From: Thermoproteota archaeon
GTDB lineage: Archaea; Thermoproteota; Nitrososphaeria; Nitrososphaerales; UBA57
Reading direction: 5' to 3'
Assembly (NCBI GenBank): GCA_036422215.1
Contig: JAYZAG010000008.1
Location: 2,842-66,841, forward strand
Length of the DNA: 64,000 nucleotides
The position numbers and the translations under genes are program-made. Every line of letters begins with the position of its first letter. The first letter of the stretch is position 1. This document shows, piece by piece, positions 1 to 64,000 of this stretch. The notes under the pieces were generated by a model that saw nothing but the letters and a program-made list of their open reading frames with translations, was not told where the DNA came from and did not search any database.

Positions 1-1
1 A

Positions 2-208
2 GACACATTAAGGATAGGTTCAAACGATTTTCCAATTGGTGGGGATGTAATCATTTCAATAGATAATATTCCAACCAGAAATATGGACGATTTAATTTCA
101 TATATGGATATAAATAAAAGCCCAGGTGATTCTGTAACGTTTGAAATAATCCGAGGTGGAGAGGTAATAGATCTAAATCTAACTGTTGGAGTTAGGCCTC
201 CACCATAG
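2..208 (+). CDS. C-terminal PDZ domain of an HtrA/DegP-like serine protease (5' part outside window)
   Basis: The frame is open from the window edge to TAG at 206-208. The translation ...FPIGGDVIISIDNIPTRNMDDLISYMDINKSPGDSVTFEIIRGGEVIDLNLTVGVRPPP has the GDVI..I.. / PGD.V....R.G pattern of HtrA PDZ domains. Confidence 0.6.
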   Translation, partial: DTLRIGSNDFPIGGDVIISIDNIPTRNMDDLISYMDINKSPGDSVTFEIIRGGEVIDLNLTVGVRPPP

Positions 209-303
209 TGAATACAAACTTTCATAATTTTATTTACTTTCTGTCTATATGTCCAATTAAAATACCGAATTCCTTATATGTATCCATTTATAATTCTTTA
301 ATT

Positions 304-1818
304 ATGCCCTATTATAGAGATTCGGACGGTAAGGTAAAGAGAAAAAAACTCACCATAGCTGATGTTTTTGACAAACTCCAAAATGAAAATATAAAATTTG
401 TTGATTTACAATTTACTGATGTGCCAGGAAAGTCACATCATGTTACAGTTCCTACACATACATTAGACGAAAATAGTTTTTCAATTGGTATTCCTAAATT
501 AGACGGTTCTTCAATACGTGGATTTACTGGAATAAATGAATCTGATATGTTACTAAGACCTGATCCATCTTCTTTTGTTGTAATTCCCTGGAGTAAAGAA
601 ACTGGTAATACATATGCTAGATTAATTTGTTCAGTACATTGGGGTCAAGGACACTCGGTTCATAAAGGTGGACCTTTAGATAGAGATCCTAGAGGTGTAG
701 CCAAAAAATCCGAGGAATATCTTAAACAAAATGGTTTTGATGTTTCTTATTGGGGACCTGAACTAGAATTTTTCGTATTTGATAGCGTAACTTGGGATAC
801 TGACACACCAGCATCTGGACAAAGTTATTGCATCAAAAGTAATGAAGCTGCATGGAAACCAGGTGGCTATAAAGAATTCAACCCAGAGGGAAAAAGAATA
901 CATCACCCAATTAGACACAAAGAAGGATATTTTCCATTAACTCCTCAAGACACTTTAATGGATTTCAGAAATGATGTTGTATCCTATTTCGAAAATGATT
1001 TTGGTATTATAACTGATGCACATCATCATGAAGTCGCTACTGCAGGTCAATGTGAAATAAACATGTTATATGATTCTCTAGTAAATCAGGCTGACAGTGC
1101 ACAAACTTTCAAGTATGTCGTAAAGAACGTTGCTTTTGAATACAATCAAGTTGCAACTTTCATGCCTAAACCTCTAACTGGTGATAATGGCTCTGGGATG
1201 CATGTACATCAAAGTCTATGGAAAGATGGAAAAAACACATTCTATGATGAGACTGATGAACACGCACAACTAAGCCAAACTGCTCGTTACTATATTGGTG
1301 GAATAATGGCACACACTCGAGCTTTAGCATGCATTGTAGCTCCCACGACTAATTCATACAAGAGATTGGTGCCTGGTTTTGAGGCTCCTGTATATATTGC
1401 TTGGAGTAAGAGCAATAGATCTGCAAATGTTCGAATTCCTGTTAATCTTACAGGTAACGAAAGTGCCAAACGAATTGAGTTCAGATGTCCTGATGCTACT
1501 GCTAATCCATATTTGGCCTTCTCAGCAATGTTATGTGCTGGCTTAGATGGAATAAACAACAAAACAGACTGTGGCGATCCAACTGATGAAAACATCTATT
1601 TGTTATCTGCACAACAGCGAGCTGAAAAAGGCATAAAAGAGCTACCAAAAGATCTTGGTGAAGCCGCTGATGCATTAGAAGCGGATAACGAATTCCTAAA
1701 ACCTGTGTTTTCGGACGATCTTCTAGATACGGTATTAGAACGTGCTAGAGATGAACACTTTGAAATTGCTCAGAGGACTCATCCTCATGAATTCCAATTA
1801 TACTTCGATGTAGGATAG
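304..1818 (+). CDS. glnA: glutamine synthetase, type I
   Basis: Lies in ORF-track frame 208..1818. I prefer ATG 304 (MPYYRDSDGK...) because the first 32 codons begin at a GTG overlapping the previous stop and look non-coding. Motifs seen: DLQFTD.PG, LDGSSIRGF, NGSGMHVHQSLW, NSYKRLVPGFEAP, SNRSANVRIP. Confidence 0.92.
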   Translation: MPYYRDSDGKVKRKKLTIADVFDKLQNENIKFVDLQFTDVPGKSHHVTVPTHTLDENSFSIGIPKLDGSSIRGFTGINESDMLLRPDPSSFVVIPWSKETGNTYARLICSVHWGQGHSVHKGGPLDRDPRGVAKKSEEYLKQNGFDVSYWGPELEFFVFDSVTWDTDTPASGQSYCIKSNEAAWKPGGYKEFNPEGKRIHHPIRHKEGYFPLTPQDTLMDFRNDVVSYFENDFGIITDAHHHEVATAGQCEINMLYDSLVNQADSAQTFKYVVKNVAFEYNQVATFMPKPLTGDNGSGMHVHQSLWKDGKNTFYDETDEHAQLSQTARYYIGGIMAHTRALACIVAPTTNSYKRLVPGFEAPVYIAWSKSNRSANVRIPVNLTGNESAKRIEFRCPDATANPYLAFSAMLCAGLDGINNKTDCGDPTDENIYLLSAQQRAEKGIKELPKDLGEAADALEADNEFLKPVFSDDLLDTVLERARDEHFEIAQRTHPHEFQLYFDVG

Positions 1819-1880
1819 TTTAAATGCAATTGTTCAGCTACATTATTACATCCTAAAAGAGGCCAGAAGAGGTGAATTGA

Positions 1881-2039
1881 TTGTCATACAGAGATGAAAG
1901 AGAAATGCATAAAGCAACTTGTTCAGATTGCGGTAACGAATGTGAAGTTCCATTCAAACCAAAAGACGACCGACCTGTTTATTGCAAAGATTGTTTTCAA
2001 AAACATAGAAAACCACGTAGCAATAATAGACGTTACTAA
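1881..2039 (+). CDS. small CxxC-x17-CxxC zinc-ribbon protein with basic tail
   Basis: Below the ORF-track size cutoff. Runs from TTG 1881 (alternative ATG 1905) to TAA 2037-2039, bounded upstream by an in-frame TGA at 1878. Translation: SYRDEREMHKATCSDCGNECEVPFKPKDDRPVYCKDCFQKHRKPRSNNRRY. Confidence 0.6.
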   Translation: MSYRDEREMHKATCSDCGNECEVPFKPKDDRPVYCKDCFQKHRKPRSNNRRY

Positions 2040-2047
2040 AAAGAATT

Positions 2048-2077
2048 GAGGGAATATATCCCTCTTCTAAATTTTTT
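2048..2077 (+). terminator. hairpin plus T-tract downstream of the small Zn-ribbon ORF
   Basis: GAGGGA-ATATA-TCCCTC (2048-2064) is followed by TTTTTT (2072-2077). Confidence 0.3.
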
Positions 2078-2098
2078 ACATTAAATTTTTGTGATACT

Positions 2099-2977
2099 AT
2101 GCCGAAATATTCATTAGAATTAAATATTCCATTAGATACTTTAGAAGATATTTCTAAAAAAGCTGAAGAATTAAAATATAATAGTTTATTTCTAGTAAAT
2201 TCATCTAGGAATTTCTATCCTGACTTGTGGAATACATTACATCATATTTCTTCTATTACAAAAAATATAGGACTTGGACATGCTATGACATTTCTTATTT
2301 CTAATGATCCAATTGCATTTTCTAAATTGATTTCAACTATTGATAAACATAGTAGTGGAAGATTCGAATTACGCTTAGGATTGGGAGGAAATACCCTGAA
2401 AAAAGAAATGCAAAATCTTGGACTAGAATTCCCTTCATACGATCAACGTGTTAAAATTCTTGATGAAAATTTACAAATCATATTAAGTAATTTACAAAAA
2501 AATTCTGAACTTTTTCAAAAACCAAACCCTCCAATAACAATATCAGGAAAAAGTCGAAACGTAATTCAATTAGCATTAAAATATGCTAATGTTTGGGAAG
2601 TTGGTGGATTTTATTGTGAAAGCTATTCTGACGCACTTGAATTATTTCATAATGAATTAATTAATTCTCAAAATACTAAAAACATAGAGAAATCTGTTGA
2701 AATATTTGTTTATGTTGATCATGAAAAAACACACTCAAAACATGAATTAGAGAGAAAATTAGACGAAAAATACGGTTTAATCCAAAATAAATGGCTTTTT
2801 TCCTGCGGTAGCACTGATGATATCGTGTTTGATTTTCAAAACTATATAGATCTTGGAGTTGATCGATTCACAATATATTTCCTAAACAATCATTCCCAAT
2901 CTAGCCAAACTCCTTCATCTTTACTGGCTCAAATGGAAATATTTTCTGATTCCATTATTCCTAATCTATCAGACTAA
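2099..2977 (+). CDS. luciferase-like (LLM class) flavin/F420-dependent oxidoreductase, family-level call only
   Basis: 292-aa ORF. The N-terminal beta/alpha pattern (SLFLVNSS..., GLGHAMTFL, GRFELRLGLGGN) resembles the LLM family. No catalytic assignment is possible. Confidence 0.5.
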   Translation: MPKYSLELNIPLDTLEDISKKAEELKYNSLFLVNSSRNFYPDLWNTLHHISSITKNIGLGHAMTFLISNDPIAFSKLISTIDKHSSGRFELRLGLGGNTLKKEMQNLGLEFPSYDQRVKILDENLQIILSNLQKNSELFQKPNPPITISGKSRNVIQLALKYANVWEVGGFYCESYSDALELFHNELINSQNTKNIEKSVEIFVYVDHEKTHSKHELERKLDEKYGLIQNKWLFSCGSTDDIVFDFQNYIDLGVDRFTIYFLNNHSQSSQTPSSLLAQMEIFSDSIIPNLSD

Positions 2978-3599
2978 CTAACTCTTTCAAATTTGAAATT
3001 ATGAAATCTGGTTTTGATTCTAATGCTTCTTTTTGTTCTTCACTTCTAAATATTAATACTGTTTCAAGCCCTGCCGCCTTTCCAGCTAATATGTCATGTG
3101 CAGTATCTCCAACCATTAAAGAATTTGATGCTTGTATGTTTGCTTTTTTTAACGTTAATACAACAAGATCTGGATGAGGTTTACCTCTTGTAACTTCTTC
3201 TGCTCCTGAAATAACTTTGAAATAATCTATAATTCCAGTTTTTTCTAAAATTTTTTTTGAAACAATTGATGGATTAGATGATGCTATACAGCATTTTATG
3301 TTATTGTTTTCCAAATATTTCATAACTTCTTTTACTTCTGGAAACAATTTTATTTGTTCTTTATTTTCTATTATGAGTTTTTTTTCATAATCTGATATGT
3401 TCTTTATTTCATTTTCATCAATATTAGGAATTACATCTCTTACTAAATCATCATGGGATTTTCCGTAATTTTCTATAAATTGTGATTTTGATAATTCTTT
3501 TCCAGCTTTCCTAATGGCCATTGCCCAAAATCTATAATGAAGATCAAACGTGTCTATTAGCGTCCCATCTAGGTCAAAAATAACTGAATTGTATTTCAT
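2961..3599 (-). CDS. HAD-IA family hydrolase (phosphatase / beta-phosphoglucomutase-like)
   Basis: FDLDGTLIDT motif I, SSNP motif II, and GDTAHDILAGKAAG motif IV. Confidence 0.8.
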   Translation of the reverse strand: MKYNSVIFDLDGTLIDTFDLHYRFWAMAIRKAGKELSKSQFIENYGKSHDDLVRDVIPNIDENEIKNISDYEKKLIIENKEQIKLFPEVKEVMKYLENNNIKCCIASSNPSIVSKKILEKTGIIDYFKVISGAEEVTRGKPHPDLVVLTLKKANIQASNSLMVGDTAHDILAGKAAGLETVLIFRSEEQKEALESKPDFIISNLKELVSLID

Positions 3600-3646
3600 A
3601 CTTTGTATATTTTGGTTTTAAATACTTAATAAAATAATTACTAAAT

Positions 3647-4504
3647 GTGGAAAAAAAATCTAAAAATAACAAAAAACCCTCTAATATTTCTAACAAATTA
3701 GATGACTGGTCCTTTAAAGATGCTCAGAAGCTATTTGAGACTAAAGAATTCCCATTCAAGGCTGATAAAACATACTTTGATGACTGTATCTCTGGTATGA
3801 AAAAGCTTCCAGATGATAGCATTGACTGTATTATTGCAGATCCTCCATTTGGATTATCCTTTTCTGGTAAAGAATCAGTTTATAACAGAAAAAATAATTT
3901 TGTTGTTGATGGTTATGAAGAAATTACCGATGACTATGGAAAATTTTCTAATAATTGGATATCTGAAATTCCACGTATTTTAAAACCAACAGGCACAGCT
4001 TGGATTTTTAGCGGTTGGACTAATTTACGAGACGTGTTAAATGCAATCGATCATTCAAAACTAAACATAGTAAATCACATAATATGGAAATATCAATTTG
4101 GAGTATTCACTAAACGAAAATTTGTTACAAGCCATTATCACTTGTTATTTCTTTCAAAAACCAAGAATTATTACTTTAATAAGGTACTTCATTATCCACT
4201 CGATGTTTGGGAAATAAAACGAACATATAATCCTGGACAAAATAAAAATGGTACAAAATTACCTGATGAATTAGTTATGAGGTGTACAGACTTTTCCACA
4301 AAACCAGGTGATCTTGTATTGGATCCATTTATGGGAAATGGAACTACTGCTAAAATTGCTAAAGGCACGTTTAGACATTTCTTAGGATATGAAATAAACA
4401 AAAACGCTAAGAAAACTATTACGCACAACATAAATTCAATAAAAAATGGGGAATTATTCACCTCTTTTAATGAAAGATCTAATGTAAATAGTAAAACTAA
4501 CTAA
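3647..4504 (+). CDS. DNA methyltransferase, N4-C/N6-A amino-MTase, beta-class motif order
   Basis: IIADPPFG (motif IV) lies near the N-terminus and LDPFMGNGTT (motif I, AdoMet binding) near the C-terminus. GTG start. Confidence 0.8.
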   Translation: MEKKSKNNKKPSNISNKLDDWSFKDAQKLFETKEFPFKADKTYFDDCISGMKKLPDDSIDCIIADPPFGLSFSGKESVYNRKNNFVVDGYEEITDDYGKFSNNWISEIPRILKPTGTAWIFSGWTNLRDVLNAIDHSKLNIVNHIIWKYQFGVFTKRKFVTSHYHLLFLSKTKNYYFNKVLHYPLDVWEIKRTYNPGQNKNGTKLPDELVMRCTDFSTKPGDLVLDPFMGNGTTAKIAKGTFRHFLGYEINKNAKKTITHNINSIKNGELFTSFNERSNVNSKTN

Positions 4505-4507
4505 TCT

Positions 4508-4530
4508 GTTAATTTACGCTGTAAATTAAC
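4508..4530 (+). terminator. perfect 10-bp inverted repeat immediately after the methyltransferase stop
   Basis: GTTAATTTAC-GCT-GTAAATTAAC. This could be a terminator hairpin or a protein-binding palindrome. Confidence 0.3.
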
Positions 4531-4573
4531 GACAATAATCTTATATTCTATTTCACTATTTCGAATAGTTATC

Positions 4574-5158
4574 TTGTCTGAAATAACTCAAACCAAGATC
4601 TTATCTACTCAAATGATTGCATACGCCGCAATTTTTAGCGCTCTTTATTTGTTACTTTCTTATTCTTCATCTTCAGTTTTTGGACCTTTGTTTAGGGGTT
4701 CCGAAGCACATTGTTTTCGAGCTATGACTATGGCCTTAATTGCTGCACGTCTTGCATATCCAGGCGGACCTATAATTATGAGCTTCGTTAGTGGATTTTT
4801 ATTGCTTTTTGTTCCAGCTCCTGCCGCATTTTTATATTTACCTGGAACGATCGGTGCAGGTGTATCTTATGATTATTTTTTGAGACAAGGCAATTATAAA
4901 ACCAATTGTTCTAATCCATCAAAAGTTGTAATTGGCTCTGTATTCAGTGGAATTGTGGAATCTCTTATTGTAACTGCAGGTCTATTTGTTATTGGTTTTA
5001 ATTTTACTGAACTTATTACAGGCTTAAATCAGCTAGGTTTTGACTCAGTTGGTCTTATTGGTATATTGACATTTTCCATTTCAAAGAATTTGATACTAAG
5101 TTTCGTTGGTGGACTGTTAGGAATGTTCTTTATTAAAAATTTAAAAAAATCAATCTAA
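4574..5158 (+). CDS. polytopic membrane protein, function unknown
   Basis: 194-aa ORF with about 5-6 hydrophobic segments and a TTG start. No diagnostic motif recognised. Confidence 0.55.
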   Translation: MSEITQTKILSTQMIAYAAIFSALYLLLSYSSSSVFGPLFRGSEAHCFRAMTMALIAARLAYPGGPIIMSFVSGFLLLFVPAPAAFLYLPGTIGAGVSYDYFLRQGNYKTNCSNPSKVVIGSVFSGIVESLIVTAGLFVIGFNFTELITGLNQLGFDSVGLIGILTFSISKNLILSFVGGLLGMFFIKNLKKSI

Positions 5159-5160
5159 TT

Positions 5161-5487
5161 TTATTTTCTATTTCTAAGTTTTTCAATAATAGGAATAAAC
5201 AATATGGGAATTAGTGTTCCTATAACTACTCCAAGAACCATATGATTCATTGATGGATCAAGAAATGCACCAAAACCATTGGAGAATGCATGTGAAATAC
5301 CCGCACCAGTCAGTCCTCCCAATGTTCCTTTTGAGCGACTTTTAAGAAACGATCTAATATTTCTAACGTATTTCGATTCATGTGATAATTTGTGAATTCT
5401 ATATTCTATATTGATCCCTGCATATGCACCAAGTATCAAGATGAAATTATCCATAAACCCAAAAATTAAACCATCAGGTATTTGCAT
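5161..5487 (-). CDS. small membrane protein, TMEM65-like, divergent paralog of the upstream gene
   Basis: Has GLIFGFMDNFILILGAYAGI and a C-terminal LIPILFIPIIEKLR shared with 5474..5773. Also has a 25-aa basic loop insertion, and the GN.ISD motif is degraded to SHAFSN. Confidence 0.6.
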   Translation of the reverse strand: MQIPDGLIFGFMDNFILILGAYAGINIEYRIHKLSHESKYVRNIRSFLKSRSKGTLGGLTGAGISHAFSNGFGAFLDPSMNHMVLGVVIGTLIPILFIPIIEKLRNRK

Positions 5488-5773
5488 TACGAATTCTCTC
5501 GATTAATGGAATAAATAAAATAGGAATTAGTGCTCCAACAACTATTCCTGCAAACATACCATCCATGGTTGGATCAATTAGTGCGCCAGCGCCATCCGAA
5601 ATAGCATTACCAAGGGTTGCACCCAACACTCCACCAAGAACTCCACTAGATTTATTGTTCAGAAACTTTTCAACACTAATTCCTGTATACGCACCAATTA
5701 ATAGCAAAAAATTATCAACAAATCCAAAAACCAACCCCGGAGGCAGTAGATCTAATAACGCATTTATCTCCAT
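5474..5773 (-). CDS. small membrane protein, TMEM65-like
   Basis: Has GLVFGFVDNFLLLIGAYTGI, GATLGNAISDGAGALID and GALIPILFIPLIERIR. Overlaps the downstream paralog by 14 nt. Confidence 0.65.
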   Translation of the reverse strand: MEINALLDLLPPGLVFGFVDNFLLLIGAYTGISVEKFLNNKSSGVLGGVLGATLGNAISDGAGALIDPTMDGMFAGIVVGALIPILFIPLIERIRNANT

Positions 5774-5775
5774 TT

Positions 5776-6978
5776 CTAATTACCCAACCCTAATAGTTCT
5801 CTTGCTATTAACATTCTTTGTATCTCATTTGTCCCTTCGTAAATCTCTGATATAAATGAATCTCTGAAAGCACGTTCTATTTCATGTCCGTCTTTTATGC
5901 TATTTACCCCTTGTATTTCCATAGCTTTTGTTATTGCTCTTGACGCAACTTCTGTAACATATGCTTTTGATATTGCGGAACCCCTTGAAACTCTGTCTCT
6001 AAGCTGACGTGGTATTTTTTCCCCAGCCGATATTAATTCATAATATTTCTCAATTTCTGATAATGTATTGTATACCATAAATTTCGATGCATGAACTTCC
6101 ATTGCAAGATCTGCTAATTTCCATTGTATTGATTGTCTTTCAGCCAAGTTTCCACCTTCAACACTATCATTTCTTAACAATTCTACACATGTTTCTAATA
6201 CTTTTTCTGCTGCTCCCAATGATCCTGCAGCTAGACTTACTCTCCCTCCCTCTAAAGTTGTTAGAGCAACCACAAATCCAGCACCTAAAGTTCCTAGTAA
6301 ATTCCCTTTAGGAATTCTACAATTATCAAATAACAATTCTGCAGTATGTGATGCTCTTATTCCCATTTTTGTCTCAATTTTTCCTACTGAAAAACCAGGT
6401 GTATCTTTTTCCACTATGAATGCACTTATTCCTCCCATTGGTCCTAGTGATCTATCATTCGCAGCAAAAATTATAGTTACATCTGATATGTTTCCATTAG
6501 TACAAAATATTTTACTTCCATTCAAAACATATTCATTTCCATCTTCTACAGCCGTTGTTTGTATATTTGCCGCATCACTTCCTGCTCCTGATTCGGTAAG
6601 TGCAAATGCTCCTAATTTTTCTCCCGAAGATAAAGACGGTAAATATTTTTTCTTTTGTTCTTCAGTACCAAAAAGCAATATTGGTATTATACATAAACCT
6701 AAATGAGCTCCTACTATAGTTCCATGTGCAGCACAAACTCTTCCTAATTCTTCTAAAAATATTCCATATTCAATTTTATCTTTACCCATTCCTCCGTATT
6801 CTTTTGGAACATTTAGACCCATGTACCCTTTCTGTGCTATCTTCTTTATGTTATCTAACGGAAAATCTTCATTTCTGTCAAGCTCTTCCACAAAAGGTTT
6901 GATTTCATTTTCAAAAAAATATCTTAACGACCTTCTAAATTTTTCCTGTTCTTCGGTAAAGGAAAATTCAAACTGCAT
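5776..6978 (-). CDS. acyl-CoA dehydrogenase
   Basis: 400 aa. Contains LTESGAGSD, the FCTNG region, and a C-terminal YEGTNEIQR motif. Confidence 0.9.
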   Translation of the reverse strand: MQFEFSFTEEQEKFRRSLRYFFENEIKPFVEELDRNEDFPLDNIKKIAQKGYMGLNVPKEYGGMGKDKIEYGIFLEELGRVCAAHGTIVGAHLGLCIIPILLFGTEEQKKKYLPSLSSGEKLGAFALTESGAGSDAANIQTTAVEDGNEYVLNGSKIFCTNGNISDVTIIFAANDRSLGPMGGISAFIVEKDTPGFSVGKIETKMGIRASHTAELLFDNCRIPKGNLLGTLGAGFVVALTTLEGGRVSLAAGSLGAAEKVLETCVELLRNDSVEGGNLAERQSIQWKLADLAMEVHASKFMVYNTLSEIEKYYELISAGEKIPRQLRDRVSRGSAISKAYVTEVASRAITKAMEIQGVNSIKDGHEIERAFRDSFISEIYEGTNEIQRMLIARELLGLGN

Positions 6979-7019
6979 ATGTCAAAATTGATTCTACTTG
7001 AAATAAGTTTATCTGTTTT

Positions 7020-8159
7020 TTAATCATAACCAAGAATTTTTCTTGCTAAACTCACTTTTAGATCGTCATCATTATCACATAATATCTTCACAGTCGCAGC
7101 ATCTCTTACATATCTTTCTACTGGATAATCTTTAATGTATCCATATCCTCCATGAATCTTCAATGCAGATTTTGTATTATTTTCAACCATTCTTGAAGAA
7201 GCAACTTTACATATTACTGAATTAACTCTAATATTTTCACCTTTATCTTTTTCATTTGATGTTGTTTCCAGTAAATTTTTTACAAATTTTTCTTCTATGA
7301 AAATATTTGCTAACATGGCTTGAACTGCTTCAAATGTTCCAATTTGTTTTCCAAATTGTTTTCGTTCATTTGCATATTTTGTTGCCTCTTTTAATGCAGA
7401 CTCGCTTATTCCTACATTTATGGATGTTAATCCAAGTAGCACATTATCTGACAAATCTTTGATAATCTCGTCTGTTTTGTCAACATCTCCGATTATTTGA
7501 TCTTTTGAAACTTTACAGCTGTAAAAACTAATAGATGAAACTTCATTTCCTTTTAGACCTGTTAATTCTATAGGATTACCCTTTGACAATCCTTTATTAT
7601 TTGCATCTACGATGAAAAATCCAAATTGCTCTTTAATCCGTGCTAAAATTATGAATAAATCAGCATATTTTCCATTTAACACCACGTTTTTTCTTCCACT
7701 TATAGTATATTCTTCTCCATTGAATTCTGCATCTGTTTTCACATCATCTAAATTCAAGAAACTACCATTATCTCCAAACACAACCGTTCCAATACGTTTC
7801 CCAATAGCCAATTCTTTTAATAACGTATTTTTCTGTTCTTCATTTCCATATTTCTCAATTATTCTACATGTCAATGCGTTATGAAATAATACTAATGATG
7901 AAACAGCAGCTGAATATTTTGCTAACTCTCTAATCCCTGACATTAATGCAGATATACTACCATCTACTCCTCCATATTTTTCTGAAACTAACATTCCGTA
8001 TAATCCAATTTCTCCTAATTTTTTCAACAATTCTTCTGGAATTTGCGCCTTCAAGTCTATTTCAGATTCAATAGATTTTATTTCATTTTCACAAAATTCT
8101 CTAACCAAATCTACTATCATTTGTTGTTCTTCTGTGTAATCTTTTGACATATGGTCCAA
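7020..8159 (-). CDS. acyl-CoA dehydrogenase family protein (divergent second copy)
   Basis: 379 aa with ACAD architecture. C-terminal region reads ALKIHGGYGYIKDYPVERYVRDA. Confidence 0.85.
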   Translation of the reverse strand: MDHMSKDYTEEQQMIVDLVREFCENEIKSIESEIDLKAQIPEELLKKLGEIGLYGMLVSEKYGGVDGSISALMSGIRELAKYSAAVSSLVLFHNALTCRIIEKYGNEEQKNTLLKELAIGKRIGTVVFGDNGSFLNLDDVKTDAEFNGEEYTISGRKNVVLNGKYADLFIILARIKEQFGFFIVDANNKGLSKGNPIELTGLKGNEVSSISFYSCKVSKDQIIGDVDKTDEIIKDLSDNVLLGLTSINVGISESALKEATKYANERKQFGKQIGTFEAVQAMLANIFIEEKFVKNLLETTSNEKDKGENIRVNSVICKVASSRMVENNTKSALKIHGGYGYIKDYPVERYVRDAATVKILCDNDDDLKVSLARKILGYD

Positions 8160-8241
8160 TTCTATTCTAATGCTTCCTTTATTATATTCTTTGATGTGTA
8201 TTTTTCTTCTAGTCTAGATTGCATTTTGAATCTTTAATTAA

Positions 8242-8844
8242 TTGTTATCTATAATCTATAATTGTTTGAAAAATAAAGTAACTTACTTCTTATTGGCGAC
8301 TAACTTGATTGTTTTTGTTTTATTCAATATAAGATATGGCACTCCTGTATGCGGAGATATTCCTTGGCGTACTTTCTGTATTAATAATTTTTCTGTATTA
8401 CAATATGGTCAGGTTAACAGTCTTCTTTTGGAAGGTAAAAATCTTTATCAGTTGATCACCAAGCTTTTCCTACACAAAGCATCTTTTCATCTCATATGGA
8501 ATGTTGTTTCATTGTTTTATTTTGGAAAAAAACTTGAAAGTAATTTTGGATCAACACCAATCTTTCTTTCTTTCTTTATTTCAGGAATATCTACAAGTTT
8601 GGCTACTCTTACTCTTGGTAGTATTATTTCTATAGGAGCTTCGGGTGCAATTATTGGAGTTGTTAGTACTTGGGTAATTTTAGAAGAAAAACGAAATGCA
8701 GTTATTCTGTTTGCATTATTTGTTATTCTATTTCATTTTCCTTATTTCCTTGGTGCAAATATTAATTTCATTTCGCATATTTCCGGTTTATTTTCAGGAC
8801 TGACATTCGGTATATTATACAAACACTTTGTAGAACGTAAATGA
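8242..8844 (+). CDS. rhomboid-family intramembrane serine protease
   Basis: GASGAIIG (catalytic Ser motif), downstream HISGLFSGL (catalytic His), and multiple TM segments. Confidence 0.7.
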   Translation: MLSIIYNCLKNKVTYFLLATNLIVFVLFNIRYGTPVCGDIPWRTFCINNFSVLQYGQVNSLLLEGKNLYQLITKLFLHKASFHLIWNVVSLFYFGKKLESNFGSTPIFLSFFISGISTSLATLTLGSIISIGASGAIIGVVSTWVILEEKRNAVILFALFVILFHFPYFLGANINFISHISGLFSGLTFGILYKHFVERK

Positions 8845-8885
8845 TCTGAGACAGGCTTTTATTTGTTAAGTTGCTCTTTTGTATT

Positions 8886-10046
8886 ATGATGCGTAAAGTA
8901 GGCCTCTTGAGCGCCGCATCAACTAAGTATGGTAAGATGCCTTACACTGCAAGAGATCTTGCTCTGTTAGCTGCAAAAGAAGCAATTGAAAATGCAAATA
9001 TAAATCCAAATGCAATTCAAGGAGCATTTGTTGCAAATGCATTTAGTGTCTCTGAAAAACAGGGACATTTAGGACCTTTAATTATGAGTGGATTGGGAAT
9101 CCCTGATGTACCTGCAACTAGTATAGAATCTGCTTGTTGTAGTGGTGGTTCTGCCTTTCGTGAAGCTTATGTTAATATTTTATCCGGAATGTATGATGTG
9201 ATGCTTGTTATAGGCACAGAAAAAGTTAGTCATTTGGATACACTTACCGCAACTACTTACTTTTCATATGGAGGGGATTATCTTTTTGAAGGAAATTGTG
9301 GCGCATCTTTTCCAGGATTATATGCTACAATGGCTCGTGCACACATGGAAAAATATGGAACTACAGAAGAGGATTTGGCCAACATTGCTGTCAAAAACCA
9401 TCTTAATGGATTATTAAATGATAAAGCACATCTACGAAAGGAAATTTCTGTACAAGATGTTTTGGATTCAGCAATGGTTGCTCACCCACTGAAACTTTAT
9501 GATAGTTGCCCATTTTCTGATGGTGCCGCCGCAGTTGTTTTAGCAAGCGATGAGTGGATCAAGAAAAATAATTTGCACAGTCCTGTTTTTGTTAAAGGTT
9601 CAGGAAGAGCAGGTGGAGCTGGTTCACTTCATTCTCGATCTGATTTAACTAGTTTGCGTTCCACCAAACTTGCAGCTGAATCAGCTTTCAAACAAGCTAA
9701 TTTAAAAATTACAGATATAGATATTGCAGAAGTACATGATTGTTTTACTATTGCAGAACTAATTGCTATTGAAGATTTGGGATTCTTTGAAAAAGGTAAA
9801 GCTGCACAAGCAATATCTGAAGACAGAACAAAAATAAATGCCGATATTCCAATAAATTCTTCTGGAGGTCTAAAATCAAAAGGTCATCCAGTAGGCACCA
9901 CAGGAATAGGTCAAATCACTGAAATTTTTGATCAACTTACAGATAATGCAGGAAAAAGACAAAATAAAAATTCGGAAATAGGTTTAACACATAATGTAGG
10001 TGCTACAGGAGGTAGTTGCGCTGTCCACATCTTCGAACGAGAATGA
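8886..10046 (+). CDS. acetyl-CoA C-acetyltransferase (archaeal thiolase)
   Basis: ESACCSGGSAF (active-site Cys), EVHDCFT, NSSGGLKSKGHPVG and NVGATGGS. ATG 8886 is preferred over TTG 8871. Confidence 0.9.
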   Translation: MMRKVGLLSAASTKYGKMPYTARDLALLAAKEAIENANINPNAIQGAFVANAFSVSEKQGHLGPLIMSGLGIPDVPATSIESACCSGGSAFREAYVNILSGMYDVMLVIGTEKVSHLDTLTATTYFSYGGDYLFEGNCGASFPGLYATMARAHMEKYGTTEEDLANIAVKNHLNGLLNDKAHLRKEISVQDVLDSAMVAHPLKLYDSCPFSDGAAAVVLASDEWIKKNNLHSPVFVKGSGRAGGAGSLHSRSDLTSLRSTKLAAESAFKQANLKITDIDIAEVHDCFTIAELIAIEDLGFFEKGKAAQAISEDRTKINADIPINSSGGLKSKGHPVGTTGIGQITEIFDQLTDNAGKRQNKNSEIGLTHNVGATGGSCAVHIFERE

Positions 10047-10431
10047 AAATCACGAATCACTGTTAACTCCAGATGTATCTCAGGCCATAAGAGATGGTAC
10101 AATAACGGGGTATGAATGTAATGCTTGCAATACTAAAGGATTAAACATACAAGTATATTGCCCAAACTGTCATAGTTCAAAAATAAACAAGATTGTAATT
10201 GATGGTGTTGGAAAAATAATTTCTTACACTATTCAAACCATTGCACCTGATCCATTCATAAATGAAGTACCATATGCATGGGCGGTAATAGAACTAGACT
10301 GTGGCGTGACAACTACTGGTTGGATTCCATTCATATCAAACCCTCATGATCTCGCAATCGGAGAAATCGTCAAATTGACAAAATCTTATAAATCTGGCAT
10401 GGTTTTCGAGAAAGTACAAGAAAAACTCTAA
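10000..10431 (+). CDS. DUF35 OB-fold / rubredoxin-like Zn-ribbon protein (thiolase partner)
   Basis: CNACNTKG...CPNCHS Zn-ribbon followed by an OB-fold-like region. The only in-frame start is GTG 10000, giving a 47-nt overlap with the thiolase gene. Confidence 0.8.
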   Translation: MLQEVVALSTSSNENENHESLLTPDVSQAIRDGTITGYECNACNTKGLNIQVYCPNCHSSKINKIVIDGVGKIISYTIQTIAPDPFINEVPYAWAVIELDCGVTTTGWIPFISNPHDLAIGEIVKLTKSYKSGMVFEKVQEKL

Positions 10432-10463
10432 ATTGTTTTTTCTCGTAATATGATGTGATAAAA

Positions 10464-11441
10464 ATGGTCCTGTTTGTAAAACGCGTTGGTGTATTAGGCG
10501 GAGGTGTAATGGGCAGTCAGATTGCTGACATTATGGCACTGAATGGAAAAGAAGTTATAATTCGTGATATTTCTGAAGAACTTGTTAATAATTCATATTC
10601 GCAAATTGAAAAAAACTTGAATGATCTTGTTACTTTTCATTTAGAAAGAGCTGATAAAGAAATTACAAGAATTGAAAAAACTGACGGAATTAAACTTACT
10701 GACGACCAAAAATCAACAATAAAAGAAACTCTCAAGCCTAAATTTAACCAAAAAATGAAGGAAGAAACTTTAGCACGTGTTAAAACTACCACTGATATAG
10801 ATGATTTCAAAGATGTTGATTTAGTTATTGAAGCAATTGTTGAAAACATTGAAATAAAGAAGAAAGTATTTGCAGAACTTGACGAAAAAACTCCAAACCA
10901 TGCCATTCTTGCCAGCAATACTTCATCATTATCAATTACTGAAATGGCATCTGCTACAAAACGACAAGAACGTGTAATTGGAATTCACTTTTTTAATCCT
11001 CCTATTGCTTTACCACTTGTTGAAATAATACCAGGTCTTGAAACTAGTGAAGAGACTGTTAATGATATCATTGATTTCATGTCATCAATAAGAAACCACC
11101 GATATCCACTACAACCAATTAAAGTCAAAGAAGTTCCAGGATTTCTTGTAAATAGAGTATTGTTTGCTATGTTGAATGAAGCATTTAGTGCTTATGATGA
11201 AGGTGTTGCCTCGATGAGAGATATAGATCTCGCAATGAAAGCGGGGGCAGGGATGCCGATGGGACCGTTTGAACTTGCGGATCTTGTTGGAATAGATGTT
11301 ATCTACAATGTAGAACAAGAAGTTAGAAAAATGGTTGGAGGAAACACACTTAGAGAACCATCTCAAGCTCTTCGGAAAATGTTTCATGCGGGTAGATATG
11401 GCCAAAAGACTAAGAAGGGATTCTACACATATAATAAGTGA
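10464..11441 (+). CDS. 3-hydroxyacyl-CoA (3-hydroxybutyryl-CoA) dehydrogenase
   Basis: VGVLGGGVMGSQIA Rossmann motif, ASNTSSLSIT, IGIHFFNPP and PGFLVNR. Confidence 0.9.
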   Translation: MVLFVKRVGVLGGGVMGSQIADIMALNGKEVIIRDISEELVNNSYSQIEKNLNDLVTFHLERADKEITRIEKTDGIKLTDDQKSTIKETLKPKFNQKMKEETLARVKTTTDIDDFKDVDLVIEAIVENIEIKKKVFAELDEKTPNHAILASNTSSLSITEMASATKRQERVIGIHFFNPPIALPLVEIIPGLETSEETVNDIIDFMSSIRNHRYPLQPIKVKEVPGFLVNRVLFAMLNEAFSAYDEGVASMRDIDLAMKAGAGMPMGPFELADLVGIDVIYNVEQEVRKMVGGNTLREPSQALRKMFHAGRYGQKTKKGFYTYNK

Positions 11442-11447
11442 TATATT

Positions 11448-12239
11448 ATGTCTTCAAATGAACTTGTTCGAATTGATATTGACGAGAATATAGCTATTTT
11501 ATCCATTGATCATCCACCAGTTAATGCTTTGAACTCTGATGTATTGAATGCTTTAGATAAAGCAATTGATGAATTAGAAAAAAATGAAACTATATTTGGA
11601 GTTGTTGTAACAGGTGGAGGTAATAATGCGTTTTGTGCTGGCGCTGATATAAAATCTTTTGCAACTATAACTGATCCAAAAGATCTAATGGCAGTTCTTA
11701 GTTTAGGACAACAAGTTTTTTCAAAATTGGCTAATTTTTCCAAACCTGTTATTGCCGCAATTAATGGAGCAGCATATGGTGGAGGCAACGAACTTGCATT
11801 GGCATGTGATATACGAATCTCTTCTGATAGAGCAAGATATTCACAACCTGAAGTAAATCTTGGTTTGATACCTGCTTGGGGTGGAACCCAAAGACTAAGC
11901 AGAATTGTAGGCACATCTAAAGCTAAAGAATTAATATTTACCGGCCAATTTGTCACAGCTCAAGAAGCCTATAGGATCGGAATGGTAAACAAAGTTGTAC
12001 CTGATGGCGAGGAAGTTAGAGCTGCATCAGACACTATACGACAAATTGCTTCACGTGCAGCACCTTTAGCTCTCTCTGCAGCTAAACACTCGATCAATCA
12101 AGGAAATGACGATCTATCTATTGAAGAAGGATTGAAACTAGAACGTGATGCAATGGAAAAACTTGTTGGAACTGAGGATATACAGGAAGGAATTAGTGCA
12201 TTCCAAGAGAAAAGACAGCCAAAATATAAAGGAAAATAA
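11448..12239 (+). CDS. enoyl-CoA hydratase / crotonase
   Basis: FCAGADI, AAINGAAYGGGNELALACD and PEVNLGLIPAWGGTQRL. Confidence 0.9.
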   Translation: MSSNELVRIDIDENIAILSIDHPPVNALNSDVLNALDKAIDELEKNETIFGVVVTGGGNNAFCAGADIKSFATITDPKDLMAVLSLGQQVFSKLANFSKPVIAAINGAAYGGGNELALACDIRISSDRARYSQPEVNLGLIPAWGGTQRLSRIVGTSKAKELIFTGQFVTAQEAYRIGMVNKVVPDGEEVRAASDTIRQIASRAAPLALSAAKHSINQGNDDLSIEEGLKLERDAMEKLVGTEDIQEGISAFQEKRQPKYKGK

Positions 12240-12275
12240 TAAATAATTACAACCATTTTATTTCATTGATGTAAA

Positions 12276-12554
12276 TTGACCGAAATTATTGTCGAAACAC
12301 TTTCTTCATCCAGTGGAGGCGCCATATTCGAAGTCACTGTCAGAGATGAAGCTGGACAGAGTAAACATAAAGTACGTATGCCTCATGCATATCATCAAAA
12401 ACTTGCACAAGACAAAACTCCTGAAGAGTTCATAAAAAAATCATTTGAATTCCTTCTTTCGCGTGAATCTAAGGAATCTATATTAGCTGAGTTTGATTTA
12501 CCTAGAATTTCATCATATTTTCCTGACTATGAACAGGAAATACAAAAAAGCTAA
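12276..12554 (+). CDS. hypothetical protein
   Basis: 92-aa ORF with a TTG start and no recognised motif. Confidence 0.45.
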   Translation: MTEIIVETLSSSSGGAIFEVTVRDEAGQSKHKVRMPHAYHQKLAQDKTPEEFIKKSFEFLLSRESKESILAEFDLPRISSYFPDYEQEIQKS

Positions 12555-12560
12555 TTGTAA

Positions 12561-13184
12561 CTAACCTCTTCCAATTTTTATTGCATCATCAGGAATTTGT
12601 TCAATCAGATTTTCTATTTCTTCCTCTGAATCATTTCCATAATATACTAATATTTTATCAAAAGGTCCGAGTTTGTGTTCTGCAGGATTATCTATTTGAT
12701 CTCCATTTATGTATACTTTGAATTCTTTATCGTCTTGATTTCTGTATGTCTTTCCACTTTGCATAACTATGAAATCATTTCCTATTTCCATATCTAATTC
12801 CTTAAAAACGAAACCTAATGTTGCATCGCTTGCATGTTGATGAAGTACAGGAGGATCAGGATCCCCATGAAAATGAATATAGCCACCTTTGTTGGCATAT
12901 TCTGGTAATGAAAAATTAATTGCCTCTCCATCAATCACTGCAAATATATCTTGATGTTCGTGAACTGATCCTGGCGGACCTACTGAAGGACCTGTAATTG
13001 CTGCATAAGCTATTAGACCCACAATTACTATTATTACAGAAATAATTACGCCATATCTTGAATATTTTTTAATAGATTTACTTCTTTCCCTTGCCTTTTT
13101 TCTTTCTAATCGACGTTCTTCTTTTTCTCTTTTTTTACGTCTTTTTTCTTCCTCTGCACTCACAAAGAAGAACATAAAGAACAA
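12561..13184 (-). CDS. membrane-anchored hypothetical protein with His-rich extracytoplasmic domain
   Basis: K/R/E-rich N-terminal tail, one TM segment, then HEHQDIF...HFHGDPDPPVLHQH. Confidence 0.5.
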   Translation of the reverse strand: MFFMFFFVSAEEEKRRKKREKEERRLERKKARERSKSIKKYSRYGVIISVIIVIVGLIAYAAITGPSVGPPGSVHEHQDIFAVIDGEAINFSLPEYANKGGYIHFHGDPDPPVLHQHASDATLGFVFKELDMEIGNDFIVMQSGKTYRNQDDKEFKVYINGDQIDNPAEHKLGPFDKILVYYGNDSEEEIENLIEQIPDDAIKIGRG

Positions 13185-13202
13185 AGATATAAATCTACAT
13201 AA

Positions 13203-13739
13203 TTATTCTTTAAATATTCTCACTGTATAGCTCCTTATTTCAGGTTTGTTACTTCCATCGTGATCTATTTCGAATATTATCACTGATCTGTCTTGATTAA
13301 TGTTGTTAATTTTGATTAATGTTGTATTGAATCCTATATCATATTTTATAGAGATTGTCCTCCCTGCACCTAATTTATCTATTTTGACATATTCCTTTTC
13401 ATAAAATACTTTAGAATCTCCAAATGTTTTTTCCACTTTTTCAAAGTTATACCAAGCATTTTCTGGTGCATGTTCGAGTTTAATCTGTATATTATTCACG
13501 TCAGTTTTTCCAAGATTAGCTATTCTCACCACAAATGATTCATTCAATAATTTTGTGTCTGTATTATAACTAGTTCTATATTCGAAAACCCTTTCATCTA
13601 TTTGTCCATTCAATTCTGCATCTACACTTACTATTATTGATGTATCTTCTCTATCTTGAAATTTATAATACAAACTTCCTCCTCCTAGAAGAACTACTAT
13701 TAATCCCACACTTACTGCTAATCTTAATGTATTTACCAT
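13203..13739 (-). CDS. N-terminally anchored hypothetical protein
   Basis: 178 aa. Has one N-terminal TM/signal segment, and the remainder looks beta-rich. Confidence 0.5.
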   Translation of the reverse strand: MVNTLRLAVSVGLIVVLLGGGSLYYKFQDREDTSIIVSVDAELNGQIDERVFEYRTSYNTDTKLLNESFVVRIANLGKTDVNNIQIKLEHAPENAWYNFEKVEKTFGDSKVFYEKEYVKIDKLGAGRTISIKYDIGFNTTLIKINNINQDRSVIIFEIDHDGSNKPEIRSYTVRIFKE

Positions 13740-13799
13740 CCTACTACAATAAACCTAAAAATCAATTCTATTTATAAATACAGAAGTTAGAATATTTTT

Positions 13800-14243
13800 G
13801 TGGACTTTAATTACAAAATTATAGCGCCTTTATTAGCTGTTATCATTATTGGCACAATCATATTCTTTCCTTCAGCTGACGATGTTATGGAGAATACACA
13901 AGATGATATAAATTCACCGCCTAATGTAATTGACCAAAACGCAGACGATGTTACTGAAGTTCGAGAACCAAAACAGTTTGTTGTTAAATCAATTAATCGC
14001 AAACAATTCACTCCCGATGTAATACAAATCCATGTTGGGGATACAATATTATGGGAAAATCCTGATGTAGAACCCCACAGTGTAAGCAGTTCAAATCACA
14101 CTAAAACTGGTGAATTGTATTTCAACGAATTAGTATACCCCGGAGAAACTTTTTCATACACTTTTACTGATCCTGGCACATACTTCTATGGCTGCACTAT
14201 AAAATATCATGGAATGTATGGAATAATTAGAGTTCAAAAATAA
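13800..14243 (+). CDS. cupredoxin (plastocyanin-like blue copper protein), membrane anchored
   Basis: N-terminal TM segment. Candidate type-1 Cu ligands are His in EPHSV and Cys/His/Met in GCTIKYHGMYG. Confidence 0.7.
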   Translation: MDFNYKIIAPLLAVIIIGTIIFFPSADDVMENTQDDINSPPNVIDQNADDVTEVREPKQFVVKSINRKQFTPDVIQIHVGDTILWENPDVEPHSVSSSNHTKTGELYFNELVYPGETFSYTFTDPGTYFYGCTIKYHGMYGIIRVQK

Positions 14244-14257
14244 ACTATGAAGTTAAA

Positions 14258-15475
14258 TTGTTAACAAATTTTAATTGGATAAACAACGAAGTCAAATTCA
14301 TCCTGGCTGGACTCACGATTAGAAGTTTCATATTGGGATACATGACTGTCATATATGGAATATATTTGAGTATTCTAGGTTTTGGTGCAGTCGATATAGG
14401 ATTGATTTTGACTGTTTCAAGTATTGCTAATACATTTTTCATGGGTGGTGTTACGTTTTTTACTGATAAATATGGTAAAAATAAAATTTTTTCATTTCTA
14501 GGCCTTTTGGCATGTGTATCCTCTCTAATTCTTGCTTTTACTGATAATATAACAATAATTTTAATTCTAAGCTTTACAGGTGTTGCTGTTATAGGCGCAA
14601 GTGGAATGGTAGGTGGTGGAGGACCATTTAATATTTTACAACAAGCAATGCTTGCAGATAACGTACCATCCAAAAAACGAAACTCTATATTTGGAATTAG
14701 CTATTTTTTGGGAGTTACAGGAGCTGCGTTCGGAGCTCTTCTAGTTGGATTACCATCTTTGTTAGTAAATTATTTCGAATATGATAGTATCTCTGCATAT
14801 TCCTACTTGTTTATTCTAACCTCTCTGTTGGTGGTATTGATGACTTTTCTTGTAAACAAAGTTAAAGAAAAACATGTTAAAAGAAAAATAACAATTCGTA
14901 GAAAATCAAATAAATTAATTACAAAATATTCTGTATTACAGACTGCAGATGGATTTGGTACTGCTTTAGTTGTGGGAAATATACTTTCATATTGGTTTTT
15001 TGTTAGGTTTAATGTTTCACCTGAACAAATTGCTTTACTCTTCGCACTAGCTAATATATTATCTGCATTTTCATTCCTGTTTGCTAATAGACTCGCAAAG
15101 CGATTTGGAGCAGTTAATGCAGTATTGTTCAGCCATTTACCTTCGAATTTATTGGTTTTATTGATTCCATTTATGCCCAGCTTTATGTGGGCTGCAATAA
15201 TCTATTTATTCAAATCATCAATTGATAAAATTGACATTCCGTTACGCTCTGCTTATTTGATGGGAGTTGTAGACAAAGAAGATCGCGTATTTGCTGCAGG
15301 ACTTTCCGGTATTTCACGAAGACTTCCTGCGTCTTTTGGACCAGCAGTAACAGGTTACTTCATTCAACTAACTTCTTTTGCTTCTCCTTTTGTAATTTCT
15401 GCGTTTCTACAAAGTGTTAATGATATTGGGTTTTATTATTTCTTTAAGGATGTAAAACCGCCTGAAGAGAAATAA
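14258..15475 (+). CDS. MFS transporter
   Basis: 405 aa with about 12 TM segments in two halves separated by a basic loop (KHVKRKITIRRKSNK). Confidence 0.8.
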   Translation: MLTNFNWINNEVKFILAGLTIRSFILGYMTVIYGIYLSILGFGAVDIGLILTVSSIANTFFMGGVTFFTDKYGKNKIFSFLGLLACVSSLILAFTDNITIILILSFTGVAVIGASGMVGGGGPFNILQQAMLADNVPSKKRNSIFGISYFLGVTGAAFGALLVGLPSLLVNYFEYDSISAYSYLFILTSLLVVLMTFLVNKVKEKHVKRKITIRRKSNKLITKYSVLQTADGFGTALVVGNILSYWFFVRFNVSPEQIALLFALANILSAFSFLFANRLAKRFGAVNAVLFSHLPSNLLVLLIPFMPSFMWAAIIYLFKSSIDKIDIPLRSAYLMGVVDKEDRVFAAGLSGISRRLPASFGPAVTGYFIQLTSFASPFVISAFLQSVNDIGFYYFFKDVKPPEEK

Positions 15476-15485
15476 TATTTTGAAA

Positions 15486-15731
15486 TTAAAGATATTTGTT
15501 GCAATCATAACACCAAGTAAAATGACCATCTGAAACTGGATATGATTTTATTATTGGATGATTCATTTCTTTTGCATGCTGCCTTCCGTGAGAATTCCCT
15601 GATTCACAACAGCCTATTTTTCCACATGTAACACACATTCGTAAACTAGTACTGATTTCACATTCTGAACACCGTTCTACATTTGTTGTTTCTATTGGTG
15701 ATTCTGGGAAATGTTGACATTTCTCTGACAT
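15486..15731 (-). CDS. stand-alone UBP-type zinc-finger protein
   Basis: CSECEISTSLRMCVTCGKIGCCESGNSHGRQHAKEMNHPII....WCYDCNKY matches the Cys/His spacing of the ZnF-UBP domain. Confidence 0.75.
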   Translation of the reverse strand: MSEKCQHFPESPIETTNVERCSECEISTSLRMCVTCGKIGCCESGNSHGRQHAKEMNHPIIKSYPVSDGHFTWCYDCNKYL

Positions 15732-15765
15732 AATATTATTGATAATTATTATGAGAAAATTTAAC

Positions 15766-15773
15766 TTTTTATA
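15766..15773 (+). promoter_or_regulatory. candidate TATA box for tRNA-Glu
   Basis: TTTTTATA ends 24 nt upstream of the tRNA 5' end. Confidence 0.3.
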
Positions 15774-15797
15774 GACGCAAAATAATCATTCAAAAGA

Positions 15798-15872
15798 GCT
15801 CCGATCGTCTAGCTCGGCCAAGGATGTCGGATTTTCGATCCGACGACACGGGTTCAAATCCCGTTCGGAGCA
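15798..15872 (+). tRNA. tRNA-Glu (anticodon UUC)
   Basis: Acceptor GCTCCGA/TCGGAGC+A, anticodon arm TCGGA-TTTTCGA-TCCGA, T arm ACGGG-TTCAAAT-CCCGT. 75 nt, no intron. Confidence 0.9.
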
Positions 15873-16285
15873 TTATTAATTTTTTCAATCAATTCATCTA
15901 CTTTACTCTTTATCTTTTCCCTCGTTTCCCTAAATTCTTCGATGGATCCATTTGATGGATTTTCTAATCTCCAATCATCAATTTTATCTACAAAAATTGC
16001 AGGGCAGAAATCATTTTCCATGCAACCCATGTTAATTATTATATTTGCATCTTCAATCATGGTATCGTTTAATGCTATTGGTTTGTTATTTATTTCAATT
16101 CCAATTTCTTGTAGGACTAATTTTGCGAACGAATGTACTTCATTTGAAGGATTTATGCCTGCACTTTTTGCTATTGCATTAATATTTTTAGATCTTATTT
16201 CTTCATTGAATATGGCTTCCGCCATCTTACTTCTGGCTGAATTATGAACACAAACAAATAAAACTAACTGTTTGCCGCTAGTCAT
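15854..16285 (-). CDS. arsC: low-molecular-weight phosphatase family protein, arsenate reductase (ArsC, thioredoxin-type)-like
   Basis: CVHNSARS P-loop (C-x5-R-S) plus a downstream GCMENDFC cysteine pair with ArsC-like spacing. The last 19 nt overlap tRNA-Glu on the opposite strand. Confidence 0.7.
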   Translation of the reverse strand: MTSGKQLVLFVCVHNSARSKMAEAIFNEEIRSKNINAIAKSAGINPSNEVHSFAKLVLQEIGIEINNKPIALNDTMIEDANIIINMGCMENDFCPAIFVDKIDDWRLENPSNGSIEEFRETREKIKSKVDELIEKINNAPNGI

Positions 16286-16311
16286 CTAATCTTTTTTAAC
16301 AGTACGCTAAA

Positions 16312-17214
16312 TTAAACTTTTGTGAGTATATTAGCACCATTTTCTGTTGGTGTAAACGTATGTTCAAATTGACAAACAGTGTATCCATTTGCCTCAACTA
16401 AATCTGGATATGCGGTAATTATTCTCTTTTTAACTAATGTATCGAGTATTTCTTTTATTTCTACTTTCGAATATTGATCTACATACCACCTTGGAGAAAA
16501 TGGAAGAGTTTTTCTTGTATTCCATATTCGATCAACAAATTCATCTGCTTTTTTATCACCTGATCGTTTTCTTGTAATAAGTGAAAAAATTGTATTTGGC
16601 TTTCCATTAACCACATATCCTGCACCATTTGTGTCTGTCAAAAAAGGTTCAATTGCATATATTGATCCTTCTTTAAGCTGTGGACCTTCTGCTGACCAAA
16701 CATTTGGTATTGAAACACCTGAGTGAACTACGTATCTATCTATTGAATGACCTGATAGATTTTTTATTGTTTGAAATCCCCATCTTGAAGCTGTATCTTC
16801 TATGATCTTTCCAATTTCTCCAACTCTAACTCCTATCTTTGCAGCACTCAATGCTTGATTTAGAGCATCTTCTGTTGCTTTTTTTAATTGTTCATAATCA
16901 TAATTGTATGAAATTGTTATAGCTGTATCTGCCAGATACCCATCTATATGTGCTCCAATATCTAATTTTATTACATCACCGTCTTGTATTATTCTTGTTT
17001 CATCTAATTCTGCACTATGGTGTGCTGTAGTACTGTTTACAGAAACTCCTGATGGAAATCCTGGTTCTGCACCCATTTTTCTAAATTCATTTTCCACCTC
17101 TTCGCAAATATCAAAAATATTCATTCCAATCAAATCTTTTCTTGCAAATGAATCTCTAACTTGAGCCGTGATTTTTCCAGCTTTAATAGATTCTGATGGA
17201 ATTTTCTCACTCAT
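16312..17214 (-). CDS. map: methionine aminopeptidase, type 2 (archaeal)
   Basis: Pita-bread metal ligands in context: DVIKLDIGAHIDGY, SGHSI, YAIEPF and the C-terminal FEHT. Confidence 0.9.
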   Translation of the reverse strand: MSEKIPSESIKAGKITAQVRDSFARKDLIGMNIFDICEEVENEFRKMGAEPGFPSGVSVNSTTAHHSAELDETRIIQDGDVIKLDIGAHIDGYLADTAITISYNYDYEQLKKATEDALNQALSAAKIGVRVGEIGKIIEDTASRWGFQTIKNLSGHSIDRYVVHSGVSIPNVWSAEGPQLKEGSIYAIEPFLTDTNGAGYVVNGKPNTIFSLITRKRSGDKKADEFVDRIWNTRKTLPFSPRWYVDQYSKVEIKEILDTLVKKRIITAYPDLVEANGYTVCQFEHTFTPTENGANILTKV

Positions 17215-17267
17215 TGACTTGATTATATGTTTCTAATGATAATATAATTGTATCTAAATTAGCCTTA

Positions 17268-18293
17268 TTATTCTACTGTGAAATTCATCACTACTTCTGC
17301 CACATCTGCTGAATAATCAGATGTTCTTCGTATATGCTCTAATACGTTCCTTAGGTGATATAGTTCTTTGTAACTTAAGCCACTTGCATTAGCCAATATA
17401 GTCTCTTCCTTTTGTTGCATTTTCGTTGCGTTCTTTACAACTTCATCTGCTTTCTTATAGTCTTTCTTAAACATTGATTCAACTGCATCATCTAATATTT
17501 TGATTGAAAATTCACTGAGTTCTTTAATCTGTTTATTTAATTTTGAATTAAAACCCTTAGGCATCTCTACTATTTCTTTTCCTATCATAGTGGCATGATC
17601 TGAAATTCTTTCTATACTTTTTACCACGATTCTATATCCAAGACACAGTTTCTTGTTGTCTAATCCTATTTCTCTTATGTCTACGTTGTTATTCATTCCA
17701 TATTCAAGTTGTCTAACCGCATACAATCCGAAACGATCTACTTCATCATCTGATTTTATTATTTCCACTGCCCATTCTTTATTGAAATTAATTAATGCAG
17801 TAATGGCATTTTTGTGTAGATCTTTTGATATTATGTACATTCTTCTTATTGTGTTTTTTAAATTTAATTCACTTGGGTTAAGCAAAACTTGAATTGAAAT
17901 GTGATCAAGCGAATCCTCTATAATTTCTGTCCCTACTAATTTCATTCTAACAAAATTCTTTATTTCTTCTCTCTGTTTTGGAGAAAGATTTTTTGGCTTA
18001 ATCTTAAGATTTATTATATTATATCCTGATAAATATACTGACACTAGTTTTCTAATCATAAACCCAACATTTTCATTTGCATTAAAAACTACAGTCATTT
18101 CTTTTTTATTTTCTTCTTTAGTGTCTATGTCCGTGCTAACACTCAGTGAATTATCACCTAATTGTTTTACATGAACTTGGTCTCCTGCACTTAATCCCAT
18201 TTCATCAATCCATTTTTTAGGAAGTGCTAACATAAATGATGATTTACCTGAATATTGTATTTTTCTAAATTCATTTTTCCATTCTTTCATCAT
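17268..18293 (-). CDS. PhoU-domain regulator with N-terminal AbrB/SpoVT-like domain
   Basis: SSFMLALPKKWIDEMGLSAGDQV (AbrB-like) followed by two PhoU-like helical repeats. The internal ATG at 18293 is preferred over 18323. Confidence 0.8.
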   Translation of the reverse strand: MMKEWKNEFRKIQYSGKSSFMLALPKKWIDEMGLSAGDQVHVKQLGDNSLSVSTDIDTKEENKKEMTVVFNANENVGFMIRKLVSVYLSGYNIINLKIKPKNLSPKQREEIKNFVRMKLVGTEIIEDSLDHISIQVLLNPSELNLKNTIRRMYIISKDLHKNAITALINFNKEWAVEIIKSDDEVDRFGLYAVRQLEYGMNNNVDIREIGLDNKKLCLGYRIVVKSIERISDHATMIGKEIVEMPKGFNSKLNKQIKELSEFSIKILDDAVESMFKKDYKKADEVVKNATKMQQKEETILANASGLSYKELYHLRNVLEHIRRTSDYSADVAEVVMNFTVE

Positions 18294-18488
18294 TCTGTTA
18301 TTTGTTGACAACCATATATGCATATATGTTTAGTATGGAATGAATATGTTTTGTATTTTTTATATATATATTTCAGTTGCGGAGTTAAATCTATATTACT
18401 ACAATAAACAATTTATTGCGAGGTATTCATCAATTTCAAAGTTCAACATCAATAAAACTCTAAATGGTTTCAATCAATATCTACATTA

Positions 18489-18953
18489 ATGGAATATCGA
18501 TCTATTGCAGTTGGTGGAACATTTGAAATGTTACATAAAGGACACCAATTTTTACTGTCTAAATGCTTTGAATATGCGGATGAAGTTGTTATAGGACTCA
18601 CTGGCGATCTATTTGCTCAAAAACTTGGTAAAAATTTGAAATAGGACTTCAGTTATCGTAAAATTCAACTTGAAAAGTTTCTATCTGAATATTTTCCCAA
18701 AAGAAAATACAGTATATGGGAATTACACGACTATTTTGGTCCTGCTATATTACTCGAAAGCATAGAAGCAATTATAGTCACTTCTGACAATTCTGATCGA
18801 GTGAAATTGGCCAATGATATGAGAACAAGTAAAGGCATTTCTCCGTTAAAAATTCTTTCTGTTGATCTTATTAAAGCACAAGATGGCGCTCCTATTTCGA
18901 GTACTAGGATATTACACGGCGAAATAGACAATGAGGGAAATGTTATAAAATAA
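18489..18953 (+). pseudogene. archaeal phosphopantetheine adenylyltransferase (PPAT) interrupted by one in-frame TAG (18642-18644)
   Basis: Not in the ORF track. ATG 18489 to TAA 18951-18953 is one frame of 154 codons. The translation is MEYRSIAVGGTFEMLHKGHQFLLSKC...LGKNLK*DFSYRKIQLEKFL...ISSTRILHGEIDNEG. It has the GGTF..LH.GH nucleotidyltransferase motif and a C-terminal ISSTRI motif. Confidence 0.8.
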
Positions 18954-18985
18954 ATCAAGCAGTTATAGATTAAGAGGAAAATAAT

Positions 18986-20107
18986 TTGGATGAAGAATTT
19001 ACAGTAACTCCTTGGGAAGTAAAAGGCGATGTTGACTATGATAAACTAGTTAAAAAATTCGGAACATCGTATATCGATCAGGACTTGTTAGATAAAATAC
19101 AAAAACATACTGATCATCTTCATACTATGCTTCGACGTAAGATTTTCTTCAGTCATAGAGATCTTAATCTCTTAATTGATAATTACAATAATGGCAAAGA
19201 ATTTGCGCTTTATACTGGTAGAGGCCCTTCTGGACATACACACATAGGACACCTTATTCCTTGGTTATTTACCAAACACCTTCAAGACAATTTTGGGTCT
19301 GAATTATATTTTCAAATCACAGATGATGAAAAATTTCTTAATGATCCTCATTTGAATCATAAACAAGTTTTGGATTATACTTATGATAATGCATTAGATA
19401 TAATTGCATTAGGGTTCGACCCTGAGAAAACTTTCATTTTTGCTGATACTGAATATATCAAAACAATGTACACAATTGCCATGCACATCGCTAAAAAAAT
19501 AACATTTTCAACAGCACGTTCAGTGTTTGGTTTTGAAAATAGCACAAATATTGGAATGATTTTTTATCCTGCTTTACAGGCAGCCACTTGTTTTCTTCCT
19601 TCTGTTTTAAAAGGTAAAAACATTCCAACTCTTATTCCTGCAGCTATAGATCAGGACGATTACTGGCGTGGAATAGCTAGAGATGTAGCACCAAAGCTTG
19701 GTTATCCAAAACCCGTTCAGGTACATTCCAAATTTCTTCCTGGGCTAGGAAAGGGTGGTAAAATGAGTGCTTCCGAACCTGACACTGCGATCTTTACCAC
19801 AGATACTCCTGAAGTTGCAGAAAAAAAGATCAAGAATTCCTTTACTGGAGGCCGAGATACAGTAGAAGAACAACGCAAACATGGTGGCACTCCTGAAATT
19901 TGTCCGATTTATAATTATTATAAATTTCTTTTTGAAGATGATGATAAAGAATTAGAAAAAATATTTTCGGATTGTTTGAATGGAGATTTATTATGTGGCG
20001 ATGATAAAGAACACCTCATATCTAAAGTAAAACCATTCCTGAAGGATCATCAACATAAACGTGAAAAAGCAAAAGATATGATTGATAAATTCATGTTAAA
20101 AGACTAG
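18986..20107 (+). CDS. trpS: tryptophan--tRNA ligase
   Basis: TPWEVKG..DYDKLVKKFG N-terminus, PSGHTHIGHLIP (HIGH) and KMSAS. Confidence 0.9.
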   Translation: MDEEFTVTPWEVKGDVDYDKLVKKFGTSYIDQDLLDKIQKHTDHLHTMLRRKIFFSHRDLNLLIDNYNNGKEFALYTGRGPSGHTHIGHLIPWLFTKHLQDNFGSELYFQITDDEKFLNDPHLNHKQVLDYTYDNALDIIALGFDPEKTFIFADTEYIKTMYTIAMHIAKKITFSTARSVFGFENSTNIGMIFYPALQAATCFLPSVLKGKNIPTLIPAAIDQDDYWRGIARDVAPKLGYPKPVQVHSKFLPGLGKGGKMSASEPDTAIFTTDTPEVAEKKIKNSFTGGRDTVEEQRKHGGTPEICPIYNYYKFLFEDDDKELEKIFSDCLNGDLLCGDDKEHLISKVKPFLKDHQHKREKAKDMIDKFMLKD

Positions 20108-20117
20108 GCGATTAGAA

Positions 20118-21638
20118 ATGACAGAAATAGATTCAAACACTTTTCATCCTCTTGAAAAAATAGTCTTAAAGAACCTTGTAAAGAAAAAATCAATTAATCT
20201 TAATGAACTTTCTACCGAGTCAGGTTTAAACATTGATCAGATACGAAGATCTGTCGAATGGTTAAAGGAAAAAAAACTAATAACTGTAAAATCCGTTGAA
20301 ACAAAATCATACTCTCTTGGAGAGGAAGGAAAAAAAGTTCTCGATGTTGGTTTACCTGAAACACGACTATTGAAAACTATAGAATCAAATAATAATAAAA
20401 TAACGCTGCGAGAGTTATCAGAAAATAAATCTTTTGAAGGAAATGAGTTATCTGCTGCTTTAGGCTATGCACGAGCACAAAAACTGATTAATATATCAAA
20501 AGAAGGCAATGACACCATTGTAACTGTTGTAAGTAAAATTGATCAAAAACTTGAACAAAATTTCTTGCAAAAACTGTTGAATTCTGTTGAATCTGAGAAT
20601 ATCTCTAAAGATGAAGCAATTTTATTAAAATCATTTCTTAGAAGACCTGATTTCATAATTATAAATTCTATAAAAGAATCAAGAATAGAATTATCTGAAA
20701 CTGGACTACGAATAGCTCCTACTGTTGAAATTTCTGACGAAGTAGATAATCTAACTCCTGACTTAATAGTCAGTGGAAATTGGAAGACATCAAAAATACG
20801 TCCTCTTAACCTTAATTCTCCAGTTCCTGAAATATTTTCTGGAAGAAAACATCCCATGCAATTATTTATCGATGAAGTCAAAGAGATCTTTATTTCCTTA
20901 GGTTTTGAAGAAATACAAGGACCTATTATACAATCTTGTTTCTGGAATTTTGATTCATTGTTTACTCCACAAGATCATCCTGCTCGAGAAATACAGGATA
21001 CTTTTTACATTGAAGATTCTACTATTGATAATGTTGCTACACAAGAAACCATATCAAATGTTTCTTCTGCACATGAAACTGGAGGCAACACAGGATCAAA
21101 AGGATGGAGATACAAATGGAATTCAGAACTTTCCAAAAATGTAGTTATGCGAACACATACTACTCCAATCACTATCAAGTACTTAGCTGATCACACTCCT
21201 GACGACGCAAAAGTTTTTTCTATTGGGAAAGTATTTAGAAATGAAAAAGTCACCTTCAAAAATCTTGTTGAATTTAATCAAATTGAAGGTATAGTAGTAG
21301 GAGAAAAAGTTACACTTAGAGACATGATGGGTCTTCTAACTAAATTCTACGAAAAACTTGGACTTCACAAAGTCAAATTTTGGCCATCTTTCTTTCCTTA
21401 CACTGAACCATCTTTACAATCCATGGTTTATCATGAAGGCCTAGGAAGATGGGTTGAATTGGCTGGAATGGGCATATTTAGACCAGAGGTAACTATTCCT
21501 CTAGGCATAAAACATCCTGTTTTAGCATGGGGCGGTGGATTAGAAAGACTTGTTATGTTAAAATATGGAATAGACGATTCTAGGAAATTATATGAAAATG
21601 ATTTAGACTGGCTTAGGAGATTCTCACTTTGCCAGTAG
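20118..21638 (+). CDS. pheS: phenylalanine--tRNA ligase alpha subunit
   Basis: N-terminal wHTH repeats and class II core motifs (HPMQ..., FRNE, GMGIFRPEV, AWGGGLERL). Confidence 0.92.
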   Translation: MTEIDSNTFHPLEKIVLKNLVKKKSINLNELSTESGLNIDQIRRSVEWLKEKKLITVKSVETKSYSLGEEGKKVLDVGLPETRLLKTIESNNNKITLRELSENKSFEGNELSAALGYARAQKLINISKEGNDTIVTVVSKIDQKLEQNFLQKLLNSVESENISKDEAILLKSFLRRPDFIIINSIKESRIELSETGLRIAPTVEISDEVDNLTPDLIVSGNWKTSKIRPLNLNSPVPEIFSGRKHPMQLFIDEVKEIFISLGFEEIQGPIIQSCFWNFDSLFTPQDHPAREIQDTFYIEDSTIDNVATQETISNVSSAHETGGNTGSKGWRYKWNSELSKNVVMRTHTTPITIKYLADHTPDDAKVFSIGKVFRNEKVTFKNLVEFNQIEGIVVGEKVTLRDMMGLLTKFYEKLGLHKVKFWPSFFPYTEPSLQSMVYHEGLGRWVELAGMGIFRPEVTIPLGIKHPVLAWGGGLERLVMLKYGIDDSRKLYENDLDWLRRFSLCQ

Positions 21639-23275
21639 TTACAATATATTTTGATAGAATATATTCTATGTTAAAGGGGGAAATAGATCGAGATGAACTT
21701 CTAGACAAAATCCCATATCTTGGTTTAGATATAGAAGAAATACACGAATCTTATTTTAAGTTAGAGTATAACCCAAATAGACCTGATTTTTCTACTGACT
21801 ATGGATTAGCTAGGGCTTTGAATGCATTTTTAGAATTTGAAAAAAGCTGGCCTGATTATAATATAACCAAAAATGATCTTACTATACACGTAGATCAATC
21901 TATAAAAAATGTTAGACCATATATTACATCTGCAATCATAAAAAATATTATTCTAGATGATGAGTCTATTAGACAGCTCATTAACATGCAGGAAGATCTT
22001 CATAATGGAATTGGAAGAAAACGTAGAAAAGTTTCAATAGGAATTCATAATTTTGATGTTATAAAACCTCCTGTTTATTATAAAACGGTTGATAAAAATT
22101 TTTCATTTGTACCATTAAATAGTAAAAATAAATCTACAATACATGAAATATTAACTGAAACTGATACAGGAAAATCTTATGGGAGTATACTTTCCGAGAG
22201 TTCACTTTATCCAATTCTTGTTGATTCTTCAAATGGAGTTCTTTCATTTCCTCCAATAATTAATGGTGATCTGACTCGTTTAACTTCTGATACCAAAAAT
22301 CTATTTATTGATGTAACTTCTACTAATCTGGAATCTGCACATGATGCTTTGGCAGTTTTAACTAGCTCATTGAGTGATGCAGGAGGTCAAATTGAATCCG
22401 TAAATGTTAACTATTCTGATATTTCTATTGTTACTCCTGATTTGTCTAATACGTCTATGGTTATGGATCTAAATTATGCAAAATCTCTTTTAGGTATAAA
22501 TCCCACAATTAATGAAGTTCAAGCATGTTTGTTGCGCAGTCGTATGAAATCTATCGTTGAAAATGAAACTTTGAAGGTTATGATCCCTCGATATAGATTT
22601 GACATATTACATCAGGTTGATTTGGTAGAAGAATTGGTTATAGGATATGGTCTGTATAATCTTTCTCCTACCGTTCCAAAAAGCTCTCTTGTTGGGAAAA
22701 CTAATTCAGTTCAAAAACAGTTGGATTCTATTAGGCACACTTTGACTGGTTTAGGCTTTAATGAGGTGAAAACTTTTAGTTTAATAAGCAAAGATCTGTT
22801 GGAAAGGACTAAAATACCCACTGAATCTTCCCCTCGAATTATAGATACTAAAAGCAATGAACATGAGTTCTTAAGAAACTCTCTAATTCCATCATTGTTG
22901 TCCACTCTTTCCAAAAATATCAACAATGAATATCCTCAAAAAATATTTGAAATGTCTGAAAGTTTTCAAAAACTTGGTACGAAAATAAATGAACATATGA
23001 ATTTAGCTACGTGTATAGCTCATTCATCTGCCAATTTTACTGAATGTAAATCTAATCTTGTTTCTTTTTTGCGACAATATAATAAAATCGAGTGCACGAC
23101 TCCCAGCAAATCCTATCCTATCTTCATTGATGGAAGATCTGCTGATATTTTAGTAAATGATAGTAAAGTTGGAATTATTGGCGAAATATCACCAGAAATT
23201 ATTCAATCTTTTAGCTTACGAACTCCCATAACTTGTTTTGAGATTAATTTGAATTCTAAAATAATTTCTACTTAG
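21629..23275 (+). CDS. pheT: phenylalanine--tRNA ligase beta subunit (archaeal type)
   Basis: MPVVTIYFDR..., the NPNRPD motif and B3/4-B5 architecture. Overlaps pheS by 10 nt. Confidence 0.92.
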   Translation: MPVVTIYFDRIYSMLKGEIDRDELLDKIPYLGLDIEEIHESYFKLEYNPNRPDFSTDYGLARALNAFLEFEKSWPDYNITKNDLTIHVDQSIKNVRPYITSAIIKNIILDDESIRQLINMQEDLHNGIGRKRRKVSIGIHNFDVIKPPVYYKTVDKNFSFVPLNSKNKSTIHEILTETDTGKSYGSILSESSLYPILVDSSNGVLSFPPIINGDLTRLTSDTKNLFIDVTSTNLESAHDALAVLTSSLSDAGGQIESVNVNYSDISIVTPDLSNTSMVMDLNYAKSLLGINPTINEVQACLLRSRMKSIVENETLKVMIPRYRFDILHQVDLVEELVIGYGLYNLSPTVPKSSLVGKTNSVQKQLDSIRHTLTGLGFNEVKTFSLISKDLLERTKIPTESSPRIIDTKSNEHEFLRNSLIPSLLSTLSKNINNEYPQKIFEMSESFQKLGTKINEHMNLATCIAHSSANFTECKSNLVSFLRQYNKIECTTPSKSYPIFIDGRSADILVNDSKVGIIGEISPEIIQSFSLRTPITCFEINLNSKIIST

Positions 23276-23281
23276 TTTCAA

Positions 23282-23956
23282 CTATTCGACTATTTTGATC
23301 TTCATTTCTACTTTTTCTAGCGGATTGTCCCTACTGTCTCTTTCGACACTTACAATTTTATCTGCAACATCCATCCCTTCTGTCACTCTTCCAAAAACTG
23401 TATATTGACGATCAAGTTGAGTTGAATCTTTTACGACTATGAAAAACTGCGATCCTGCACTATTTGGATCATTAGATCTTGCCATTGATAATATGCCTCT
23501 TTTATGAGAGATCTCATTAAACTCTGCGTTTATTGTATATCCTGGTCCGCCCATTCCATCATTGCTTCGATCATTATCTTTTGAATTAGGATCCCCTCAT
23601 TGTATCATAAATCCTGGGATTACTCTGTGAAATGTTGTACCATCATAAAAGCCGTCTTTTGATAATTTAATAAAATTCTCAACATGTTTTGGCGCTACAT
23701 CAGGCAATAATTCTATTACAATATTACCATATTTTGTTTCTATAATTGCTTTCGGATTACTCATGGAATTAGATTGCACCTGGTTTTTATTATCTTCTTG
23801 CTTTTCGACTTCAATTACTTCTATTTCTTCTTCTACTGTTTCTATAATCTCTTCTGTCTGTTCTTGATTTGTTGTTTGAATAACATAGAGAAACCCCAGT
23901 CCAAGTAAAAGCACTAACACGATTGGTATTAATTTTGCATTACTACTGGAATTCAA
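23282..23956 (-). pseudogene. membrane-anchored cyclophilin-type peptidyl-prolyl isomerase with one in-frame TGA (complement of 23597-23599)
   Basis: ORF-track pieces 23597..23956 and 23282..23554 are in the same frame. The joined reading is ...[37 protein letters not shown]...SAGSQFFI. The stop replaces the first Gly of the conserved FMIQGGD motif (GGA to TGA is one substitution). Confidence 0.85.
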
Positions 23957-24076
23957 CTATTAGTATAAAGTGAAATGTATTAATAAATCTTGGATGGTAA
24001 TATTATGTATCCATGTTCATAATAGCGCTTTGACGGCCTAATACGAATATGTATGAATTTACAATAATGAATTTTA

Positions 24077-24185
24077 GGTCTACCCAGGAGTGCAACAGAC
24101 ATGGCAGGTACCCCGGTAAGAAAGCTTGTAAGTTAGGTACTTGCTGATACCTGCACAATGATCTAAGCGGTCAGAGCCGGGGTTC
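24077..24185. ncRNA. GC-rich island, candidate structured RNA of unknown class
   Basis: Lies in a 260-nt gap with no ORF and is much more G+C-rich than its flanks. Complementary segments are GCAGGTA (24104-24110)/TACCTGC (24148-24154, followed by ACA) and ACCCCGG (24110-24116)/CCGGGGT (24177-24183). A second AGGTAC copy sits at 24135-24140. Strand undetermined. Confidence 0.35.
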
Positions 24186-24216
24186 ATAATTAATATTATG
24201 AAATAGTTATCATACA

Positions 24217-24615
24217 ATGTACTTGGTCAATATTCTAATTTCTGATTCTCAGTTTCTAATATTTCTAAAGAATTTTATCACTAACCTTAATCGTGAGTTT
24301 GATGAGTCTTCTCTAATTGTTGTTGAAGGTAAAAATGATTTAGCTGCACTTCAACTTCTTGGATTCAAAGGCAAAGCATTCATGGTCTCCAATGGTAAAA
24401 GAATATTAGATCTTGCAGATCAGGTTGAATTTTATAAAAAAATAGTCCTTTTGTTTGATTATGATAATCGAGGCAGAGAACTAACACATCAATCAATCAA
24501 ATTATTGGAACGTAGTATAAACGTTGACATATATTATAGAAAACAACTGTCTAAGCACTCTAAGGGCCGTATTAGATATATTGAACAATTGTCTATTTTT
24601 CGAAATGTTTTTTAG
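24217..24615 (+). CDS. small Toprim-domain protein
   Basis: IVVEGKNDLAAL (Toprim Glu) and LLFDYDNRGRE (DxD-like acidic motif). Confidence 0.55.
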   Translation: MYLVNILISDSQFLIFLKNFITNLNREFDESSLIVVEGKNDLAALQLLGFKGKAFMVSNGKRILDLADQVEFYKKIVLLFDYDNRGRELTHQSIKLLERSINVDIYYRKQLSKHSKGRIRYIEQLSIFRNVF

Positions 24616-24689
24616 TACTAGTTTAAATGCAATGTAATCCGATGAAAACATTTTTATTCCTCTTTTTGAAATAATTTACGCGATAGCCG

Positions 24690-25025
24690 TTGAATTTCTG
24701 CCCTAAATGTGACTCCAAATTAATTATTGATAAAGAAGTGACTGACAATAAACCAAAATTGAAACTAGTATGCTATGTCTGCGATAATTCATTATCTCAG
24801 GGCTCCGTAAAAATCAAAGAAAAAATATCTGAAGGTAAACCATCTATTAAAATTCTTGATAAAACATCAAAACAACTTCAAAGTTTGCCCACTACCTCAG
24901 CTTCATGTCATAAATGTGATGGAAATACAGCCTATTTCTGGGAACAGCAAACTGCCGATTTAGAGCAAGCTTCCACTCAATTCTTCAGATGTACAAAATG
25001 CAATCATACTTGGAGATCAAATTAA
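24690..25025 (+). CDS. tfs: transcription factor S / RpoM-like protein (two Zn-ribbons)
   Basis: N-terminal ribbon CPKC...CYVC and C-terminal ribbon CHKC...QQTADLEQASTQFFRCTKCNHTW. TTG start. Confidence 0.75.
   Translation: MNFCPKCDSKLIIDKEVTDNKPKLKLVCYVCDNSLSQGSVKIKEKISEGKPSIKILDKTSKQLQSLPTTSASCHKCDGNTAYFWEQQTADLEQASTQFFRCTKCNHTWRSN
24693..24806 (+). repeat. copy 1 of a dispersed Zn-ribbon-coding module (TFS N-terminal ribbon)
   Basis: Hand alignment to the complement of 39289-39402 gives 87 of 114 nt identical. Exact runs include TCCAAATTAATTATTGAT and AATAAACCAAAAT. There are 22 of 38 identical residues. Confidence 0.7.
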
Positions 25026-25104
25026 GATTTTTCTCTAAATCTTTATACTTAATTTGAAATTTAAAGAAATTTATATATTATAAAAAACAGAAGAAAACTT
25101 GTTT

Positions 25105-25467
25105 ATGGTAGCAACTGAATTTGTCGTTGTGGTATTTTTGGCAGGATTCGGATTAGCAGCAGGTCTACCTACTGTTTTAATTCCTTTGTTCTTTGCACCT
25201 AAGCGCCGTAATCCAATTAAAGCCCAAACCTTTGAATCAGGACAAGTTCCACAAGGAGAATCACGAATTCATTTAATTATGCAATATTATGGTTATTTAA
25301 TTATGTTTGTTTGTTTTGATGTCACTGTGATGTTTTTGTTAACTTGGGGTGTTACTTTTTCCCAACTTGGATTTACTAGTATTTTACCTATAACTGCATT
25401 TGTTGTTGCAATCATTATTCCAATGGCTTATGCATTAAAAATGGCGGTGCGACCTGAACTATGGTAG
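25105..25467 (+). CDS. nuoA: NADH-quinone oxidoreductase subunit A
   Basis: Three-TM protein, first gene of the nuo string, with FESGQ motif. Confidence 0.85.
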   Translation: MVATEFVVVVFLAGFGLAAGLPTVLIPLFFAPKRRNPIKAQTFESGQVPQGESRIHLIMQYYGYLIMFVCFDVTVMFLLTWGVTFSQLGFTSILPITAFVVAIIIPMAYALKMAVRPELW

Positions 25468-26021
25468 ATGACAATCAAGAAACTATTCTTGAAAATGTAA
25501 ATGTAAATGAAGAAGATTCTCCTACTTCAGTTTTTGTTGGTAAAATTAGTGAGGTACTCGACACAGTTGTTGAAAAAGCAGTAAAGGAACCTACTCGGTA
25601 TTTAGTTAACTGGGGTAGACTGTATGCATTATGGCCTGTTCATGTAGAGACTGCATGTTGTAGTATAGAATTTGGTGCAGCTTCAGGACCTCGCTATGAT
25701 CTTGAAAGATTTGGAATTCTTGAAGCATTTGGCTCTCTACGTCAATGTGATCTTCTAGTTGTTCAGGGAACCGTTACTAGAAAAATGGCACCTAGATTGA
25801 AATGGATTTATGAACAAATGCCTGAACCAAAATGGTGTGTTGCTATGGGAGCATGTGCAATTTCTGGTGGATTGTACATTGATTCATATAATGTTCTTCA
25901 GGGAATTGATAAAGTTCTTCCTGTTGATGTTTATATTCCTGGTTGTCCACCAAGACCTGAAACCTTAATCCAAGGTCTTGTTGAATTACAACATAAAATA
26001 AGAAAATCACATGTAAGGTAA
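25461..26021 (+). CDS. nuoB: NADH-quinone oxidoreductase subunit B
   Basis: Cluster N2 cysteines: ETACCSIEF, GACAISGG and IPGCPPRPE. Confidence 0.92.
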   Translation: MVDDNQETILENVNVNEEDSPTSVFVGKISEVLDTVVEKAVKEPTRYLVNWGRLYALWPVHVETACCSIEFGAASGPRYDLERFGILEAFGSLRQCDLLVVQGTVTRKMAPRLKWIYEQMPEPKWCVAMGACAISGGLYIDSYNVLQGIDKVLPVDVYIPGCPPRPETLIQGLVELQHKIRKSHVR

Positions 26022-26027
26022 AACAAA

Positions 26028-26501
26028 ATGACTAATTCATTAATGGAAAAAGATCTTTCAGATAATTTGAAAAAAACTCTGGGTCCAAAACTTAAAGTCA
26101 TCGAGTCAACAGAACGTAGAATTAAAATTGAAACTACTCCTGAAAATATTCTGGAGGTTGCAACATCTATCAAAAAATTAGGATTTGATCAAGTTATGTC
26201 TAACGGTGGAACTGACTATCCAGATAAAAAAATATTCAGATTAGATTATCACATTATTTCTGTCAATGTTAAAAAACTTCGCAGAACAGTACTACAACTC
26301 ACAACTCACATTCCAAAAGACAATGCTACTATAAACACTCTAATTACTGTTTTTCCTAGTGCATCATATCATGAACAAGAAACACATGAAAATCTTGGAA
26401 TAGTTTTTGAAGGACATCCAAGAATGGAACGGCTACTTCTACCAGAGGATTGGGACGATATTCCTCCTTTGCTAAAGGAATTCAAATTACCAGGTAGATG
26501 A
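26028..26501 (+). CDS. nuoC: NADH-quinone oxidoreductase subunit C
   Basis: YHEQETHENLGIVFEGHP...LLLPEDW pattern. Confidence 0.85.
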   Translation: MTNSLMEKDLSDNLKKTLGPKLKVIESTERRIKIETTPENILEVATSIKKLGFDQVMSNGGTDYPDKKIFRLDYHIISVNVKKLRRTVLQLTTHIPKDNATINTLITVFPSASYHEQETHENLGIVFEGHPRMERLLLPEDWDDIPPLLKEFKLPGR

Positions 26502-26505
26502 TGAA

Positions 26506-27669
26506 ATGGTATCTGACCAAAAAATAGGCAATACATTTGGAATAGACAATAGAGTTTTTAATTCAAAAATAGTCGAAAAAGAAGGCAATAGGCTAGTATT
26601 GAATGTTGGACCTCAACACCCCGGATCGGGACACTTCAGATTAGTTGTAACAATAGATGGTGATACAATAGTAGACATTAAACCTGACCCCGGATATGTT
26701 CACCGTGGCGCCGAAAAGATGGCAGAACATAGAACATACATTCAGAACATTCCTCATTTAGAAAGACCTGTTATTATAGATTCGAGCAATATTCTGTTTT
26801 CTTATGTTCTTGCCTGTGAACAAATTCTGGATATTACACCTCCTGAACGTGGTGAATATATTAGAATACTTATGTCAGAATTAAACAGAATAATTTCTCA
26901 CACATATTGGCTTTCAATTTATGGTATATTTCTAGGACATTCTACGATGTTTATGTGGCCAATGGGAGATCGTGAATTATTCATAGATCTTGCACAATCA
27001 ATAGGTGGAACCCGAGTTACGTTTTCATATTTTATACCTGGCGGTGTACGTAATGACATTCCCGATGACTTTAAAGAGAAAGCTCTTAAAACTTTTAGTT
27101 ATTTTGATAAACGTCTTGTAGAATATGAAAAAATTTTCTTTAACAATCCACTTGTTTTACAACGTACTAAGGGAATTGGAATTCTTAAGAAACAAGATGC
27201 TATTAATTTAGGAATAACTGGACCAAATTTGAGAGCGTCAGGTGTAAATTCAGATACTCGAAAGGATGAACCTTATTCAAAATACGACACAATTGATTTT
27301 GACATTCCTGTTCTGAAAGAAGGTGATTGTCATTCACGAGCTAAAATTCATCTTGAAGAAATGCGTCAGAGTCTAAACATTATGCGTCAAGTACTAGATA
27401 TAATTCCTGAAGGACCAGTTAAGCATATATTCCGAGGTCAGATGAAAGGAGAACCTGGAGAAGCATTTTCAAGAACCGAAGCTGCAAGAGGAACAATGTT
27501 CTATCACATAATTAGTGATGGAGAAATTAATCCTTATAGAGTTAAAATCAGTGTACCTTCATTTAGAAATCTTATTGCTATGAAACATTTACTCATTGGA
27601 AAACACATTGCTGACATGCCACCTATTTATTGGGGTCTTGATTATTGGCCTGTTGAGGCAGATAAGTGA
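26506..27669 (+). CDS. nuoD: NADH-quinone oxidoreductase subunit D
   Basis: LNVGPQHPGSGHFRLV, GYVHRGAEK and RVKISVPSF. Confidence 0.92.
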   Translation: MVSDQKIGNTFGIDNRVFNSKIVEKEGNRLVLNVGPQHPGSGHFRLVVTIDGDTIVDIKPDPGYVHRGAEKMAEHRTYIQNIPHLERPVIIDSSNILFSYVLACEQILDITPPERGEYIRILMSELNRIISHTYWLSIYGIFLGHSTMFMWPMGDRELFIDLAQSIGGTRVTFSYFIPGGVRNDIPDDFKEKALKTFSYFDKRLVEYEKIFFNNPLVLQRTKGIGILKKQDAINLGITGPNLRASGVNSDTRKDEPYSKYDTIDFDIPVLKEGDCHSRAKIHLEEMRQSLNIMRQVLDIIPEGPVKHIFRGQMKGEPGEAFSRTEAARGTMFYHIISDGEINPYRVKISVPSFRNLIAMKHLLIGKHIADMPPIYWGLDYWPVEADK

Positions 27670-27674
27670 TCTAG

Positions 27675-28835
27675 TTGGAAACTTTTGAACAGTTTTTAAA
27701 AAGAATACTGGTTATTTTATTCTGGATTTTACTAGCACTTCCTCTCTTTCTTCTTCCTCTTGTTTTTCTGATAATTCCTCTTCTGGGAATAGATCTTATT
27801 GATGCAAATCTAGTACTTGTTGCTATTTTAGATCCAATAAAGGGACTTGAACTTGCAAATAGCCTAGGATTGGGACCTAGTTCTTTATTTTTTAAGATTG
27901 CTGCTTTTCCTGGATTCTCTTTTGCTGCGGTAATGGCAACTCTTACAATTTTATGGGAAAGGAAACTACTTGCAAAAGTTCAGGTACGTGTTGGCCCTCT
28001 TTATGCTGGTAGATTTGAAGGAATATTACAACCAATAGCTGATCTTTTCAAACTTCTAGGGAAAGAATTAGTTGTTCCTGATAAAGCAGACAAACCATTC
28101 TTTTGGGCAGCTCCTTTACTTATGCTTTCATTTGCTTCTGCTGTTCTTGCTGTAATTCCTCTAAGTCCTAGTATATACATAACAACGTCTGAATTTAGTG
28201 TTCTAATTCCATTCGTAATTTTGGGTCTTTCTCCAATGCTTATACTCGTAGCCGGATGGGCAAGTAGTAATAAATTCGCTTTTATTGGTGCATTACGAGC
28301 TCTTCACCAAATGGTTGCATATGAGATACCAATGTTGATTTCAGTTCTTGGCGTTGTAGTTTTAACAGGCTCGTTCAATTTCTTTGATGTCGTTACTGCT
28401 CAAGAAACAATTTGGTTTATTGTTCCTCAAATCATCGGTGCTTCAATCTTTTACATAACAATTTTATCTGAATTAGAGAGAATACCATTTGATATACCTG
28501 AAGCTGATTCTGAACTAGTTGCAGGATGGTTAACAGAATATTCTGGCATGAACTTTGGATTAATTCAGTTAGCAAACTATATCAAATTATATGCGCTGTC
28601 TGTGTTGTTTACCCTTCTATTTTTAGGAGGCTGGAATGGACCTTCATTTTTACCACCGTTTGGATGGATGATACTCAAAGTTTCTATAGTAATAACTCTT
28701 ATTCTTTTGCCTCGAGCTTTTCTACCTAGATTAAGAATTGATCAACTAATTCGGCTAGGATGGTTATGGTTAATTGTGCTCGGATTCATTAATTTATTTA
28801 TAGCGGTGCTTGTATCAGGAATGGGGATAATATAA
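27675..28835 (+). CDS. nuoH: NADH-quinone oxidoreductase subunit H
   Basis: RKLLAKVQVRVGP, ELERIPFDIPEADSELVAG and EYSG. Confidence 0.9.
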   Translation: METFEQFLKRILVILFWILLALPLFLLPLVFLIIPLLGIDLIDANLVLVAILDPIKGLELANSLGLGPSSLFFKIAAFPGFSFAAVMATLTILWERKLLAKVQVRVGPLYAGRFEGILQPIADLFKLLGKELVVPDKADKPFFWAAPLLMLSFASAVLAVIPLSPSIYITTSEFSVLIPFVILGLSPMLILVAGWASSNKFAFIGALRALHQMVAYEIPMLISVLGVVVLTGSFNFFDVVTAQETIWFIVPQIIGASIFYITILSELERIPFDIPEADSELVAGWLTEYSGMNFGLIQLANYIKLYALSVLFTLLFLGGWNGPSFLPPFGWMILKVSIVITLILLPRAFLPRLRIDQLIRLGWLWLIVLGFINLFIAVLVSGMGII

Positions 28836-28836
28836 A

Positions 28837-29334
28837 ATGGGATTAATTATTGGAATACTTGTTGCTTTACAAGCGACAGTGAAATCTTTTTTCAAGAAAA
28901 GATACACGCTTCGGTATCCTCAACAGAAACTCGATATAGATGCTGGATATACATTTGATCCACGTAGTCAAGTAGCTAATCCAGGTCTAAAGGGCAGGCA
29001 CATTCTCTATACTGATAAATGTACTGGCTGCTCTTTATGCGCAATTGCATGTGAGAATATTGCTGCATGTATTGATATGGTTAAAGTTGAAGGTGATTGG
29101 CCTGAAAACAGTAAGGATATAATGCCACAGATTGATTATGGCCGATGTGTATTTTGTGGTTTTTGTGTTGACGCATGTCCGTTTGACTGTTTATTCATGA
29201 CTCCTGAGTATGAACTTGCAGCTACTGATAAAAGAAAATTAGTACACACGCCTTTTCAATTGGCTGTTTATCCACAAAAGAAAGGAACTAAGAACTTTGT
29301 ACCGGATGAAAAGAAAGGAGCTCATCATGACTGA
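28837..29334 (+). CDS. nuoI: NADH-quinone oxidoreductase subunit I (2x[4Fe-4S])
   Basis: CTGCSLCAIACE and CVFCGFCVDACP. Confidence 0.9.
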   Translation: MGLIIGILVALQATVKSFFKKRYTLRYPQQKLDIDAGYTFDPRSQVANPGLKGRHILYTDKCTGCSLCAIACENIAACIDMVKVEGDWPENSKDIMPQIDYGRCVFCGFCVDACPFDCLFMTPEYELAATDKRKLVHTPFQLAVYPQKKGTKNFVPDEKKGAHHD

Positions 29335-29815
29335 TCCTCTTTTTCTGTCTGTAGCATTGGTAACGGTTGTGGCATCGATCATAGCATTAGAATCAAGAGA
29401 ACTAGTATATGGAGCCGTTGCTCTTTCAATATCATTTCTTGGAGTGGCTGCTGTATTTGTTATGTTAGATGCTTTGTTATTGGCAGTGTTTCAAGCTCTT
29501 GTTTATGTTGGTTCTATAGCTGTTTTGATTGTTTTTGTTGTAATGCTTGTGCGGAGAGAAAAATGGTCTTCAATTAAATATGGAAACGAGCGCTTTCTTG
29601 GTATAATAACATCTTTTGTTGTGGTTATTGTAGGTCTGTATGTAATTTATGGAAGCAAAATTTCCAATAGTGTTATTACTTCTGTTACCGCCCCTTCTTT
29701 CTACGAAATCGGATTCCAAATGTTTAATGAATATTGGTTAGGTTTAATATTAACTGGTTTAATATTGGCAGTTGCTGTAGTTGGCGCACTCACTATGGCA
29801 AAATATGAAAGGTAA
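29327..29815 (+). CDS. nuoJ: NADH-quinone oxidoreductase subunit J
   Basis: Hydrophobic five-TM protein. ATG 29327 forms an ATGACTGA overlap with the nuoI stop and is preferred over ORF-track start 29297. Confidence 0.8.
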   Translation: MTDPLFLSVALVTVVASIIALESRELVYGAVALSISFLGVAAVFVMLDALLLAVFQALVYVGSIAVLIVFVVMLVRREKWSSIKYGNERFLGIITSFVVVIVGLYVIYGSKISNSVITSVTAPSFYEIGFQMFNEYWLGLILTGLILAVAVVGALTMAKYER

Positions 29816-29824
29816 TTATTTAAA

Positions 29825-30133
29825 ATGGAACCTCTATCAAGTTATCTAATTTTGTCATTACTCCTGTTGAGTGTTGGAGTTTATGGCCTAATTTCAAAAC
29901 GTAATGCTATACGACTTTTGTTTTCAGTTGAAATTATAATTAATGCCGCAATAATTAATTTCGTTGCATTTTCACGATATCATAATCCTTCTATTATTAC
30001 TGGCCAAACTGCTGCAATATTTGCAATTGCATTGGCTGCAGCTGAAGCTGCTGTAGGTTTAGCAATAATAGTCCAAGCCTTTCGTTTAAACAAAGATATT
30101 GATGTTATGGAACTCAAAAAATTAAGAGGATGA
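29825..30133 (+). CDS. nuoK: NADH-quinone oxidoreductase subunit K
   Basis: 102 aa, three TM segments, with conserved Glu residues in TM2/TM3 (SVEIIINA, AAAEAAVGLA). Confidence 0.85.
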   Translation: MEPLSSYLILSLLLLSVGVYGLISKRNAIRLLFSVEIIINAAIINFVAFSRYHNPSIITGQTAAIFAIALAAAEAAVGLAIIVQAFRLNKDIDVMELKKLRG

Positions 30134-30134
30134 T

Positions 30135-31643
30135 ATGTTGATACTTTTACAAGCTATTTTCATACCCATCTTACTTTCACCTATAGTTTACTTATTAGCT
30201 AAGCGAATTGGTCCAAAGGTAGGTTTACTAACATTTGGAATTCTTCTGTATTCAACTTCGTTATTGTTATACATAGGATCACTTGGAACTGAGTATGTTG
30301 AAAGCTATTTTTGGGGACCTATTGGCACTTTTGGTCTACGAGTAGATGGTCTAAGCTTTCCATTCGCGGCTATAATATATATTTTATCTACTACCCTTGC
30401 AATTTATTCTATTCCGTATATGAAACATAGAATAGAAGAACAAATTGATTCGTCAGTCAAAAATCGTGAAGAATTTATTAATACAAAACTTGGATTATAT
30501 TTCGGATTATATTTAATTTATTCTGCAGGAATGGTTGGTACGGTACTCGCCACTAATTTAATTCAATTTTATATTTTCTTTGAATTAATGTTGATTCCTT
30601 CATATTTTCTGGTTGCTGAGTATGGATATGGAGATAGATATAAAATATCTTTAATGTATTTTCTTTGGACCCACGTTGGTGCAGTTTGCTTATTAGCTGG
30701 AATTCTTTCTCTAGGTCATTTTGGAGGAAGTTTTAATTTTATTGAAATAACAGAATCATCAATTCCAGGTAACTTAAGGATATGGATTGCTATTGCTATG
30801 AGTGTTGGTTTGTTAGTTAAACTCGCAGCTGCAGGATTACATATATGGCTACCTTATACTCACGCAGAAGCACCAACTCCAATCAGTGCTCTGTTATCTC
30901 CAGCTATGATTGGAATAGGAGCTTATGCATTCATCAGAATCTTTCTTTTTATAGTTCCATCACTTTATTCATTAATTGTTTTTGCAATTAGTATTTGGGG
31001 AATTATTACAATGATCTATGGCGCTCTGATGGCGTATAGACAAGACGACCTAAAACGATTATTAGCTTATTCTAGCATTAGTCAAATGGGATATATAATA
31101 TTTGGAATGGCATCACTATCTTATTTGGGTATTACTGGTTCCGTATTTCATTATGTCAGCCATGGAACAGGTAAGGCATTACTATTCTTGGCTGCTGGTT
31201 CTATAATTCTTCAGACTGGTGGAGTACGTAATATTAGTCAGTTGGGAGGATTGGGACGCAAATTGCCTATTACTGCCATTGCTGCCGTTATTGGATTTTT
31301 GGCCATTGTTGGAGTTCCTCCAACCAATGGATTTCAGTCTGAATGGATGATCTTTGCAGGTGCATTTGCAGGAGCATTAGCATCTGGTTCCACACCAAAA
31401 TTAATTCTTACTATTGTAGCTCTTGCTGCCACTCCTTTAACTGCTGGTTATGCATTACTCACCATCAGAAAAGTTTTCTTTGGGCCTACACCATCTAAAT
31501 TTGAAAATCTTACTGACCCTTCGTATTATATGACTATTCCTCTTTTGTTTCTTTCCGCTTTGACTCTTATTATAGGAATCTATCCTGCATTAATTACTGA
31601 GCGACTTATACCAATTCTAATTACTATTGGAGGAATTTTCTAG
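30135..31643 (+). CDS. nuoM: additional antiporter-like subunit (NuoM-like) inserted between nuoK and nuoL
   Basis: 502 aa, Mrp-antiporter-like, with WLPYTHAEAPTPISALLS. Confidence 0.85.
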   Translation: MLILLQAIFIPILLSPIVYLLAKRIGPKVGLLTFGILLYSTSLLLYIGSLGTEYVESYFWGPIGTFGLRVDGLSFPFAAIIYILSTTLAIYSIPYMKHRIEEQIDSSVKNREEFINTKLGLYFGLYLIYSAGMVGTVLATNLIQFYIFFELMLIPSYFLVAEYGYGDRYKISLMYFLWTHVGAVCLLAGILSLGHFGGSFNFIEITESSIPGNLRIWIAIAMSVGLLVKLAAAGLHIWLPYTHAEAPTPISALLSPAMIGIGAYAFIRIFLFIVPSLYSLIVFAISIWGIITMIYGALMAYRQDDLKRLLAYSSISQMGYIIFGMASLSYLGITGSVFHYVSHGTGKALLFLAAGSIILQTGGVRNISQLGGLGRKLPITAIAAVIGFLAIVGVPPTNGFQSEWMIFAGAFAGALASGSTPKLILTIVALAATPLTAGYALLTIRKVFFGPTPSKFENLTDPSYYMTIPLLFLSALTLIIGIYPALITERLIPILITIGGIF

Positions 31644-33737
31644 ATGGTTAATTATCTCATCCCTTGGTTAGTATTCATAATACCAATTATTGGAGCATTA
31701 TTACTTCCCTTTATTTCAAGATTTGGAAATCAAATTCGTGATTATACCACAATAGGAATTTCATTTCTCTCTGCTATTTTTGCATTATTGATGATGCCTT
31801 TAGCGTTTTCTGGAGAAACATTGCACCATCAGGTATCATGGATTCCATCATTAAATATATCAGCTGGAGTACTCGCCGATCCTCTTAGCGTATTACTATC
31901 CAACGTTGTTGCTTGGATATCATTATCCATAATGGTCTATAGTCTTGGCTATATGAAACACGAAGAGAACATGACAAGATATTGGTTCCTAATGATATTC
32001 TTTATTGGAAGCATGCAGCTCATTGTCATATCAGATAATTTTCTACAATTGTTCTTTGGTTGGGAAGGTGTTGGATTATGTTCATATGGTTTGATATCAT
32101 TTTGGAATAAGGATAAAAAAGAAGACTATGTAGGTACAATTGGAAAAACTGCATGGGGAATCCCTCTTGCATACTCTCCAAGTCATGCAGGTAGTAAAGC
32201 ATTTCTCATGACTCGAGTCGGCGATGTTTCTTTCTTAATAGGCATCTTAACTCTTTATCATTTCTCTGGAACTTTTGGTTTTGTTGAATTAGCTAATGAT
32301 TATTCTTGGGCAGTTGGACTGGCCCAAGCAGGACTATTGGTCCCTATCGCCATATTCATATTCGGAGGAGCAATTGGAAAATCTGCTCAATTTCCATTAC
32401 ATGAATGGCTTCCTGATGCTATGGCCGGTCCCACATCTGTTTCTGCTCTAATACATGCAGCTACAATGGTAAATGCAGGCGTATTTCTTGTAGCAAGGGT
32501 AGGACCTCTGTTCTGGGCTGCATCTGATGTTGTAAATGTCACTCCTTTCTTTGAGACGGTCGCATGGATAGGTGCCATTACTGCTTTTCTTGCCGCTTCT
32601 CAAGCAATGGTTTCAAAAGAAATTAAAAAAGTTCTTGCATATTCTACTGTTTCTCAGATTGGCTATATGATGTTAGCTCTAGGTGTAGCCGGTTTAACTG
32701 TTGACTTTCTAAGTGGTTTTGTTTCAGGATTTTTCCATCTTACAAGTCATGCAATATTCAAAGCTGCTTTGTTTATGGGTGCTGGAGCTATCATTCATGA
32801 AACTCACAGTAAATACATGAATGATATGGGTGGTCTTCGTGGAAATATGAAGTTAACATTTTATGCAATGTTGATTGCTGGAGGAAGCTTAGCTGGTTTT
32901 CCTCTTTTGAGCGGATTTTGGAGCAAAGATGCTATATTAGCTGCAATTTTACAAATAGAAAACTCTTCCATTATGGTACCTTTGTTTGTTATTGCTGTTG
33001 TGACTGCTATTATGACTGCATTTTACACTTTCCGAATGATTGGAATGGTGTTCTTTGGTAAACCTAGCACTCATCTGAAAAAAATGTCTAAAGCAGGTAA
33101 TCATGTTGGTGAACCTTCTCGGATAATGTTTATTCCATATGGAATACTTGCTCTAATAACACTAGCTATAGGGTTATCTGGACCACTCTTTGAAGGCTTT
33201 CTTGCAGACTCTTTAGCTCATCATCTAGAACATTCTTTCAATATTGTTATTCATGAACATGGATTTTCATTAAATCCTATAGCGCTAGGTGCATCTATTG
33301 GTGCACTTTTAATTGGTTCAGTGCTTGGATATTCATTCTATATTGGCCGTAAATACGATCCTAATAATTTGATTTCTAATAATCGTTCTCTCTCTAAACT
33401 GTATAATTTCTTAGAAAATAGATGGTACATTAATTCTTTGTATTATATTGTATTCATTAATACTCCGTTGAGGATCTCCAAGATATTGCATTCTTACGTA
33501 GAAACCAAAATATTTGATAAAATTAGTCCAACTACATCTGTGATTGCTATATACTTCTCTAATGTTAGCCACAGATTTGATCGCGTTGTAGTTGATGGCA
33601 TAGCAAATGGAATAGCATCTGTTAGTGTAATTATATCTAAGTTTAGTCGAAAACTCCAAACCGGCGTAGCAGAACAATATGTATTTGCTTTCATAATGGG
33701 TATTATAGCATTGATTATCGCTATGAATTATATATGA
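31644..33737 (+). CDS. nuoL: NADH-quinone oxidoreductase subunit L (long form, 697 aa)
   Basis: FGWEGVGLCSY, WLPDAMAGPTSVSALIHAATMV, and a long C-terminal extension containing the lateral helix region. Confidence 0.9.
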   Translation: MVNYLIPWLVFIIPIIGALLLPFISRFGNQIRDYTTIGISFLSAIFALLMMPLAFSGETLHHQVSWIPSLNISAGVLADPLSVLLSNVVAWISLSIMVYSLGYMKHEENMTRYWFLMIFFIGSMQLIVISDNFLQLFFGWEGVGLCSYGLISFWNKDKKEDYVGTIGKTAWGIPLAYSPSHAGSKAFLMTRVGDVSFLIGILTLYHFSGTFGFVELANDYSWAVGLAQAGLLVPIAIFIFGGAIGKSAQFPLHEWLPDAMAGPTSVSALIHAATMVNAGVFLVARVGPLFWAASDVVNVTPFFETVAWIGAITAFLAASQAMVSKEIKKVLAYSTVSQIGYMMLALGVAGLTVDFLSGFVSGFFHLTSHAIFKAALFMGAGAIIHETHSKYMNDMGGLRGNMKLTFYAMLIAGGSLAGFPLLSGFWSKDAILAAILQIENSSIMVPLFVIAVVTAIMTAFYTFRMIGMVFFGKPSTHLKKMSKAGNHVGEPSRIMFIPYGILALITLAIGLSGPLFEGFLADSLAHHLEHSFNIVIHEHGFSLNPIALGASIGALLIGSVLGYSFYIGRKYDPNNLISNNRSLSKLYNFLENRWYINSLYYIVFINTPLRISKILHSYVETKIFDKISPTTSVIAIYFSNVSHRFDRVVVDGIANGIASVSVIISKFSRKLQTGVAEQYVFAFIMGIIALIIAMNYI

Positions 33738-33746
33738 TGATGTAAA

Positions 33747-35234
33747 ATGACTGACATTAGTTTCCCAATTATTTCAATTTTGATCTTTCTACCTATTGTG
33801 GGTGGTATCTCAATCTATTTTATTAATAAAATAACAGGCACTAGAGGTGTTCAACTATATGCTCTTCTAATAGGATTGATTGAACTAGTTCTCTCATTAT
33901 ATGCTTATTATGTAATTCTTAATGGAGATTCTGGTGCAGAATATAATTTTGTTGAAGGACCATATTCTTGGATAACTTCAATCCAGGGCATTGATTATTA
34001 TCTTGGTATGGATGGTTTAAGCGCCCCACTTGTATTGATTTCATCTATTTTATCTGTATTAGTTATTTTAGGTTCTTGGAATCTAATTAAAGAAAGAAAT
34101 GTTCTCTATTATAGCCTACTCTTAATTTTTGTCGGAGCAATTATGGGCGTTTTCACATCACTAAATATGATTCTATTCTATGTTTTCTGGGACGTAGTTT
34201 TAATTCCTATGTTTATTTTTATAGGAATATGGGGTGGTCCTAGAAGAAAATATGCCGCTATGAAATTTCTACTGTTTACTTTTGCAGGAAGTGTTTTCAT
34301 GCTTCTGGCATTCATTATGATTTATTTCGTGGCCATTCCAAATACGTTTAATATTCCTGAATTAATGGGTCAAATACCTTATGATCTTCAGGTTTTAGCA
34401 TCTTTCATGTTCTTCTTAGGATTTGGTGTAAAATTAGCTATTGTTCCTTTCCATACTTGGTTACCTGATGCGCATGTTGAGGCTCCTGCACCAATTAGTG
34501 TTTTTCTAGCAGGTTTACTCTTGAAAATGGGAGGTTATGGATTTATCCGATTTAATCTTGGTCTGTTACCAGAAGCTTCTGCAGCATATTCTTGGTTTTT
34601 CATTAGTATAGGAATCATTACTATGTTTTATGGAGCAATTGTTGCATTAAGACAAACTGATCTCAAAAGAATGATTGCTTTAACTAGTGTAAATCACATG
34701 GGATTTGTTTTGTTGGGAGCATTTACTGGAACCTTACTTGGAATTTCAGGCGCTGTATTTCAAATGTTTACTCATGCTTTTGCAGTTGGAATCATGTTTA
34801 TGTTATCAGGATACGTTCATGAATTCACTGGTACTAGAGATATTAACATCATTAAAGGACTGAAATTCTCTAGTCCAAGACTTGCTACATTATTGGTATT
34901 GGGGTCCATGGCTGCTATGGCAATTCCTATATTCAGTACTTTTCTTAGTGAATTTATGGTCATTGTGGGCGCAATACAAATTAATCCACAATATGCAGTT
35001 ACAGCTGTAATTCCTGTTATTACTGTTTCATATTTCCTTTGGATGATCAAAAGAACAGTAACTTCTACTCCTGAGAAACCTGTTGTCAAACATGATCTGA
35101 ATAATTTATCCACTGTTGCGTTATGTCTTTATTTACTTCCCTTGCTTCTCACTCTTATTGCACCATGGTTAGTATTAGAAATGATTGATCCATTATCTCA
35201 ATTTTACGTAGATTTATTCAATGGAGGTTCATAA
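33747..35234 (+). CDS. nuoM: NADH-quinone oxidoreductase subunit M
   Basis: WLPDAHVEAPAPISVFLAGLLLKMGGYG. Confidence 0.9.
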   Translation: MTDISFPIISILIFLPIVGGISIYFINKITGTRGVQLYALLIGLIELVLSLYAYYVILNGDSGAEYNFVEGPYSWITSIQGIDYYLGMDGLSAPLVLISSILSVLVILGSWNLIKERNVLYYSLLLIFVGAIMGVFTSLNMILFYVFWDVVLIPMFIFIGIWGGPRRKYAAMKFLLFTFAGSVFMLLAFIMIYFVAIPNTFNIPELMGQIPYDLQVLASFMFFLGFGVKLAIVPFHTWLPDAHVEAPAPISVFLAGLLLKMGGYGFIRFNLGLLPEASAAYSWFFISIGIITMFYGAIVALRQTDLKRMIALTSVNHMGFVLLGAFTGTLLGISGAVFQMFTHAFAVGIMFMLSGYVHEFTGTRDINIIKGLKFSSPRLATLLVLGSMAAMAIPIFSTFLSEFMVIVGAIQINPQYAVTAVIPVITVSYFLWMIKRTVTSTPEKPVVKHDLNNLSTVALCLYLLPLLLTLIAPWLVLEMIDPLSQFYVDLFNGGS

Positions 35235-36726
35235 TTTGGATGTTGCTTTAACTCTTATCGGTTTACTTGCTGGAACAGCTTTACTCATTCATGCTGTTGA
35301 TGTTGTTCTAGGCGGTAGAATGCAAACAATAAATTTTGCAAGAAACATTACAAACATTTCCATATTTACTGCATTAATTATTGCTGTTCTTTCATTACTT
35401 AATATAATATCTTCAGAAAATTCTGTACCTAATCTAATTCGCAATGATGGACTAGGATTCTTCTTTAGTATAGTGGTATTACTTGTTTCATTATTTGTTT
35501 CTATTTCCTCTTTTGATTATATACGCAAAGAACGAAACGAACTCGTCTATTATTCATTGCTATTGTTTACTACATTGGGAATGGTAGCACTATCTTTTGC
35601 AGTGGATCTTTTAGTAATTTTCATTGCTTGGGAACTGATGAGTTTACCTACTTTCATATTAGTAGGATTTAGAAAAAATGATAAAAACGCACTACAATAC
35701 AATGATTCTGTTCTTTCTAATGAGGGTGCCGTAAAATATTTCATATTAGGAGCTCTTTCTTCGGCAATTTTATTATATGGAATTTCTTTAATATTCGGAT
35801 TAACAGGCTCCACAAATCTTGATTCTGCTATGAATTCGATAATTAATCTTGATTCAAATAATGTTCCTCTTGCGATATTGGGTGTTGTTTCTTTGATCGC
35901 AGGTTTTGGACTAAAATTATCTATTGTTCCGTTTCATATGTGGATTCCTGATGCATACGAAGGCGCCCCTATTACTGTTGGAGCTCTATTGTCTTCTGCA
36001 ACAAAGAAGGTTGGTTTTGTTGCGGCAATTCGTTCATTAATTATTCTTTTCCCAATTGTTGAAATTAATCTTTCTATGATTCTTGCAATAATTGCTCTGT
36101 TCACTATGACCTTAGGAAATATAGCTGCATTAACTCAAAAAACTATAACTAGATTGTTAGCATATTCCAGCATTGCACAAGCCGGTTATTTGCTTATTGG
36201 ATTGGTAGTACTTCCTACTTCTAGTTTGGGTCTGGTTGGTTTACTTTATCATTCATTTAATCATGCAGTTATGCAAGCCTCTGCATTTTTAGCAGCAGCA
36301 GCTGTTTCTTACAAACTTTCAAAAACATCTCTTAATTCTTATGGTGGACTTGCGAAAATTATGCCAATCACATCTTTCTGCTTAGCTATTTCTTTACTTG
36401 CACTCGCGGGAATTCCCCCTCTTAATGGTTTCTGGAGTAAAGTAGTTTTGTTTGCAGCTGCTGTAGAAGGAGGTTATACTTGGTTAGCTCTTGCTGGTTT
36501 GGTTAATACCGTTATTTCTGTTGGATATTATGGTCTAATAGTGAAAAGAATGTATATGGATGATCCTAGTGAGAAAAAACCCCTTGTTGAACCAAAATCT
36601 ATAATATCAGTTCTAATTTTTGCCACAATCATTATTATTATAACCGGTTTAATTCCAAATGTTCTGTTAGATTATATTACTATAGTATCTGATAATTTCT
36701 TATCTAATTATCCCGCATTACAGTAA
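35221..36726 (+). CDS. nuoN: NADH-quinone oxidoreductase subunit N
   Basis: WIPDAYEGAPITVGALLSSATKKVG. Last gene of the string. Confidence 0.88.
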   Translation: MEVHNLDVALTLIGLLAGTALLIHAVDVVLGGRMQTINFARNITNISIFTALIIAVLSLLNIISSENSVPNLIRNDGLGFFFSIVVLLVSLFVSISSFDYIRKERNELVYYSLLLFTTLGMVALSFAVDLLVIFIAWELMSLPTFILVGFRKNDKNALQYNDSVLSNEGAVKYFILGALSSAILLYGISLIFGLTGSTNLDSAMNSIINLDSNNVPLAILGVVSLIAGFGLKLSIVPFHMWIPDAYEGAPITVGALLSSATKKVGFVAAIRSLIILFPIVEINLSMILAIIALFTMTLGNIAALTQKTITRLLAYSSIAQAGYLLIGLVVLPTSSLGLVGLLYHSFNHAVMQASAFLAAAAVSYKLSKTSLNSYGGLAKIMPITSFCLAISLLALAGIPPLNGFWSKVVLFAAAVEGGYTWLALAGLVNTVISVGYYGLIVKRMYMDDPSEKKPLVEPKSIISVLIFATIIIIITGLIPNVLLDYITIVSDNFLSNYPALQ

Positions 36727-37540
36727 AATCTGCCAAATATTCTAAAAAGTCTCTTGCATCATTTTTTCTTAATTTCAGCAATTCTTTTTTAGCATTTTTT
36801 GCATATTCAGTTGCTTCATTATTTAGATCTCTCTTGGAAATTTTATTCTTGAATAAATCTGTTAATCTTTCATCTTCCATCCAATCAAGTAAATCATCTT
36901 TCATTTGATATGCTATTCCTAAATTCAATGCATATCTTCCAAATATTTCAATTTCATCCTGATTTCCTCCTCCTATTATGGCCCCTATTCTAGCTGATGT
37001 CTGGAATAAAGCCGCAGTTTTTTCTTCAATTATTCTTTTGTATGTATTCCATCCTACATTTCCCAAGTTTTCATACTGAATTTCTCTAATTTCACCCTCA
37101 CACATCTTTAATGCAGCTACTGATAGTTCTTGTGAAACTCTTTGATCACTATATTGTGCTGAAATATCTAATATCATTCCAAATACAAAGTCTGCAGTTA
37201 GTATTGAGAAATTTAATCCATATTTTTTATGAAATGTTTCTTTTCCTCGTCTGTAATCTTGCTTATCTATTATGTCGTCATGAATGATCGATTCTGTATG
37301 CAACAATTCTATTGCTACAGCAGCTTCGTTTGATTCGGATGTTTTCCCTCCTAGATTTTCAGCCGTTAATTTTAATATTAATGGTCTAACTCTCTTTCCT
37401 CCAGTTGTTGCATATTTTAATGGCGAATAAAGATTAGATCTATTATGTTTTTCTAATACTTCCAGCAATGATTTATCAATATCTTTTGTATATGATGCTG
37501 ATTTTTTCTGTAACAGCTTAATTAATTCATCTTTTTTCAA
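36704..37540 (-). CDS. trans-polyprenyl diphosphate synthase (GGPP synthase-like)
   Basis: First Asp-rich motif is IIHDDIID and the second is MKDDLLD. Has a 23-nt convergent overlap with nuoN. Confidence 0.85.
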   Translation of the reverse strand: MKKDELIKLLQKKSASYTKDIDKSLLEVLEKHNRSNLYSPLKYATTGGKRVRPLILKLTAENLGGKTSESNEAAVAIELLHTESIIHDDIIDKQDYRRGKETFHKKYGLNFSILTADFVFGMILDISAQYSDQRVSQELSVAALKMCEGEIREIQYENLGNVGWNTYKRIIEEKTAALFQTSARIGAIIGGGNQDEIEIFGRYALNLGIAYQMKDDLLDWMEDERLTDLFKNKISKRDLNNEATEYAKNAKKELLKLRKNDARDFLEYLADFTVMRDN

Positions 37541-37550
37541 GATTTAACAC

Positions 37551-37778
37551 TTATTTTTTTGATTTTTTTTCTTGTTTTTCTGCATATATCATGTTCACTG
37601 AATGTTTACCTTCACAATCTGATTTGTTACATTCACCAATTGTTTTATGTACAAAATCCCCTTCCTCAAATTTTCTTTTATTATTGTGATCGCATTTACT
37701 GCATTTTATAATTGAATATACTATATCGTTTCTTTTTTTCTTTTCCGGTGCTCCCATAAGAGGCATTGGTGAAGACAT
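37551..37778 (-). CDS. small Zn-ribbon protein, hypothetical
   Basis: CSKC...CNKSDC cysteine pairs with K-rich termini. Lies 2 nt downstream of the DUF1512-like gene. Confidence 0.5.
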   Translation of the reverse strand: MSSPMPLMGAPEKKKRNDIVYSIIKCSKCDHNNKRKFEEGDFVHKTIGECNKSDCEGKHSVNMIYAEKQEKKSKK

Positions 37779-37780
37779 TT

Positions 37781-38893
37781 TTATTGCGCTACTCCCACAG
37801 TATTTCCTACTCCTACAATTATTACTGTATCGCCTTCTTTTGTTCTTTCATTAATGACTCTATTTAGTGATTCGTTTACTTTATCTTTTGATTCTGCTAT
37901 TTCTTTTCTCATTGCAGATATTGCATCCAGGATTGATTGTTTAATTACTATTGCATAAATTGGAATCGAATTATTAACTGCAACTTCTTCTATTTTGAAT
38001 CTGTCTACTCCTATTCCTCCAATTGCTGCACCTATTCCTTCTGCAATTTCACCAGTCTTTTCACCCTCTAATTTTAGCGCTGCATCTATCATTATTATTG
38101 CATTTGGCTTTATTTTCATCTCTTCTACAAGCTTTTTCATTGCTGTTCCTGGTTGTCCAACATTTGCTTCTGGACCTTTTGCAGTCATAAAGTATGCATT
38201 TCTTCCATTTATTTTACCTTCACTATATACGGTATCTTTTGCTATTGTTTTCTTTTCATGTTCTAACATCAAATTTCCAACAACCATTGGTCCTATTCCA
38301 TCACCTATTGGCTGTGAATTTTTAAATGCTTTCATTGCACCATTTAATGCTTCTGCTTCACTTAAAATCATGGGCATTATCATTTGTAATTGTGCCAAAA
38401 CAAACATCGACGTGGTCTTTTTACCGACTAGGTAGAAATGCCTCACAATTTTATAAATCATATTGAAAGATGCTGCTATTTCTACAACTCCTTCCATGCT
38501 ACTACTTTTCACACTATCAACATCAGGTGCTAATTTTTCTATTTCGTTTCGCATTCGTTCATCTCTTAGAACCATTACATGTTCTACTTTGTTTATTATT
38601 CCAGCTGGGTCCATATCGACCGGCATTATAGTAAAATATTCAAATATTTGATCTAACTTTGACGTTAATTCGTCACTTTTTTTCCCATTTGACACATATT
38701 CTATTGCATCCTCTCTACTTTTTTCTTTCATAACTTTTAATTTTCCAACAGCTCTTGAAACATCATTTAGGATCATCCATGTCTGAAGTCTTTGTCCATA
38801 TAGTATCAAAAGCGCTAATGGAAGATACATTATTATTAGGCTTATAATCGGATTACTTGAAATTGGATTTTCTGCACCTAGAAGCTGAAGCAT
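37781..38893 (-). CDS. archaeal membrane-associated protein, DUF1512-like (recalled family, unverified)
   Basis: 370 aa with an N-terminal TM segment and then a soluble domain. The family assignment is from memory of length and architecture only. Confidence 0.5.
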   Translation of the reverse strand: MLQLLGAENPISSNPIISLIIMYLPLALLILYGQRLQTWMILNDVSRAVGKLKVMKEKSREDAIEYVSNGKKSDELTSKLDQIFEYFTIMPVDMDPAGIINKVEHVMVLRDERMRNEIEKLAPDVDSVKSSSMEGVVEIAASFNMIYKIVRHFYLVGKKTTSMFVLAQLQMIMPMILSEAEALNGAMKAFKNSQPIGDGIGPMVVGNLMLEHEKKTIAKDTVYSEGKINGRNAYFMTAKGPEANVGQPGTAMKKLVEEMKIKPNAIIMIDAALKLEGEKTGEIAEGIGAAIGGIGVDRFKIEEVAVNNSIPIYAIVIKQSILDAISAMRKEIAESKDKVNESLNRVINERTKEGDTVIIVGVGNTVGVAQ

Positions 38894-38960
38894 GATATAT
38901 GTCTCATATACCTTTTTTTGTCTTTATAAGAAGTACTGCAATTCTCAATTATAGTTTAAA

Positions 38961-39075
38961 TACCGGCACCACTGCTTCACGAGACCTCTCGGACCTCACT
39001 AACACAGTAGCGTGACAAGGCTTAACTTCTGGGTTCAGATGGGACCAGGTGTGCCCTTGCCCTATGGCCGGCTGT
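38961..39075 (-). rRNA. rrf: 5S ribosomal RNA
   Basis: The reverse complement reads GCCGGCCATAGGGCAAGGGCACACCTGGTCCCATCTGAACCCAGAAGTTAAGCCTTGTCACGC...GTGGTGCCGGT. It shows helix I closure GCCGGC/GCCGGT and the conserved GAACCC.GAAGTTAAGC segment. Ends are good to about 5 nt. Confidence 0.85.
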
Positions 39076-39210
39076 AAGCGTATCTATAATCTTCTCATAA
39101 ATTAATATTACTGCGTTTCGTTCATGATTGCTAGATTTATGATATTTCTATAATTATGCGATATTCTCATTTTTTCCAGTTTTTCTTTTAAAACTCAATC
39201 TTCCTGAATA

Positions 39211-39939
39211 TTAAATTGCATTAAATTTATGTTTGGATACAAAATAATTATCTTTGAGATAAAATCTCCATTGTTTTTTAGTTGCTAACATGCTTTTGGA
39301 TAACGAATTATTGCAAATACGGCATAATATTTTCGATTTTGGTTTATTTTCAACCATTTTTTCATCAATAATTAATTTGGAATTGCATTTTGGGCAGAAA
39401 TCTGATATTCCAATTCTTGGAGATGTTGATATCTTTTCTATTTCTGATTTTCCATTTGCAATATATAGTTCTCCTTTTTTGGTCAGATCTTTTCCATTTA
39501 ATTTCTTATCAATTATCAGAGCCTGTGTAAGTTTTCCTGGACCACTTGTTAGTTCTGTTTCCTTTATGACTTTTCTATTTATTTTCATCTGTTCTATTCC
39601 AATTATTGGTTCTACTGCTCGTACAAGTACTGCCCCTGCATCTTCTTCCTGCTCTTTTGCTACTATGTTGAACATGAAATACATTCCATATGAAAGATAA
39701 ACATATGAGACTCCATTTTTCCCAAACATATTCTTGTTTCTTTTTGTTCTGTGTTTCCATGCATGACTAGCTCTGTCCTTTATTCCTGATGTATATGCTT
39801 CTACTTCAACAATTTGACTTAACATATGGCCATTATTTACATCACGGACAATAATTTTTCCAAGTAATTCTTTCGCTACTTTGATTGTATTTCTGTTGTA
39901 AAATTCTCTCTCAAGTGGGCTTGGATCTTTGAATGACAT
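39211..39939 (-). CDS. mpg: 3-methyladenine DNA glycosylase (Mpg/AAG family) with an inserted Zn-ribbon
   Basis: EVEAYTSGIKDRASHAW..T.RN..MFG..G..YVYLSYGMYFMFN, GPGKLTQAL, SPRIGIS ... WRFYLKDNYFVS. A 38-aa CPKC...CRIC insert lies between RIGIS and WRF. Confidence 0.85.
   Translation of the reverse strand: MSFKDPSPLEREFYNRNTIKVAKELLGKIIVRDVNNGHMLSQIVEVEAYTSGIKDRASHAWKHRTKRNKNMFGKNGVSYVYLSYGMYFMFNIVAKEQEEDAGAVLVRAVEPIIGIEQMKINRKVIKETELTSGPGKLTQALIIDKKLNGKDLTKKGELYIANGKSEIEKISTSPRIGISDFCPKCNSKLIIDEKMVENKPKSKILCRICNNSLSKSMLATKKQWRFYLKDNYFVSKHKFNAI
39289..39402 (-). repeat. copy 2 of the dispersed Zn-ribbon-coding module (inside mpg)
   Basis: Encodes DFCPKCNSKLIIDEKMVENKPKSKILCRICNNSLSKSM. See the alignment to 24693-24806. 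Confidence 0.7.
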
Positions 39940-40010
39940 TCAAATAATATTATAATAGTTAATTAAAAAAAGATCATTTTTTATGTTTCGTTTATTAGAT
40001 GTAATTATAT

Positions 40011-40148
40011 GGGGACGTAGCCTAGCTCGGTTATGGCGTCGGGCTCCAGAAGCTCTGGCTTTAGACCTTTTGGTAACTGACTAACGGATGATGTAGTTTT
40101 GGAGCTGCCGTGACCCGGAGATCGTGGGTTCAAATCCTGCCGTCCCCA
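40011..40148 (+). tRNA. tRNA-Trp (anticodon CCA) with a 63-nt intron at the canonical 37/38 position (about 40050-40112)
   Basis: Acceptor GGGGACG/CGTCCCC+A, anticodon stem TCGGG/CCCGG flanking CTCCAG[intron]A, T arm GTGGG-TTCAAAT-CCTGC. The mature length is 75 nt. Confidence 0.88.
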
Positions 40149-40210
40149 TTTTCAATATTCGAAAAAATTTTTATTTAATTGGTGATCTTAAGTATATTTG
40201 ATTACTGTTA

Positions 40211-41464
40211 TTGAATCCACTATCAATTCTTCAATATTCTGTTAAAGCAATACGAGAAAGGAAACTTCGTTCAGGTCTGACTATCTTGATGGTGTTATTG
40301 GGTGCTATGCTTTTAACAGGATTAAATGGATTGGGCCAAGGATTTTCTTATAATATTGATCAAGAATTTTCTGCTCTTGCTCCTGATGTATTAACAATAA
40401 CTCCTTCTCCACTTATTGGCGGTCCTGGAGAAGATCCAAATGAAGTAATACAAGAACCTCCCGTAAAATTGAATGATAGAACTCTGAAGGCACTTGGGTC
40501 TATTGAGGGTGTGGAAAAAGTAATACCGAGTTTTCGGTCAGGTGTTAACCTTGCTAAAGCCGGTAAATCGCAACAAACATCACTTATTGGAATAGCTCCT
40601 AAAAGCCTTCCGTATGTTTTGCCTGGTATGAAATTTCTTGATGGCGGTTTTCAAGCAGATCGTGATATGACCGGAATGTTGTTAGGCTATACAGTCGCTT
40701 TTCCTGGAGGTGAAACTCAAGATGCCTTTGCTTCTGTTGGTGATATGGTATGTGCTAACATAAGTCAAGTGGAAGAAATTGGAGGCATTGAAAGAGCCGT
40801 ATATAATAAAAAATGCTTTGTTGTACGTGGCATTCTAGATGAAACCGGAAATATATTCTATGATCAATCTGTTTCCATATCTCTACAATCTGCAAATTCA
40901 TATATGGATAAGGGATTTGAATACGATCAAATTTTTGTCGTTTCAGAAGATGATGACTTGAATGATTTCATCGAAGAAGACATCCGAGAAATTTATGGCG
41001 ATGCAATTGGAGTAACCACTCCTGCACAATTACGGGAAACAATTCAAGGCTTTGTACAAAGTTTCAATGTGTTTTTGTCTAGTATAGGATTTATTTCACT
41101 ACTTGTAGGAGGTGTTGGAATTATTACTACATTATACACATCAGTTACTGAAAGGACAAAAGAATTGGGTACCTTGAAGGCTATTGGTGCTAGTAATTCT
41201 AATATTATACTCTTGATTCTTTTTGAAGCACTAATAATTGGTGTTATTGGAGCGAGTTTAGGGCTTGGAGCAGGTTATGGATTAGGCTGGGTTCTAACAC
41301 AGTATGGTTTTGGTGCTCAGTTTGGCGATCTTATACCCATATTCTTGGTAAGGGATCTCATCAATGTCTGGCTTACTGCATTCATACTTAGTATTGTTTC
41401 AGGTGTTTATCCTGCATGGAGAGCATCTAAAATGACTCCTATGGAAGCACTAAGAAGAGATTAG
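40211..41464 (+). CDS. ABC transporter permease, MacB/FtsX family
   Basis: One N-terminal TM segment, a roughly 250-aa extracytoplasmic domain, and a C-terminal FtsX-type three-TM bundle (ERTKELGTLKAIGAS). TTG start. No adjacent ATPase. Confidence 0.85.
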   Translation: MNPLSILQYSVKAIRERKLRSGLTILMVLLGAMLLTGLNGLGQGFSYNIDQEFSALAPDVLTITPSPLIGGPGEDPNEVIQEPPVKLNDRTLKALGSIEGVEKVIPSFRSGVNLAKAGKSQQTSLIGIAPKSLPYVLPGMKFLDGGFQADRDMTGMLLGYTVAFPGGETQDAFASVGDMVCANISQVEEIGGIERAVYNKKCFVVRGILDETGNIFYDQSVSISLQSANSYMDKGFEYDQIFVVSEDDDLNDFIEEDIREIYGDAIGVTTPAQLRETIQGFVQSFNVFLSSIGFISLLVGGVGIITTLYTSVTERTKELGTLKAIGASNSNIILLILFEALIIGVIGASLGLGAGYGLGWVLTQYGFGAQFGDLIPIFLVRDLINVWLTAFILSIVSGVYPAWRASKMTPMEALRRD

Positions 41465-41467
41465 CTT

Positions 41468-41851
41468 TTGAAACCTAACAATTCATTAAAAATTGTTAGT
41501 TATTACCAACTTATTGTAGGATTATTAATTCTAGTTTATTGGATATTGTTTATAATAAATAATTCAAATTATTCAATTCCTTTTATTTCTCATCTGGTTG
41601 CTGAATTGCTAACTTCGTTTGCTTTACTAGTTTCGTCTTATGGCATATTCAAGAAAAAATCTTGGTCTATTAATTCTACATTAATTTCATGTGGCATGTT
41701 ATTATATGCATTAATCAATATATTGGGAATATACATTGACACGTCTAATACGTTGATGTCATTATCCATTTCTCTTGGAATTGTTTCTGTGATAGGGATT
41801 TTGTACATTGTTTTATTTTCTGATTTAAAACTAAAAAATGATGCAGTGTAA
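41468..41851 (+). CDS. small four-TM membrane protein, hypothetical
   Basis: 127-aa hydrophobic ORF, 3 nt after the permease stop. Confidence 0.5.
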   Translation: MKPNNSLKIVSYYQLIVGLLILVYWILFIINNSNYSIPFISHLVAELLTSFALLVSSYGIFKKKSWSINSTLISCGMLLYALINILGIYIDTSNTLMSLSISLGIVSVIGILYIVLFSDLKLKNDAV

Positions 41852-41859
41852 TAATATAT

Positions 41860-44800
41860 GTGCGCCATTTAGTTTATTGTTCAGTACTATTACTTCTTTT
41901 ATCATTTAATCCAGTTTTTGCCATTGATGAGAATTCATCTATAAACATACTTCCAGATGTACCTTATTATAATGATTGTATTGACTCGGAACAACTTTTT
42001 GTATTACACCTAAAAAATAGACATCTTGAAAATCTATACTTGTTACAACAAAATAACGTAACCATCTATAAAATTATAAACAATATGGCTCAAGTCTCAA
42101 CTCATTGTGATAATTTACATTTTATAAATAATCTGGAATTTGTAGACCATATTCGTCGCCCTTCTCACCCAACTACTTCTGAATACACAATTGAATCTCT
42201 TGACAGATTGCGAATACCTGAAGTGCATAATGCAGGATTAAAAGGTAAAGATATCAAAGTTGTTGTTATTGATACAGGATTTGCGCCTAGTAATTCGGAA
42301 ATATCAGATAATGTGATAATGTCAAGATCTTTCTGTAGTATTCCTCAATATTGTCCTCGACCACCAGCTCCAAAACATGGAACTGCAGTCGCTGAAATAA
42401 TTGTCGACATTGCACCTGAGGCTGATCTATATTTGTTTGATGTTGGTTTTGCTATTGATACCGTTGATGCTATAAAATATGCTTCCGAAGTAATTGACGC
42501 AGATATTATTTCTATATCTCTTGGCTTTAATGCACAACCAACTGATGGTACAGGTATTATTGATCAAGCTATTGATGATGCAAGGAGTTTGGGAACATTA
42601 ACTATACTTGCTGCAGGAAATGATGGTCAGCAACATTTTTCACAGACATTTAGAAATTCTGAAAACAATTGGCATCGATTTGATACAGGAGATTCTCTTG
42701 ATCAACGATTTGAATTTGAAGTGGAAAGTAATGGGGGTTATGTTATTCTGAGTTGGTATGACGGAGGATACGAAAATTCTATTAATAGTCGTCAAGATCT
42801 TGATTTATATCTTTATCGTAAATATTCTGATGGTTCAACTCAATTAGTAGAGTCATCTAAGGATAGACAAGCTTGGCGTGTCGAATTGCCTTATGAAGCT
42901 GTTAGTATTAAATCAACTGGGAGTTATTTCATTTCAATACGCAATTATTCTCTCACAAAAGAAATTGATTTTCGATTACTATGGAGATGTCTTTGCACTC
43001 CTGAATCTTATACTCCTTCAGGCAGTGTTGGATCTCCTGCCAGTTCAAAGGGTGGACTTGCTGTAGGTGCCATTGCATGGAATGAAAATACTATTACATC
43101 ATATAGTTCACAAGGACCTACTCAAGATGGAAGAATTAAACCTGATGTTGTTGCTCCATCTCACGTTTCAACATCTATATATGGCCAGATTAGTTGGGCA
43201 AATGAAGGTTTTAGTGGCACTTCTGCATCGGCTCCTCATGTTGCAGGTGTAGCTGCTTTAATAAAAAGTGCCAATCCTTCTCTTGATGCTGATGATTTGT
43301 TTAAAATTATTACATCTTCCGCAATTGGAGATTTTGGAATTCCTGGAAAAGATAATGTCTATGGTTCAGGATTGATTCAATCTGCTATGACTATTATTGA
43401 TGTCTCCCCAAGAAACTCATCCATAACTGTTGATGGAGTTTCCTACTCATCTGATCAACTCCCTATTGTAAAGGCCTGGCCATCTGGTTCTTGGCACAAT
43501 CTTGTCGTTACAGATGAAGAATGCATATCGTATGACATGCACCTACTAGATTCAGACTTCAGCCCATTCACGTGTTCTTCTATGATTGATTTTAATTCTT
43601 GGCAATCTTCAACATCATCCCTTGCTCCAATTTTTTCGAGTTCGAATGCTTTTCTCTTCGATGGCGGTATTGATGTAATTAACGCCACATATGATTATTC
43701 TCATAGACTTGTTGTTATGTCTGACTATGGACGATTAAAAGCGAAAATTGCATGCGATGAATGTGCAGAATTTGGATTAGGACGGTGGATATCTAATGAA
43801 TGGTATAAAGATTCGGAAGTCACAACACTGACTTTTCAGGATCGTTTTCAATTAGAATATCCAAGCACTGAGCTAGTAGGAATTGATTATCAAAACGACA
43901 CACGTAGAGTTCTTGATGGTTGGTATATTGATGACAATTTGGTGTCTAAGGAGTATGAAATAAACTTCACAGTTTCTGCGCCTCAGGTAATTGATGTTTA
44001 TTGGGATAAGGAATATTCTCTCTCAATAGGCGGTAATGCCACTAGTTCATCTTTTTCGGAGATGTGGTTATCTGCTAATGATGATTACACTTTGTCATTC
44101 GAAAATGTAATTTATGAGAATGAATTCACACGATCTAATTTAATTTCATATGTTCTTATTCACGATCTTCATAATCTAAATAATCGCCAAGAAACGATTA
44201 ATTATGTAACTAGAACTGCTGATGATTATTTTATGTTAAATATATTCATGGACAATCCCAAATCATTTGTAGGATATTATAAACTTCAACATAAATTCGA
44301 TATAAATAGCGAATCTATCAGCTCTTCCACTCATCAATCTATTTCTGATCAGATAAAATCTCTGTCTCCTACTGATGATTTCTATATTGATCCAAATACT
44401 GAATTTGTAGTTGATATTGATTATATTTCGGATAATTCTGAGAGCTCAAGGAAAAGAATATCGAGTGCTAGTGTAAATACAAATGGAATTGATTATATAC
44501 TGAACCCTGATCAATATCCAACAATTTTTCTACTAACTGAAAATAGAGTTAGCATTCCATTCTTAATGTCTTCTCCGCAATTTCTTGAACTATTTTCTGT
44601 TAATGACTATTATGTATCACTTGACAGTATTTTTTCAACTACAGGAGAAGGATGGTATGAAGAAAATACAATTGCATCTATTTCCTTATCTGATGAGATC
44701 ATTCAAAATAATGATTTGGATAGATTCAAATGGATTAGCTGGAACAACATAAACTGTAATCAGCCATGTGATCTAACTAACAATGAAATTCAATTCCTCG

Positions 44801-45615
44801 TAAATTCTCCTGAAAGTATTTCTACTAATCATATAACACAATATTTCTTAGAGATCCTTCCATCTTATTCCTATTCAGGTGAAAACTTATGGCTTGATAA
44901 AGATTCTATTTTCACCTTTACAGTACCTGATGTAGTTGTTAATCATCAAAATAACACACGCCATGTGTTTACTAAATGGAGTAATGATGACACAAATGAA
45001 GAAATTTCTCTTAGAATAGATAGACCTCATGTAATTGATTCTTTGTGGAACACAGAACACCTTCTCACTTTACAATTCTTCGATTCTATTAATCGAGAAC
45101 TTGAACCATCAGTAGTTACCATGTCTTCACCTGATGGTGAACAACATACATTCGATCCTTTAATCGAAGAAAATAAAGTATGGCTACGTCCTGGAGAATG
45201 GAGTATTAATTCTATTATTTGGCAAGATGTAGATGTAAAAAGGAATATGAATCCTATAATCATCGACGAATCCCAGTCAATAGAATTGGCAGTCGATGTA
45301 CATGATTCTGTTATTGTACTAAAAGACTTGATTTTTCCATTATCTGATATACTTGTTGAAATTTCATTTGTAAATGGAACTGTTAAGGAATTCCTATCAG
45401 ATCAGGATGGTGAAATATCTCTAACTGGAGTACCTCTTGGTCAATATACAGGAAATGTTGATTATTTTCTTCAGTCCAAGTCTTTTGTTTATGATGAAAA
45501 ATTAGCTATTGATAATGTTACTGAACAAACATTTTTCGTTGGTAGTATATCTTCAATTATTTATTTTTCGATTTTTATACTAATTGGATTATTTGTTCGT
45601 AAATCTAGAACTTGA
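41860..45615 (+). CDS. giant subtilisin-like (S8) serine protease with long C-terminal extension and C-terminal TM anchor
   Basis: Signal peptide MRHLVYCSVLLLLLSFNPVFA. Catalytic triad contexts are VVVIDTGF, KHGTAVAE and GTSASAPHVAG. About 750 aa follow with no recognisable domain, then the hydrophobic FSIFILIGLF anchor plus RKSRT. Confidence 0.88.
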   Translation: MRHLVYCSVLLLLLSFNPVFAIDENSSINILPDVPYYNDCIDSEQLFVLHLKNRHLENLYLLQQNNVTIYKIINNMAQVSTHCDNLHFINNLEFVDHIRRPSHPTTSEYTIESLDRLRIPEVHNAGLKGKDIKVVVIDTGFAPSNSEISDNVIMSRSFCSIPQYCPRPPAPKHGTAVAEIIVDIAPEADLYLFDVGFAIDTVDAIKYASEVIDADIISISLGFNAQPTDGTGIIDQAIDDARSLGTLTILAAGNDGQQHFSQTFRNSENNWHRFDTGDSLDQRFEFEVESNGGYVILSWYDGGYENSINSRQDLDLYLYRKYSDGSTQLVESSKDRQAWRVELPYEAVSIKSTGSYFISIRNYSLTKEIDFRLLWRCLCTPESYTPSGSVGSPASSKGGLAVGAIAWNENTITSYSSQGPTQDGRIKPDVVAPSHVSTSIYGQISWANEGFSGTSASAPHVAGVAALIKSANPSLDADDLFKIITSSAIGDFGIPGKDNVYGSGLIQSAMTIIDVSPRNSSITVDGVSYSSDQLPIVKAWPSGSWHNLVVTDEECISYDMHLLDSDFSPFTCSSMIDFNSWQSSTSSLAPIFSSSNAFLFDGGIDVINATYDYSHRLVVMSDYGRLKAKIACDECAEFGLGRWISNEWYKDSEVTTLTFQDRFQLEYPSTELVGIDYQNDTRRVLDGWYIDDNLVSKEYEINFTVSAPQVIDVYWDKEYSLSIGGNATSSSFSEMWLSANDDYTLSFENVIYENEFTRSNLISYVLIHDLHNLNNRQETINYVTRTADDYFMLNIFMDNPKSFVGYYKLQHKFDINSESISSSTHQSISDQIKSLSPTDDFYIDPNTEFVVDIDYISDNSESSRKRISSASVNTNGIDYILNPDQYPTIFLLTENRVSIPFLMSSPQFLELFSVNDYYVSLDSIFSTTGEGWYEENTIASISLSDEIIQNNDLDRFKWISWNNINCNQPCDLTNNEIQFLVNSPESISTNHITQYFLEILPSYSYSGENLWLDKDSIFTFTVPDVVVNHQNNTRHVFTKWSNDDTNEEISLRIDRPHVIDSLWNTEHLLTLQFFDSINRELEPSVVTMSSPDGEQHTFDPLIEENKVWLRPGEWSINSIIWQDVDVKRNMNPIIIDESQSIELAVDVHDSVIVLKDLIFPLSDILVEISFVNGTVKEFLSDQDGEISLTGVPLGQYTGNVDYFLQSKSFVYDEKLAIDNVTEQTFFVGSISSIIYFSIFILIGLFVRKSRT

Positions 45616-45618
45616 TTT

Positions 45619-45954
45619 TTATTGTATTTTCTTTATTTGTGGTAATGCGTAGCAGAATCCTACATGAATACAATCTTTAGAATTATCATACATACATTTT
45701 AGCTCTTTTTGGTGAAGGTATACTTCTACAATTCTATCTAATTTTTTATCTTTCAGAATTGCACTATTTCCTTCTAATCCTATAATTTCTATTATTGGTG
45801 ATGTTTGGTTTATTTTTTCATCTGCTTCTATAAATCCAGATAAAACATTTGTAGTGTATGATGACACACTCTTTTTTTCCTTTTTTGCTTTTGATTTGAT
45901 CTTTTGATATACTTTTTCTGTAACCGTTAATGTCTTGAATCCTTTATCTGGCAT
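45619..45954 (-). CDS. hypothetical protein, possible ribbon-helix-helix N-terminus
   Basis: KTLTVTEKVYQKIKSKAKKEKKSVSSY resembles a CopG/RHH strand-helix start. This is weak evidence. Confidence 0.4.
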   Translation of the reverse strand: MPDKGFKTLTVTEKVYQKIKSKAKKEKKSVSSYTTNVLSGFIEADEKINQTSPIIEIIGLEGNSAILKDKKLDRIVEVYLHQKELKCMYDNSKDCIHVGFCYALPQIKKIQ

Positions 45955-45997
45955 ATGTCTTCCGTATATCTACGGAATTATAAAAACATTATCTTTT

Positions 45998-46528
45998 CTA
46001 TATGAATAAGGTTAGTGCTTTTGGCTCACTAGCCCATCCTAGAAATGCGGATGCACCTACAATATCATCTACTTCTGGTATGAAATCTTCTTCTTTAACA
46101 CCCATAAATCCCATTGTTGGTGAACATGCGTGCAATTTTGCGCCTCCTGCCTTTGCTTCTTTGATCATATCATAAATATTTGGCCAGAATTTAGCAATTT
46201 TACCTTTCATCATCTTTGTTGCTAGATCTGTCATTCCAGGCAAAACTCCTACTATGTTTGGCATTGGCATTCCTGTGTTTCCAACTGCTGGAATTTTTAC
46301 TTTATTGACACCTTTCTTTGTTAACACATTTAATCCCCAAAATGTAAAGTATAAATCTACTTTCATACCCATTGCTGCACCAGTAACTGCTAGAACTAAT
46401 GCTGGATATAACATGTCAACTGTACCTTTTGAAACTACTAGAACCAATCTATCTTTTGTGAGATTTTTTATCTCTTGGTTGTTTTCTATTTCTTTTTCTA
46501 TTTCTTGAGATAATGATGTCATTTTCAT
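45998..46528 (-). CDS. DsrE/DsrF-like family protein (COG2210-type)
   Basis: Has LVLVVSKGT.DMLYPALVLA and a conserved Cys in HACSPT. Overlaps the TusA-like gene by 4 nt. Confidence 0.65.
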   Translation of the reverse strand: MKMTSLSQEIEKEIENNQEIKNLTKDRLVLVVSKGTVDMLYPALVLAVTGAAMGMKVDLYFTFWGLNVLTKKGVNKVKIPAVGNTGMPMPNIVGVLPGMTDLATKMMKGKIAKFWPNIYDMIKEAKAGGAKLHACSPTMGFMGVKEEDFIPEVDDIVGASAFLGWASEPKALTLFI

Positions 46529-46764
46529 GCTTTCCTTATATGAAATGTAAATGTCTTTTCACTTTCATCAAATGTTTCTATTATATTGCCAGTGCTACGT
46601 GCCCAAGCTTTGAAATCTGCTTTTGAACCGGGGTCAGTAGTTGTTACTTTTAGAATCTGTCCTTGTGAGAGTTTAGATATTTCTTTAGCAGTGTTAATTA
46701 TTGGCATTGGACAAAGCAATCCTTTTTGATCCAGTACGTGATCTACTTGTATATTTTCGGTCAT
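46525..46764 (-). CDS. tusA: TusA/SirA-like sulfurtransferase
   Basis: GLLCPMPII Cys-Pro-x-Pro motif. 79 aa. Confidence 0.8.
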   Translation of the reverse strand: MTENIQVDHVLDQKGLLCPMPIINTAKEISKLSQGQILKVTTTDPGSKADFKAWARSTGNIIETFDESEKTFTFHIRKA

Positions 46765-46785
46765 TTCTTTCTCATTTTTTTCTTT

Positions 46786-47451
46786 TTATTCAGTTGATGG
46801 ATCTGAAACTAAACGAATGTATGGCTTTACCGTCTTCCAACCATCTGGGAAAAGTGACTTTGCCTCTTCATCTTTAACTGCAGGAACAATTATTACATCA
46901 TCACCTTTTTTCCAATTTGCAGGGGTAGCCAATTTATGACTCACAGTCAGTTGTAATGAATCTATCACTCTTATCAGCTCTCTAAAATTACGACCAGTAG
47001 CCATTGGATAACTTAATTGCAGTTTAATTTTTTTGTCTGGACCAATAATAAAAACGGATCTGACAGTTTGATTATCTGCAGCAGTACGTCCAACACAACT
47101 ACCTTCTGTAGAAGCAGGTAACATATCATACAGCTTAGCAACACTGAGTTCTGTATCTGCAATAATTGGATAATTTGGGCGAAAACCTGTAACTTCAGCA
47201 ATATCATCTAGCCATGATACATGATCATCAACAGGGTCAACACTCAGACCAATAACTTTTGTATTTCTTTTAGCGAATTCAGATTCTAACTCTGCAAGCG
47301 CACCCAGTTCTGTTGTACATACTGGTGTAAAATCCTTTGGATGAGAAAATAGTATTGCCCATCCTTCTCCAACCCAATTATGAAATTCAATTTCTCCTTG
47401 GGTAGTCTGTGCCTTGAAGTTAGGCGCTATATCATTTATTCTAATAGACAT
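46786..47451 (-). CDS. peroxiredoxin, Prx6-like 1-Cys type
   Basis: Has the DFTPVCTTE peroxidatic motif. There is no C-terminal resolving Cys pair. Confidence 0.9.
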   Translation of the reverse strand: MSIRINDIAPNFKAQTTQGEIEFHNWVGEGWAILFSHPKDFTPVCTTELGALAELESEFAKRNTKVIGLSVDPVDDHVSWLDDIAEVTGFRPNYPIIADTELSVAKLYDMLPASTEGSCVGRTAADNQTVRSVFIIGPDKKIKLQLSYPMATGRNFRELIRVIDSLQLTVSHKLATPANWKKGDDVIIVPAVKDEEAKSLFPDGWKTVKPYIRLVSDPSTE

Positions 47452-47630
47452 TTACAATACCTCGCTTTGAATCTTTTTTTCTGTAAATTTTGCTCATTTG
47501 ATATTTTCTCCGGTAACACCTCTGCTATATAAATATAACGTGTGTTATATATTTCATTCATTTGTCACTATTTGACTTGCCGTGACCATCATGTTTTTCT
47601 TTCTCAATCTACAAATTACTTGGAGATACT

Positions 47631-48092
47631 ATGGAGATTACAATCTATTACATTTCCTTATTTGTTGGTCTAGTTTCTGGAATATTTTCTACTTTTGTTA
47701 TGACCGTTTTTGAAATTCCCTTCTATAGGTTATGGGGTATTAAAGGCGTATATGAATTTCATGAAAGTGAAATGATGATCTCAAAACTTTTGAAACGTTC
47801 ATTCTCTGGAAAGTTATCTAGGATGGGTATGATGATGCATATGCTTAATGGAAGCATGTTAGCAGTCCCATTTGTTTTCTATATGACCATCACAAATACC
47901 ATTCCATCTGCATTTATGGGAATAGCATATGCAATTGTTGTTTGGATTGTAACTTTGTTACCTATTCATAAAACTATTACTGGTGAATCTCTTGGTAAAA
48001 ATCCCTATGGGTACAAACCAATCATTGTAAGCATATTCGGTCATTTTATCTATGGTTTTGTTTTATATTTCACCTATGTTCGTATTATGTGA
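47631..48092 (+). CDS. four-TM membrane protein, paralog 1 of a tandem pair
   Basis: Shares F.IP....WGI......HE, a central H..NG/HGG motif, and IHK.ITG with 48102..48557. Confidence 0.55.
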   Translation: MEITIYYISLFVGLVSGIFSTFVMTVFEIPFYRLWGIKGVYEFHESEMMISKLLKRSFSGKLSRMGMMMHMLNGSMLAVPFVFYMTITNTIPSAFMGIAYAIVVWIVTLLPIHKTITGESLGKNPYGYKPIIVSIFGHFIYGFVLYFTYVRIM

Positions 48093-48101
48093 GTTGTTTT
48101 C

Positions 48102-48557
48102 ATGGAGTTTGAATTTTTACAAAATGGATTAATTACAGGATTACTTGCAACTCTTTTTATGACTATATTCCAAATACCAATATGGAAAAAATGGGGAATA
48201 TTTTCCATACTTGAATGGCATGAAAATCAGACATTAACTTCTGAATTATTTAACAAATCTATTGACGATTCTTTATTGCCAAGTTTTGCATTCCATTCTC
48301 TTCATGGAGGTTTAGGTGGAATTGGTTTCGCGGCAGTAGTTTACTATTTTCAAATAACTAATTATATTTTTGCTGGATCTGTTTTGGGAGTTCTTTTTAC
48401 TTTTATACTTCTCTTAATACACAAACCAATAACTGGAAATTCTCCATTTAAACAACCTCTGAATATGAATCCTTTTGGACCTTTTGTAATTAGTCTTATT
48501 TCACATCTTGTTTATGGTCTAACATTGGGATACTTTTTATCTATTCTATCAATTTGA
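48102..48557 (+). CDS. four-TM membrane protein, paralog 2 of a tandem pair
   Basis: See 47631..48092. The gap between them is 9 nt. Confidence 0.55.
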   Translation: MEFEFLQNGLITGLLATLFMTIFQIPIWKKWGIFSILEWHENQTLTSELFNKSIDDSLLPSFAFHSLHGGLGGIGFAAVVYYFQITNYIFAGSVLGVLFTFILLLIHKPITGNSPFKQPLNMNPFGPFVISLISHLVYGLTLGYFLSILSI

Positions 48558-48619
48558 TACACAAAATTCATATTCTAGCACTGAACAACATAATACACCT
48601 AATTATGAGATGAATTGAT

Positions 48620-48979
48620 ATGGTCAAAATTACACATAAACCAATAAATGAATACGTAGTCTACAAATGCACCAAATTTAGTTCTCCGGATGACTTAACA
48701 AGATACACCATAATAGATTCCGGACCAATGTCTCCTCCACACCTGAAATGGATTAATGGCGTTGTTTATCGTGTTCATTCTCCTGGCATTTCCATAATGA
48801 CTGATCTATTTACCAAAGATTTCATGGATGGAAAATTATGGATAGAGGTCGAATTTGCTCTTATGAAGGAATTTAACAGTACCATAAAATCAATTGAAGA
48901 TAATGTTGTAATTCCTGTGATAAACTGTTCGAATGATTCAAATGATAATTCTTTGGTCGAATGGCTACTTACTCAATAA
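48620..48979 (+). CDS. hypothetical protein
   Basis: 119-aa ORF with no recognised motif. Confidence 0.4.
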   Translation: MVKITHKPINEYVVYKCTKFSSPDDLTRYTIIDSGPMSPPHLKWINGVVYRVHSPGISIMTDLFTKDFMDGKLWIEVEFALMKEFNSTIKSIEDNVVIPVINCSNDSNDNSLVEWLLTQ

Positions 48980-48985
48980 AACTCA

Positions 48986-49690
48986 CTAGAAAAATTTGTC
49001 AATTATTTCTTTAACTCCTTTTCCGTTTTCAAATTCACAAACGTAATCTGCTTCTTTCTTTAATTCCATATGTGCATTAGCGACTGCAACTGAGAATCCC
49101 ACTTTTTTAAAGACTGGTAAATCGTTATACGAATCACCCATTGCTAATACTTCTTCTTTATTATAACCAGTCATATTCAATACTTTTTCTATACCTATTC
49201 CTTTATCAATATTTTTCGGCATGACATTTATCATCTCATCTGGTCTTGTTATATTGAGTTCTAATTTATTTTTATTCAATATGTCAGCTACTTCTTCTAC
49301 AAAATCATCAAGATCTATTCTTTCTTTTCTATCCAAAGCTAAAATTATTTGTTTGTCATGATGTGCTTCAGGTGGTAATTTTACCATTGGTAACAAACTT
49401 TCTAAATTATCTCTTAATTTGTTTATATTTTTCAAATCTCCATTTATTATTTTCTTTTTCTTAAATGGATCGTAAATTAATGTACCTTCTTCACATATTA
49501 CAAAATCTTCTATTCCTAAACATCTTGCTATTCCTAAAACGTAGTATAAAGTTCTTCCAGAACACAATATTACTCGTATTTTTTTATTATATATTTCTCG
49601 TATTGATTCTATTAATTCTGGTTTGATTGGCTGCTTTCCAAATAAAGTCCCATCTAAGTCTAACACTAGAACTTTGTACTTTGAATTCAT
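48986..49690 (-). CDS. HAD-IIB family phosphatase (Cof / phosphoglycolate-phosphatase-like)
   Basis: LDLDGTLFG motif I, CSGR motif II and GDSYNDLPVF motif IV. Confidence 0.75.
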   Translation of the reverse strand: MNSKYKVLVLDLDGTLFGKQPIKPELIESIREIYNKKIRVILCSGRTLYYVLGIARCLGIEDFVICEEGTLIYDPFKKKKIINGDLKNINKLRDNLESLLPMVKLPPEAHHDKQIILALDRKERIDLDDFVEEVADILNKNKLELNITRPDEMINVMPKNIDKGIGIEKVLNMTGYNKEEVLAMGDSYNDLPVFKKVGFSVAVANAHMELKKEADYVCEFENGKGVKEIIDKFF

Positions 49691-49749
49691 ATGACTCTAA
49701 ATTGAAAATTGATTATTAACTTCTGTCATTTTCTTAAAATTAGTTAAAA

Positions 49750-49823
49750 TGCCGAGAGCCGGATTTGAACCGGCGACAGCTCCGGCTTCAGCGGAGTGCT
49801 CTCCCAGGCTGAGCTACCTCGGC
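49750..49823 (-). tRNA. tRNA-Phe (anticodon GAA)
   Basis: The reverse complement reads GCCGAGG-TA-GCTC-AGCCTGGGA-GAGC-A-CTCCG-CTGAAGC-CGGAG-CTGTC-GCCGG-TTCAAAT-CCGGC-TCTCGGC-A. Confidence 0.9.
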
Positions 49824-49828
49824 TTTGA

Positions 49829-49921
49829 TGCGCTCGACGGGATTTGAACCCGTGTTCCGGAGTTGGAAACCCCGTGTCCTAGACCAGATTGTCCCCATTT
49901 ATTGGACTGGACGACGAACGC
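49829..49921 (-). tRNA. tRNA-Gly (anticodon UCC) with an apparent 18-nt insertion/intron in the D-loop (about 49888-49905)
   Basis: The reverse complement reads GCGTTCG-TC-GTCC-AGT[CCAATAAATGGGGACAAT]CTGGTCTA-GGAC-A-CGGGG-TTTCCAA-CTCCG-GAAC-ACGGG-TTCAAAT-CCCGT-CGAGCGC-A. It is 75 nt without the insert. Lies 5 nt upstream of tRNA-Phe. Confidence 0.8.
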
Positions 49922-49957
49922 TGTTATTGCTTTAAAGCTGTATATTAAATAAATATA

Positions 49958-50644
49958 TTAAGTATATTTGTTTTCTATACAATTTAATTCATATTCATAT
50001 AACATTCTTGAACACACTATATGACTTTCTAATTGTTCTTTATCAATTGAGTACATTTCATTAAATTTTTTCTCCGTGTTTTGTCCAAAATCACCATGAG
50101 GAAATCCACCTATTATTAATAATGGTCTATCATATTCCTCTAGTTTTTTTGCAATTTGTCTACATTCCTTTATTTCTCCCTTCGATGAAAGACCAATTAT
50201 TATATCTGGCTTAGTTTTTCCAATTAATCCATCTAGATCTGTATCTAATATTTCTATTAATTTTTTATTTTCATGTTCTATTATTTTTTCACGAAAAAGC
50301 TTTGACATTAATAATTCAAATCTTGAATATGATTTAGGCAAACGTACGTTTTTATGAATGCGTATTATGTTGTTGTTTATTGTATGTATGTATATTTCTA
50401 CTAGATTATTCTTGTATAGTGGAGTTGCTATTATATTCAATAAAGTAATATGAATTAGATCAGGTCTTCCTCTCTTATGTTTATCTTTTAGATTCTTCAT
50501 TGCATCAAAATGTATACTCTTATCAAGTAGGAAATATTCTAATGATTTTTTATTTCTGTGAATTTGCTTCTTAACTGAATTATTTTTTGCAATTTCTGGG
50601 GGTATTGGCTCTAAAGCTGATTCTGCTAATATTAATGTTAACAT
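49958..50644 (-). CDS. nep1: ribosomal RNA small-subunit methyltransferase Nep1 (EMG1/Mra1 family)
   Basis: LILAESALEPIP, RGRPDLIHITLLNIIATPLYK and IGGFPHGDF. Confidence 0.85.
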   Translation of the reverse strand: MLTLILAESALEPIPPEIAKNNSVKKQIHRNKKSLEYFLLDKSIHFDAMKNLKDKHKRGRPDLIHITLLNIIATPLYKNNLVEIYIHTINNNIIRIHKNVRLPKSYSRFELLMSKLFREKIIEHENKKLIEILDTDLDGLIGKTKPDIIIGLSSKGEIKECRQIAKKLEEYDRPLLIIGGFPHGDFGQNTEKKFNEMYSIDKEQLESHIVCSRMLYEYELNCIENKYT

Positions 50645-50687
50645 TTTTTATATACATCTTTTTATTGTGTATTATTTATATTATATT

Positions 50688-50993
50688 ATGCGTCTAACTA
50701 GAAGAAAAAAGCGACAAATTGGACAGCAAAGGTTTAATTATCTTATGGATGTTGCTTTGTCAACTTCTACCCAAGATAGATTATTGGGTAGACAACAAGC
50801 TAGATTAGCTAGACGAATCTGGTTGAAATTCAATCTCAATATTCCTTATAGTTTTCGCCAGTTGTTTTGTCATGGATGTAAAAACTTCATTATTCCAGGT
50901 TATAATTGTAGAATAAGATTATCTAAGGTGAGAAAGGGATTGAATATAACATGTTATGATTGTGGGTTCATTTATAGAAAACTTCTATCATAA
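50688..50993 (+). CDS. rnp4: RNase P protein component 4 (Rpp21/Rpr2)
   Basis: Helical N-terminus (LARRIWLKFN) and Zn-ribbon FCHGCKNFIIPGYNCRIRL...ITCYDCGFIYR. ATG 50688 is preferred over the ORF-track start. Confidence 0.75.
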   Translation: MRLTRRKKRQIGQQRFNYLMDVALSTSTQDRLLGRQQARLARRIWLKFNLNIPYSFRQLFCHGCKNFIIPGYNCRIRLSKVRKGLNITCYDCGFIYRKLLS

Positions 50994-51042
50994 ATCAAAA
51001 AACCTAAAATACTCCATAAAACAAAATTCATACTATAAGAAT

Positions 51043-51495
51043 ATGACCGACGCATTTCAAGTTCCACACGATATGTTAATCGACAAATTGGCATCTACTC
51101 TAAAATCTAATGACTCTATAAATCCACCTGACTGGGTTCTCTATGTAAAATTAGGATCTGCCAAGGAAAGACCACCTCACAGTAATGATTGGTGGTATAC
51201 TAGATGCGCCTCAATTTTACGTAAATTATATGTTAACGGACCTTTGGGTTTATCTGTTTTAGAAAGAGAATATGGAGACAAAAAACAAATTAAATTTTCC
51301 AAATCTCATCAAAGAGATTCTGGCCAATCTGCAATACGAAAACCACTTCATCAGCTAGAGCAAGCTGGTCTAGTCGTAAAATCATCTAAAGGAAGAATGT
51401 TATCAGGTTCAGGACATAGTCTTTTAGATAAAACCAGTTCTGAAATAATCAGAAGTCTATCTTCTGAAGTCCCTGCACTTTCTAAATATACTTAG
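51043..51495 (+). CDS. rps19e: 30S ribosomal protein eS19
   Basis: PPDWVLYVKLGSAKERPP..DWWYTRCASILRKLY..GP.G. ATG 51043 is preferred, because the ORF-track N-terminus overlaps rnp4. Confidence 0.9.
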   Translation: MTDAFQVPHDMLIDKLASTLKSNDSINPPDWVLYVKLGSAKERPPHSNDWWYTRCASILRKLYVNGPLGLSVLEREYGDKKQIKFSKSHQRDSGQSAIRKPLHQLEQAGLVVKSSKGRMLSGSGHSLLDKTSSEIIRSLSSEVPALSKYT

Positions 51496-51517
51496 CTTAT
51501 TATAAAGTGAAAAAAAT

Positions 51518-52162
51518 TTGTTAGCTATATTTGATACAGAAGGAGTTCTAGTTGATGGTGAATTTATGCCTCAAGCTGCACGACTCTCAGATAAAGCGAA
51601 AGAGGTTTCTGAAATTACCGATCAAGGAGTTCGTGGTGATATTGATTGGGTTACAGGATTACATAAACGAGTTGAATTACTCAAAGGCATATCATATGAT
51701 GATTGTTGTAGTATTGCAAATGAAATGACTATTATGGATGGAGCGTTTGAAACTATTTCTGAATTAAAAAAACTAGGCTTTACAACAATAACTGTTTCTG
51801 GAGGCCCTGACATCTTAATTAATAGATTAAAAAAAGAACTTAATCTTGATTATGTATTCTGTAATGATCTAGTATTTGAAAACAATAAATTAACGAATAT
51901 TAATGTAAACGTTAATCATAAGGCTCAAGTTGTGCTGAATTGGTTTGATGGCAAATTCCCAAACTCTTTGCCTCCTCATGATCTCTCAATAGATACAGCA
52001 ATTAGTATCGTTGACGGAGCAAATGATGTTACTTTGTTTGATATTTGTAAATTGAATATTGCTTTCAATGCACAAGAAATTGTAAAAAATAATGCGGATG
52101 TAATAATACACAAAAAGAATTTATTAGAAATACTCCCTCACGTTAAGAAAATATTATCTTAA
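51518..52162 (+). CDS. phosphoserine-phosphatase-like HAD hydrolase with atypical motif I
   Basis: SerB-like order: FDTEGVL (motif I, Glu where the second Asp is expected), cap-region HKRVELLKG, VSGGP and VDGANDV. TTG start. Confidence 0.55.
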   Translation: MLAIFDTEGVLVDGEFMPQAARLSDKAKEVSEITDQGVRGDIDWVTGLHKRVELLKGISYDDCCSIANEMTIMDGAFETISELKKLGFTTITVSGGPDILINRLKKELNLDYVFCNDLVFENNKLTNINVNVNHKAQVVLNWFDGKFPNSLPPHDLSIDTAISIVDGANDVTLFDICKLNIAFNAQEIVKNNADVIIHKKNLLEILPHVKKILS

Positions 52163-52165
52163 TAT

Positions 52166-55100
52166 TCATTTATTATTAATTTTTTCTACTATATTTATTC
52201 CATTATTTTCTAACCATTCTAATCCATCAACAAATACTTTTGATGCTTCTATTGTGGTGAAAACAGGAATTCCCATTTCAACAGCTTTACGCCTAATTAG
52301 ATATTCATCTTCTATTATATCTTTCATTTTATTATCTGTTGATTTTGATGGAATGTTTATTATAAGATCTAACTCTCTTTTTACTAAATAATCTTCGAGA
52401 TTTGGTTTTCTATCTTTTTCCCCAATTTTATATAATGCAATAGAATTAATATCATTTTTTGCAAGATAATCTGCAGTATGTTCTGTTGCAAATATTTTAA
52501 ACCCTAAACTATTGAATTTTTTAATTATTGGAAGTGTTTCAATTTTCTTATCTGTACCTCCTACACTAACAAGAACACTTCCATTTTTTCGAGGCATTAC
52601 ATATCCTGCCGCTATTAATGCTTTTATAAATGCTTCATAGAAATTATCTCCAAAACATGCAACTTCTCCTGTTGATTGCATTTCCACTCCTAAATTGGGA
52701 TCTGAACCTTCTAATTGCATGAATGAAAACTGTGGTATTTTAACTCCAACTTTCTTTATATTTTTATAATGATGAAAACTTGAATCGATCGTTTTATTTG
52801 TAATTGCTAATGCTGCTATGTTCATCATATTTACTCCTGTTAATTTTGACACAAATGGCATACTTCTTGATGCACGTAAGTTACATTCTATTATGTAGAC
52901 TTTTCCATCTTTTACTAAAAATTGCACATTGAATGGTCCTTTTATTTGTAATGCACGTGCTATTTTATTTGTGTAATCTATTACCAATGCTTCTTCACTT
53001 GGTTCTAAAGTCTGTGGCGGTATTGACATCATTGCATCACCTGAATGCACACCTGCTTTTTCAATATGTTCAAGTATAGCCCCTATGAATGTATTTATCC
53101 CATCTGAAACCGCATCAACTTCAATCTCTTTTGCATCTAGGAAAAATTTAGTAATTACTACAGGATGATCTGGACTTATTTCTGTAGCTTCATTTAGAAA
53201 TTTTTTTAATTGTTTATAACTCCACACTGTTCTCATTGCTGCACCACTCAGAACATATGATGGACGTACTAATACTGGAAAACCTTGTTCGTTGACAAAT
53301 TTTTCAGCATCTGCTAATGATCTAAATTCACTCCAAGCTGGTTGAGGTATATTTAATTGATCTAGTAGTGTACTGAATTTTGATCTATCTTCCGCACGAT
53401 CCACATTTCTACTATTGGTACCAACAATTTGTATTCCTGCTTCTGCTAATTTTACGATTAAATTATTTGCTACTTGTCCTCCAACACATACCACAACCCC
53501 TTCTGGGTTTTCTTTTTCGTAAATATCTACAACTCTCTCATACGTGATCTCTTCGAAGTATAACTTGTCACACATATCGTAATCTGTGGAAACTGTTTCC
53601 GGATTACAATTAATCACAATTATCTCGTCATAACCTGATTTCTTGAGAGCCCAGACCATATTCATTGTCGACCAATCGAATTCTACCGAACTTCCAATTC
53701 TGTATACTCCTGCACCAATTACTATTATTTTCTTCTTTTTTGTATCACTGACGTCATCTTTATTCGCACCATATGACGTATACAGGTAATTAGTTTTTGC
53801 TGGCCATTCTGCACCTAATGTATCTATTTGTCTTGTATATGGTGTAATTGATTCTTTTTTACGTATGTTTCTTATATCATTCTCCGATTTCTCAGTTGCT
53901 AATGCTATTTGAGTGTCTGCAAATCCTAATTTTTTTGAATTCAATAATAATTCTCGAGGGATATTCTTCTTTTCTTTTTGTAATTCTTCATATGTTGATA
54001 TTATGTTCTTGATTTTATCTAAATACCATACATCGATTGAAGTAATTTGATTAATTCTTTCTGTAGACATTCCTGCTTTTAATGCATGCATTACGTTAAA
54101 CAGTATTTCATCTGTTGGATGTCTTAGATCTTCCTCACATTTTTCTATTGTTTTTATATCATCTATGTTATCAGTTAGTCCTTTTTTTCCGATGTCTAAC
54201 ATTCTTATTGCTTTTTGTAATGCTTCTTCGAATGTTCTACCTATTCCCATTACTTCTCCTACTGATTTCATTTGTGTTCCTATTCTACGTGATACTCTTT
54301 CGAACTTTTTTAAATCCCATCTAGGAAATTTTATTACTAGATAATCTAATGAAGGTTCAAAACATGCTGTTGTAACTCCTGTTACTTGATTTTTCAATTC
54401 ATCTAATGTGTATCCGAGTGCTACTTTAGTTGCTAAATATGCAAGAGGATATCCTGTCGCTTTAGACGCTAATGCTGATGATCTTGACAATCTAGCGTTA
54501 ATTTCTATCACATTGTAGTCTTCAGATTCAGGATCTAATGCAAACTGTACGTTACACTCTCCTATTATGTTGCATGTACTTGCTGCCTTCAAAGATAATT
54601 CTCTTAATTTATGATATTCTCTATTGTTAATTGTTTGAGATGGCGCTACAACTATGTTGTCTCCAGTATGTACTCTCATTCCCAAGAGATTTTCCATATT
54701 ACATACTGTTACTGCATTACCTTTTGTATCTCGCATTACTTCATACTCTATTTGCTTCCAATCCCCAACATATTCTTCCATAAGTACTTGGGCGTTCATG
54801 CTGTTTGCTAAACCTCTTGATACTATTTCGTCTAATTCATATTCATTATGTGCAACTCCTCCTCCTTTTCCACCAAGCGTATATGCAGCTCTTAACATTA
54901 CAGGATAACCCATCTCTTTTGCGATTTCATGAGCTTCATCTAATGAATATATCGCACGACTCTTTGGCACAGAAATATTTGCATTATTCATACATTGTTT
55001 GAATAGATCTCTGTCTTCTGTGATTTCTATCCCTCTGATTTGTGTTCCTAGTACCTTCACATCATATTTGTCTAAAATTCCTTGTTTAGCTAATTGTACA

Positions 55101-55396
55101 CCACAATTTAATGCAGTTTGACCTCCAAATCCTAATAATATTGCATCTGGCCTTTCTTTTGCTATGACATTTTCAACGAATTCAGGTATTACTGGCACTA
55201 AATATACATTTGGTGATATTGCCTTGTCTGTTTGAATTGTTGCTATGTTTGGATTTATTAAAACTGTTGAGATGTTTTCTTCTTTCAATGCTTTAATACA
55301 TTGACTACCTGAATAATCGAATTCTCCAGCTTCTCCAATCTTTATTGCTCCACTTCCAAGCACCAGTACTTTTTTTAAATTATTTTTGTTGATCAT
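52166..55396 (-). CDS. carB: carbamoyl-phosphate synthase large subunit
   Basis: 1076 aa with duplicated ATP-grasp halves. N-terminus reads KKVLVLGSGAIKIGEAGEFDYSGSQ, and the second half has VIGAGVYRIGSSVEFDW. Confidence 0.95.
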   Translation of the reverse strand: MINKNNLKKVLVLGSGAIKIGEAGEFDYSGSQCIKALKEENISTVLINPNIATIQTDKAISPNVYLVPVIPEFVENVIAKERPDAILLGFGGQTALNCGVQLAKQGILDKYDVKVLGTQIRGIEITEDRDLFKQCMNNANISVPKSRAIYSLDEAHEIAKEMGYPVMLRAAYTLGGKGGGVAHNEYELDEIVSRGLANSMNAQVLMEEYVGDWKQIEYEVMRDTKGNAVTVCNMENLLGMRVHTGDNIVVAPSQTINNREYHKLRELSLKAASTCNIIGECNVQFALDPESEDYNVIEINARLSRSSALASKATGYPLAYLATKVALGYTLDELKNQVTGVTTACFEPSLDYLVIKFPRWDLKKFERVSRRIGTQMKSVGEVMGIGRTFEEALQKAIRMLDIGKKGLTDNIDDIKTIEKCEEDLRHPTDEILFNVMHALKAGMSTERINQITSIDVWYLDKIKNIISTYEELQKEKKNIPRELLLNSKKLGFADTQIALATEKSENDIRNIRKKESITPYTRQIDTLGAEWPAKTNYLYTSYGANKDDVSDTKKKKIIVIGAGVYRIGSSVEFDWSTMNMVWALKKSGYDEIIVINCNPETVSTDYDMCDKLYFEEITYERVVDIYEKENPEGVVVCVGGQVANNLIVKLAEAGIQIVGTNSRNVDRAEDRSKFSTLLDQLNIPQPAWSEFRSLADAEKFVNEQGFPVLVRPSYVLSGAAMRTVWSYKQLKKFLNEATEISPDHPVVITKFFLDAKEIEVDAVSDGINTFIGAILEHIEKAGVHSGDAMMSIPPQTLEPSEEALVIDYTNKIARALQIKGPFNVQFLVKDGKVYIIECNLRASRSMPFVSKLTGVNMMNIAALAITNKTIDSSFHHYKNIKKVGVKIPQFSFMQLEGSDPNLGVEMQSTGEVACFGDNFYEAFIKALIAAGYVMPRKNGSVLVSVGGTDKKIETLPIIKKFNSLGFKIFATEHTADYLAKNDINSIALYKIGEKDRKPNLEDYLVKRELDLIINIPSKSTDNKMKDIIEDEYLIRRKAVEMGIPVFTTIEASKVFVDGLEWLENNGINIVEKINNK

Positions 55397-56517
55397 TTAT
55401 TCACCATTTTATTAAACACATCAAATACAAATCCTGTATCGTATGGTCCTGGAAAAGCTTCTGGATGAAACTGAACTGCTAAAGCTCTCTTTGATTTATG
55501 TTTCACTCCTTCTACCGTGTTATCATCTGCATTAATGAACCATGGTTCAAGTTCTGTATCTTTCAATGATTTATGATCAACAGCATAACCGTGGTTCTGA
55601 CTTGTTATGTATGTGTTATTACCTAACATGTCTTTGCATGGTTTATTTTGTCCTCTATGACCGTATTGTAATTTATATGTATTAGCACCTAATGCAAGAG
55701 ATAATATTTGATTTCCTAAACATATTCCTAATGTTGGTAAATCTGAGTTAACTATTTGTCTTATTGTTTCAAATGTATTACTACATGTTTTTGGATCTCC
55801 TGGTCCATTGCTTATTACTATTCCAGCAGGTTTGTATGATAATATTTCATCGAATCCTGTATCATATGGTAATACTGTAACTGAGTATTTTCTCTGTAGC
55901 AAATTTCTTAATATCCCATTTTTCTTTCCAAAATCCAACAGTATGATGTTCTTTTTTCCATTACCATATGTTTGAGGCTTCTTGACACTTACATCTCTGA
56001 TCAGATTTTCTTCTCCATATGTTCTTGATTTTTTCAAGAATTCAGATAACTCATCTAAATCACAATCACCGTAATATGTTTCTAATGCACCCATCATCAC
56101 CCCTTTTGTTCTTAGTTTCATTGTAATAGTTCTTGTATCAATATCGTATATCCCTGGTATGTTTTCCTCTTTTAACCATTCACTAAAATCTTTTGATGAC
56201 GCCCAATGGTTTGGTGTTTTGCACAAATCATGAATTATAACACCTTTTGTTTTTATTGATTCTGATTCAAAATATTTTGGAAGTTTATATTCATCTAATA
56301 TATTGTATTTCGGAACACCATAATTTCCTATTAATGGATATGTAAAACATAATATCTGTCCTGCGTAAGAAGGATCGGTTAAGGTTTCAGTGTATCCAAC
56401 CATTCCTGTATTAAACACAACTTCTCCACTTATTCTTTTTTCAGCACCTAATCCTTTACCATGTATTATTGTTCCATCTTCTAGAACCAATACTGATTTT
56501 GGTGTTTCTTTTGTCAT
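55393..56517 (-). CDS. carA: carbamoyl-phosphate synthase small subunit (glutaminase)
   Basis: GICLGNQIL (catalytic Cys) and FHPE. Overlaps carB by 4 nt. Confidence 0.95.
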   Translation of the reverse strand: MTKETPKSVLVLEDGTIIHGKGLGAEKRISGEVVFNTGMVGYTETLTDPSYAGQILCFTYPLIGNYGVPKYNILDEYKLPKYFESESIKTKGVIIHDLCKTPNHWASSKDFSEWLKEENIPGIYDIDTRTITMKLRTKGVMMGALETYYGDCDLDELSEFLKKSRTYGEENLIRDVSVKKPQTYGNGKKNIILLDFGKKNGILRNLLQRKYSVTVLPYDTGFDEILSYKPAGIVISNGPGDPKTCSNTFETIRQIVNSDLPTLGICLGNQILSLALGANTYKLQYGHRGQNKPCKDMLGNNTYITSQNHGYAVDHKSLKDTELEPWFINADDNTVEGVKHKSKRALAVQFHPEAFPGPYDTGFVFDVFNKMVNK

Positions 56518-56539
56518 TTTCTATTAATTACTTTAGGTA

Positions 56540-57772
56540 TTAGATATTAATTTTCTTTTTATCTGAATGTTCGTCACTTGCCATACTTCGCAGTATTATT
56601 GGACTTATTATTGTACTAGCCATTATTACTGCCATTAAAACCGCATAGGCTTGACCATCAATCATCCCTACTCCATAACCAACTCCTGCTACAACAATTC
56701 CCACTTCTCCTCTTGATGCCATTCCAACTCCTACTCTTTGGGCCTTCAATCTATCTTTGAAAAACACGAATGCAGGGATTCCACATCCGATAATTTTTCC
56801 TACCATTGCCAATAAGAAAATTATTCCAAACGCGAATAAATCAATTCCAATTATTTCTACAATATTTATCTGCGCTCCCACATATGCGAAGAATATTGGA
56901 GCAAAAAATATTGAAATTTTGCTTGTAAATTCTTCTATTTCATGTTTGAATTTTGATCCTGCAATTGCCATTCCTGCCGCAAATGTTCCTACTATTGGCG
57001 ACAAATCTAGATAATATGCAAATCCTCCCCAAATCAATATGATAACAATTGTTAGTGTTTCTATTGTTCCTGGAACCTTAATTTTTGAATTCACCATATC
57101 CAATAATTTTGGTAACAAGTACACTGATCCTATTAACAATGCCACCCACAGACCAACTGTAATTACAGTTGTTGATATTATATTACTCGTATTTGGAACT
57201 ATTCCAGTTCTTCCAAAGGCTAATACGACTCCTAAAACTGTTAACCCTAAAACGTCATCTACTACAGCTGCATATACCATTACTTCCGACTCTTTATTTT
57301 TCAATTGATTAAGTTCTTCTAATGTTCTGATTGTAATAGCTATACTCGTTGCCGTTAGTGCAGCTCCTATTAACATTGATTGCAGAGATTCGAATCCTAC
57401 ATATAAACTTCCATAATACCCTAAAATAAATGGAAATACCACTCCAGCTGTTCCTATCACAAATGCAGGAGCGCCCGCTTTTCTAAATTTTCTGAATGTA
57501 AATTCAAGACCTGCAGAAAACAAAATTATCATTCCTCCTATTTCAAATAATGTTTCAAACACAGGATTATGTCCAATTGGTCCATCAAAAATATGTTCTC
57601 CTCCCAATGAAATCAGTCCACCTATTGCATATGGCCCGAATATTAACCCTGCACATATTTCACCTACTACTTCAGGCAAATTCATTCTTCTAAAAACAAT
57701 TGCTAATATTTTTGCTGTAAGTATTAGCATACCTATTGCTAATATTGTTGTAATGGGACTAAATTCAGACAT
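56540..57772 (-). CDS. cation:proton antiporter (CPA2, Kef/NapA-like), membrane domain only
   Basis: 410 aa with about 12 TM segments. N-terminus reads LPEVVGEICAGLIFGP. Confidence 0.8.
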   Translation of the reverse strand: MSEFSPITTILAIGMLILTAKILAIVFRRMNLPEVVGEICAGLIFGPYAIGGLISLGGEHIFDGPIGHNPVFETLFEIGGMIILFSAGLEFTFRKFRKAGAPAFVIGTAGVVFPFILGYYGSLYVGFESLQSMLIGAALTATSIAITIRTLEELNQLKNKESEVMVYAAVVDDVLGLTVLGVVLAFGRTGIVPNTSNIISTTVITVGLWVALLIGSVYLLPKLLDMVNSKIKVPGTIETLTIVIILIWGGFAYYLDLSPIVGTFAAGMAIAGSKFKHEIEEFTSKISIFFAPIFFAYVGAQINIVEIIGIDLFAFGIIFLLAMVGKIIGCGIPAFVFFKDRLKAQRVGVGMASRGEVGIVVAGVGYGVGMIDGQAYAVLMAVIMASTIISPIILRSMASDEHSDKKKINI

Positions 57773-57796
57773 TTTTACACAATTTTACGTTTTAAC

Positions 57797-58480
57797 CTAA
57801 TTTAATCTTTGGTCTTCTACCTTTCCATCTCTTATTGCTATTATTCTGTCAGCTTGTTTTGCGATATCTAAATCATGTGTAATTATTACTAATGTGGTTT
57901 TTGTCTTTTTGTTTAGTTCTCTTAGTAACTTTGTTATATCACTTGTTGTTTTTGTATCTAGATTGCCTGTAGGCTCATCTCCGAATATTATTGCTGGCCT
58001 ATTTGCCAATGATCTAGCAATTGCAACTCTCTGCTGTTCCCCTCCACTCATCTGATACGGTTTATTACTCCATCTTTTTTCTAATCCAACCATTTTCAGT
58101 AATTCATATGCCCTTTTTCTTTTGTCACTTTCTCGCCCCAATATTATCATTGGTAATTCTACATTTTCAATTGCTGTTAATCTCTGTACTAAATTAAATG
58201 ATTGAAATATAAAACCAACTTTTTGATTTCTTAGCGCAGCAAGTTGGTTTGTATTTAGCTTAGTCATTTCTATTCCATCTATGAATACACTACCTTCTGA
58301 AGGTAAATCTAGTGCACCTATTATGTTTAGCAATGTTGATTTTCCACTTCCTGATGGTCCTATTATTACCACAAATTCACCTTTTTCTATCTTAATATCT
58401 ACTCCATCTAGTGCTTTTGTGATTACACCATGTGAATTGTATATTTTTCTTAACTTTTTTGTTTCTACTGCTGGTTTCAA
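57797..58480 (-). CDS. ABC transporter ATP-binding protein (MacB/LolD-type)
   Basis: GPSGSGKST (Walker A), MSGGEQQRVAIARSL (signature) and IIFGDEPTGNLD (Walker B). Confidence 0.92.
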   Translation of the reverse strand: MKPAVETKKLRKIYNSHGVITKALDGVDIKIEKGEFVVIIGPSGSGKSTLLNIIGALDLPSEGSVFIDGIEMTKLNTNQLAALRNQKVGFIFQSFNLVQRLTAIENVELPMIILGRESDKRKRAYELLKMVGLEKRWSNKPYQMSGGEQQRVAIARSLANRPAIIFGDEPTGNLDTKTTSDITKLLRELNKKTKTTLVIITHDLDIAKQADRIIAIRDGKVEDQRLN

Positions 58481-58486
58481 ATTGTA

Positions 58487-61210
58487 TCAGAATGGATTTT
58501 TATTTTTACGTCTATTTCTTATAAATATAATTAATAATAATAAGAATCCAACTACTCCAGCAACTACTTCGGTTGGAATATTATTTATAGGATTGTTTGA
58601 AGATTCTTCATTTTCTTCATTATTTGTTTCCTCAATATTCTGATAAGATCTTTCTTTAACTATTAATCCTAGTTCTTCAGTATTTCTAAAAACATTTCCA
58701 TATTCATCTTCGAATTTTATTTCTATTGCAATTTGCATTATTCCTTCTTTAGCTTCATCTGTTAATCCAAATTTCAGACTAAATGGAATCGGTGTGTCTG
58801 GATCTAACTCTCCTATGTATTGATAACTTTCTTCTGAGGTGGAGATAAATTCTGAAGATATAATTCTAATTTCACTAAATATTCCCTCTGTATCTCCTTT
58901 ATTCAATAGACTTCCTGAAAATGTGCTATTCCTACCAATTGATATTACTTGAGGACTCAATGAAGGTTCTTGTGTTATTACGTTGATGTTTCCTCTTACT
59001 GAGAAACTAACTTGCTGTGTTTCTTTATGCGGATATCCTTTTGAATCTGTGTATGACAGACTTATTTGCACAGGATAAGATTGGTCCTTTGAATCTAATG
59101 TTGCAAATATTTGAGGATATATTGTCGCTGACTCTAGCTGATTTAACTCATTAATCTTCCAATCTGAATCTCCTGAATTCGAGAAAATAGGTGAAGATCC
59201 TTGCTGATTTGATGGAAATACTAGGTCTACGTTAATATTTTTCATTTTTTCATCTCCGTTGTTAAAGATTAAAATTTCTTTTTCTGTAACCTTTCCTGAA
59301 TACAGTAAATTATCACTCAAACTAACGTCAAACGGAGACTCCCATTCTTTTATAATGAATACTAGGTTGGTGTTTGTTACTTTGATTAAACCATTTGTAT
59401 TCCTGTATTCAACTGAAATCGATATTTCAGATAATCCTTCTATCGCATTAGATGATATGTAGATTGGATATTCAATTCTTATATTTTCATTTGGATCGAT
59501 TTTTGTAATATGTCTCTTTGTATTGCCATCCACTATTGAAAGTTTTGCGGCACCAACTGGCGTTGTTAACATTTCTATGTTTACTTTATGCATTGGAGCT
59601 GTACCTGTGTTTTTTATTTCTAATATTACATTATTTTCGGTTCCTGAAATTAATAAATTATTAATTAAGTTTATTTCTGTTTTACTTTTTCCTTCTATAT
59701 CTACTGTGAATTCCACTTCTTGATTTTGTAATATTGAATCTTTATCTAAATATGAAAAAATAATTTTTATTTTATAATTCCCTATTTGTGCGTTCTGATC
59801 AATATTTAATAGAAATTCTGAAGTTGCTGTTGCACCTGATAAAATAGATTGTCCGAAAAATGTTGAACTACTTTTTCCATTTGTATTACCTGAAAATGGA
59901 TTTTCTAAAACTAATGTACCTTGAACTCCTGATATTGGCCCTGTATTTCTGTTTTGAATAGTAACACTTAATCTCACTTTGTTGTCTCCGGGTTCTACAC
60001 TTATTTCATCATTTGTTTTTCCCCAAAAACTATTCACTACTTCTATTCCTTTACCTTCTAGTTTATTGATCTTTATATCTAATGTTCTAGTTTCAGTCTG
60101 TTGTGTTCCTAATGAGTTAGAGAATGTCAACTGTCCAGATATTTGTACTGTTTTACCTGCTTCCGAAAGTGGGACATATATCTGAGTGTTCAAAGTAATT
60201 TCGTTATTTGGTGCAATAGAACTTAATGACCATTTGTTATCTGAACCAATTAATATTAACGGTGTAGGAATATTCAATACAAAATCTATTGTTCCTGTTT
60301 TTGCAGTACCCTCATTCTTTATAGTGAAAGTAATGTCATTATATTCATCTGGAACTAGATCTTGCTTATCGATCGAAAGTTTTACAAAGTTTCTACCTGT
60401 TACTGTGAAATGTATTTCGGTTACTACCGGAATGCCTCTTGCTTTATCTTCTGATTTTTTGAATTCAATTGTTAATGGTAGATTCTGTTTTGTTAATGGT
60501 GAATCTTCATCTATGTTGATTAAGAAATTAAAACTAATTGTCTCTCCTGATTTTATTGTACTTGATTTAATGTCATATAATCTTGAACCACCTGTTCTAT
60601 TTGTAAAGTATTCATTCAAAGTAATCTCTAATGACAAGTCATTTACATCGAACCCTCCTCCATTTCTTAATATTATGTTGAAATTAGCACCTAAATCTCC
60701 TGGCGCTACTTCTTTGGGACTAGCTTCTGTTCCCCATCCTTCGAATAAAATCTCAAATTCTGTAACAAACACATCTAGTTCATATTGTCCAGTCCCTGAG
60801 TATTTGCTTCCAACCAATTTCAAATAATGATATCCTGTTTCTGTTGCTGTATATTTTATTTCTTCATCTATTCCAGTATTTTCATTATTTGATGATTTTA
60901 GTAGGTTACTTGAATCACTAGAAGCATCTGTTTTCTTTGGATCATATAGGAATATATCTATATTAGTTCCCTCAGGTACGTCGAGCGAAATTGATAATAA
61001 TTGATCTTCGACTAGGTTTATTTTATAAAATTCGTTTTCAGCAGTATTCCAGGTACTAGTAATTTTTCCCGATGTTATTTCTACTGCATTTTCGAAATTG
61101 CTTCCGCCTTGCCCAAATGCTAAAGTAGGTAAAAATAACATATTTGTTATCAGAAATAAAAGAAAATATTTGGATAATCTATAATCTCTACTTTTGTCTT
61201 TGTTCGGCAT
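58487..61210 (-). CDS. large surface protein with N-terminal signal, PPC-like domain, repeated beta-sandwich (CARDB / COG1361 S-layer-like) modules and C-terminal TM anchor
   Basis: Signal LFLPTLAFG. ...NEFYKINLVEDQLLSISLDVPEGTNIDIFLYDP resembles a pre-peptidase C-terminal domain. Reiterated ...N.G.....V.... segments follow. The C-terminus is VVAGVVGFLLLLIIFIRNRRKNK. Domain families are inferred by eye. Confidence 0.65.
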   Translation of the reverse strand: MPNKDKSRDYRLSKYFLLFLITNMLFLPTLAFGQGGSNFENAVEITSGKITSTWNTAENEFYKINLVEDQLLSISLDVPEGTNIDIFLYDPKKTDASSDSSNLLKSSNNENTGIDEEIKYTATETGYHYLKLVGSKYSGTGQYELDVFVTEFEILFEGWGTEASPKEVAPGDLGANFNIILRNGGGFDVNDLSLEITLNEYFTNRTGGSRLYDIKSSTIKSGETISFNFLINIDEDSPLTKQNLPLTIEFKKSEDKARGIPVVTEIHFTVTGRNFVKLSIDKQDLVPDEYNDITFTIKNEGTAKTGTIDFVLNIPTPLILIGSDNKWSLSSIAPNNEITLNTQIYVPLSEAGKTVQISGQLTFSNSLGTQQTETRTLDIKINKLEGKGIEVVNSFWGKTNDEISVEPGDNKVRLSVTIQNRNTGPISGVQGTLVLENPFSGNTNGKSSSTFFGQSILSGATATSEFLLNIDQNAQIGNYKIKIIFSYLDKDSILQNQEVEFTVDIEGKSKTEINLINNLLISGTENNVILEIKNTGTAPMHKVNIEMLTTPVGAAKLSIVDGNTKRHITKIDPNENIRIEYPIYISSNAIEGLSEISISVEYRNTNGLIKVTNTNLVFIIKEWESPFDVSLSDNLLYSGKVTEKEILIFNNGDEKMKNINVDLVFPSNQQGSSPIFSNSGDSDWKINELNQLESATIYPQIFATLDSKDQSYPVQISLSYTDSKGYPHKETQQVSFSVRGNINVITQEPSLSPQVISIGRNSTFSGSLLNKGDTEGIFSEIRIISSEFISTSEESYQYIGELDPDTPIPFSLKFGLTDEAKEGIMQIAIEIKFEDEYGNVFRNTEELGLIVKERSYQNIEETNNEENEESSNNPINNIPTEVVAGVVGFLLLLIIFIRNRRKNKNPF

Positions 61211-61376
61211 GTGTACTATTTCCTTGTTATTAACTAATTATTGAGATATAATAACATTTTCTTGATTTTCATAATCATGCTTCTACACTCAAATTTTTAA
61301 TATTGTTGATACATTATTACAAAAGTCACACAAACAAAACACGTAATAACAAGTTACTTTATAGACATATCTATCA

Positions 61377-61655
61377 ATGGCAAGACATCATGGTTATAGA
61401 ACGAAAACTCGTTCTGTTTTATCAGGTAAAAAGCGAGCAGGAATATCTAATTTTCTCATTGACTATAAAGTAGGAGATAAAGTTGTTATAGATATAGAAC
61501 CTTCCCAAGTTAAAGGAATGCCTCATCGAAGATTTCAAGGCTTAGTTGGTCAGATTTCTGAAGTGATGAACCGTTCTGTAGAAATAGAGCTCGTAGTAGG
61601 AAAAAAACTAAAAAAGATCAAAGCCAGACTTGAACATATTAAACCTCAGATTTGA
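61377..61655 (+). CDS. rpl21e: 50S ribosomal protein eL21
   Basis: HGYRTKTRS...GDKVVIDIEPS...GMPHRRFQG.VG. Confidence 0.9.
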   Translation: MARHHGYRTKTRSVLSGKKRAGISNFLIDYKVGDKVVIDIEPSQVKGMPHRRFQGLVGQISEVMNRSVEIELVVGKKLKKIKARLEHIKPQI

Positions 61656-61661
61656 ATTAAC

Positions 61662-61988
61662 ATGAAAGAATTAAGTCGAAAACCAATAAGTGCAGGAGAA
61701 GTTAAAGAAATTCTAAAAAAATTAGATGAAGATTCTACAGATCAAATTCAAAGAAGAACACTTGAATATGTAAATAAATTTACAACTGCTAATCCAAAAA
61801 AAGTTAATAAAACTGTAACCAGTCTCATGAAAGTAGAAGAATTGACTCAAGAACAATGTTATGAACTTATTGACATAAATCCTCAAACAGTTCAAGAATT
61901 AAGGGTATTTACTAGTGGGTGGAAAAAACTTCTACCTAATGAAAAATTAGAAGAAATTCTTTCAATTACTGCAGCCAGTCGTGACTAA
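61662..61988 (+). CDS. rpo4: DNA-directed RNA polymerase subunit Rpo4 (RpoF)
   Basis: 108-aa helical protein in the conserved position after rpl21e. Contains the ISAGEVKEILKK...RTLEYVNKF pattern. Confidence 0.75.
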   Translation: MKELSRKPISAGEVKEILKKLDEDSTDQIQRRTLEYVNKFTTANPKKVNKTVTSLMKVEELTQEQCYELIDINPQTVQELRVFTSGWKKLLPNEKLEEILSITAASRD

Positions 61989-62138
61989 CATCGTCTTTTT
62001 AGACAACGTTTATAGCCTTTTTTAACGTAATCTCTATTGGTTGAATTATTGGGGGAATTGTATGTTTTTATTTTATTTATCTTATAATATCCTCTTTCTG
62101 AATTCTAAATAAATTTTTATTTCTCATAAATACGGTGA

Positions 62139-62708
62139 TTGATTATAAGTCATAAATTTACTAAAAAATATGAAGAACACGCATTTGTTTTAGACTTTAT
62201 ACAAAATGGAAAATCTTCAGTAATTAAGGGCAGAGGCGGTCCAATAATACAAGCTATTGGAAGTGATCATTTAACTATCCTTGAATTAATTGCAGTTCGC
62301 GGTGCAAATTTTGATATAGGTGAACAAATAGGAATAGGGAAAGAAGGACGTTCTAAAGTTCTAAGCGTTCTTGGTAAAATATCGTATGATAATCTCACAG
62401 AAGATTCAAAAAGTGATTTGAATTATGTTTTAGAAAAAATTGTTGCTAAAAATGAACTGAAATATGTTAATTGGTTGAATTATGGGGCTCAAGCCATCAC
62501 TCCTAGACATCACGCATTAGACATGATTCCTGGGGTAGGTAAAACCTTTATGACACAAATTATAACCCAGCGAGAAGATAAACCATTTGAAAGTTTTGAA
62601 GATTTAGAAAAAAGAGTAGGCCTTAGAGATCCTGGCAAATTAATTGCCAAAAAAATAACATCAGAAATTGCAGAAAACCCCAGAATGACCTTATTTCTCA
62701 ACAAATAG
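62139..62708 (+). CDS. DUF655-family predicted nucleic-acid-binding protein (OB + HhH)
   Basis: EEHAFVLDFIQNG, the C-terminal MIPGVGKTFMTQI helix-hairpin-helix, and the conserved archaeal position between rpo4 and ksgA. Confidence 0.7.
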   Translation: MIISHKFTKKYEEHAFVLDFIQNGKSSVIKGRGGPIIQAIGSDHLTILELIAVRGANFDIGEQIGIGKEGRSKVLSVLGKISYDNLTEDSKSDLNYVLEKIVAKNELKYVNWLNYGAQAITPRHHALDMIPGVGKTFMTQIITQREDKPFESFEDLEKRVGLRDPGKLIAKKITSEIAENPRMTLFLNK

Positions 62709-62756
62709 ATTTTATAGACTTAAATTTTAAATTGTACATTTATCATTATATCTATA

Positions 62757-63179
62757 TTGTCTAAAGTCGATCCAAATGAAAATATAAAAATTACACCAAA
62801 AAGAGACGTTTATTCTGAACTTTATAATATTATTGTAGGTTCAGGTAAAGATGGCATTTCCCAAAAAAAAGTATTAGGTGTTTCTAATCTAACAGTTGCA
62901 CAAATCTCTAAATTAGCTATTAAATTAGAAAAAAACCAATTTATATCTAGAGAAAAATCTCTCGAGAATGGTAGATGGACATATACTTTGAAGGCACTTA
63001 ACGTATTGAATCTTGGTCCATATGAATTTAATCCTTGTATGCGTTGTCCTCATGAAATTAAATGTATTTCAAATGGTGTTGTTACTCCTGAGGAATGTGC
63101 TTTAGAAGCTTATGACCAAGGTTTATCTAATTGGGTTTTATCGGAGTATAAAGCGCAAGTCTCTGTTAGTACAAAATAA
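62757..63179 (+). CDS. winged-helix protein with C-terminal 4-Cys motif (possible TFE-beta / RPC34-like)
   Basis: wHTH-like GISQKKVLGVSNLTVAQISKLAIKLEKNQFISRE, then PCMRCPHEIKC-x10-C...NW. The assignment is by pattern memory only. Confidence 0.45.
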   Translation: MSKVDPNENIKITPKRDVYSELYNIIVGSGKDGISQKKVLGVSNLTVAQISKLAIKLEKNQFISREKSLENGRWTYTLKALNVLNLGPYEFNPCMRCPHEIKCISNGVVTPEECALEAYDQGLSNWVLSEYKAQVSVSTK

Positions 63180-63197
63180 ATTTTACACTGATAAAAT

Positions 63198-63941
63198 ATG
63201 AGAAAAAATTTAGGACAGCACTTTCTAAATGACAATTACATTCTCACTAAAATATTGAATTATGCTGATATACAAGAAAATGAAATTGTTTATGAAATAG
63301 GAACAGGACATGGACAACTCACTTCTAAATTATGTGAAAAATCATCTAATGTAACTTCCTATGAGATTGATCCTGCCTTATATTCAATCTCATTGAAAAA
63401 TTTATCCGAGTTTAATAATCTCGAACTTGTTAATTCTGATGGTTTAACTTTTAGAAAAAAATTTGATGTGTTGGTTTCGAATTTACCTTATGAAATATCT
63501 AATGCATTTATTGAATGGTTAATAACGCGTAAATTTAACAGAGCAATAATAACCGTTCAAAAAGAATTTGCACAAAAACTCATTTCTTCACCTAATAACA
63601 AAAACTATCGTGCCGTGAGTGTTATATCTCAACTATGTTTTCAACTTAAAATTCTCGACGAAATACCTCCTGAAAAGTTTTCTCCTAAACCAAAGGTTCA
63701 TTCTGTAATATTACAAATTATTCCAAAAAACACTATAAGTAAACAAGATATTCAAATGATTAAGATCATTCTATCCTTTAAAGGAAAGACTCTTTCTTCC
63801 ACACTTCGACACATTGTTAAAAAAATGGAAATTGATCATAATGAATTCATGAAACATTTCCAATCAAATAAAAGAGTAAATGAGCTACGTCCTGATGAAA
63901 TATATGAAATTGTAAGAATGTTAAAATCATTAATGTCGTAA
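63198..63941 (+). CDS. rsmA: 16S rRNA (adenine-N6,N6)-dimethyltransferase KsgA/Dim1
   Basis: LGQHFL, VYEIGTGHGQLT, VSNLPYEIS and FSPKPKV. Confidence 0.9.
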   Translation: MRKNLGQHFLNDNYILTKILNYADIQENEIVYEIGTGHGQLTSKLCEKSSNVTSYEIDPALYSISLKNLSEFNNLELVNSDGLTFRKKFDVLVSNLPYEISNAFIEWLITRKFNRAIITVQKEFAQKLISSPNNKNYRAVSVISQLCFQLKILDEIPPEKFSPKPKVHSVILQIIPKNTISKQDIQMIKIILSFKGKTLSSTLRHIVKKMEIDHNEFMKHFQSNKRVNELRPDEIYEIVRMLKSLMS

Positions 63942-63949
63942 TATAATAT

Positions 63950-64000
63950 GTGAACATTTATCCTCCATCTGAAGATACTTATTTTTTGTCTGACTATGTG
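63950..64000 (+). CDS. 5' end of a HemK/Mtq2-like methyltransferase (truncated by window)
   Basis: GTG 63950 lies after an in-frame TAA. VNIYPPSEDTYFLSDYV resembles the VY.P.EDT.LL N-terminus of archaeal Mtq2-type enzymes. Only 17 codons are visible. Confidence 0.4.
   Translation, partial: MNIYPPSEDTYFLSDYV

What the first reader, a model, noticed from the sequence alone, without database searches (positions are those of the whole stretch)
39289..39402. A TFS-type Zn-ribbon module is inserted into a 3-methyladenine DNA glycosylase gene
Mpg/AAG-family proteins normally run ...SPRIGIS, then a few residues, then (P)WRF.... Here 38 residues (DFCPKCNSKLIIDEKMVENKPKSKILCRICNNSLSKSM) lie between RIGIS and KKQWRFYLKDNYFVS. 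This insert aligns without gaps to the N-terminal ribbon of the TFS gene at 24693-24806 (NFCPKCDSKLIIDKEVTDNKPKLKLVCYVCDNSLSQGS). By my hand count, 22 of 38 residues and 87 of 114 nt are identical, including an exact 18-nt run. That is far more than generic Zn-ribbon similarity and implies an intragenomic duplication and insertion. The N-terminal ribbon of TFS/Rpb9-type proteins is the part that docks on RNA polymerase. The inference is therefore a glycosylase tethered to RNAP (transcription-coupled base excision), or alternatively just an added DNA clamp.
Basis: partly seen in the sequence, partly recalled or inferred. Interest (0 to 1): 0.7.

Follow-up and report, generated by a model that had tools for sequence, protein, structure and literature searches.

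The report
TFS zinc ribbon copied into Mpg
In a narrow group of uncultured marine ammonia-oxidising archaea, a 38-residue zinc-binding module was copied from the start of the nearby TFS transcription-factor gene into a DNA-contacting loop of a DNA-repair glycosylase; this domain-shuffling event is real and datable, but what the added module does is untested.

Summary
The Mpg gene (39211-39939, minus strand, 242 aa) carries a clean 38-codon insert (39289-39402) between RIGIS and xAxKKQWRF. The insert matches TFS codons 2-39 (24693-24806) without gaps: 87/114 nt, 22/38 aa, an 18-nt exact run. Within the window blastn gives E=4e-24 and finds no other copy.

Only one 90%-identity cluster of Mpg proteins carries the insert (21 members, more than 18 contigs from several projects). 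A fully syntenic sister lineage (74% identical) has the empty site. So do the other 119 listed relatives and 150 family-wide representatives. Synonymous divergence between insert and TFS (0.40-0.48) is about equal to that between this lineage and the sister. All four Cys and the hydrophobic strands are kept, and the Mpg catalytic residues are intact.

The intragenomic-duplication reading is therefore strongly supported. The RNA polymerase tether idea is not tested. The insertion point aligns with human AAG G265/H266, and H266 holds the phosphate of the flipped nucleotide, so the ribbon sits at the DNA-binding face.

My estimates:
- extra DNA-side contact, about 0.4
- tolerated passenger, about 0.3
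- RNAP docking, about 0.2

This is a new variant of a known enzyme, of moderate interest.

The parts
39211..39939 (-). Mpg / AAG-family 3-methyladenine DNA glycosylase gene, 242 aa, carrying the insert
   Evidence: ORF listed. Pfam PF02245 E=1e-57 and TIGR00567 187 bits. The AF2 model (pTM 0.81) matches human AAG 3qi5 by Foldseek at E=1e-19. The equivalents of the catalytic and intercalating residues are conserved: E47, Y49, H59, Y81, Y84, N91, R107.
39289..39402 (-). 114-nt in-frame insert encoding a Cys4 zinc ribbon (DFCPKCNSKLIIDEKMVENKPKSKILCRICNNSLSKSM, C-x2-C-x20-C-x2-C), residues 180-217 of Mpg
   Evidence: Ungapped identity to the TFS ribbon of 87/114 nt and 22/38 aa. blastn E=3.6e-24. 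Absent from the syntenic sister ortholog.
39403..39417 (-). Upstream anchor of the insert, codons for RIGIS (residues 175-179). I178 aligns with human AAG V264, so S179 falls opposite G265.
   Evidence: phmmer alignment to PDB chain 7xfh_K places query residues 9-178 on chain residues 86-264. R175, G177 (invariant) and I176, I178 (nearly invariant) are conserved in A3.
39244..39288 (-). Downstream anchor, LATKKQWRFYLKDNY (residues 218-232). This is the last conserved beta-strand of the Mpg fold, and its first residue falls opposite human H266.
   Evidence: W224 and F226 are invariant and R225 nearly invariant in A3. AF2 predicts a strand at 225-228 with high pLDDT. The H266-phosphate contact is described in PMC10281986.
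24690..25025 (+). Donor gene: a two-ribbon TFS/RpoM-family protein of 111 aa with a TTG start
   Evidence: ORF listed. PF01096 C-terminal ribbon E=1.8e-10; TIGR01384 scores 54 bits, below its 64.75 cutoff. Full-length alignment to RPC10/Rpb9, and of the C-terminal ribbon to T. celer TFS 1qyp. Sits in a conserved Toprim-TFS-nuoA context.
24693..24806 (+). Donor segment: TFS codons 2-39, the N-terminal Cys4 ribbon (NFCPKCDSKLIIDKEVTDNKPKLKLVCYVCDNSLSQGS)
   Evidence: Homology begins one nucleotide after the TTG start codon and runs through codon 38 of the gene (GGC); the last codon of the segment is not homologous.

Best explanation
ORIGIN (shown). In the ancestor of a narrow marine Nitrosopumilales-type clade, about 111 nt was copied from the TFS gene 14.4 kb away on the opposite strand. 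The copied piece runs from the second nucleotide of TFS codon 2 through codon 38, which is exactly the N-terminal Cys4 zinc-ribbon domain. It was inserted in frame, with about 3 nt of non-homologous filler, into the loop joining the last two conserved strands of the Mpg glycosylase (RIGIS | xAxKxxWRF). Since then the copy has diverged from the donor about as much as this lineage has from its insert-free sister lineage. It has kept all four Cys and the hydrophobic strand residues, and the glycosylase has kept its catalytic residues and remains under purifying selection.

FUNCTION (inferred). The ribbon folds as a small zinc module that bulges out of that loop. In human AAG the residue at the aligned position, H266, holds the phosphate of the flipped-out nucleotide. 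The module therefore sits on the DNA-binding face next to the lesion strand. I think it most likely works as an added, mildly basic DNA-backbone contact or clamp that alters lesion-strand binding or residence time. This would be analogous to the Cys4 zinc finger of Fpg/Nei glycosylases. I consider docking on RNA polymerase less likely.
For: Origin:
- Ungapped identity of 87/114 nt (94/114 for haplotype D), blastn E=3.6e-24, and only two copies in the window.
- The syntenic sister ortholog has an empty site with the same FtsX-Mpg-DUF1512-polyprenyl synthase-nuo neighbourhood.
- Only one 90% cluster among the listed relatives has the insert. None of the 150 best representatives out of 7487 family hits has a ribbon.
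- dS between insert and TFS is 0.40-0.48, against 0.33-0.46 between the genomes of this lineage and the sister.
- A metagenome scan for the ribbon motif finds it only in TFS and Mpg genes, and no viral copies were found.

Fold kept:
- The four Cys, P4, L10-I12 and positions 25-26 are conserved or conservatively replaced in all five haplotypes.
- Insert dN/dS is 0.38 (A vs D), similar to the parental TFS ribbon at 0.35-0.73.
- AF2 keeps the AAG core (pTM 0.81; strand 225-228 confident) and models hairpin-like strands in the insert.

Mpg still functional: dN/dS of the Mpg body within the insert-bearing clade is 0.24-0.34, and the catalytic residues are conserved.

DNA-face location:
- I178 aligns with human V264, so S179 falls opposite G265 and the insert lies just before the position of H266. 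H136 and H266 coordinate the phosphate of the flipped AP site (PMC10281986).
- By direct count on the sequences, the net charge of the insert haplotypes is +1 to +4, against 0 to +2 for the TFS ribbons. The changes common to all insert haplotypes include D31N and a new Lys36.
Against: - No DNA-binding or structural data exist for this protein.
- AF2 confidence in the insert is only 54-74 pLDDT (below 50 at residues 198-201). The tools return no coordinates, so the orientation of the ribbon relative to the DNA groove is unknown.
- The parental domain has no known DNA-binding role; its known role is docking on RNA polymerase.
- The charge shift is small, and haplotype D is only +1.
- Within the insert, substitutions among haplotypes run 10 nonsynonymous to 4 synonymous. 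This is not significantly different from neutrality (binomial p about 0.2, calculated by hand from the counts).
- The insert's dN is 2.6 times that of the Mpg body for the same genome pair.
- The residue aligned with H266 is variable in archaeal orthologs. That specific phosphate contact is therefore not conserved.
Confidence: 0.4

Rival explanations
1. Tolerated passenger. The ribbon was fixed by chance or hitchhiking in a permissive surface loop and has no selected function of its own. It is kept in frame because the essential C-terminal WRF strand lies downstream. It is kept folded only because an unfolded 38-residue loop at the DNA face would be harmful.
For: - Distribution is very narrow: one 90% cluster.
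- The same loop tolerates length variation elsewhere. P0261 has a Cys-free insert of about 20 aa at the same place, and human AAG has 3 extra residues.
- The insert's dN is 2.6 times that of the Mpg body (0.090 vs 0.034, A vs D). Between the very close haplotypes A and B the insert has 4 nonsynonymous and 0 synonymous changes, against 4 and 3 in the 615-nt body.
- Neutrality within the insert cannot be rejected (10 nonsynonymous to 4 synonymous changes).
Against: - All four Cys and the hydrophobic strand residues are intact in every haplotype after dS of about 0.4. I estimate roughly a 10% chance of this for the Cys codons alone under neutrality.
- Changes common to all insert haplotypes at hydrophobic strand positions are conservative (V16M, L25I, V26L).
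- The constraint is similar to that on the functional parental ribbon.
- A 38-residue insertion next to a phosphate-contacting position is unlikely to be functionally silent.
- As general background knowledge, these are streamlined marine genomes with very large populations, where useless insertions are expected to be purged.
Confidence: 0.3
2. RNA polymerase tether. [quoted passage not shown] This would place the glycosylase at the downstream-DNA entry of transcribing polymerase, giving transcription-coupled base excision. Its binding would be mutually exclusive with TFS.
For: - The donor domain is the RNAP anchor of TFS/Rpb9/RPC10-type proteins. [quoted passage not shown]
- The donor protein aligns over its full length with RPC10/Rpb9.
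- At the moment of insertion the ribbon was identical to the cell's own TFS anchor.
- The jaw-lobe site lies at the downstream DNA entry (my own knowledge of RNAP architecture). A DNA-face location of the ribbon is therefore not incompatible with docking.
- There is a eukaryotic precedent for an AAG-transcription link: AAG associates with elongating RNAPII through ELP1 (PMC6884549).
Against: - Only the ribbon was copied. In TFS4 the linker forms two beta-addition strands with the jaw and the C-terminal ribbon binds the funnel, so the ribbon alone is probably a weak anchor.
- Both ends of the ribbon are now tied into the Mpg body, which may block the edges it uses.
- All insert haplotypes share 8 amino-acid changes relative to TFS. 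These include L23S, at a position that is Leu in all TFS orthologs examined, and the TFS4 ribbon-RNAP interface is described as hydrophobic.
- No interaction data exist, and no RNAP subunit lies in the window to model a complex.
Confidence: 0.2
3. Chance or convergent similarity of two AT-rich Cys4 ribbons, or a chimeric assembly.
For: The genome is AT-rich (32.8% GC) and CxxC ribbons share generic motifs. The insert's Pfam hits are weak and spread over many ribbon families.
Against: blastn E=3.6e-24 and tblastn E=2.8e-13 within the window. The TFS gene's own C-terminal ribbon and other CxxC ORFs show no comparable match. Identity at third codon positions is 29/38. The insert is present on 18 or more independent contigs from different projects and assemblers.
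Confidence: 0.01

Closest known systems
Canonical Mpg / AAG (alkyladenine DNA glycosylase; Pfam PF02245, TIGR00567)
   Same: The full catalytic domain, the predicted fold (Foldseek to human AAG 3qi5, E=1e-19) and the equivalents of all key residues: E125, Y127, H136, Y159, Y162, N169 and R182.
   Different: It carries a 38-residue Cys4 zinc ribbon inside the loop between the RIGIS strand and the WRF strand. No other listed family member has this. Other long Mpg proteins are terminal fusions (ThiS-like, UDG or tandem Mpg), not internal ribbons.
N-terminal zinc ribbon of TFS / Rpb9 / RPC10 / A12.2 (Pfam PF02150)
   Same: It is directly homologous, being a copy of this genome's own TFS ribbon. 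The spacing is C-x2-C-x20-C-x2-C, with 58-71% amino-acid and 76-82% nucleotide identity.
   Different: It is internal to an unrelated enzyme and lacks the linker and the C-terminal catalytic ribbon. It scores below the Pfam threshold (18.5 bits against 25.2). It has eight changes relative to TFS common to all insert haplotypes, including L23S. RNAP binding is untested.
Human AAG-ELP1-RNA polymerase II association (PMC6884549)
   Same: An AAG-family glycosylase is functionally linked to transcription.
   Different: In human cells the link runs through a partner protein (ELP1), not through a built-in RNAP-anchor domain. No such interaction has been shown here.
Cys4 zinc finger of Fpg/Nei (MutM/EndoVIII) glycosylases (my own knowledge, not tested here)
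   Same: A small Cys4 beta-hairpin zinc module within a glycosylase, next to the lesion-strand backbone. This is the analogy for the DNA-clamp reading.
   Different: The host fold is unrelated (H2TH), the finger is C-terminal and not inserted in a loop, it is ancient and family-wide, and it has no relation to TFS.
Zinc-ribbon domains of E. coli topoisomerase I that bind RNA polymerase (my own knowledge, not tested here)
   Same: A DNA enzyme uses Zn-ribbon modules to associate with RNAP. This is an analogy for the tether reading.
   Different: A bacterial system with C-terminal repeats of different origin that bind the beta' subunit.

Membership tests
Mpg/AAG DNA glycosylase (PF02245 / TIGR00567) | Profile HMM match above the curated cutoff | tested here: met
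   PF02245 scores 194.9 bits against a cutoff of 27. TIGR00567 scores 187.2 bits against 116.35. The species-level equivalog models (NF002001 and others) are below their cutoffs.
Mpg/AAG DNA glycosylase (PF02245 / TIGR00567) | Catalytic Glu, the intercalating Tyr hairpin and the base-pocket residues (human E125, Y127, H136, Y159, Y162, N169, R182) | tested here: met
   E47, Y49, H59, Y81, Y84, N91 and R107 align with them and are invariant or nearly invariant in 59 homologs.
Mpg/AAG DNA glycosylase (PF02245 / TIGR00567) | AAG fold | tested here: met
   AF2 pTM 0.81. Foldseek finds human AAG chains at E=1e-19 and TM 0.85 normalised to the target.
Mpg/AAG DNA glycosylase (PF02245 / TIGR00567) | Alkylpurine or hypoxanthine excision activity | not testable with these tools
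   Needs an enzyme assay.
TFS/Rpb9-type N-terminal zinc ribbon (PF02150) | Cys4 ribbon, CxxC-(n)-CxxC | tested here: met
   C182-x2-C185-x20-C206-x2-C209, conserved in all five haplotypes.
TFS/Rpb9-type N-terminal zinc ribbon (PF02150) | Pfam profile match above the gathering score | tested here: not met
   18.5 bits for the insert alone and 13 bits within the whole protein, against a cutoff of 25.2. The donor's own N-terminal ribbon also fails to reach PF02150.
TFS/Rpb9-type N-terminal zinc ribbon (PF02150) | Demonstrable homology to the N-terminal ribbon of a two-ribbon TFS/RpoM protein | tested here: met
   tblastn E=2.8e-13 and blastn E=3.6e-24 to window TFS codons 2-39. The donor aligns over its full length with RPC10/Rpb9.
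TFS/Rpb9-type N-terminal zinc ribbon (PF02150) | Context: N-terminal position, followed by a linker and a C-terminal TFIIS-type ribbon | tested here: not met
   The insert is internal to Mpg. Homology ends at codon 37 of the segment, and no linker or C-terminal ribbon was copied.
TFS/Rpb9-type N-terminal zinc ribbon (PF02150) | Binds RNAP between the jaw and the lobe | not testable with these tools
   There is no RNAP subunit in the window and no complex-prediction tool. The feature is known for TFS4 (PMC8448823).
Transcription factor S (donor gene 24690-25025; TIGR01384) | Equivalog HMM above its cutoff, and the acidic D-E hairpin in the C-terminal ribbon | tested here: not met
   TIGR01384 scores 54.2 bits against a cutoff of 64.75. 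The hairpin reads E92-Q93 where T. celer TFS has D-E. The C-terminal ribbon does pass PF01096 (40.9 bits against 21). The gene is therefore a TFS/RpoM-family member, but its cleavage activity is uncertain.
Transcription-coupled repair factor | Physical association with RNAP and preferential repair of the transcribed strand | not testable with these tools
   Needs pull-down and strand-specific repair assays.

The most novel reading that the evidence does not exclude
The glycosylase has captured the cell's own TFS anchor and uses it to dock at the jaw-lobe site of archaeal RNA polymerase, at the downstream-DNA entry. It would then scan or excise alkylated bases ahead of transcription while excluding TFS. 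This would be a built-in, one-polypeptide device for transcription-coupled base excision repair, and the first direct link between a glycosylase and RNAP in archaea.
Probability: 0.2. Interest if true: 0.8.

Novelty: new variant of a known kind. Interest (0 to 1): 0.5.

Why it matters
This is an unusually clean, recent and datable case of domain shuffling inside a prokaryotic genome. Several pieces are all in hand:
- donor and recipient, 14 kb apart in one genome;
- an insert-free syntenic sister lineage;
- exact junctions;
- several diverging haplotypes.

It shows how a complete folding unit can be grafted into a loop at the DNA-binding face of an enzyme without killing it. The graft is the RNA polymerase anchor of a transcription factor, now sitting beside the DNA-binding face of a base-excision enzyme. 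This poses a sharp, cheaply testable question: does the module bind DNA, bind RNAP, or do nothing? The archaeal transcription-repair connection is still poorly defined, so a positive RNAP result would be important. A DNA-clamp result would be a natural experiment in tuning glycosylase-DNA affinity. The finding is limited by its narrow distribution (one uncultured marine lineage) and by the lack of any functional data.

Tried and rejected
- Scan of GTDB species representatives with the Mpg protein.
- First TFS protein search. It returned only 6 clusters, and public gene calls truncate the N-terminus (95, 85 or 102 aa). The N-terminal ribbons had to be recovered from the DNA.
- NJ tree of the 114-nt ribbons. 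The insert clade (81% bootstrap) falls outside a clade of all three TFS ribbons (85%). With a very distant outgroup and a faster-evolving insert, this cannot decide whether the copy predates or follows the split from the sister lineage. I rely instead on the dS comparison and on the improbability of a precise deletion.
- Search for microhomology or target-site duplication at the junctions. None was convincing.
- Attempt to deepen the AF2 alignment over the insert by adding TFS rows. MAFFT misaligned them, so no second prediction was run.
- Protein-database search with the ribbon alone. The query was first rejected as too short; the 42-column alignment then yielded one candidate and no hit. This is uninformative and not evidence of absence.
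- Scan of viral contigs for the ribbon motif: zero matches, so there is no sign of a mobile-element carrier.
- Literature search for Mpg together with zinc ribbon: nothing relevant.
- Chance similarity and assembly chimera were considered and rejected.
Full report
WHAT IS THERE

The window has 32.8% GC. Its closest named relatives are marine Thaumarchaeota/Nitrosopelagicus metagenome-assembled genomes (MAGs). The Mpg and TFS proteins are recorded as MEE6245810.1 and MEE6245794.1 on a 67.7-kb contig of a 'Thermoproteota archaeon' MAG.

A 242-aa ORF on the minus strand (39211-39939) is a DNA-3-methyladenine/alkyladenine glycosylase. Pfam Pur_DNA_glyco scores E=1e-57 and TIGR00567 scores 187 bits. 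The Pfam match stops at residue 180, at profile position 167 of 181.

A 111-aa ORF on the plus strand (24690-25025) has a TTG start and is a two-ribbon TFS/RpoM-family protein. Its C-terminal ribbon passes PF01096, and it aligns over its full length with RPC10/Rpb9 and with Thermococcus celer TFS.

CHECK OF THE OBSERVATION

The reverse complement of 39289-39402 aligns without gaps to 24693-24806 with 87/114 identical nucleotides, 22/38 identical residues and an 18-nt exact run.

Within the window, blastn of the insert finds only the TFS segment (E=3.6e-24) and tblastn gives E=2.8e-13. The TFS gene's own C-terminal ribbon and the other CxxC ORFs give nothing comparable. Chance or generic AT-rich ribbon similarity is excluded.

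The insert is not an assembly artefact. The 242-aa form occurs on at least 18 contigs from independent projects.

LINEAGE SPECIFICITY AND THE EMPTY SITE

- Of 2319 Mpg relatives found, 120 were listed, and only one 90%-identity cluster (P0001, 21 members) has the extra 38 residues. All the others are about 190-207 aa.
- The next relative (P0002/P0135) is 74% identical over the aligned residues and reads RIGIS|VAIKQQWRF with no insert. It lies in the same FtsX - Mpg - DUF1512 - 75-aa ORF - polyprenyl synthase - nuo operon neighbourhood.
- A search that read every one of 1.84 billion representative proteins gave 7487 family hits. None of the best 150 has a ribbon.
- The long hits are terminal fusions: ThiS-like, UDG or tandem Mpg.
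- One distant member (P0261) has a Cys-free insert of about 20 residues at the same loop, and human AAG has three extra residues there. The loop is therefore permissive.
- A DNA scan of the metagenome collection for the motif F-C-P-K-C-[N/D]-S-K-L-I-I found only TFS genes and this Mpg. Viral contigs gave nothing.

ORIGIN AND AGE

Public gene calls truncate TFS at the N-terminus because of the TTG start, so I recovered the ribbons from the DNA of four lineages:
- A: the window.
- B: L007/L032, on one contig.
- D: L021/L027.
- Sister lineage without the insert: L017/L024.

Identity in the 114-nt ribbon segment:

| Pair | Identical nt of 114 |
|---|---|
| insert A vs TFS A | 87 |
| insert D vs TFS A | 94 |
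| insert D vs sister TFS | 93 |
| insert A vs insert D | 102 |
| TFS A vs TFS D | 106 |
| TFS A vs sister TFS | 98 |

A more distant TFS (L001) matches at only 56-64 of 114 positions. The donor was therefore the TFS of this very clade.

Nei-Gojobori estimates give dS between insert and TFS of 0.40-0.48. The genome-wide dS between lineage A and the sister is 0.33-0.46 (Mpg body 0.38, rest of TFS 0.46). Between A and D it is 0.07-0.24. The copy therefore predates the A/D split and is about as old as the split from the sister lineage.

Because every outgroup has the empty state and a precise 114-nt deletion is improbable, I place the insertion just after that split. An NJ tree of 114 sites places the insert clade outside all three TFS ribbons. 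I regard this as unresolved, given the faster-evolving insert and the very distant outgroup.

Homology begins one nucleotide after the TFS start codon and runs through the GGC codon, position 37 of the 38-codon segment. The last codon (ATG against TCC) is not homologous. No microhomology or target duplication is visible. The copied piece is thus exactly the N-terminal ribbon domain, without the linker or the C-terminal ribbon.

STATE OF THE COPY

Five protein haplotypes of the insert exist. All of them keep:
- the four Cys (C-x2-C-x20-C-x2-C);
- P4;
- the L10-I11-I12 strand;
- the I25-L26 strand.

Variation is concentrated in the inter-hairpin loop (positions 13-20), in the two residues between the second pair of Cys, and at position 37.

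Relative to the inferred ancestral TFS ribbon, all insert haplotypes share eight replacements: N1D, V16M, L23S, L25I, V26L, D31N, x36K and S38M. Most are conservative. L23S hits a position that is Leu in all TFS orthologs examined.

Insert dN/dS is 0.38 for A vs D, comparable to the parental ribbon (0.35-0.73) and higher than the Mpg body (0.24). The insert's dN is 2.6 times that of the body. Between the near-identical haplotypes A and B the insert has 4 nonsynonymous and 0 synonymous changes. With 10 nonsynonymous and 4 synonymous changes in total, neutrality cannot be rejected (hand calculation, p about 0.2).

The Mpg body stays under purifying selection within the insert-bearing clade (omega 0.24-0.34). 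All catalytic and pocket residues are conserved. The enzyme is therefore very probably active.

STRUCTURE

AF2 with 59 homologs gives pTM 0.81. It predicts a confident AAG core, including the strand after the insert (residues 225-228). The insert itself scores pLDDT 54-74, falling below 50 in the loop at 198-201, with short hairpin-like strands. Foldseek matches human AAG-DNA complexes at E=1e-19. The tools return no coordinates, so the orientation of the ribbon could not be examined.

Sequence alignment to full-length human AAG places I178 on V264, so S179 falls opposite G265. The insert therefore lies immediately before the position of H266. In the AAG-nucleosome cryo-EM study, H136 and H266 coordinate the phosphate of the flipped AP site (PMC10281986). 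The ribbon therefore emerges at the DNA-binding face, next to the lesion strand.

WHAT IT PROBABLY DOES

It is established that the N-terminal ribbon of TFS-type proteins anchors them on RNA polymerase. Three things weigh against it:
- Only the ribbon was copied.
- Both its ends are now tied into Mpg.
- A conserved Leu became Ser.

No interaction could be tested.

The location at the DNA face supports an added DNA-backbone contact. So does the slightly more basic composition: net charge +1 to +4 against 0 to +2 for the TFS ribbons, counted on the sequences. This would be analogous to the Cys4 finger of Fpg/Nei enzymes (my own knowledge).

A third reading is a tolerated passenger that is merely kept folded. 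It fits the narrow distribution and the elevated dN.

I commit to the following estimates:

| Reading | Probability |
|---|---|
| Accessory contact at the DNA face | about 0.4 |
| Tolerated passenger | about 0.3 |
| RNAP tether | about 0.2 |
| Anything else | about 0.1 |

The origin of the insert as an intragenomic copy of the TFS ribbon I hold at above 0.95.

COMPARISON WITH WHAT IS KNOWN, AND NOVELTY

The host is a member of the Mpg/AAG family; all testable defining features are met. The insert is homologous to, but no longer a canonical member of, the TFS/Rpb9 N-terminal ribbon family. It scores below the Pfam threshold, sits in the wrong context, and its RNAP binding is untested.

I found no paper describing an Mpg with a zinc ribbon. 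The sources annotate the protein simply as DNA-3-methyladenine glycosylase. Human AAG is linked to elongating RNAPII through ELP1 (PMC6884549), which is a functional precedent but a different mechanism.

I rate the finding a new variant of a known kind, with interest 0.5. It is a real, clean and testable domain-capture event in a narrow uncultured lineage, and its function is still open.

Noticed in passing
window 24690-24740; also L024, L027, L030-L032 and L001 9974-10000: The TFS gene starts with TTG, two codons after an in-frame TAG. Public gene calls (NCBI MEE6245794.1, JGI, ENA, Tara) start further downstream and give products of 95, 85 or 102 aa that lack the first CxxC of the N-terminal ribbon. 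The annotated proteins therefore look like one-and-a-half-ribbon TFS, and protein-level searches miss the similarity to the Mpg insert.
   Followed up: yes
window 24963-24968 (TFS residues E92-Q93): The acidic hairpin of the TFS C-terminal ribbon reads ...QTADLEQAST..., with E-Q where T. celer TFS (1qyp) and RPC10/Rpb9-C11 have the catalytic D-E. The sister and more distant Nitrosopumilales-type orthologs also have LEQ, and the Bathyarchaeia relatives have LEE. TIGR01384 is below its cutoff (54 bits against 64.75). Whether this protein is an active cleavage factor or a TFS4-like variant is open.
   Followed up: partly
window 38958-39075 (-) and 40011-40148 (+): Mpg is flanked by stable-RNA genes. 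A 5S rRNA gene (Rfam RF00001, 73.8 bits) lies 135 nt downstream on the same strand. A 138-nt tRNA match (RF00005, 48.7 bits), presumably intron-containing and missed by ARAGORN, lies 71 nt upstream and is divergently oriented.
   Followed up: partly
window 39289-39402 compared with L007 3435-3548 (haplotypes A vs B): Between two nearly identical strains (Mpg body dS 0.024) the 114-nt insert has 4 nonsynonymous and 0 synonymous differences (D13G, K15E, and R28Y, which takes 2 nt). The 615-nt body has 4 nonsynonymous and 3 synonymous. Position 28, between the second pair of Cys, is R, Y or H among the haplotypes. This suggests local relaxation or diversifying selection, but the numbers are too small to tell.
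   Followed up: partly
protein P0261 (284 aa; distant Mpg representative): It carries a Cys-free, Arg/Gly-rich insertion of about 20 residues at exactly the same loop (RIGLG-AGRAARHRSGGRSGWALTQEQALTV-PWRF). The loop is thus a recurrent site of length variation in the family.
   Followed up: no
proteins P0163, P0174, P0298 (ThiS-like N-terminal domain) and P0176 (UDG-superfamily N-terminal domain): Other Mpg family members are fused at the N-terminus to a ThiS/ubiquitin-like domain or to a uracil-DNA-glycosylase-superfamily domain. P0178 (475 aa) has two stretches matching the Mpg profile.
   Followed up: no
window 24217-25467 and L001, L024, L027: The Toprim-domain gene - TFS - nuoA/nuoB... 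arrangement is conserved across all the lineages examined. The position of DUF1512 and its neighbours differs in the more distant lineage L001, which points to a rearrangement between TFS and Mpg in that lineage.
   Followed up: no
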